IMG/VR virus record: IMGVR_UViG_3300020030_000124
Coordinates: 1 to 6,302 of that record
Direction: 5' to 3' (one strand)
From: a virus
DNA: 6,302 nt
How positions within the stretch are numbered: position 1 is the first letter of the stretch; the number at the start of each line of letters is the position of its first letter. Positions 1-6,302 of this stretch are shown here, piece by piece. Made by a program: the position numbers and the translations under genes. The notes beneath the pieces were generated by a model. That model did not search any database and was not told the origin of the DNA. It saw only the letters and a list, made by a program, of their open reading frames with translations.

Positions 1-121
1 AGATACCAAAAGAATCGTTCAACCTCTTGTGCTTGACCTTATCTTGACATTTCGTCAATGCCACAGCGGCCAAACGACGAACAAGAGGAAGAGTATGATA
101 TTCGGGTTCCGCTTTCTTACC
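1..121. repeat. Terminal redundancy, copy 1. Identical to 6182..6302, marking a circular 6181-nt genome.
   Basis: Base-by-base comparison of 1..121 with 6182..6302 shows 121/121 identity in direct orientation. The repeat lies inside the Rep reading frame, as expected for a circular contig linearised with overlap. Confidence 0.97.
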
Positions 122-1693
122 ATAATCAATCCTATTATAACGGAAGGAATAATTACGAAGCTCAAAATCAACCAAGTCCTTATCGTCAGAATCCTCAAGA
201 GTCTGATAAAAATCAACAAGGCGATTGTAGTCATAACGATTCCAAAAGGACACTATTTTTTCCGAGAGAATTCGGAGAGTTCGTTCTCTGCACGCAAAGC
301 AGCCGGCATATCGTTCGGGTTCGGGATAGAAGTTTGCTCCAAGTTCATCATAGTACGTCCGAAAGAATTTAGACATCGAGAGAAAGAATCGATAGCAGCG
401 GGATAAGCGAAAAACCGGGTCCAAATTAACACCGTCATAAAGACGACATTCAGACAAAATGAGAACATCGCTATGCGGTAGATTCTCTTTAGGCGAAAGA
501 ACATTTCGTTCATCATTTGTTTTTCCATAATTGTCTACATAATTTAAATATTGCTTACAAAAAGATAACATACTCTGTTTAGAAAGAGGATTGGGATTAA
601 AAGGATCCAATGCTAAATCACCGCATCCGCTACAAATGACTCGTTCGGGCGCCGTGAATGCAGAATATAATAACTGGTAAACACTCGATGGAAGTTTACG
701 AACAGGGTCCGAAAATCGGGGGAATAATCGAAGGAGATACGGCCACGAAGGCTTAACTGTGCGAAAATATCCATCGCGAACAATGCGGACTCCATTAAGG
801 CAATTATCGGCAACTTCGTCAATTTCGGCAATTCGTACCTTTCGAGGAAAGAGATTTGATTCTGTAAATCCAATGGAATGGAAGGATTTAGGTCGCACCA
901 CTTTTGGCATCTGAGTATAAAAGTCGGGTAAAGCGACAAAACTGTTAACATACGACGCAACATACGGAGCTGCGAATCCTCGCGACAATGACGCATCACA
1001 ACGTCCGTAAGACCAAGCCTTAGATACATTTTCACAAACAGTTTGCGAAAATCTTTCGGAATCGGAAAACAATAACAAATGCCAATGCGGGCGGAAACTG
1101 GTAGGGCCGTATTCTGATACAGCGTAGTAACGTAATTTTTCATCCGGGTAGTAACTTCTTAAACGTTTTAAAAATAAATCTAGATCACGATTACAGATAT
1201 AGGGAATCCTATTCGGAACATCATGCTTAACCTTTCCAAGAATAGACAAAAAATCCTTAGGCTTCATAGGATAAGAAAACTGAACTTCGGGATCCTTAAA
1301 AGTACGCTCAACAGTAGAATTCTTCAACCTAACAGAGGCAGAGCGAGGAACGCTACGAAAACCAAACAGATAAATATTAGTGTCACAAGCATCCAACTCA
1401 TTAATGTCGGGAACACAGGGTACATCCGCAATATCATCCGTACAAGCTTCAATAACTGAAACCTCCAAAGTAGGAAGGAAACAAGGAGCATAAGTAAGAG
1501 TAACAAAATAAACATAACGGAACTGGGCAGAATAAGTAGTGAGGAGGTTTGTCTGAATACCGGAACGACGAAGAATACAAGAAGGACAAGAACCGCAAGA
1601 AACAAGAACGGGTTCATGCGTATATTTATTAACAACCGTACGAGGGTTCTGACAACGAGTCACTAACTTATTCTGCAATTCCTTTGTAATCAT
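1..1693 (-). CDS. VP4: Replication initiation protein (HUH/rolling-circle endonuclease, Microviridae VP4 / phiX174 gpA-like). These are the N-terminal 564 codons. The frame stays open across the window edge and continues at 6181..6165.
   Basis: Hand translation from the ATG at 1693..1691 gives an uninterrupted frame down to base 1. The product starts MITKELQNKLVTRCQNPRTVVNKYTHEPVLVSCGSCPSC. It carries RCR motif I FVTLTY (aa 63-68), HUH motif II HWHLLLF (aa 203-209) and double-Tyr motif III YVASYVN (aa 244-250; compare phiX174 gpA YVAKYVN). It is absent from the ORF track because no stop lies inside the window on this side. Full length is 569 aa after joining with 6165..6181. Confidence 0.93.
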   Translation of the reverse strand, partial: MITKELQNKLVTRCQNPRTVVNKYTHEPVLVSCGSCPSCILRRSGIQTNLLTTYSAQFRYVYFVTLTYAPCFLPTLEVSVIEACTDDIADVPCVPDINELDACDTNIYLFGFRSVPRSASVRLKNSTVERTFKDPEVQFSYPMKPKDFLSILGKVKHDVPNRIPYICNRDLDLFLKRLRSYYPDEKLRYYAVSEYGPTSFRPHWHLLLFSDSERFSQTVCENVSKAWSYGRCDASLSRGFAAPYVASYVNSFVALPDFYTQMPKVVRPKSFHSIGFTESNLFPRKVRIAEIDEVADNCLNGVRIVRDGYFRTVKPSWPYLLRLFPRFSDPVRKLPSSVYQLLYSAFTAPERVICSGCGDLALDPFNPNPLSKQSMLSFCKQYLNYVDNYGKTNDERNVLSPKENLPHSDVLILSECRLYDGVNLDPVFRLSRCYRFFLSMSKFFRTYYDELGANFYPEPERYAGCFACRERTLRILSEKIVSFWNRYDYNRLVDFYQTLEDSDDKDLVDFELRNYSFRYNRIDYGKKAEPEYHTLPLVRRLAAVALTKCQDKVKHKRLNDSFGI

Positions 1694-1998
1694 TTTCTAT
1701 CAGTAAAATTAAGTTTCATCTGGCGAGGTTTGCGACCACGAGCAAAAGAAACATGAACAAATGTGCGATATTTTATAAGCTGATCAAATGCAAAAGAAGA
1801 CTTCTCAATCAACGAAATAAAATCATCTACAGAAAGACCGGAAGGCTTCAAGTCAACAGCATCACCAGTCAAATGCTGCGAATTGGCAGATCCATTACAA
1901 GCATCGTTCTGTTCCCTAGTACGAAAAGCAGAAGTAACAGTGAAATGAACATTCCAACGCAGAAGCCATTCGACGAATTTCATCAACTCTGGATTCAT
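1690..1998 (-). CDS. Minimal zinc D-Ala-D-Ala carboxypeptidase-like cell-wall peptidase (Peptidase_M15_3 / M15A-like), 102 aa. Putative lysin.
   Basis: The ORF-track protein contains TSAFRTREQN (compare family SGYRxxxxN). It also has SQH42-LTGDAV-D49 (SxHxxGxAxD, an H-x6-D zinc-ligand pair) and FVH82V (third ligand, family consensus fvHvD). The ATG is at 1998..1996. The TGA at 1692..1690 overlaps the Rep ATG as ATGA. Confidence 0.8.
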   Translation of the reverse strand: MNPELMKFVEWLLRWNVHFTVTSAFRTREQNDACNGSANSQHLTGDAVDLKPSGLSVDDFISLIEKSSFAFDQLIKYRTFVHVSFARGRKPRQMKLNFTDRK

Positions 1999-2001
1999 GA
2001 C

Positions 2002-2091
2002 TTACGAAAATATTTGAGCAATAGACGTAAGGAGACTAACAGCAGCCGCAATAACTGCAGCCCAGATCTTGGACTTAGTTTCATTTTTCAT
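2002..2091 (-). CDS. 29-aa ORF resembling a Sec signal peptide or single-pass membrane peptide. It is in frame with the downstream M15 peptidase.
   Basis: Hand translation from ATG 2091..2089 gives MKNETKSKIWAAVIAAAVSLLTSIAQIFS, with TAA at 2004..2002. It has a charged n-region, an ~18-residue hydrophobic core and an S-I-A/Q motif fitting the -3/-1 rule. 14 of 28 codons end in T, matching the bias of the confirmed genes. It falls below the size cut-off of the ORF track. Confidence 0.45.
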   Translation of the reverse strand: MKNETKSKIWAAVIAAAVSLLTSIAQIFS

Positions 2092-2254
2092 CGGGAATAG
2101 CTTTAAAAGTTGAACAAGAAGAAACAAGAAGGACACAGTCCGGAGTTATGTAAGAAGAGACAAACTGGGAAATGTCCTCAACAGGTACAAGAACGGTTTC
2201 GTTCTGGTTGGGATTCATCCTTGACTGAATAGAACACAAATAATACTTTTCCAT
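2081..2254 (-). CDS. Hypothetical small protein, 57 aa.
   Basis: An internal ATG at 2254..2252 of the track ORF 2081..2461 gives MEKYYLCSIQSRMNPNQNETVLVPVEDISQFVSSYITPDCVLLVSSCSTFKAIPDEK. 27 of 57 codons end in T, like the confirmed genes. The start lies ~40 nt downstream of the candidate -7 box. The 3' end overlaps the next ORF by 11 nt. No family recognised. Confidence 0.35.
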   Translation of the reverse strand: MEKYYLCSIQSRMNPNQNETVLVPVEDISQFVSSYITPDCVLLVSSCSTFKAIPDEK

Positions 2255-2295
2255 AAAACTAAAATTTAAATTATACATTGATTTTAAAGACAGTA

Positions 2296-2328
2296 CAAAG
2301 ATATAAATAAAATTTTGAGAGAACCAAA
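2296..2328 (-). promoter_or_regulatory. Candidate Bacteroides-type promoter (-33 TTTG, -7 TAnnTTTG) driving the minus-strand gene train.
   Basis: The minus strand reads TTTG (2328..2325), then a 21-nt spacer, then TATCTTTG (2303..2296). It sits in a ~22% GC stretch just upstream of the first small ORF. Motif match only. Confidence 0.35.
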
Positions 2329-2365
2329 CAAAACAGTGTATTATTAACATAAATAAACAGTAAGT

Positions 2366-2380
2366 TGGACGGGTGGACGG
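2366..2380. repeat. Short tandem direct repeat TGGACGG-g-TGGACGG, followed by a partial third TGG. Iteron-like; function unknown.
   Basis: Read directly: tggacgg at 2366..2372, g at 2373, tggacgg at 2374..2380, then tgg at 2381..2383. It lies in non-coding DNA between the AT-rich promoter region and the large hairpin. Confidence 0.6.
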
Positions 2381-2387
2381 TGGTCTG

Positions 2388-2460
2388 TGAGTTTGCGTAT
2401 ATAAGACAAGGGAGAGACTGAAAGCGACGAGGTAAATCGCTTTCCCTTCGGGCAAACTCA
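2388..2460. other. 73-nt nested imperfect hairpin in non-coding DNA. Candidate ssDNA or RNA structural element.
   Basis: Three stems were hand-paired. The outer stem pairs 2388..2396 (tgagtttgc) with 2452..2460 (gcaaactca), 9 bp. The middle stem pairs aaggga 2408..2413 with tccctt 2443..2448, 6 bp. The inner stem pairs aagcga 2422..2427 with tcgctt 2437..2442, 6 bp. The loop is 9 nt (cgaggtaaa). Confidence 0.6.
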
Positions 2461-2502
2461 TGTAGGCTTCGCCAAAACAATTTTAGGGGTATAGCAGCGA
2501 CG

Positions 2503-2519
2503 GGAGAGAGGAGCTCTCC
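2503..2519. other. Small hairpin GGAGAG-aggag-CTCTCC, with a further GGAGA arm at 2521..2525.
   Basis: Perfect 6-bp complementarity between 2503..2508 and 2514..2519. CTCTCC could alternatively pair with the downstream GGAGA in duplex form, as the inverted repeat TCTCC-g-GGAGA. Confidence 0.4.
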
Positions 2520-2582
2520 GGGAGATTGCATACGCGTTGCAGACGTCAAGCTTCAAGGAAGGCAGTACTATAGCCTAACGGC

Positions 2583-2614
2583 TCTGATTTCAGTCCTACG
2601 TCCCGAAATTCAGA
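2583..2614. other. Hairpin with a 9-bp stem, one bulged T and a 13-nt loop.
   Basis: tctga-tttc (2583..2591) pairs with gaaa-t-tcaga (2605..2614). t2609 is bulged. Confidence 0.45.
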
Positions 2615-2656
2615 AGGTGTATAACCACGCTACGCGCGGTTGCCGGAAGTTACTCC

Positions 2657-2693
2657 AAACAGCAAAACCCGACGCGCATCACTGCGAGCCGGG
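2657..2693 (-). terminator. Intrinsic-terminator-like hairpin plus T-tract, downstream of VP2.
   Basis: The minus strand reads CCCGGCTCGC-AGTGAT-GCGCGTCGGG (2693..2668). That is 9 pairs including one G-U, plus one mismatch. It is followed by TTTTGCTGTTT (2667..2657) and starts 24 nt after the VP2 TAG stop. Confidence 0.5.
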
Positions 2694-2716
2694 TAAACAC
2701 ACAACAAACAAAAGTA

Positions 2717-3784
2717 CTACCAGGGCAGAAAGTTACCTACAGTATTACCGATAGAGGTGCCATAATGAACAGCCTTATCAGCGTCATAATACTTATGCCT
2801 TTTCTTCTCATTTCTGGAACGATACCATTCTTCAATATTCTTACTGCGAGCATTATCACGGGAAAGACCAAGCTTAAATTCCTCATCATAATAAGCCGCA
2901 GAAGACTGACTAGCGGCAATATTAGCCGCAATTTGAGACTCAGCAATACGAGAAGCAACATGATTTGAAATATGCTGTCCACGAGCACGGGCAGCAGCCA
3001 AGGCTTCCTCTGCGATAGCTTTTTTAGCTTCAGCATACGAAAGATAACCAGCCGACATACGCTGATAGTAATCCGCAGCCTTAACATTCAGATCAAGCTG
3101 CTGCTGCTGGTCAAGATATTTATTCATAATACCTTTAGCTTCATTATCAAGAAGCATACCAGAGTGCTGAGCCTTCATAACATTGCCAGTCATTGCCATG
3201 TTATTCACTTCCTGCTGCTCCCTTGCATAACCAAGCTGGGCACGAGCCAAACCAGTAGATTTCAAATAACTACGGGTTTCATCAGTAAGTTTTCCCCAAT
3301 CAATATTAGAAAGAACTTCCATAGCCTTAGCATCAGCAAGCTGCTTAGCGCCTTGCAAATTAGACTTTTGAGACTGCATAAGCTCGTACTGAAAAATGTT
3401 ACCGATAGAACTTGATATACCGGAGTAATCAGCCTGGAAAGGCTGCATGACAGCAGGACCGGCAGACTGGGCAGAAGAACCAGGACCGGCAGACTGGGCA
3501 ATACCGGCGGAACCGCCGTTCATCATCAAATAAGGATTCAAACCAGCTTCTTCAAGACGTTGACGTTGCGCGGATGCAGTATTATATGCATTTTCCTTAT
3601 TCCACATATTTTCCTGAAAATCGCGCTGCTGCATTGCCATACGCTCGTTGAACTGGTTATTCATCTGATTTATCTTATAGTTCATCTGGTTGGTCTCCCG
3701 GACATTCTGTCTATTCTGTGAATTCTGAATTGCAGAAGTACCAATGCCAAAAAGACCACCAGCGATTGAACCAAGAAGACCCAT
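2717..3784 (-). CDS. VP2: Minor capsid / DNA pilot protein (Microviridae VP2-like), 355 aa.
   Basis: The N-terminus is glycine-rich and hydrophobic (MGLLGSIAGGLFGIGTSAIQ). Q/N-rich coiled-coil-like regions follow (NQMNYKINQMNNQFNERMAMQQRDFQENMW...RQRLEEAGLNPYLMM). Position and size are typical of Bacteroidota-type microvirus VP2. The ATG at 3784 shares one base with the upstream stop (TAATG). Confidence 0.82.
   Translation of the reverse strand: MGLLGSIAGGLFGIGTSAIQNSQNRQNVRETNQMNYKINQMNNQFNERMAMQQRDFQENMWNKENAYNTASAQRQRLEEAGLNPYLMMNGGSAGIAQSAGPGSSAQSAGPAVMQPFQADYSGISSSIGNIFQYELMQSQKSNLQGAKQLADAKAMEVLSNIDWGKLTDETRSYLKSTGLARAQLGYAREQQEVNNMAMTGNVMKAQHSGMLLDNEAKGIMNKYLDQQQQLDLNVKAADYYQRMSAGYLSYAEAKKAIAEEALAAARARGQHISNHVASRIAESQIAANIAASQSSAAYYDEEFKLGLSRDNARSKNIEEWYRSRNEKKRHKYYDADKAVHYGTSIGNTVGNFLPW
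3454..3500. repeat. In-frame tandem duplication inside VP2: a perfect 20-nt repeat at 27-nt period.
   Basis: caggaccggcagactgggca occurs at 3454..3473 and again at 3481..3500. This encodes AQSAGP-GSS-AQSAGP in the Gly/Ser/Ala linker of VP2. Confidence 0.9.
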
Positions 3785-4266
3785 TATTCAGAGGAAGCGA
3801 CATCGGCGGAAGCAGCAGCCGCCTTTTCTGCCTCTTGTTTAGCAGTTTCAGCATCAATCAATTCCTGTGCCTGGGACTCAAGATTTTCAGCATAAGCAGA
3901 CAACTCCTTAGACCAGGCAATAATCTCAGAAGGAGTCTGGACATGCCGAGAGCGAACCGTCGCCAAAAGGTCATCGTCAGACATGCCGTCCATAATCTGC
4001 TGAATCTGGGAAGCAGACTGTTTACTCTGTCCAAACTTGGAAGCAACAGCAAGACCGGCACGGGAAGCCAAGTCCTTGGTATGAAGAAGCAAACGGATAT
4101 CAGAAGTATAACGCACCGGACAAGATTCTTCATTATCGTAAATTTCAACACGAAGCTGTTCGGTAGAATCAAATTCGGGAGCAACTGCAAAAGCATCCGG
4201 AGAAACATCGGGAACAAGACCGGAACCTTGTTCCAGACTGTTCAAACAATTAAATTTTCCAATCAT
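3784..4266 (-). CDS. Hypothetical protein, 160 aa from the ATG (162 aa if the TTG at 4272 is used). Possible internal scaffolding (VP3-like) protein.
   Basis: The ORF sits tightly between VP1 (8 to 14 nt gap) and VP2 (1-nt overlap). Its C-terminal tail is acidic and Ala-rich (ELIDAETAKQEAEKAAAASADVASSE). The track start at 4272 is a TTG; the first ATG is at 4266..4264. The functional call rests on position and size only. Confidence 0.6.
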   Translation of the reverse strand: MIGKFNCLNSLEQGSGLVPDVSPDAFAVAPEFDSTEQLRVEIYDNEESCPVRYTSDIRLLLHTKDLASRAGLAVASKFGQSKQSASQIQQIMDGMSDDDLLATVRSRHVQTPSEIIAWSKELSAYAENLESQAQELIDAETAKQEAEKAAAASADVASSE

Positions 4267-4280
4267 AATCAAAACAATAT

Positions 4281-6137
4281 TTAATAGGGAACACCATCAC
4301 GAGACAAATTTCGGGCAACATAGCAACCGATATAAGAGTTGACCAGCAACTGGTCAGTATCCCAAGTAGAATCAGCCTTGACACCAAAAATAGGATCAAG
4401 AACAGAAGGGTTAACCTTAAAGAACTTATAATTCAAAGCAACCTTAGTATTAGAATCGGGGGTAGAACCGCCGAATTGTGCCCAACCGGAAATTAAAGAC
4501 TCAGAAACCGGAGAAACCCAAGATTTCAAAGTAGTGGTAAACGCTCCATTAATGACATCAAGCTTAGTCTTCCAGTTGAAATAACGAGGATTATAACCTG
4601 CATTAAACAAATTAAAAGCAGTAGCAAGTGCAGAATTGAAAATCTGTGTCATAGGAAGGACTTCCATACCGATATTATCGAATTCCGGAATCGGGAGAGA
4701 CTCAGCATCAGTAACAAGCAGCTGACCATCCTGTCCGGTAATAGTATAGTCAAGCAAAGGAACGGCATGATAAATACACATAACGACACAATGTTCATCA
4801 GTAGTATAAGAGAAAGAACCGTTTCCTGCGCCGACACCTTTACCGGCAATAACGGCAGTATCACCTTCACCAGCAAGGTTATTGTTCACAACCTCACTGA
4901 TATCAAGGTTACGGGAGATACCACCGATATAAGTACACATATTGGAAAGAGCCTGGGGCAAGTTCACGCCAAAGTGCTTGCGGATCTGTTCACGATAGTC
5001 GGAATCGCCGGACTGAGAAATTTCTTTCCAACGTTGAAGGGCTTCGGCCTGGCGAAGGGCAAGAACCGAAAATTGGGACTGCAAAGCAGACAAATCAGAA
5101 ACCAAAGGAGACTTGATACCAATAGCAGAACCGGAAGGAATATTAAGAGTAGTCAAACTAGTAGAGCTGTTATTAGTAGCCAAGAGAGTATTCGAAACCG
5201 CAGAAATGAATTTACCGTCAGTAGTTCTAAAACCGGCCTTCAAATCGCCACCGGGCGGATCAAGATTGACTACAGCAACATCTCCAAACTGAGAATTCGG
5301 GAGAACGCCCATAAGCATATCCTTGTTCCAGTTACAGTACTTGAGGTCAAACATTGTGTCAGATTTCCAATAATCATCAGACTCCGAAGGAATAGAATCA
5401 AAAGGGATGAAAGCGGGAGAAACACCAGAAAAATAATCAACATTATAAGAAGCAGGATTAGCATTTTCCCATTGAGACCAACGGAAAAAATCCTGGTAAA
5501 TCTTCTGATAGGCAAGAATCGGAAAAACGTTTACATAATTATTCTGAATATACTGCTGAGAAAAACTTGATGAATCATCACTATTCTTTAAAGAAGTAGA
5601 CCACCAACGACTACCAGGAGTAGGAACAGAAGACACAAAGTTTCCATAACCAAGATAAGACAAAAGTTTAAAAGACAAATCTCCTCTGAAAAAACCAAAC
5701 AAATTTTTTGAACCAGAAGAATTTCCAGGATTCGGAGAAGTTCCATTAAGCCGATAAGGGAAATAGAATAAAGAAGATAAAGGCAAAGACGGAAGATAAG
5801 TACCCAAAGACAAATTCTGAGTCAAAGACAACGCTTGAATCTGATTGATATCCTGCATCTGAGTCAACACGGAAGGAGCGGACTTCCAGAGAAGACGCAA
5901 CGGCACAGCATAGAAGTCAAAGTACTCACGCAAACGGGTATAAGCAGAAGTTTCAACAGGCTGAGTACGGGTAAAATACTCAACATTGAACTTGTACTTA
6001 TCACCAGGCATAGAAATATCCCAGTAAACGGGGAGAAGCTCACCAATTTTCGCAGTAAACGCATTTTTACGTCCAATATCAAATCCAGAACGGTGAGGGC
6101 GGTTCTGAAGATTGGACATTCCGGTGTAAGAAGCCAT
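4281..6137 (-). CDS. VP1: Major capsid protein (Microviridae VP1 / phiX174 F-like jelly-roll), 618 aa.
   Basis: The N-terminus reads MASYTGMSNLQNRPHRSGFDIGRKNAFTAKIGELLPVYWDISMPGDKYKFNVEYFTRTQPVETSAYTRLREYFDFYAVPLRLLWK. This is the characteristic microvirus capsid start (conserved G-L-P...P-D...R-T-P...R...FFVP-R-LW pattern). The ~620 aa length fits the Alpavirinae-type capsid with large insertion loops. Confidence 0.96.
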   Translation of the reverse strand: MASYTGMSNLQNRPHRSGFDIGRKNAFTAKIGELLPVYWDISMPGDKYKFNVEYFTRTQPVETSAYTRLREYFDFYAVPLRLLWKSAPSVLTQMQDINQIQALSLTQNLSLGTYLPSLPLSSLFYFPYRLNGTSPNPGNSSGSKNLFGFFRGDLSFKLLSYLGYGNFVSSVPTPGSRWWSTSLKNSDDSSSFSQQYIQNNYVNVFPILAYQKIYQDFFRWSQWENANPASYNVDYFSGVSPAFIPFDSIPSESDDYWKSDTMFDLKYCNWNKDMLMGVLPNSQFGDVAVVNLDPPGGDLKAGFRTTDGKFISAVSNTLLATNNSSTSLTTLNIPSGSAIGIKSPLVSDLSALQSQFSVLALRQAEALQRWKEISQSGDSDYREQIRKHFGVNLPQALSNMCTYIGGISRNLDISEVVNNNLAGEGDTAVIAGKGVGAGNGSFSYTTDEHCVVMCIYHAVPLLDYTITGQDGQLLVTDAESLPIPEFDNIGMEVLPMTQIFNSALATAFNLFNAGYNPRYFNWKTKLDVINGAFTTTLKSWVSPVSESLISGWAQFGGSTPDSNTKVALNYKFFKVNPSVLDPIFGVKADSTWDTDQLLVNSYIGCYVARNLSRDGVPY

Positions 6138-6164
6138 AAAAAAAACATTTAAAAGTAAAACATA

Positions 6165-6302
6165 TCAATCCCGGTAAGAAAAGATACCAAAAGAATCGTT
6201 CAACCTCTTGTGCTTGACCTTATCTTGACATTTCGTCAATGCCACAGCGGCCAAACGACGAACAAGAGGAAGAGTATGATATTCGGGTTCCGCTTTCTTA
6301 CC
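6165..6302 (-). CDS. VP4: 3' end of the replication initiator gene. It duplicates 1..121 and adds the last 5 codons plus the stop.
   Basis: Continuing the 1..1693 frame across the junction gives ...NDSFGI-FSYRD-TGA, with the stop at 6167..6165. Bases 6182..6302 are the redundant copy of 1..121. Confidence 0.9.
   Translation of the reverse strand, partial: GKKAEPEYHTLPLVRRLAAVALTKCQDKVKHKRLNDSFGIFSYRD
6182..6302. repeat. Terminal redundancy, copy 2. Identical to 1..121.
   Basis: 121/121 identity with 1..121 in direct orientation. Confidence 0.97.

Follow-up and report, generated by a model that had tools for sequence, protein, structure and literature searches.

In phiX174, lysis is the work of protein E, a non-enzymatic inhibitor of MraY whose gene is overprinted inside gene D. 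The locus described here lies in a virus of the same family and encodes a small apparent cell wall peptidase, which raises the question of whether this protein is a working lysis enzyme and what might help it to reach its substrate. The window (the whole 6302 nt stretch of viral DNA that was analysed) carries a 121-nt terminal redundancy and so represents a complete microvirus genome, circular and 6181 nt in true length. The genes all lie on the minus strand and encode the MCP (Phage_F), scaffold, pilot, peptidase and a 569-aa Rep. The circular join splits Rep, whose last five codons and stop fall at 6181..6165 in the circular reconstruction. With its circle of approximately 6 kb and genes for a Phage_F capsid protein, pilot, scaffold and Rep, the virus belongs to the Microviridae, within an Alpavirinae-like gut clade. 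It shares 81–83% nucleotide identity with the complete genomes of Dulem virus 236 and 257 and bajarodmic virus 410 and 1134. Neither Rfam nor tRNA scanning gave a significant hit in the window. The features of interest are collected in table 1.

Table 1. Features of the peptidase locus and its surroundings, in window coordinates.
Feature	Position	Strand	Basis
Bacteroidota-type promoter-like motif, TTTG-N21-TAtcTTTG	2296..2328	-	consensus match, 41 nt upstream of ORF57
ORF57, small acidic conserved protein	2081..2254	-	57-aa hypothetical protein in GenBank relatives
TM29, unannotated 29-aa single-pass membrane peptide (MKNETKSKIWAAVIAAAVSLLTSIAQIFS), candidate holin-like partner	2002..2091	-	conservation, position
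102-aa minimal M15_3 zinc peptidase (M15A/Hedgehog-DD-peptidase fold), putative endolysin	1690..1998	-	Pfam, PHROG, AF2, Foldseek
ATGA overlap of peptidase stop and Rep start	1690..1693	-	direct reading; 67/68 clade genomes
Rep (replication initiator), 569 aa	1..1693	-	Pfam REP_ORF2-G2P E 1.4e-12; PHROG 942 E 9.7e-36

An earlier note on this DNA had read the 102-aa protein as an M15/LAS-type zinc peptidase, and profile searches bear this out. Pfam PF08291 (Peptidase_M15_3) gave a significant hit of 50 bits against a gathering threshold of 23.2 (E 3.7e-13), with residues 6–84 of the peptidase on profile positions 30–108 of 108, and PHROG 894 (‘endolysin’) matched at E 2.6e-18. In NCBIfam nothing rose above threshold, the sole match being MepK at E 0.099. 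The AF2 model of the protein was predicted with high confidence (pLDDT 97.1, pTM 0.88). Structural comparison with the PDB using Foldseek yielded 1lbu as the best hit, followed by Hedgehog N-domains, LysB4, VanY, LdcB, LysECD7 and Ply500; the top matches had probabilities of 0.9–1.0, and the best were all LAS/Peptidase_MD enzymes. The first of these, the zinc D-Ala-D-Ala carboxypeptidase of Streptomyces albus G (MEROPS M15A), is the best solved-structure match by both profile (E 3.1e-12, with H42 on H154 and D49 on D161) and fold (Foldseek E 5e-4, rmsd 2.7 Å over 78 columns), although it is a protein of 213 aa with an additional N-terminal domain and only 23% identity to the peptidase. The M15C L-alanyl-D-glutamate peptidases (T5 endolysin 2mxz/8p3a, ChiX 5opz, Ply500 and LysECD7), single-domain proteins of 125–137 aa, have the LAS zinc site in common with it, but match at the level of the fold, plus weak sequence matches over residues 2–53 (E 0.3–0.7), and belong to a different (VanY-like) subfamily with an Asp/Glu-x-x-His third motif.

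The description of the protein as minimal also holds. Relatives carry a median extension of approximately 36 aa before the position of its Met1, and only 19 of 134 representatives have none; a longer N-terminus is excluded here, since an in-frame TAA sits two codons upstream of the ATG. A protein search with the peptidase as query returned 1697 clusters, and tblastn found 145 phage records, including numerous microviruses in which the gene is annotated ‘peptidase’; matches in BFVD include the peptidases of Microvirus mar50, mar52, mar54 and mar59. Close relatives, whether prophage or donor, were sought in 185 579 species-representative genomes, with no confirmed match.

These numbers leave little of the suggestion that an M15 peptidase is a rarity in the Microviridae. 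As early as 2012, Roux et al. (PMC3394797) described 11 M15_3 peptidases from Gokushovirinae and Alpavirinae and suggested that they act as endolysins; of the neighbouring sequence they say no more than that five of the 11 genes adjoin an ‘unknown’ ORF. Papers after 2012 treat the M15_3 peptidase as a recurrent accessory lysis gene, and it is documented as such in gut and marine microviruses. The present protein is of the same Pfam family, in the same virus family and with the same proposed role, and differs in nothing essential. The ‘peptidase’ CDSs of the Dulem and bajarodmic relatives likewise specify 102 aa, overlap Rep by 4 nt and stand in the order ORF57, peptidase, Rep, as here. The microviral M15_3 peptidase as such is thus already known, and the original finding adds nothing new. 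The fresh point at this locus is a highly conserved, unannotated gene directly before the peptidase, TM29, to which we return below.

Whether the peptidase is likely to be active was judged from its predicted zinc site and the residues around it. The residues singled out in the earlier note (R26, N31, H42-x6-D49, H82 and S84, in the local sequence TFVHVSFARG) were correctly numbered. H42-x6-D49 is invariant in the 134 representatives and in 115 close relatives, and an alignment of 104 sequences shows N31, S40, H42, D49 and H82 to be invariant. The predicted zinc ligands H42, D49 and H82 are conserved, as are S23, R26, N31, S40, D72, Q73 and R92. The Hedgehog N-domains (Shh, Ihh and Dhh) share the fold and offer a useful comparison: their FDWVYYEs.nHvHvS aligns with FDQLIKY.RTFVHVS of the peptidase, and the zinc ligands of Shh are H141, D148 and H183, the last being the second His of HVHVS/HIHCS and aligning with H82. 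Hedgehog itself acts in animal signalling and possesses calcium sites; the likeness extends to fold and motif, not to function.

It had been proposed that Ser84, two residues past the last zinc ligand, is atypical and questions catalytic competence. This concern does not survive comparison with relatives: Ser is present in 115 of 115 close relatives and in 106 of the nearest 134 representative clusters, where Gly occurs in 18 and Asp in only two, and it aligns with the Ser of HVHVS/HIHCS that stands at the same distance from the last ligand in Hedgehog N-domains. Ser84 is thus the norm of this branch rather than a defect. Against the broad Pfam model, S84D changes the score by +1.3 bits and S84A by −0.1 bits, shifts small enough to show that the position is weakly weighted in the model.

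Doubt about activity moves instead to two other positions. The Glu general base of Shh (E177) has Tyr77 as its counterpart, invariant in the clade, and the first His of H-x-H (Shh H181) is replaced by Phe80. Among the 134 representatives, position 77 is Glu in 66 and Tyr in 56 and covaries with Trp or Phe at position 80, which is Trp in 63, Phe in 51 and His in 10; departure from H-x-H is, across these representatives, a property of the whole subfamily and not of this peptidase alone. The Y/F/S combination at positions 77, 80 and 84 is present in 35 of the 134 clusters. With Tyr77 and Phe80 at the sites of Shh E177 and the first His, the catalytic mechanism is not readable from the sequence. 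On alignment, then, the real peculiarities of this peptidase are Tyr77, Phe80 and the missing N-terminal extension of approximately 36 aa, and one might take these same three features as marks of a catalytically dead remnant that binds peptidoglycan or has a regulatory role. We regard this as improbable, given that the three zinc ligands and S23, R26, N31, S40, D72 and Q73 vary little or not at all, that the Y/F variant is a large and widespread branch, that the Pfam model itself prefers Tyr at position 77 (Y77E costs 1.1 bits) and that Ser is the usual residue at position 84 in this branch. Variable columns by codon position number 61/42/90 in a comparison of approximately 32 relatives, which indicates purifying selection on the peptidase, and a 6-kb genome is unlikely to retain a dead gene under such selection in hundreds of lineages.

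The homologues in tailed phages suggest what an active enzyme would do. Endolysins of the M15A/phrog_894 type (Salva gp29 and those of Burkholderia and Bacteroides phages) are 35–40% identical to the peptidase and have the motifs S-x-H-x2-G-x-A-x-D and FDQLI...H-[IV]-S in common with it. They differ in their length of 125–150 aa and in possessing an N-terminal extension (F..E...S....N.P), which this peptidase lacks, and many have Glu/Trp in place of Tyr77/Phe80. The homologue in Stenotrophomonas phage Salva (38% identity) is annotated as an endolysin endopeptidase and adjoins holins and i-/o-spanins, and the Bacteroides phage homologues also carry endolysin annotation. PHROG 894, the Salva lysis cassette and the 2012 proposal together point, through homology and gene context, to a probable endolysin role. 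M15A-type domains are also found in virion proteins of tailed phages, and the BFVD matches include Gp5 OB-fold/baseplate-hub tail lysozyme proteins and cell wall hydrolases of at least approximately 1000 aa, so the peptidase might instead act in or on the virion as an entry enzyme, opening peptidoglycan locally during DNA delivery. This carries about as little weight with us as the dead remnant: the neighbours of the gene encode a membrane peptide and Rep and not structural proteins, the protein has no capsid-attachment domain and its close tailed-phage homologues are located in lysis cassettes. We also know of no microvirus that packages a lysin. We consider it probable that the protein is a working zinc peptidase, pared down in size, with the M15_3/M15A fold and with peptidoglycan as its substrate, and that it is most likely the endolysin of this Alpavirinae-like phage. 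The clade demonstrates that an M15A-fold peptidase can shrink to approximately 100 residues and still be under strong selection, which may interest engineers of small lysins against Bacteroides.

The genes on either side of the peptidase abut or overlap it. On the downstream side its TGA (1692..1690) overlaps the ATG of Rep (1693..1691) as ATGA, an overlap that the earlier note had read correctly and that recurs in all but one of the clade genomes. The note went on to see in it the coupled expression of a lysin with an early replication gene, and here we differ. The scaffold/pilot junction of the same genome is TAATG, and in the sister clade the peptidase/Rep junction is TAATTATG, without overlap. 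The sister junction shows that overlap itself is not essential, and the absence of ATGA there, taken with TAATG elsewhere in this genome, argues for ordinary microvirus packing. Stop/start overlaps are routine in microviruses and, as far as we know from phiX174, these viruses lack early and late gene classes.

On the upstream side lies TM29, a strongly conserved gene missed by gene callers and GenBank records; the 29-aa ORF is not annotated in the records of the Dulem and bajarodmic relatives. Of 68 genomes of the clade, at least 65 carry it, and its variable columns by codon position (9/4/19) show it to be coding. A second frame across it (frame B, MKLSPRSGLQLLRLLL..., with a stop overlapping the peptidase ATG) gave 20/10/5 and was rejected. 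TM29 homologues of 27–28 aa occupy the equivalent position in two diverged lineages, so that a peptide of this type adjoins a minimal peptidase in three lineages. When a 44-aa ORF was used as query for TM29 homologues, only 21 clusters were returned, all from the same clade and none named.

The peptidase lacks a signal sequence and would therefore need help in reaching the cell wall. TM29, encoded immediately upstream, has a hydrophobic 20-residue core (17-residue Kyte–Doolittle maximum 2.18), and 3 nt separate its stop from the ATG of the peptidase; a transmembrane segment encoded beside an endolysin gene is the arrangement expected of a holin. Among candidates for a holin-like partner, which would breach the inner membrane for the peptidase, TM29 is the strongest. 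TM29 is very short and without a charged C-terminal tail, and would to our knowledge be smaller than any known holin. It had no significant match to described holin families (best PHROG 443, holin, E 0.083) and no match in Pfam or NCBIfam.

The proximity of the two genes admits a further reading, in which TM29 and the peptidase are one read-through protein and TM29 is the signal-anchor of a SAR-type endolysin. They do share a frame, separated by TAA and one codon, the spacer is 3 nt in most clade genomes, and the 31 upstream codons nearly equal in length the 36-aa extension that full-length relatives carry. Across relatives, however, spacers of 3, 9, 15, 16, 21 and 32 nt occur, and the shared frame is lost with those of 16 and 32 nt, which are found in L012, L067 and L047; longer spacers hold tandem TCGTAA stops, the stop itself varies between TAA and TAG, and sister lineages are out of frame, the two ORFs there either overlapping by 4 nt or standing 10 nt apart. 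Reassignment of the genetic code is not involved, since the other genes have no in-frame stops. Fusion is thereby largely refuted and we give it hardly any credence.

A somewhat better case can be made for TM29 as a single-gene lysis effector in its own right, comparable to the N-terminal membrane domain of phiX174 E, with the peptidase only speeding the breakdown of the wall. The lytic function of E resides in its short N-terminal transmembrane segment. Within the block, conservation is highest in TM29 (92% nucleotide identity versus 79% for the flanking genes), and relatives that lack the peptidase carry other small membrane or lipoprotein-like genes. TM29 nevertheless resembles neither E nor any other known single-gene lysis protein, and in the loci covered here TM29-type peptides occurred only beside a minimal peptidase, a weak point given that the sampling was anchored on the peptidase. 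We judge an independent effector unlikely.

As to expression, the promoter-like motif is the single match in the window, where 0.35 would be expected by chance, and it recurs in 37 of 45 related genomes, again at approximately 42 nt from ORF57 on the upstream side and usually as the sole match per genome. A sigma-70 scan gave no more matches than in shuffled sequence, with a model that is not applicable to Bacteroidota. The Bacteroides fragilis microvirus phiHBP1 encodes a related peptidase with an FIHVS motif; together with the conserved TTTG/TAnnTTTG motif, this makes a member of Bacteroidota the most likely host of this Alpavirinae-like gut microvirus. The chained block of ORF57, TM29, peptidase and Rep would be transcribed from this candidate Bacteroidota-type promoter. 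Its abutting and overlapping stops and starts would represent ordinary compaction and may let ribosomes pass from gene to gene, a passage that would hold Rep, the last gene, at a low level.

Returning to TM29 as a partner of the peptidase, we put forward tentatively, as a reading that may well prove wrong, that in ssDNA microviruses infecting Bacteroidota the peptidase and a membrane peptide of 27–29 aa form a holin–endolysin-type cassette, which would share a transcript with Rep and depend on a promoter of the host type. phiHBP1 counts against the partnership, having a full-length peptidase and no membrane peptide adjacent to it. If TM29 does breach the membrane, these abundant gut phages would lyse their hosts by a small-scale version of the two-component scheme of tailed phages, and such a cassette would stand apart from phiX174, where lysis is non-enzymatic and needs a single gene: the putative lysis function is here divided between a separate enzyme gene and a separate membrane-peptide gene, with no sequence similarity to E.

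The first gene of the block, ORF57, has a stop that overlaps the TM29 start (ATGAAAAATGA) and a codon-position variability of 39/27/48. Related ORFs are present in L037 and beside the peptidase of phiHBP1.

Reading of the sequence reproduced the peptidase gene exactly as the earlier note had described it, in position, length, residue numbering (R26, N31, H42, D49, H82 and S84) and ATGA junction with Rep, and the N-terminus is fixed by an in-frame TAA two codons upstream. The protein matched Pfam Peptidase_M15_3 with 50 bits (cut-off 23.2; E 3.7e-13) and PHROG 894 'endolysin' at E 2.6e-18. A profile of 104 relatives matched the Streptomyces zinc DD-peptidase 1lbu (E 3.1e-12) and the Hedgehog N-domains (E about 2e-3), and pairwise alignment equated H42 and D49 with H154 and D161 of 1lbu. 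The structure was modelled from the 104-relative alignment using AlphaFold2 (pLDDT 97.1, pTM 0.88); Foldseek ranked 1lbu first for this model, then Hedgehogs, LysB4, VanY, LdcB, LysECD7 and Ply500, while matches in the viral library included several entries named 'Peptidase [Microvirus mar..]'. With Pfam, profile and fold comparisons all returning M15/LAS matches, both the sequence and the predicted fold place the protein among the M15/LAS enzymes, as had been proposed.

The suggestion that such a gene is rare in microviruses did not hold. A protein search with a cut-off of E <= 1e-3 yielded 1697 clusters; the top 120 were all at least 79% identical to the peptidase, 115 of them exactly 102 aa long, and many lay on contigs of about 6.2 kb. 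Homologues were found by tblastn in 145 GenBank phage records, dozens of them microviruses. Roux et al. (PMC3394797) argued for horizontal acquisition of microviral M15_3 peptidases and proposed an endolysin role, and most marine Occultatumvirinae also have such a peptidase. By megablast, the window matches complete microvirus genomes in GenBank that derive from lemur and rodent faeces (Dulem virus 236, Dulem virus 257, bajarodmic virus 410 and bajarodmic virus 1134), at 81-83% identity over 80-91% of the genome, and each of the four carries a 309-nt 'peptidase' CDS with a 4-nt overlap with the Rep CDS. The kind of gene was already known, and its clade had already been sequenced and annotated.

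Ser84 had been called atypical against a family consensus of fvHvD. Among 115 close relatives of 102 aa, H42 and D49 are invariant, position 82 is His in 114 and position 84 is Ser in all; of 134 representatives (clusters at 50% identity), 106 carry Ser at position 84, 18 carry Gly and 2 carry Asp. The subfamily shares the motif FDQLI-x-[EY]-x(2-3)-[WF]-[IV]-H-[IV]-S. In the profile alignment, Desert and Sonic Hedgehog (FDWVYYEsRNHVHVS and FDWVYYEsKAHIHCS; Shh zinc ligands H141, D148 and H183) likewise have Ser two residues past the last zinc ligand. The fvHvD motif fits Pfam's broad model, and that weakly: the Pfam score rises by 1.3 bits with S84D and falls by 0.1 bits with S84A. Kept in the relatives and in Hedgehog alike, Ser84 is the conserved, normal state of the branch and no argument against catalytic competence.

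Two further positions distinguish the enzyme. Position 77, aligned with the Shh general base E177, is Tyr and invariant in the clade, and position 80, aligned with the first His in the H-x-H motif of DD-peptidases, is Phe. At positions 77/80/84, 56 of the 134 representatives form an E/W/S branch and 35 a Y/F/S branch; with smaller classes included, position 77 is Glu in 66 and Tyr in 56. The Pfam model favours Tyr here, Y77E costing 1.1 bits. Since many relatives share the Y/F pattern, including phage phiHBP1, it is best read as a widespread, selected variant rather than decay. Given Tyr77 and Phe80, sequence does not name the general base, for which the nearly invariant D72 and Q73 are candidates. 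N-terminal to the place of Met1 in the window protein, relatives carry a median of 36 residues (consensus F..E...S....N.P....NL), and only 19 of the 134 representatives lack an N-terminal extension. Every form of ~100 aa that was traced is microviral.

Positions 1..121 of the window recur exactly, as a direct repeat of 121 nt, at 6182..6302. This repeat is an assembly redundancy: the genome is circular and 6181 nt long, with all genes on the - strand.

Features of the circular genome, listed 5' to 3' along the - strand
Feature	Coordinates	Strand	Remarks
Major capsid protein	6137..4281	-	Pfam Phage_F, PHROG 514
Scaffold	4272..3784	-	
DNA pilot protein	3784..2717	-	PHROG pilot families
Region without convincing genes	between pilot gene and ORF57		~460 nt
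ORF57	2254..2081	-	small acidic protein
TM29	2091..2002	-	29 codons; membrane peptide
Peptidase	1998..1690	-	
Rep	1693..1, across circular join to 6165	-	569 aa

The overlap of peptidase and Rep is real, and the ATGA junction is present in 67 of 68 genomes of this clade; the meaning attached to it, a lysin coupled to an early gene, was not borne out. In a sister clade from human gut (peptidase 54% identical), six of seven genomes read have TAATTATG without overlap, the two genes overlapping in the seventh (L043), and similarly tight junctions occur elsewhere in the window genome: TAATG between scaffold and pilot, ORF57 running 11 nt into TM29, and 3 nt separating TM29 from the peptidase. Such overlaps are routine in phiX174 (ATGA for genes A/C, TAATG for D/J), and microviruses are not known to have an early/late transcription programme. 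The overlap is ordinary compaction and poses no paradox. Coupled translation is plausible, and could hold Rep low as the last gene of the chain.

ORF57 (MEKYYLCSIQS...) yielded no match in a family search but is kept in relatives, with related ORFs in L037, a diverged virus whose peptidase is 45% identical, and directly upstream of the phiHBP1 peptidase. The Bacteroides promoter consensus, according to Bayley, Rocha and Smith (2000), is reportedly TTTG at -33 and TAnnTTTG at -7. Its sole match in the window, TTTG-N21-TAtcTTTG (2328..2296, coding strand), is found 41 nt ahead of ORF57. By chance ~0.35 matches would be expected in the whole window, and one or more occurred in 63 of 200 shuffled sequences. 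In 37 of 45 related genomes the motif lies at a similar distance upstream of ORF57 (~42 nt) and is usually the genome's single match; the sequence between its two elements varies. This conserved placement supports a Bacteroidota host, a transcription start ahead of ORF57, and probable co-transcription of ORF57, TM29, peptidase and Rep. Relatives of the major capsid protein all came from mammalian gut samples, one being the B. fragilis phage phiHBP1; no close relatives of the peptidase were found in species-representative bacterial genomes.

TM29, MKNETKSKIWAAVIAAAVSLLTSIAQIFS, encoded immediately in front of the peptidase, combines a charged N-terminus with a hydrophobic helix of ~20 residues, many of them small. 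It is encoded in at least 65 of the 68 clade genomes. Its mean pairwise nucleotide identity is 92%, that of ORF57 and the peptidase 79%, and its variability at third-codon positions is about half that of the neighbouring genes. Variable columns by codon position (9/4/19) indicate that the frame is coding; an overlapping alternative frame gave 20/10/5 and was rejected. A read-through fusion with the peptidase can be ruled out, since some spacers break the frame and some carry tandem stops. Homologous or analogous peptides sit at the same place in two diverged lineages, L037 (MKVETKSGWISAVVSAIIAALTALLQNL) and the P0125 clade (MNKNNIWKIIIGAVSAALGYVLNAIGL), in the latter with a stop overlapping the peptidase start. 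TM29 is not annotated in the four GenBank relatives and is a 'hypothetical protein' in a few JGI records; a family search gave no significant match, PHROG 443 holin at E 0.083 not being evidence. In four related genomes (L007, L012, L017 and L018) the TM29/peptidase spacer is extended by tandem TCGTAA (last sense codon plus stop), giving spacers of 9, 16 and 21 nt with repeated stop codons.

Helix 3-14 of the modelled fold takes up the N-terminus of the peptidase, which therefore lacks a signal sequence. With a host that is likely Gram-negative, a membrane-breaching partner would be needed, for which TM29 is the obvious candidate. As to the function of the peptidase subfamily, a homologue in Stenotrophomonas phage Salva (38% identical), annotated 'endolysin endopeptidase', immediately adjoins two holins and an i-/o-spanin pair, and Burkholderia and Bacteroides phage homologues are labelled endolysin, in all cases by annotation and not by assay. 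Tentatively, the conserved 27-29-aa membrane peptide and the trimmed peptidase might make up a holin-endolysin cassette in miniature in ssDNA phages that infect Bacteroidota, a reading we consider possible but somewhat short of probable.

Lysis strategies appear varied in the group. The Bacteroides fragilis isolate phiHBP1 (L038, PV598014.1) encodes a full-length 134-aa M15_3 peptidase as a 'hypothetical protein' CDS (84..488, -), with the motifs SQHLLGCAAD ... FDQLIYY..FIHVS and thus the Y...F-I-H-V-S pattern of the window peptidase; there the gene lies downstream of Rep, and the locus has no adjacent membrane-peptide ORF. The relatives Dulem virus 245 (L083) and 256 (L084) have no annotated peptidase and none among the small ORFs between pilot and Rep. 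They encode a 65-66-aa protein (4175..4372 and 6160..6360, respectively) with a signal peptide, a lipobox-like VQ[AS]C and a Ser/Thr/Asn-rich tail, which may be an alternative lysis lipoprotein.

Just past the pilot stop, at ~2658..2694 (-), a GC-rich hairpin, CCCGGCTCGCAGTGATGCGCGTCGGG, with TTTTGCTGTTT after it looks like a terminator; the stretch 2560..2720 has a fold z of -2.9 as single-stranded DNA. Together with the single promoter motif, this terminator-like hairpin suggests one genome-long transcription unit. Within the same region, 50 non-coding nt (2616..2665) are 96% identical by megablast to an unannotated stretch of Dulem virus 262, a microvirus otherwise unrelated to the window genome, and may represent a conserved cis-acting element, for instance the replication origin.

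Follow-up and report, generated by a model that had tools for sequence, protein, structure and literature searches.

The textbook case of a holin-endolysin system is the S/R pair of phage lambda. Holins usually evolve fast and typically carry a charged C-terminal tail, and lysis of a Gram-negative cell by a pure holin, without a muralytic enzyme, is not expected. In SAR systems, a weakly hydrophobic helix constitutes the covalent N-terminus of the enzyme. Membrane peptides of very small size are found among the type I toxins, such as TisB (29 aa) and Hok/Gef, which are chromosomal or plasmid-borne and controlled by antisense RNA. Lysis by a single gene is represented by phiX174 E (91 aa), which blocks MraY, and by LysM of levivirus M (37 aa), which blocks MurJ (PMC12506998, bioRxiv 10.1101/2023.10.16.562596). 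For microviruses outside the phiX174 group, a putative peptidase endolysin has been reported, with neither a partner nor an E homologue (PMC3394797, PMC3091885, PMC9239249), and no other lysis gene has been reported for the Alpavirinae (PMC3091885, PMC3394797).

Here, we describe a 29-codon mini-ORF that directly precedes the gene of such a peptidase in a viral DNA of 6,302 nucleotides, hereafter the window. Judged by its conservation and predicted architecture, the mini-ORF is a true and strongly conserved gene of gut microviruses of Bacteroidota type, hitherto unannotated, whose product would be a membrane peptide with one helix, and it is the best candidate for a lysis or membrane factor of these phages.

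Results

The mini-ORF encodes a predicted single-helix peptide

The mini-ORF occupies positions 2002..2091 of the minus strand. Direct reading gives an ATG at 2091..2089, 29 sense codons and a TAA at 2004..2002, followed by one GTC codon (2001..1999) and by the peptidase ATG (1998..1996) in the identical frame, which confirms the arrangement given in the preliminary description of this DNA. Hydropathy analysis of the product, MKNETKSKIWAAVIAAAVSLLTSIAQIFS, gave a net charge of +2 for residues 1-8 and a stretch of 21 uncharged residues (9-29) whose Kyte-Doolittle (KD) average, taken over 19 residues, is 2.0; a sum of about +1.4 kcal/mol on the Hessa scale corresponds to a marginal to moderate hydrophobicity. 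The layout predicted from the sequence is a short basic N-terminus followed by a moderately hydrophobic helix of 20 residues, rich in small residues. In its size and its one predicted transmembrane domain (TMD), the mini-peptide would thus agree with holins, which are small membrane proteins of phages with one TMD or more. Its C-terminus lies at the helix end or at most 4 residues beyond it in all lineages, and the hydrophilic, highly charged C-terminal domain of holins is absent from all of them.

The peptide had been described as having the architecture of a Sec signal or a signal-anchor, with an S-I-A/Q cleavage-like site. The basic n-region and the hydrophobic stretch are indeed present; the peptide is not a cleavable signal. 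The h-region of such signals is short (about 7-15 residues) compared to 21 uncharged residues here, and a Sec signal begins a longer protein that is exported, whereas the mini-ORF keeps its stop in about 100 genomes. No small-X-small site is conserved: position -1 varies between A, T, G and S in the window's clade, where relatives read SITQ, SIGQ, SISK or SLAQ, and the 27-aa lineage has no cleavage-like site of any such kind.

The coding strand is T-rich and contains many hydrophobic ORFs in alternative frames. For this reason, the hydrophobicity of a small ORF has by itself little weight, and it is by its conservation that the mini-ORF stands above chance. Using a filter for the architecture (24-40 aa, at least 2 K/R in the head, last 20 residues uncharged with a KD of at least 1.5), we retrieved exactly the mini-ORF in each of 11 genomes carrying a mini-ORF of the window's family (family 1) or of the second family described below (family 2). 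The filter gave one false positive in 74 kb overall, and nothing in phiHBP1, a cultured Bacteroides microvirus.

Conservation and selection

The preliminary description had raised the question of a conserved ORF in related genomes, and there is one: both the window and 30 of its 31 close relatives have an intact mini-ORF, as do 79 of the 80 loci of a second, overlapping set, and about 100 related genomes overall. It is broken beside an intact peptidase in one genome (L021 = L095) and in one variant (P0021). The pN/pS ratio is 0.11 in its own frame, compared to 1.78 and 0.96 in the two alternative frames (1-5 overall for frames other than its own) and to 0.28 for the neighbouring peptidase. The mini-ORF of the 27-aa lineage likewise has a pN/pS of 0.11, and in a lineage devoid of the peptidase the variable sites are distributed 5/0/16 over the three codon positions. 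Of 19 core residues, the window and this peptidase-less lineage share 12, and for 9 of these the codons differ, among them Ser (AGT/TCT) and Leu (CTC/TTG). With an identity of 59-67%, the mini-peptide is the best-conserved protein between the two, compared to 41-47% for the capsid protein VP1, 29-32% for the pilot protein and 26-28% for Rep. This pattern of substitutions shows that the mini-ORF is under selection at the protein level. Coincidence, one of the initial explanations, does not hold for the ORF itself, given its conservation and its pN/pS of 0.11.

Other readings of the segment were tried and rejected. A longer, 44-aa product starting from a GTG at 2136 would be extended by an alternative frame of ORF57, the preceding gene; this extension is not conserved among predicted proteins, and in the 32-aa lineage a stop located five codons before the ATG interrupts it. 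An overlapping alternative-frame ORF of 29 aa (1995..2084), rich in Leu and Arg and with a TGA overlapping the peptidase ATG, has a pN/pS of 1.8 and is truncated in relatives. RNA structure was discarded as the cause of the conservation, the fold of 1980..2110 giving z = +0.67.

Distribution of the mini-peptide family

The family comprises 266 clusters at 90% identity, with products of 27-71 aa, located on microvirus-sized contigs of about 6 kb. In the window's clade, in the mar62 lineage and in the 27-aa lineage, the mini-ORF is adjacent and coupled to the peptidase. When peptides of the 27-aa class were looked up independently of the peptidase, the peptidase came next in six of six human-gut contigs. 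The 32-33-aa lineage consists of complete microvirus genomes and prophages without the peptidase, where the homologue of the mini-ORF lies directly before Rep; the mini-peptide is therefore independent of the peptidase. On this distribution, the mini-ORF is a core gene of a Bacteroidota-type (Alpavirinae-like) microvirus clade, older than the peptidase.

A second family of mini-peptides, of like architecture (MTKEKFNKIVNVVCALISAIGAAISTLLH), adjoins unrelated M15 peptidases in porcine microviruses. It lies partly within a segment of 766 nt (alignment length) that is common to two otherwise distant genomes (PMC9239249), and its peptide always abuts Rep, not the peptidase. No mini-ORF was detected in phiHBP1, which has a 134-aa M15 peptidase, nor near the peptidases of two gokushoviruses.

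Searches of Pfam, PHROGs and PDB sequences gave only sub-threshold matches for the mini-peptide, the best being phrog_443 (E 0.08), Phage_r1t_holin (E 0.014, 13.7 bits for a cutoff of 26.9) and DUF6486 (E 0.011, 15.6 bits for a cutoff of 22.7). With a pattern derived from the mini-peptide itself, a resemblance was obtained to the N-terminal TMD of L234, a dsDNA-phage holin (phrog_9987) located inside a lysis cassette. As tblastn of this holin against GenBank phages returned nothing, we consider the resemblance an anecdote.

Gene order around the mini-ORF

The mini-ORF belongs to a tightly packed string of minus-strand genes, in the order ORF57, mini-ORF, peptidase (where present) and Rep, in which stops and starts overlap or nearly touch. 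ORF57 (2081..2254), the first gene of the string, encodes a conserved small soluble protein, hypothetical in relatives and without a Pfam or PHROG match. Its stop lies 8 nt past the mini-ORF ATG, an overlap of 11 nt, and ORF57-homologous ORFs precede the mini-ORF in other lineages too. At the other end, the peptidase stop overlaps (ATGA) the ATG of the replication initiator Rep/VP4 (1..1693, minus strand; Pfam REP_ORF2-G2P), which wraps around the window ends and has 565 aa on the circle. No Shine-Dalgarno-like sequence was found upstream of the downstream ATGs. A weak candidate promoter for the string, of the Bacteroides-type pattern TTTG-N21-TAnnTTTG (2296..2328, minus strand), precedes the ORF57 ATG by 42 nt. 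The genome has no other match (1 compared to 0.35 expected, at least one in 63 of 200 shuffles), and this one is not significant alone.

The interval from the pilot gene to Rep contains every accessory gene of these genomes, and the adjacency of mini-ORF and peptidase is for that reason weaker evidence than it would be in a large genome. The virus group is temperate, as illustrated by the prophages L046, L236 and L238. The host is probably of Bacteroidota type, as suggested by the prophage flanks and by the similarity of VP1 to that of the B. fragilis phage phiHBP1.

The stop codon and the spacer to the peptidase

As a fusion test, stops, spacers and frames were compared in about 110 loci, together with the lengths of database homologues. 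The mini-ORF has a stop in every case (TAA 26, TAG 5), and in some genomes 2-4 tandem in-frame stops follow the mini-ORF. The GTC spacer (1999..2001, minus strand) is hypervariable in relatives, where extra copies of TCGTAA or CCGTAA occur. The distance from the mini-ORF stop (inclusive) to the peptidase ATG amounts to 6, 12, 16, 18, 19, 21, 24, 35 or 58 nt in relatives; the spacers of 16, 19, 35 and 58 nt break the frame, so that the frame integrity on which a fusion would depend is not maintained. The layout of the window, in frame with the stop and one codon between the ORFs, is found in 58 of the 80 loci listed, and in the mar62 and 27-aa lineages the mini-ORF TGA overlaps the peptidase ATG (ATGA), in differing frames. 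No fused protein was found among the best 120 of 1697 peptidase homologues, which are 97-105 aa long, or among the best 120 of 266 mini-ORF homologues, which are 27-71 aa long. These comparisons show that the product of the mini-ORF is separate from the peptidase and never fused to it. On the same comparisons, the shared frame of the two ORFs is incidental, and in this respect the explanation by coincidence stands.

The neighbouring M15 peptidase

The gene at 1690..1998 (minus strand) encodes a minimal, leaderless M15_3 (LAS-type) peptidase of 102 aa, a putative endolysin (Pfam PF08291, PHROG 894). It matches Pfam Peptidase_M15_3 with E 3.7e-13 (50 bits, cutoff 23.2) over model positions 30-108 only, positions 1-29 being missing and the domain incomplete, and it matches the PHROG 894 endolysin with E 2.6e-18. 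The Zn ligands of the H-x6-D ... H pattern, H42, D49 and H82, are invariant in two alignments. The AF2 model has a pLDDT of 83.9, and in a Foldseek search against the PDB the LAS endolysins LysB4, Ply500 and VanY were among its top matches, with E values of 0.3-0.4 that are not significant. The N-terminus (MNPELMKF) contains no hydrophobic segment, with a maximum KD of 0.6, in agreement with the initial observation that the peptidase translated from the ATG at 1998 has no export signal.

The homologues in Bacteroidales prophages (130-167 aa) have 30-45 more N-terminal residues than the window peptidase and no N-terminal signal; the leader looked for on bacterial Peptidase_M15_3 homologues is thus missing from them. 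In the prophages L048, L049, L058 and L062, a separate membrane ORF of 65-163 aa lies directly upstream of the M15_3 enzyme. One scan of species-representative genomes for close prophages returned only peptidase homologues, 31-58% identical over the matched segments and mostly in Bacteroidales and alphaproteobacterial MAGs. No relatives came up in IMG/VR scans that used the MG945328-lineage and Dulem 264-lineage peptidases as queries, and the scan with the bajarodmic 722 peptidase gave mostly contigs far bigger than a microvirus genome. In GenBank, the mini-ORF is missed or mis-annotated, and the 'peptidase' CDS of several records is wrongly extended over it.

Discussion

We propose, with a confidence a little short of even, that the mini-peptide is a membrane-lesion (lysis) factor, which in the window's lineage would act in a holin-like manner with an acquired endolysin. 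Its membrane insertion, topology and oligomerisation, and any role in lysis, are what we infer from the data above. MKNETKSK, the basic N-terminus of the separately terminated 29-residue peptide, would stay in the cytoplasm according to the positive-inside rule, and the C-terminal helix, some 20 residues long with many Ala, Ser and Thr, would enter the inner membrane post-translationally. In the window's lineage, a leaderless minimal M15_3 endolysin would have been acquired horizontally and inserted directly after the mini-ORF. The peptide would build up in the membrane and may oligomerise via a small-residue face formed by S/A11, A15, S19, T22/S23 and Q26, and the oligomer would depolarise or breach the membrane, by which the cytoplasmic peptidase would gain the murein.

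The absence of an export signal from the peptidase, the four prophage cassettes with a membrane ORF in the holin position, the peptidase following the 27-aa-class peptides in six of six human-gut contigs, the second family beside unrelated M15 peptidases, the weak sub-threshold similarity to the holin models phrog_443 and Phage_r1t_holin, the anecdotal resemblance to the first TMD of L234 and the lack of another reported lysis gene in the Alpavirinae are consistent with this proposal. A tiny holin-like or membrane-perturbing partner of the leaderless peptidase had been among the readings of the preliminary description; what stands of it is the separate peptide, with a putative holin-like function, while the idea of an appendage of the peptidase gives way to an older core gene. 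Several features argue against a holin. Homologues are retained in complete genomes and prophages without the peptidase, where a pure holin would have no muralytic enzyme. The peptide has no charged C-terminal tail, its 27-33 aa are far below the size of described holins, and it is very strongly conserved for a class of proteins that usually evolves fast. Moreover, the mini-ORF is broken beside an intact peptidase in L021 (= L095) and P0021, none was detected in phiHBP1 or near the peptidases of two gokushoviruses, the second-family peptide abuts Rep instead of the peptidase, and no holin family is matched above its threshold.

It is possible, though doubtful, that Alpavirinae-like gut microviruses lyse their hosts by means of the 27-33-aa peptide itself. 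The peptide would then be a minimal holin, or a 'protein antibiotic' against a conserved envelope-biogenesis protein of Bacteroidota, with the M15 peptidase as an optional booster inserted alongside more than once, and no smaller lysis protein of a phage would be known.

An autonomous single-gene lysis protein ('protein antibiotic') comparable to phiX174 E and levivirus LysM appears unlikely. Here, the helix would bind and block a conserved membrane enzyme of the host that supplies or flips murein precursors, such as MraY or MurJ, with lysis through failure of septal wall synthesis as the result. The M15 peptidase would have come later, as an accessory that speeds or completes wall breakdown. 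The retention of the peptide in peptidase-less genomes and prophages agrees with it, and the most conserved protein of the clade could be a helix constrained by a conserved host target. The size and single-TMD layout are like those of LysM, with 37 aa (PMC12506998), one such protein, E, already occurs in microviruses (PMC3394797), and the Alpavirinae are without another reported lysis gene (PMC3091885). As a sole lysis gene, the mini-ORF would be unaccompanied by a muralytic enzyme, which is the case in the 32-33-aa lineage and not in the window, where the peptidase is present. However, a cytoplasmic leaderless endolysin would add little to such a protein, yet purifying selection maintains it, as a fixed gene, in hundreds of genomes, and Pfam and PHROG searches revealed no sequence similarity to E, LysM or L.

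We also give little credence to a membrane role outside lysis, such as the anchoring of Rep, replication or assembly, superinfection exclusion, or the modulation of a host membrane protein in lysogeny, with the place beside the peptidase a mere result of genome compaction. The constant position of the peptide directly upstream of Rep, both in the lineage devoid of the peptidase and in family 2, the temperate nature of the group (L046, L236, L238), the gathering of accessory genes in the pilot-to-Rep interval and the lysis of B. fragilis by phiHBP1 without the peptide (PMC13064476) would all be compatible with such a role. Nevertheless, no specific alternative has positive support, lysis is the one essential function without an assigned gene in these genomes, and the stop-start coupling to the peptidase is maintained in three lineages.

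That the mini-ORF is a cis-acting upstream ORF, whose translation merely delivers ribosomes to the peptidase or Rep by coupling and whose peptide is functionless, is very improbable: the stop/start overlap or few-nucleotide gap in most genomes and the lack of Shine-Dalgarno-like sequences before the downstream ATGs would suit it, but coupling needs no conserved amino-acid sequence, whereas the pN/pS is 0.11, residues are retained across saturated synonymous change, and the peptide is unchanged in genomes with spacers of 35 and 58 nt. The probability of a hidden fusion is negligible: both a 133-aa exported or SAR-type endolysin concealed by TAA read-through or a sequencing error and a decayed leader split off a captured, once-secreted peptidase had been put forward, in keeping with the shared frame in the window and 58 of the 80 loci listed and with the many weakly hydrophobic residues of the helix, as in SAR domains, and both are rejected because the stop is kept, with TAA and TAG interchanging, tandem stops or frame-breaking spacers occur, the ATGA overlap of the sister lineages is out of frame, no fusion was found among the best 120 homologues of either protein, the cellular (prophage) homologues of the peptidase are leaderless, and the peptide is also found without the peptidase.

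With its 266 clusters, this conserved, unannotated family is the obvious candidate for the missing membrane component of microvirus lysis outside the phiX174 group. Natural contrasts are provided by lineages with peptide and peptidase, lineages with the peptide only, and phiHBP1, the cultured Bacteroides phage, in which only the peptidase was detected. Should the peptide be lytic alone, a vulnerable target in the Bacteroidota envelope would be indicated.

Comparison with known systems

The mini-peptide shares a basic n-region and a hydrophobic stretch with Sec (type I) signal peptides and signal anchors. It differs from a signal by the lack of a mature domain, since the stop is conserved, by an uncharged segment of 20-21 residues, which is of anchor length, and by a putative A-X-A site that is not conserved.

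With TisB and Hok/Gef, it has in common its size, one helix, and a predicted post-translational membrane insertion and capacity to dissipate the proton-motive force. Its sequence is unrelated to those of these toxins, which have no phage or endolysin context, and the TisB helix contains internal charged residues, unlike that of the mini-peptide.

Similarly to E and LysM, it would be a tiny single-TMD protein of a minimal-genome phage that also occurs without a muralytic enzyme. The sequences are dissimilar, the mini-ORF has its own reading frame whereas E is overprinted, and the mini-peptide mostly co-occurs with an endolysin, in contrast to single-gene lysis phages, which have none.

As in SAR domains, such as those of the pinholin and SAR endolysin system of phage 21 (S21 68 / R21), the helix of the mini-peptide is weakly hydrophobic, with many Ala, Ser, Thr and Gly residues, and small depolarising lesions, as made by a pinholin, are conceivable for a peptide of such size; a pinhole would not pass a 12-kDa enzyme. 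In an SAR endolysin the TMD is covalently joined to the muralytic domain, whereas the helix is here a separate protein from its own ORF and the enzyme has no membrane segment.

Compared with the holin-endolysin cassettes of the prophages L048, L049, L058 and L062, whose membrane ORF has 65-163 aa, the mini-peptide is shorter (27-33 aa), has one helix and no charged C-terminal tail, is highly conserved and also occurs without an endolysin. What these cassettes share with the window is a small membrane gene, predicted as such in the window, lying directly upstream of and coupled to a leaderless cytoplasmic enzyme of the same Pfam family.

A 29-codon ORF precedes the peptidase gene

Every gene of the window is on the minus strand. 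The major capsid protein VP1 (4281..6137, Pfam Phage_F), the scaffold (3784..4272) and the pilot (2717..3784) are followed, after an AT-rich intergenic stretch, by ORF57 (2081..2254), a mini-ORF of 29 codons (2002..2091), a Peptidase_M15_3 of 102 aa (1690..1998) and Rep, which runs from 1693 downwards (565 aa on the circle). As the Rep ORF continues across the ends of the window, the window represents an entire circular microvirus genome (6302 nt).

The mini-ORF starts at the ATG 2091..2089, encodes MKNETKSKIWAAVIAAAVSLLTSIAQIFS and stops at the TAA 2004..2002. One GTC codon (2001..1999) then precedes the peptidase ATG (1998..1996), in a frame common to both ORFs, exactly as the preliminary description had read it. 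The mini-peptide has a net charge of +2 in residues 1-8 and no charge in residues 9-29. With a Kyte-Doolittle mean of 2.0 over 19 residues and a summed Hessa scale of ~+1.4 kcal/mol, the helix is transmembrane-long and only moderately hydrophobic. One helix face collects small/polar residues (A/S11, A12, A15, A16, S19, T22, S23, Q26 and S29).

The upstream ORF57 (MEKYYLCSIQS...) is conserved, small and soluble, shares 11 nt at its 3' end with the mini-ORF start, and gave no match against Pfam or PHROG. Small ORFs like it precede the mini-ORF in microvirus mar62 and in the 27-aa and 32-aa lineages, and the peptidase in phiHBP1, a cultured Bacteroides fragilis phage.

The mini-ORF is a conserved gene

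Small hydrophobic ORFs are commonplace on the T-rich strand of the window and hydrophobicity alone is unremarkable; it is conservation, as read from the compared genomes, that decides the gene status of the mini-ORF. Mere coincidence had been one of the earlier readings. The ORF is intact, with an almost invariant peptide, in 30 of 31 IMG/VR and GenBank relatives (peptidase 69-84% identical to that of the window), and present in 79 of the 80 loci of a second, overlapping set. The sole exception, one contig (L021 = L095, IMGVR_UViG_3300045988_021117), has a nonsense codon at codon 4 and a 7-nt duplication. A second natural disruption, the variant P0021, is a frameshift near the 3' end. Both keep an intact peptidase beside the broken mini-ORF, and may represent defective genomes, assembly errors or a sign that the gene is dispensable.

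Variable sites are distributed 9/4/22 over the codon positions, mostly at the third. The pooled Nei-Gojobori pN/pS is 0.11 in the mini-ORF frame; the remaining two frames give 1.78 and 0.96, and the peptidase of the same genomes gives 0.28. An alternative-frame ORF of 29 codons (1995..2084, minus strand), MKLSPRSGLQLLRLLLVSLRLLLKYFRKS, corresponds to a cationic amphipathic peptide with a TGA overlapping the peptidase ATG; it was rejected as the selected gene, because its pN/pS is 1.8, it is truncated in relatives, and the value of 0.11 is found only in the mini-ORF frame. In the same genomes, the synonymous diversity (pS) of the mini-ORF (2005..2091) is 0.23, half of the 0.49 in the adjacent peptidase (1693..1998), and no stable RNA structure accounts for it (z = +0.67).

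An architecture filter, run on 74 kb in all, returned exactly the mini-ORF in each of 11 genomes with a mini-ORF of family 1 (window-type) or family 2 (see below), with one false positive in the 74 kb and zero matches in phiHBP1. The mini-peptide gave nothing at threshold against Pfam, PHROG and PDB sequences. The best sub-threshold matches were DUF6486 (E 0.011) and Phage_r1t_holin (E 0.014) in Pfam, and the holin phrog_443 (E 0.08) and an inovirus-type 'minor coat protein' (E 0.008) in PHROG. Its database homologues are named 'hypothetical' or bear spurious membrane-protein labels only, and the gene is not described in PMC3394797, PMC3091885, PMC9239249 or PMC13064476.

The mini-ORF and the peptidase are separate genes

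The mini-ORF stop is always present, as TAA (26) or TAG (5). The junction between this stop and the peptidase ATG (1999..2004) is a hot spot for TCGTAA or CCGTAA, tandem copies of the last codon and stop, with variable spacing as a result (L007, L012, L017, L018, L069, L104 and L108). Two tandem stops are found in L007 and L018 and four in L017, and the spacers of 19 nt (L012, L104), 16 nt (L069), 35 nt (L112) and 58 nt (L073) break the frame, with the peptide unchanged in all these genomes. The variable number and spacing of stops may tune translational coupling.

In more distant microviruses, with a peptidase ~50% identical, the homologous ORF of 26-29 codons, MKSSNIWKIVIGAVSAALGYILNAIGL, also has a pN/pS of 0.11; it is out of frame, since its TGA and the peptidase ATG overlap as ATGA. 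Microvirus mar62 bridges both forms, having a window-like peptide, MKAETKSKLWAAIISALVSLLSNLANIL, and the ATGA overlap. The frame shared in the window is, from these comparisons, incidental.

No fusion of the two ORFs was found among the best 120 of 1697 peptidase database homologues (97-105 aa) or the best 120 of 266 mini-peptide homologues (27-71 aa, on contigs of ~6 kb), of which the longer ones differ in predicted start only. The 124-aa 'peptidase' or 'hypothetical' CDS 838..1212 of the GenBank records for Dulem viruses 226, 238 and 243 (L035, L036, L038) has its start set too far upstream, at an ATG of another frame, and runs through the mini-ORF; the peptidase really starts at the ATG at 901, with which the mini-ORF TGA overlaps. 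Conserved and tandem stops, frame-breaking spacers, out-of-frame overlaps and the lack of fusions thus contradict the earlier proposal of an exported, SAR-like lysin hidden by read-through or a sequencing error, which retains practically no credence.

The peptidase is a putative leaderless endolysin

The Pfam score of the peptidase is above threshold, and H42, D49 and H82 are retained. Its N-terminus has no hydrophobic segment by hydropathy, which bears out the claim that the product from ATG 1998 has no export signal. The Pfam match begins at model position 30, so that the enzyme is a minimal M15_3 domain; it lacks the first ~29 model positions, which correspond to the FKLSEF-type segment of the prophage and phiHBP1 homologues. 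The AlphaFold model is confident and compact (pLDDT 83.9), and Foldseek against PDB gave the LAS endolysins LysB4 and Ply500, plus VanY, among the top matches, which are not significant (E 0.3-0.4). We consider it a leaderless endolysin-type enzyme of putative activity.

The nearest cellular homologues, from Bacteroidales MAGs and Parabacteroides, are 130-167 aa long and start with a soluble FKLSEF-type segment absent from the microviral enzyme. As none of them has a signal peptide, the mini-ORF was discarded as a lost leader, and with it the idea of a leader split off a captured secreted peptidase. Four of these homologues (L048, L049, L058, L062) are immediately preceded by a distinct membrane ORF, 65-163 aa long, in holin position.

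Different small hydrophobic ORFs are seen near the peptidase in other microviral peptidase lineages (L043 538..669, L044 546..659, L042 1354..1467). Those of Dipodfec UA23Rod_920 and bajarodmic 722 are strongly hydrophobic, 37-43 aa long and ~70-95 nt upstream of the enzyme gene; that of Dulem 264, MGPKTKEIIRFIITVITSVAAALGIM, is downstream of it.

The mini-peptide occurs without the peptidase

Using tblastn with the peptide, a clear homologue, MATAEKKNKIWSAIISAIVSLLTSLGTILVGQ, was found in rat microvirus ON840043, with Rep directly after it; tblastn with five diverse queries detected no M15 peptidase in this genome. A degenerate DNA pattern recovered further members of the lineage, some of them complete circular genomes of 6.3-6.5 kb, and an exact-protein look-up found its mini-peptide in prophages. 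The gene order is throughout ORF72, mini-ORF, Rep, ORF81, VP1, scaffold and pilot, and none of the recovered genomes and prophages has a peptidase. Of the proteins compared between the window and this lineage, the mini-peptide is conserved best (59-67% identity; VP1 41-47%, pilot 29-32%, Rep 26-28%). Identity holds at 12 of the 19 core residues aligned, with different codons at 9 of these 12 (e.g. Ser AGT/TCT, Leu CTC/TTG), so selection acts on the protein; a purely cis-acting coupling ORF is contradicted by the data and very improbable.

phiHBP1 has an M15 peptidase of 134 aa and no detectable mini-ORF, and no mini-ORF was found near the peptidase of two peptidase-bearing gokushoviruses. Judged by this distribution, the mini-peptide is not dependent on the peptidase. 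The separate small membrane partner suggested in the preliminary description is the reading that survives, in modified form: the peptide is kept also where the peptidase is absent, and its holin-like role is putative.

The DNA pattern also matched L234, a 37.8-kb phage contig, in a 58-aa two-TMD protein beginning KLWAAVIAAVITTVGG, which matches the holin phrog_9987 (E 4e-7), has no relatives in GenBank phages and is placed, by sequence inspection, in a cassette with a lipoprotein, a putative endolysin and a spanin-like protein. As the pattern was built on the peptide itself, this match is a lead only.

A second peptide family in porcine microviruses

For MG945328 and MG945336, whose VP1 proteins are 21% identical, Kirchberger et al. 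(PMC9239249) reported a common recombinant region around the peptidase. Both genomes have an ORF of 29-30 codons, MTKEQLNKISNALCALISAVCAALSYFFS, overlapping the peptidase 3' end. Its first part belongs to the shared segment (76% identity over an alignment length of 766 nt), and the ORF is the sole architecture-filter match in each genome. Relatives of this family-2 peptide occur in 13 porcine microvirus records. In the four records examined it is always just before Rep, with an M15 peptidase upstream, adjacent to it or separated by an ORF of 45-47 aa; the peptidase identity is 37-43% in three and 72% in L240. Profile-profile comparison of the two families gave 68% probability (E 4.7e-5), a score that transmembrane composition inflates, and is suggestive of relatedness; the families may be homologous or convergent.

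Relatives, host and candidate cis elements

In GenBank the window is closest to four uncultured microviruses from faeces, Dulem viruses 236 and 257 and bajarodmic viruses 410 and 1134 (~81-83% nucleotide identity). All four records leave the mini-ORF unannotated, with 82 nt empty between the CDS for 'hypothetical protein' and that for 'peptidase'. VP1 is 41% identical to that of phiHBP1, and close relatives are also prophages in bacterial contigs, flanked by gyrA, clpB, htpG and BatD. The host is likely a Bacteroidota and the affiliation Alpavirinae-like (PMC3091885, PMC9239249).

The homology to the prophage copy L046 ends within 2267..2369, which places the attachment site there. This prophage is bordered (around 9470 and 15850) by the direct repeat ATATTAAACAT(A/T)(A/C)T(A/G)CTGATATTGA, which would agree with a dif-like site and with integration by XerC/D, the mechanism proposed for Alpavirinae. 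Inside the AT-rich intergenic region, a 50-nt GC-rich stretch (2616..2665) is 96% identical to Dulem virus 262, which has no megablast match to the window elsewhere; it can form two hairpins, its fold is not unusual (z = -0.99), and it could be an origin or other cis element. The Bacteroides-type promoter pattern TTTG-N21-TAnnTTTG has a single genome match (2296..2328, minus strand), 42 nt upstream of ORF57; with a chance expectation of 0.35 per genome, this candidate promoter is only a hint.

Discussion

The data show a separately terminated gene, conserved at the protein level, for a product of 27-33 aa with one predicted membrane-length helix. It is tightly packed, stop to start, with its neighbours, ORF57 on the upstream side and the peptidase or Rep on the downstream side, and adjoins a putative leaderless endolysin-type enzyme in most, not all, lineages. 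At the sequence level the gene discovery is solid, and the function is putative.

With 29 residues, the peptide would be released from the ribosome before co-translational targeting, and would thus insert into the membrane post-translationally; an N-in orientation is predicted from the basic N-terminus, and the face of small residues hints at packing between helices. Of the essential functions, lysis alone lacks an assigned gene in these genomes (PMC3091885, PMC3394797), and the mini-peptide is their only conserved small membrane protein, hence a lysis role is favoured. In the lineage of the window, the peptide would act on the inner membrane, breaching or depolarising it, and the cytoplasmic M15 enzyme could then reach the murein, a holin-like action that we regard as plausible, if tentative. 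An autonomous single-gene lysis protein binding a conserved host membrane enzyme is unlikely in our estimate; the presence of the peptide without peptidase and its extreme conservation fit it equally well, perhaps better. Equally unlikely would be a role in the membrane other than lysis, linked to Rep or to lysogeny.

The mini-peptide would be an unusually small and unusually conserved phage lysis or membrane protein, and the natural contrasts (peptide with peptidase, peptide only, peptidase only) make the question of Alpavirinae lysis directly testable. A small lysis protein acting on a conserved host membrane enzyme, as the mini-peptide would be under the single-gene reading, has a known likeness in the 37-aa LysM, which binds MurJ (PMC12506998).

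Follow-up and report, generated by a model that had tools for sequence, protein, structure and literature searches.

A conserved, mobile folded cassette, candidate structured RNA, beside the attachment site of a Bacteroides microvirus

Introduction

In the mammalian gut, microviruses rank with the most abundant phages; their genomes measure about 6 kb. In this study we describe a folded non-coding element in one such genome, and it is useful to recall first the described systems that come closest to it.

The single-strand origins (sso; ssoA and ssoU) of rolling-circle plasmids and the minus-strand origins of G4, phiX174 and M13 are all non-coding, GC-rich, multi-hairpin stretches of 150-300 nt in small ssDNA replicons. 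Their action depends on how they are oriented with respect to replication, unrelated replicons swap them as cassettes, and each is host-specific and can be dispensed with or replaced. The ssoA type has conserved RSB and CS-6 (TAGCGT/A) motifs. The element studied here is alike in these general properties. However, sso and minus-strand origins fold on the displaced or packaged strand, while the wobble pairs of our element appear to be selected on the complementary, A-rich strand. Further, there is no sequence similarity between them and no RSB or CS-6 in the element; Rfam holds no such family to compare with.

In ColE1 the cer site combines a XerCD core with about 180 bp of accessory sequence encoding the small structured Rcd RNA. 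Rcd is proteobacterial, about 70-95 nt long, and acts in multimer resolution and a cell-division checkpoint. Both ColE1 and the phage are small replicons that lack a recombinase of their own and use the host Xer, and in both a structured ncRNA gene (putative in the phage) directly adjoins the Xer core site. The element differs from Rcd in its length of about 300 nt, in its occurrence in Bacteroides phages and in lying beside an integration site, and the two have no similarity in sequence or structure. Under an RNA model, cer/Rcd is nevertheless our best guess for the nearest analogy.

Orphan RNAs of phages or prophages (ROOL, GOLLD, and HEARO as it stood until its function was found) and phi29 pRNA resemble the element in being large, modular, highly conserved, phage-borne folds with invariant junctions that suggest tertiary structure or protein binding. 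To our knowledge none of them is known from ssDNA phages. A lock to strand asymmetry, as found below, is not a feature of these families, and no Rfam model matches the element.

Finally, dif-like att sites have already been proposed for the proviruses of Bacteroidetes microviruses, and extra dif-like sites were noted in some of them (Krupovic and Forterre 2011, PMC3091885). The conserved AT-rich motif at 2333-2360 here matches these sites, but this motif is the 28-nt neighbour of the GC-rich island and not the island itself, and the folded element is not described in that paper. In the literature we found no description of a microvirus ncRNA or of a folded or structured intergenic element. The attachment site and the terminator that flank the element are ordinary; the folded cassette, its spread across lineages and its polarity lock appear to be new.

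Genome layout and composition

The window, that is the whole stretch of 6302 nt that was analysed, is the complete circular genome of a small ssDNA microvirus of Bacteroides: 6181 nt plus a terminal redundancy of 121 nt (1-121 equals 6182-6302). The nearest relatives in GenBank are microviruses from lemur and rodent faeces, with about 81-83% identity genome-wide. Every gene lies on the minus strand (Table 1). The genes are packed as tightly as the sequence-only reading had stated: the end of Rep (6165) and the start of VP1 (6137) are separated by 27 nt, VP1 and scaffold by 8 nt, and ATGA overlaps are present. The sole sizeable non-coding stretch of the genome is 2255-2716. The GC-rich island in it is a compound non-coding module, made up of the folded element (about 2362-2660) and a gene-strand terminator, and a dif-like attP lies directly outside it on the 5' side.

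Table 1. Positions of genes, signals and structural elements in the window.
Feature	Position	Strand	Remarks
VP1	6137-4281	minus	
Scaffold	4272-3784	minus	
Pilot protein	3784-2717	minus	stop codon 2717-2719
Three small ORFs	2254-2081 (orf58), 2136-2002, 1998-1690	minus	
Rep	1693 through origin to 6165	minus	
AT-rich spacer, 19% G+C	2254-2332		between orf58 (2081-2254, minus) and attP
dif-like attP (Xer-type integration site)	~2333-2360		CAGTGTATTATTAACATAAATAAACAG; from homology of conserved motif
5' domain of folded element	2362-2475	plus	107 distinct sequences aligned
5' domain, long stem	2382-2396/2452-2467	plus	GGTCTGTGAGTTTGC pairs with GCAAACTCATGTAGGC
5' domain, inner hairpin 1	2420-2427/2437-2444	plus	GAAAGCGA/TCGCTTTC; enclosed by long stem
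5' domain, hairpin 2	2444-2452	plus	CCC-TTC-GGG; enclosed by long stem
Universal core, ~180 nt	2485-2660	plus	93 distinct sequences, RNAalifold
Core helix P2	2494-2502/2533-2540	plus	
Core helix H2	2572-2575/2580-2583	plus	
Core helix H3	2584-2590/2606-2613	plus	inner hairpin optional
Core helix H4	2616-2644	plus	GGU[GUAU]AACC-A-CGC-UAC-GCG-C-GGUUGCC
Intrinsic terminator of VP1-scaffold-pilot operon	2655-2693	minus	read from sequence and relatives; hairpin CCCGGCUCGCA-GUGA-UGCGCGUCGGG (2693 to 2668), then UUUUGCUGUUUGG (2667 to 2655)

The island had been described as rich in both GC and CpG, and the first of these is clear. Hand counts made earlier were exactly reproduced on recount, with a G+C of 0.529 (127/240) for 2461-2700 and 0.217 (26/120) for 2221-2340. 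Over 356-nt windows of the genome the mean G+C is 0.418 (sd 0.036) and the maximum, 0.517, is found at 2370; the island itself (2361-2716) has 0.508, which is rank 34 of 6181 start positions. The richness in CpG is marginal. There are 27 CpG in the island, the ratio of observed to expected is 1.18 against 1.01 genome-wide (rank 193), and the maximum of the genome lies outside the island, at 638.

A conserved and modular fold

Sequence counts in the alignments and scans of this study represent events that are not independent. In the 93 distinct core sequences 94.5% of the cells pair, against 33-42% when the partners are slid. Further, 11 pairs change on both sides, compared with 5.8 +/- 1.3 in shuffles, and none of 500 shuffles reaches 11. 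RNAalifold on the core recovers the same helices. Both H2 and H3 swap whole pairs; in H3 there is U-A in 61 sequences and C-G in 30. H4 shows a triple compensatory change in one relative (L175), from CGC/GCG to UGU/ACA, and its conserved A.C is replaced by A-U or G-C in L175, L176, L177 and L181. The 5' domain behaves similarly: over 107 distinct sequences 94% of the cells pair, and hairpin 1 swaps G-C and U-A (62 versus 41 sequences). In total at least seven helices of the folded element are maintained by compensatory changes, above controls, as is expected of a conserved structured RNA.

The stem-loops noted in the sequence-only reading are thus real and conserved, while the short direct repeats noted alongside them are only weak two-copy matches. 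In the homologues the region is strongly conserved, compensatory changes are seen in the core, the 5' domain and H4, and there is no conserved frame, so that the outcome named in the sequence-only reading as refuting its proposal does not occur.

The joining sequences of the core (UACGCGUUGC, GUCAAG and GGCAGUACUAUA) are invariant, which suggests tertiary structure or a protein partner. Window-type genomes and mar62 have the 5' domain, the mar40 type lacks it, and in some genomes there is an insert of about 130 nt with extra hairpins. The element is therefore modular: the core is invariant, while the 5' domain and the inserts are optional.

Some structures suggested by folding or repeat searches were discarded. 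A helix closing the junction (GGcAGUACU with AGuUACUCC) and an 8-nt complementarity between the 5' domain and H3 are unsupported, as their positions vary without compensation. Loops of the C(UUCG)G tetraloop type are ruled out; covariation in L020 identifies triloops.

Distribution and horizontal transfer

By blastn the island is 85-90% identical in close relatives and 72-74% identical in distant microviruses. In Dulem virus 262 it matches at 98% over 47 nt, with nothing detectable in common in the rest of the genome. Motif scans found the element in 46 plus 49 IMG/VR viral contigs and in 87 metagenome contigs, nearly all of them about 6.2 kb long and mostly from the human gut. Altogether there are at least 133 loci or contigs with 116 distinct element sequences. 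A covariance model (R1), built from the 93 core sequences, scores 233 bits for the window. Two divergent subtypes score lower, 85-97 bits in type B and 62-66 bits in the Dulem-262 type, and all these matches are full length. In contrast to these, R1 has no match in phiHBP1, a lytic Bacteroides fragilis microvirus with no large intergenic region, so the element is accessory or dispensable.

The core of the window is 83-84% identical to that of L135 and L161, despite VP1 proteins that are 29% identical over about 100 residues. The comparison shows that the element moves horizontally and has passed between deeply divergent microviruses. There are two subtypes of the element, and each is found both in genomes where it is antisense to the genes and in genomes where it is on the same strand.

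A search of reference bacterial genomes gave matches at chance level only. The H4 motif has 26 matches in 185,579 reference species genomes, with other spacer lengths and in unrelated taxa, where by our own estimate about 57 are expected by chance; an origin as host gene or as prophage of reference genomes is accordingly rejected. Among the loci, those on a 40-kb contig (L037/L151) and on a 21-kb contig (L170) are chance matches, and L054, L086, L109, L120, L121 and L137 are over-length or chimeric assemblies instead of prophages.

Nor did the region match any known RNA family, as had been thought worth checking. With Rfam 15 and the whole window at E<=10 nothing was found in the island, the island alone gave only a 9.8-bit lncRNA match that is noise, and by ARAGORN there is neither a tRNA nor a tmRNA.

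Orientation is locked to strand asymmetry

The element is antisense to the genes in 86 of the 93 near-complete genomes and on the gene strand in the other 7; it is also on the gene strand in mar40, mar45 and mar49. The same-strand phages are very distant from the window (the VP1 match is that 29% over about 100 residues). However, in 93 of 93 genomes the sense strand of the element is the A-rich strand, with an AT skew from +0.16 to +0.41. At four-fold degenerate sites the coding strand of the window is 67% T, which is the usual pattern in ssDNA phages, while the coding strand of the same-strand phages is 58-65% A. The orientation is thus fixed relative to strand asymmetry and not to the genes: the AT skew is always positive, although gene orientation differs in 7 genomes. 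A fixed orientation of this kind is also a property of sso and minus-strand origins.

L038-type genomes have, in an intergenic region separate from the element, a sequence resembling the phiX origin, ACTTGATAT; it is on the T-rich strand, which is non-coding there, and is part of an AT-rich palindrome. Its location supports the T-rich strand as the one that is nicked and presumably packaged. Within the island no phiX-like nick site was found; CTTGAT motifs occur elsewhere.

To sum up its genomic behaviour, the element is accessory, mobile between lineages, polarity-locked and, in window-type genomes, adjacent to attP. A DNA origin would account for the lock directly. A neutral cause is conceivable too, if the element is transferred by template switching in rolling-circle synthesis, where polarity is kept.

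Terminator and transcription signals

The terminator starts 24 nt past the pilot stop codon. In 95 of 104 relatives the minus-strand form of its hairpin is the more stable one (mean -15.0 versus -11.7 kcal/mol), and the GNRA loop and the U-tract exist on the minus strand only. An internal mismatch kept it from being picked up in a simple terminator scan. A GC-rich hairpin and a U-tract following a stop codon are found only in the 3' 40 nt of the island. Transcription termination, one of the functions considered from sequence alone, therefore applies to the 3' hairpin (2668-2693), as a gene-strand terminator, but not to the main body.

As the element sits between this terminator and the next promoter region, it is outside the gene-strand mRNAs. 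The AT-rich spacer presumably holds the promoter of the early genes. On the plus strand there is one sigma-70-like match, TTGAGA-18-TATTAT at 2315-2344, overlapping attP, where 1.2 are expected by chance; it is no evidence for a promoter, since the host is a Bacteroides, whose promoters differ. No Bacteroides -33/-7 consensus was found upstream of the element and no convincing plus-strand terminator for it. In the same-strand genomes the core reaches up to, or into, the Rep stop codon, which leaves the cassette there with no promoter of its own.

A cis-regulatory leader can be ruled out, because the downstream plus-strand ORF is not conserved: this antisense ORF of 147 aa (2972-3415) has internal stops in 36 of 49 relatives.

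Structured RNA or DNA origin

What kind of molecule the compensatory changes maintain is judged here from the wobble pairs, as a G.U pair on one strand is an A.C mismatch on the other. Among the minority variants, read on the plus strand, there are 124 G.U against 35 A.C, and in the best-supported helices 32 against 8. At positions where the wobble is in the majority there are 5 G.U and 1 A.C, and in the 5' domain 547 cells are G.U and 75 A.C. Further, all 107 sequences of the 5' domain fold more stably on the plus strand (-34.4 versus -24.7 kcal/mol). The bias runs opposite to the C-to-T decay of the T-rich strand, which argues for selection. The adjacent terminator prefers the opposite strand and serves as an internal control for strand preference.

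Since the wobble pairs favour a fold of the A-rich strand, we read the main body of the island as a structured non-coding RNA of about 300 nt on the plus strand, antisense to the genes. A structured RNA was among the possibilities that the sequence-only reading put on a par, next to complementary-strand priming, packaging, termination and a relic of integration, and to the main body, and on this strand, we give it slightly better than an even chance. Some observations speak against it. The minimum free energy of the core is equal on both strands, and the best-covarying helices, H2, H3 and H4, are strand-symmetric; one A.C on the plus strand is even invariant in H4. Read on the plus strand, the loops of H2, H4 and 5' hairpin 2 are UNC or UNNC, and the cassette of the same-strand genomes lacks its own promoter.

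As an RNA, the element would come from the opposite strand to the genes, convergent with the capsid operon, and start beside attP (2333-2360), from a promoter that may lie in attP or the AT-rich region. It would then probably act as a free folded RNA and not as DNA, because the wobble pairs seem to be selected on the strand complementary to the T-rich, presumably packaged, strand. For its function our guess would be a trans-acting RNA of a temperate life style tied to the Xer/dif site, with parallels in the Rcd RNA at ColE1 cer or in RNA-based immunity as in P4 and P1; a replication-linked RNA would be the alternative. Any one specific function that we could name is at best unlikely to be the right one.

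The main competing explanation, and the leading idea of the sequence-only reading, is a single-strand DNA origin, in which GC-rich hairpins of the T-rich packaged strand would resist SSB and recruit primase or RNA polymerase, so that synthesis of the complementary strand can begin. Any ssDNA phage must have a complementary-strand origin, and the element region is the only large non-coding region in this genome. The orientation lock in 93 of 93 genomes, including the 7 with genes on the other strand, and the cassette-like transfer between distant replicons are as expected, and no promoter is needed, in keeping with the genomes whose core borders on the Rep stop codon. The loops of H2, H4 and 5' hairpin 2, read on the T-rich strand, are c(GNA)g or c(GNNA)g. 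Such loops are the classic ones of very stable DNA mini-hairpins and are reported at phage origins. With DNA parameters the fold has a z-score of -3.1 on the T-rich strand, where none of 100 shuffles is as stable, against -1.4 on the plus strand.

However, folded on the T-rich strand the element would contain conserved A.C mismatches in 221 cells of the core and 547 of the 5' domain, all of them G.U on the opposite strand, and the pairing of the 5' domain falls from 94% to 83%. The intermediates of the compensatory changes are G.U on the A-rich strand by 4:1, which runs counter to the mutational bias. The element is missing in phiHBP1 and many other microviruses. The motifs of ssoA are absent as such: a test of the core gave only TAGCAG or TAGCGG (TAGCRG) at its start in place of CS-6, and no RSB-like sequence. 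The earlier comparison with the priming hairpins of phiX174 and G4 thus keeps the loop types, the z-score and the orientation lock in its favour, and has the A.C mismatches on the packaged strand against it. We regard a pure DNA origin as unlikely.

RNA and DNA roles might also be joined. One form of this idea is that the cassette is a replication-polarity module, in which an RNA-II-like transcript of about 300 nt and of complementary-strand sense would prime or license the conversion of ssDNA to duplex. A module of this kind would set its own working direction and so could be swapped between microviruses whatever their gene orientation, including a negative-sense lineage (the mar40, L038 and L135 type) with genes complementary to the packaged strand. 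We consider it quite unlikely. More narrowly, the element may be a complementary-strand origin whose transcript in the A-rich sense folds to become the primer, like RNA II of ColE1. Both the wobble bias of the A-rich strand and the DNA-type loops and z-score of the T-rich strand would be reconciled in this way, and the lock would be explained, as RNA in the A-rich sense has by definition the polarity for priming the complementary strand. Yet known primers of ssDNA phages and sso are only about 20-30 nt long, RNA made on single-stranded DNA remains paired to its template and has no need to fold, no promoter was identified, and the element is dispensable in phiHBP1. To us such a double role seems very unlikely.

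The attachment site

The attP coordinates in the window are assigned by homology of the conserved motif, not from a junction in the window genome itself. Evidence for the site comes from a comparison of three sequences, an attL at a Bacteroides prophage junction (L132), an attB that is an empty site (L187) and an attP of a free phage (L047). They share the core TTTAATATA while the flanks are exchanged, and together they define a dif-like imperfect palindrome with the crossover within TTTAATATA. The right arm (phage arm), ATAAATAAACA, is conserved. L132 is a metagenome contig of 34.8 kb with a window-like phage, bacterial genes beyond the phage end and homology to free genomes that ends about 100 nt upstream of the element. 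The Usp protein flanking the prophage is 89-91% identical to Bacteroides proteins, and a second contig, L187, carries this Usp gene but no phage. A palindrome of about 28 bp is thus common to phage and chromosome, as for a dif-like Xer attachment site, in a sample of one junction. The sequence-only reading had considered the island as a dif/att-like site or a relic of integration; a dif-like attP is indeed real, but it ends at 2360, outside the island, and does not account for the main body.

Could the island be a DNA accessory region of this Xer/dif site, with protein-binding sequences like those of cer and psi, or else a folded ssDNA attP of the CTXphi kind? The position would suit, as the island begins 1-2 nt after attP in window-type genomes and an attP-like motif accompanies the element in mar40. 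The extra dif-like sites in some proviruses (Krupovic and Forterre, PMC3091885) would suit as well, and so would phiHBP1, which has neither a large non-coding region nor the element. However, base-pair covariation is unexpected at double-stranded protein-binding sites. The inverted-repeat search gave no inverted second copy of attP in 2230-2730, in or around the island, as would be seen in the CTXphi type. Further, attP and the element are about 60-75 nt apart in L047, L006 and L132, and L135-type genomes have no clear attP next to the core. An accessory DNA site is therefore highly improbable as the explanation of the island.

Coding potential

That the island holds no credible ORF was stated earlier and is borne out: each of the six frames has 3-10 stops within 2254-2716. 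The length of the core among relatives differs by single nucleotides, spread across all three residues modulo 3, which rules out a conserved reading frame, and a test for protein-coding genes found no open frame in the island that is conserved in homologues. Dulem virus 257 is annotated with a 68-aa "hypothetical protein" across the 5' domain and on the minus strand two ORFs, of 92 and 126 aa, extend into the region, but with stops in every frame, single-nucleotide indels even among close relatives, variation that is compensatory and not codon-periodic, and nucleotides far better conserved than in the real genes, we give next to no credibility to a hidden protein-coding gene or to a chance fluctuation in composition.

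Significance

The element takes up 5% of the genome. That 5% of about 6 kb is spent on it, and that it is exchanged across lineages almost without protein similarity, implies a strong function.

If the element is an RNA, as we prefer to read it, it would be the first structured ncRNA family known from ssDNA phages, and could be the lysogeny regulator so far missing in phages without an integrase or a repressor. As a DNA origin it would instead mark where complementary-strand synthesis starts in gut microviruses, and would reveal that phages exchange cassettes in the manner of sso. Under either reading, the orientation of the element is a ready marker of replication polarity, and by this marker a group of microviruses stands out that seem to carry their genes on the non-packaged strand.

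Microviruses with genes on the purine-rich strand

Microviruses usually have a T-rich coding strand, as in the window (67% T at four-fold sites when positions 2717-6137 are compared). The reverse is seen in one group of microviruses, comprising L003 (mar40), L008 (mar45), L009 (mar49), L038, L116, L135, L161, L175 and L183, where the genes are carried by the purine-rich strand. In these genomes A makes up 58-65% of four-fold sites and T 7-17%, and the coding strand has a whole-genome AT skew of +0.36 to +0.41. Should richness in T identify the strand that is packaged, this group would consist of negative-sense microviruses. In the literature examined we found no description of a purine-rich coding strand in microviruses.

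In L038 the T-rich strand, here the non-coding one, contains ATTATACTTGATATAAT inside an AT-rich palindrome. It resembles the phiX174 origin, where the counterpart is AACTTGATATTAAT, and we regard it as a candidate for the site nicked by Rep. The same motif is present in L116, L135 and L175. In genomes of the window type, CTTGATAT is found on the T-rich strand, which is there the coding strand, in 74 of 90 cases. It has a fixed position within VP1, which could be due to conserved codons.

Positions of the features discussed
Feature	Sequence	Position	Strand	Evidence
phiX174-origin-like motif	L038	1780-1796 (intergenic region 1686-1856)	T-rich	likeness to phiX
CTTGATAT in VP1	window	~4900-4907	T-rich	
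G-U-A-U-A motifs	window	2397-2401, 2489-2493, 2619-2623		
Degenerate core copy	L180	2906-3044		covariance model, 32 bits
Intact main copy	L180	3104-3303		
Extra module	L005	~1560-1700		
Annotated 68-aa protein	L006	1463-1666		
147-aa ORF	window	2972-3415	+	
Prophage junction	L132	~5940		
Empty site	L187	5652-5840		
Counterpart of the junction	window	2333-2360		

Variation and reading frames in and around the element

The folded non-coding element of the window contains three G-U-A-U-A motifs, each on the 5' side of a helix, with the contexts GCGUAUAUAAGAC, GGGGUAUAGCAGC and GGUGUAUAACCAC. Further, the repeat finder aligns 2397-2417 with 2489-2509 at 76% identity. The recurring motif could be a repeated site of protein or tertiary contact, or the trace of an internal duplication.

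In L180 a second, degenerate copy of the core, AT-rich with 34% G+C, is located directly upstream of the intact main copy, and the pair looks like a decaying tandem duplication. In bajarodmic virus 1134 (L005) the 5' domain and the core are separated by an insertion of roughly 130 nt, which has additional hairpins and ends in GGGGTCGCAAGCGAC; this extra module is also present in L023, L025, L027, L046, L129, L130 and L136. In type-B elements, a divergent subtype, the middle portion of the core is replaced.

An annotated "hypothetical protein" of Dulem virus 257 (L006, XCD03224.1) overlies the 5' domain; it is probably a spurious gene call, because the element shows covariation and indels. In 36 of 49 relatives stop codons break up the 147-aa ORF, which is antisense within the pilot gene, and it was therefore rejected as a gene. 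Antisense ORFs of this kind arise readily on A-rich strands, where stop codons are scarce.

The element is also borne by L153 (OGNB01003925.1, 5916 nt), whose T-rich strand has no listed ORF of at least 120 aa and which shows no similarity to the VP1 and pilot protein of the window by tblastn. In L139, a 27-kb contig, VP1 breaks off at residue 479, with an unrelated ORF after it.

Integration and dispensability

A Bacteroides chromosome (L132) hosts an integrated window-like microvirus; the site, a dif-like palindrome (CAGCATTAT-GTTTAA-TATAGCGCTG), lies downstream of the gene for a universal stress protein. The empty site, the prophage junction and a free phage together gave the attB, attL and attP sequences, a comparison based on a single prophage junction in the L132 sequence examined.

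To our knowledge Bacteroides phage phiHBP1 (L186, PV598014.1) is the sole cultured Bacteroides microvirus. Its genome contains neither a copy of the element nor a large intergenic region. Since phiHBP1 lacks the element, the cassette is dispensable for lytic growth.
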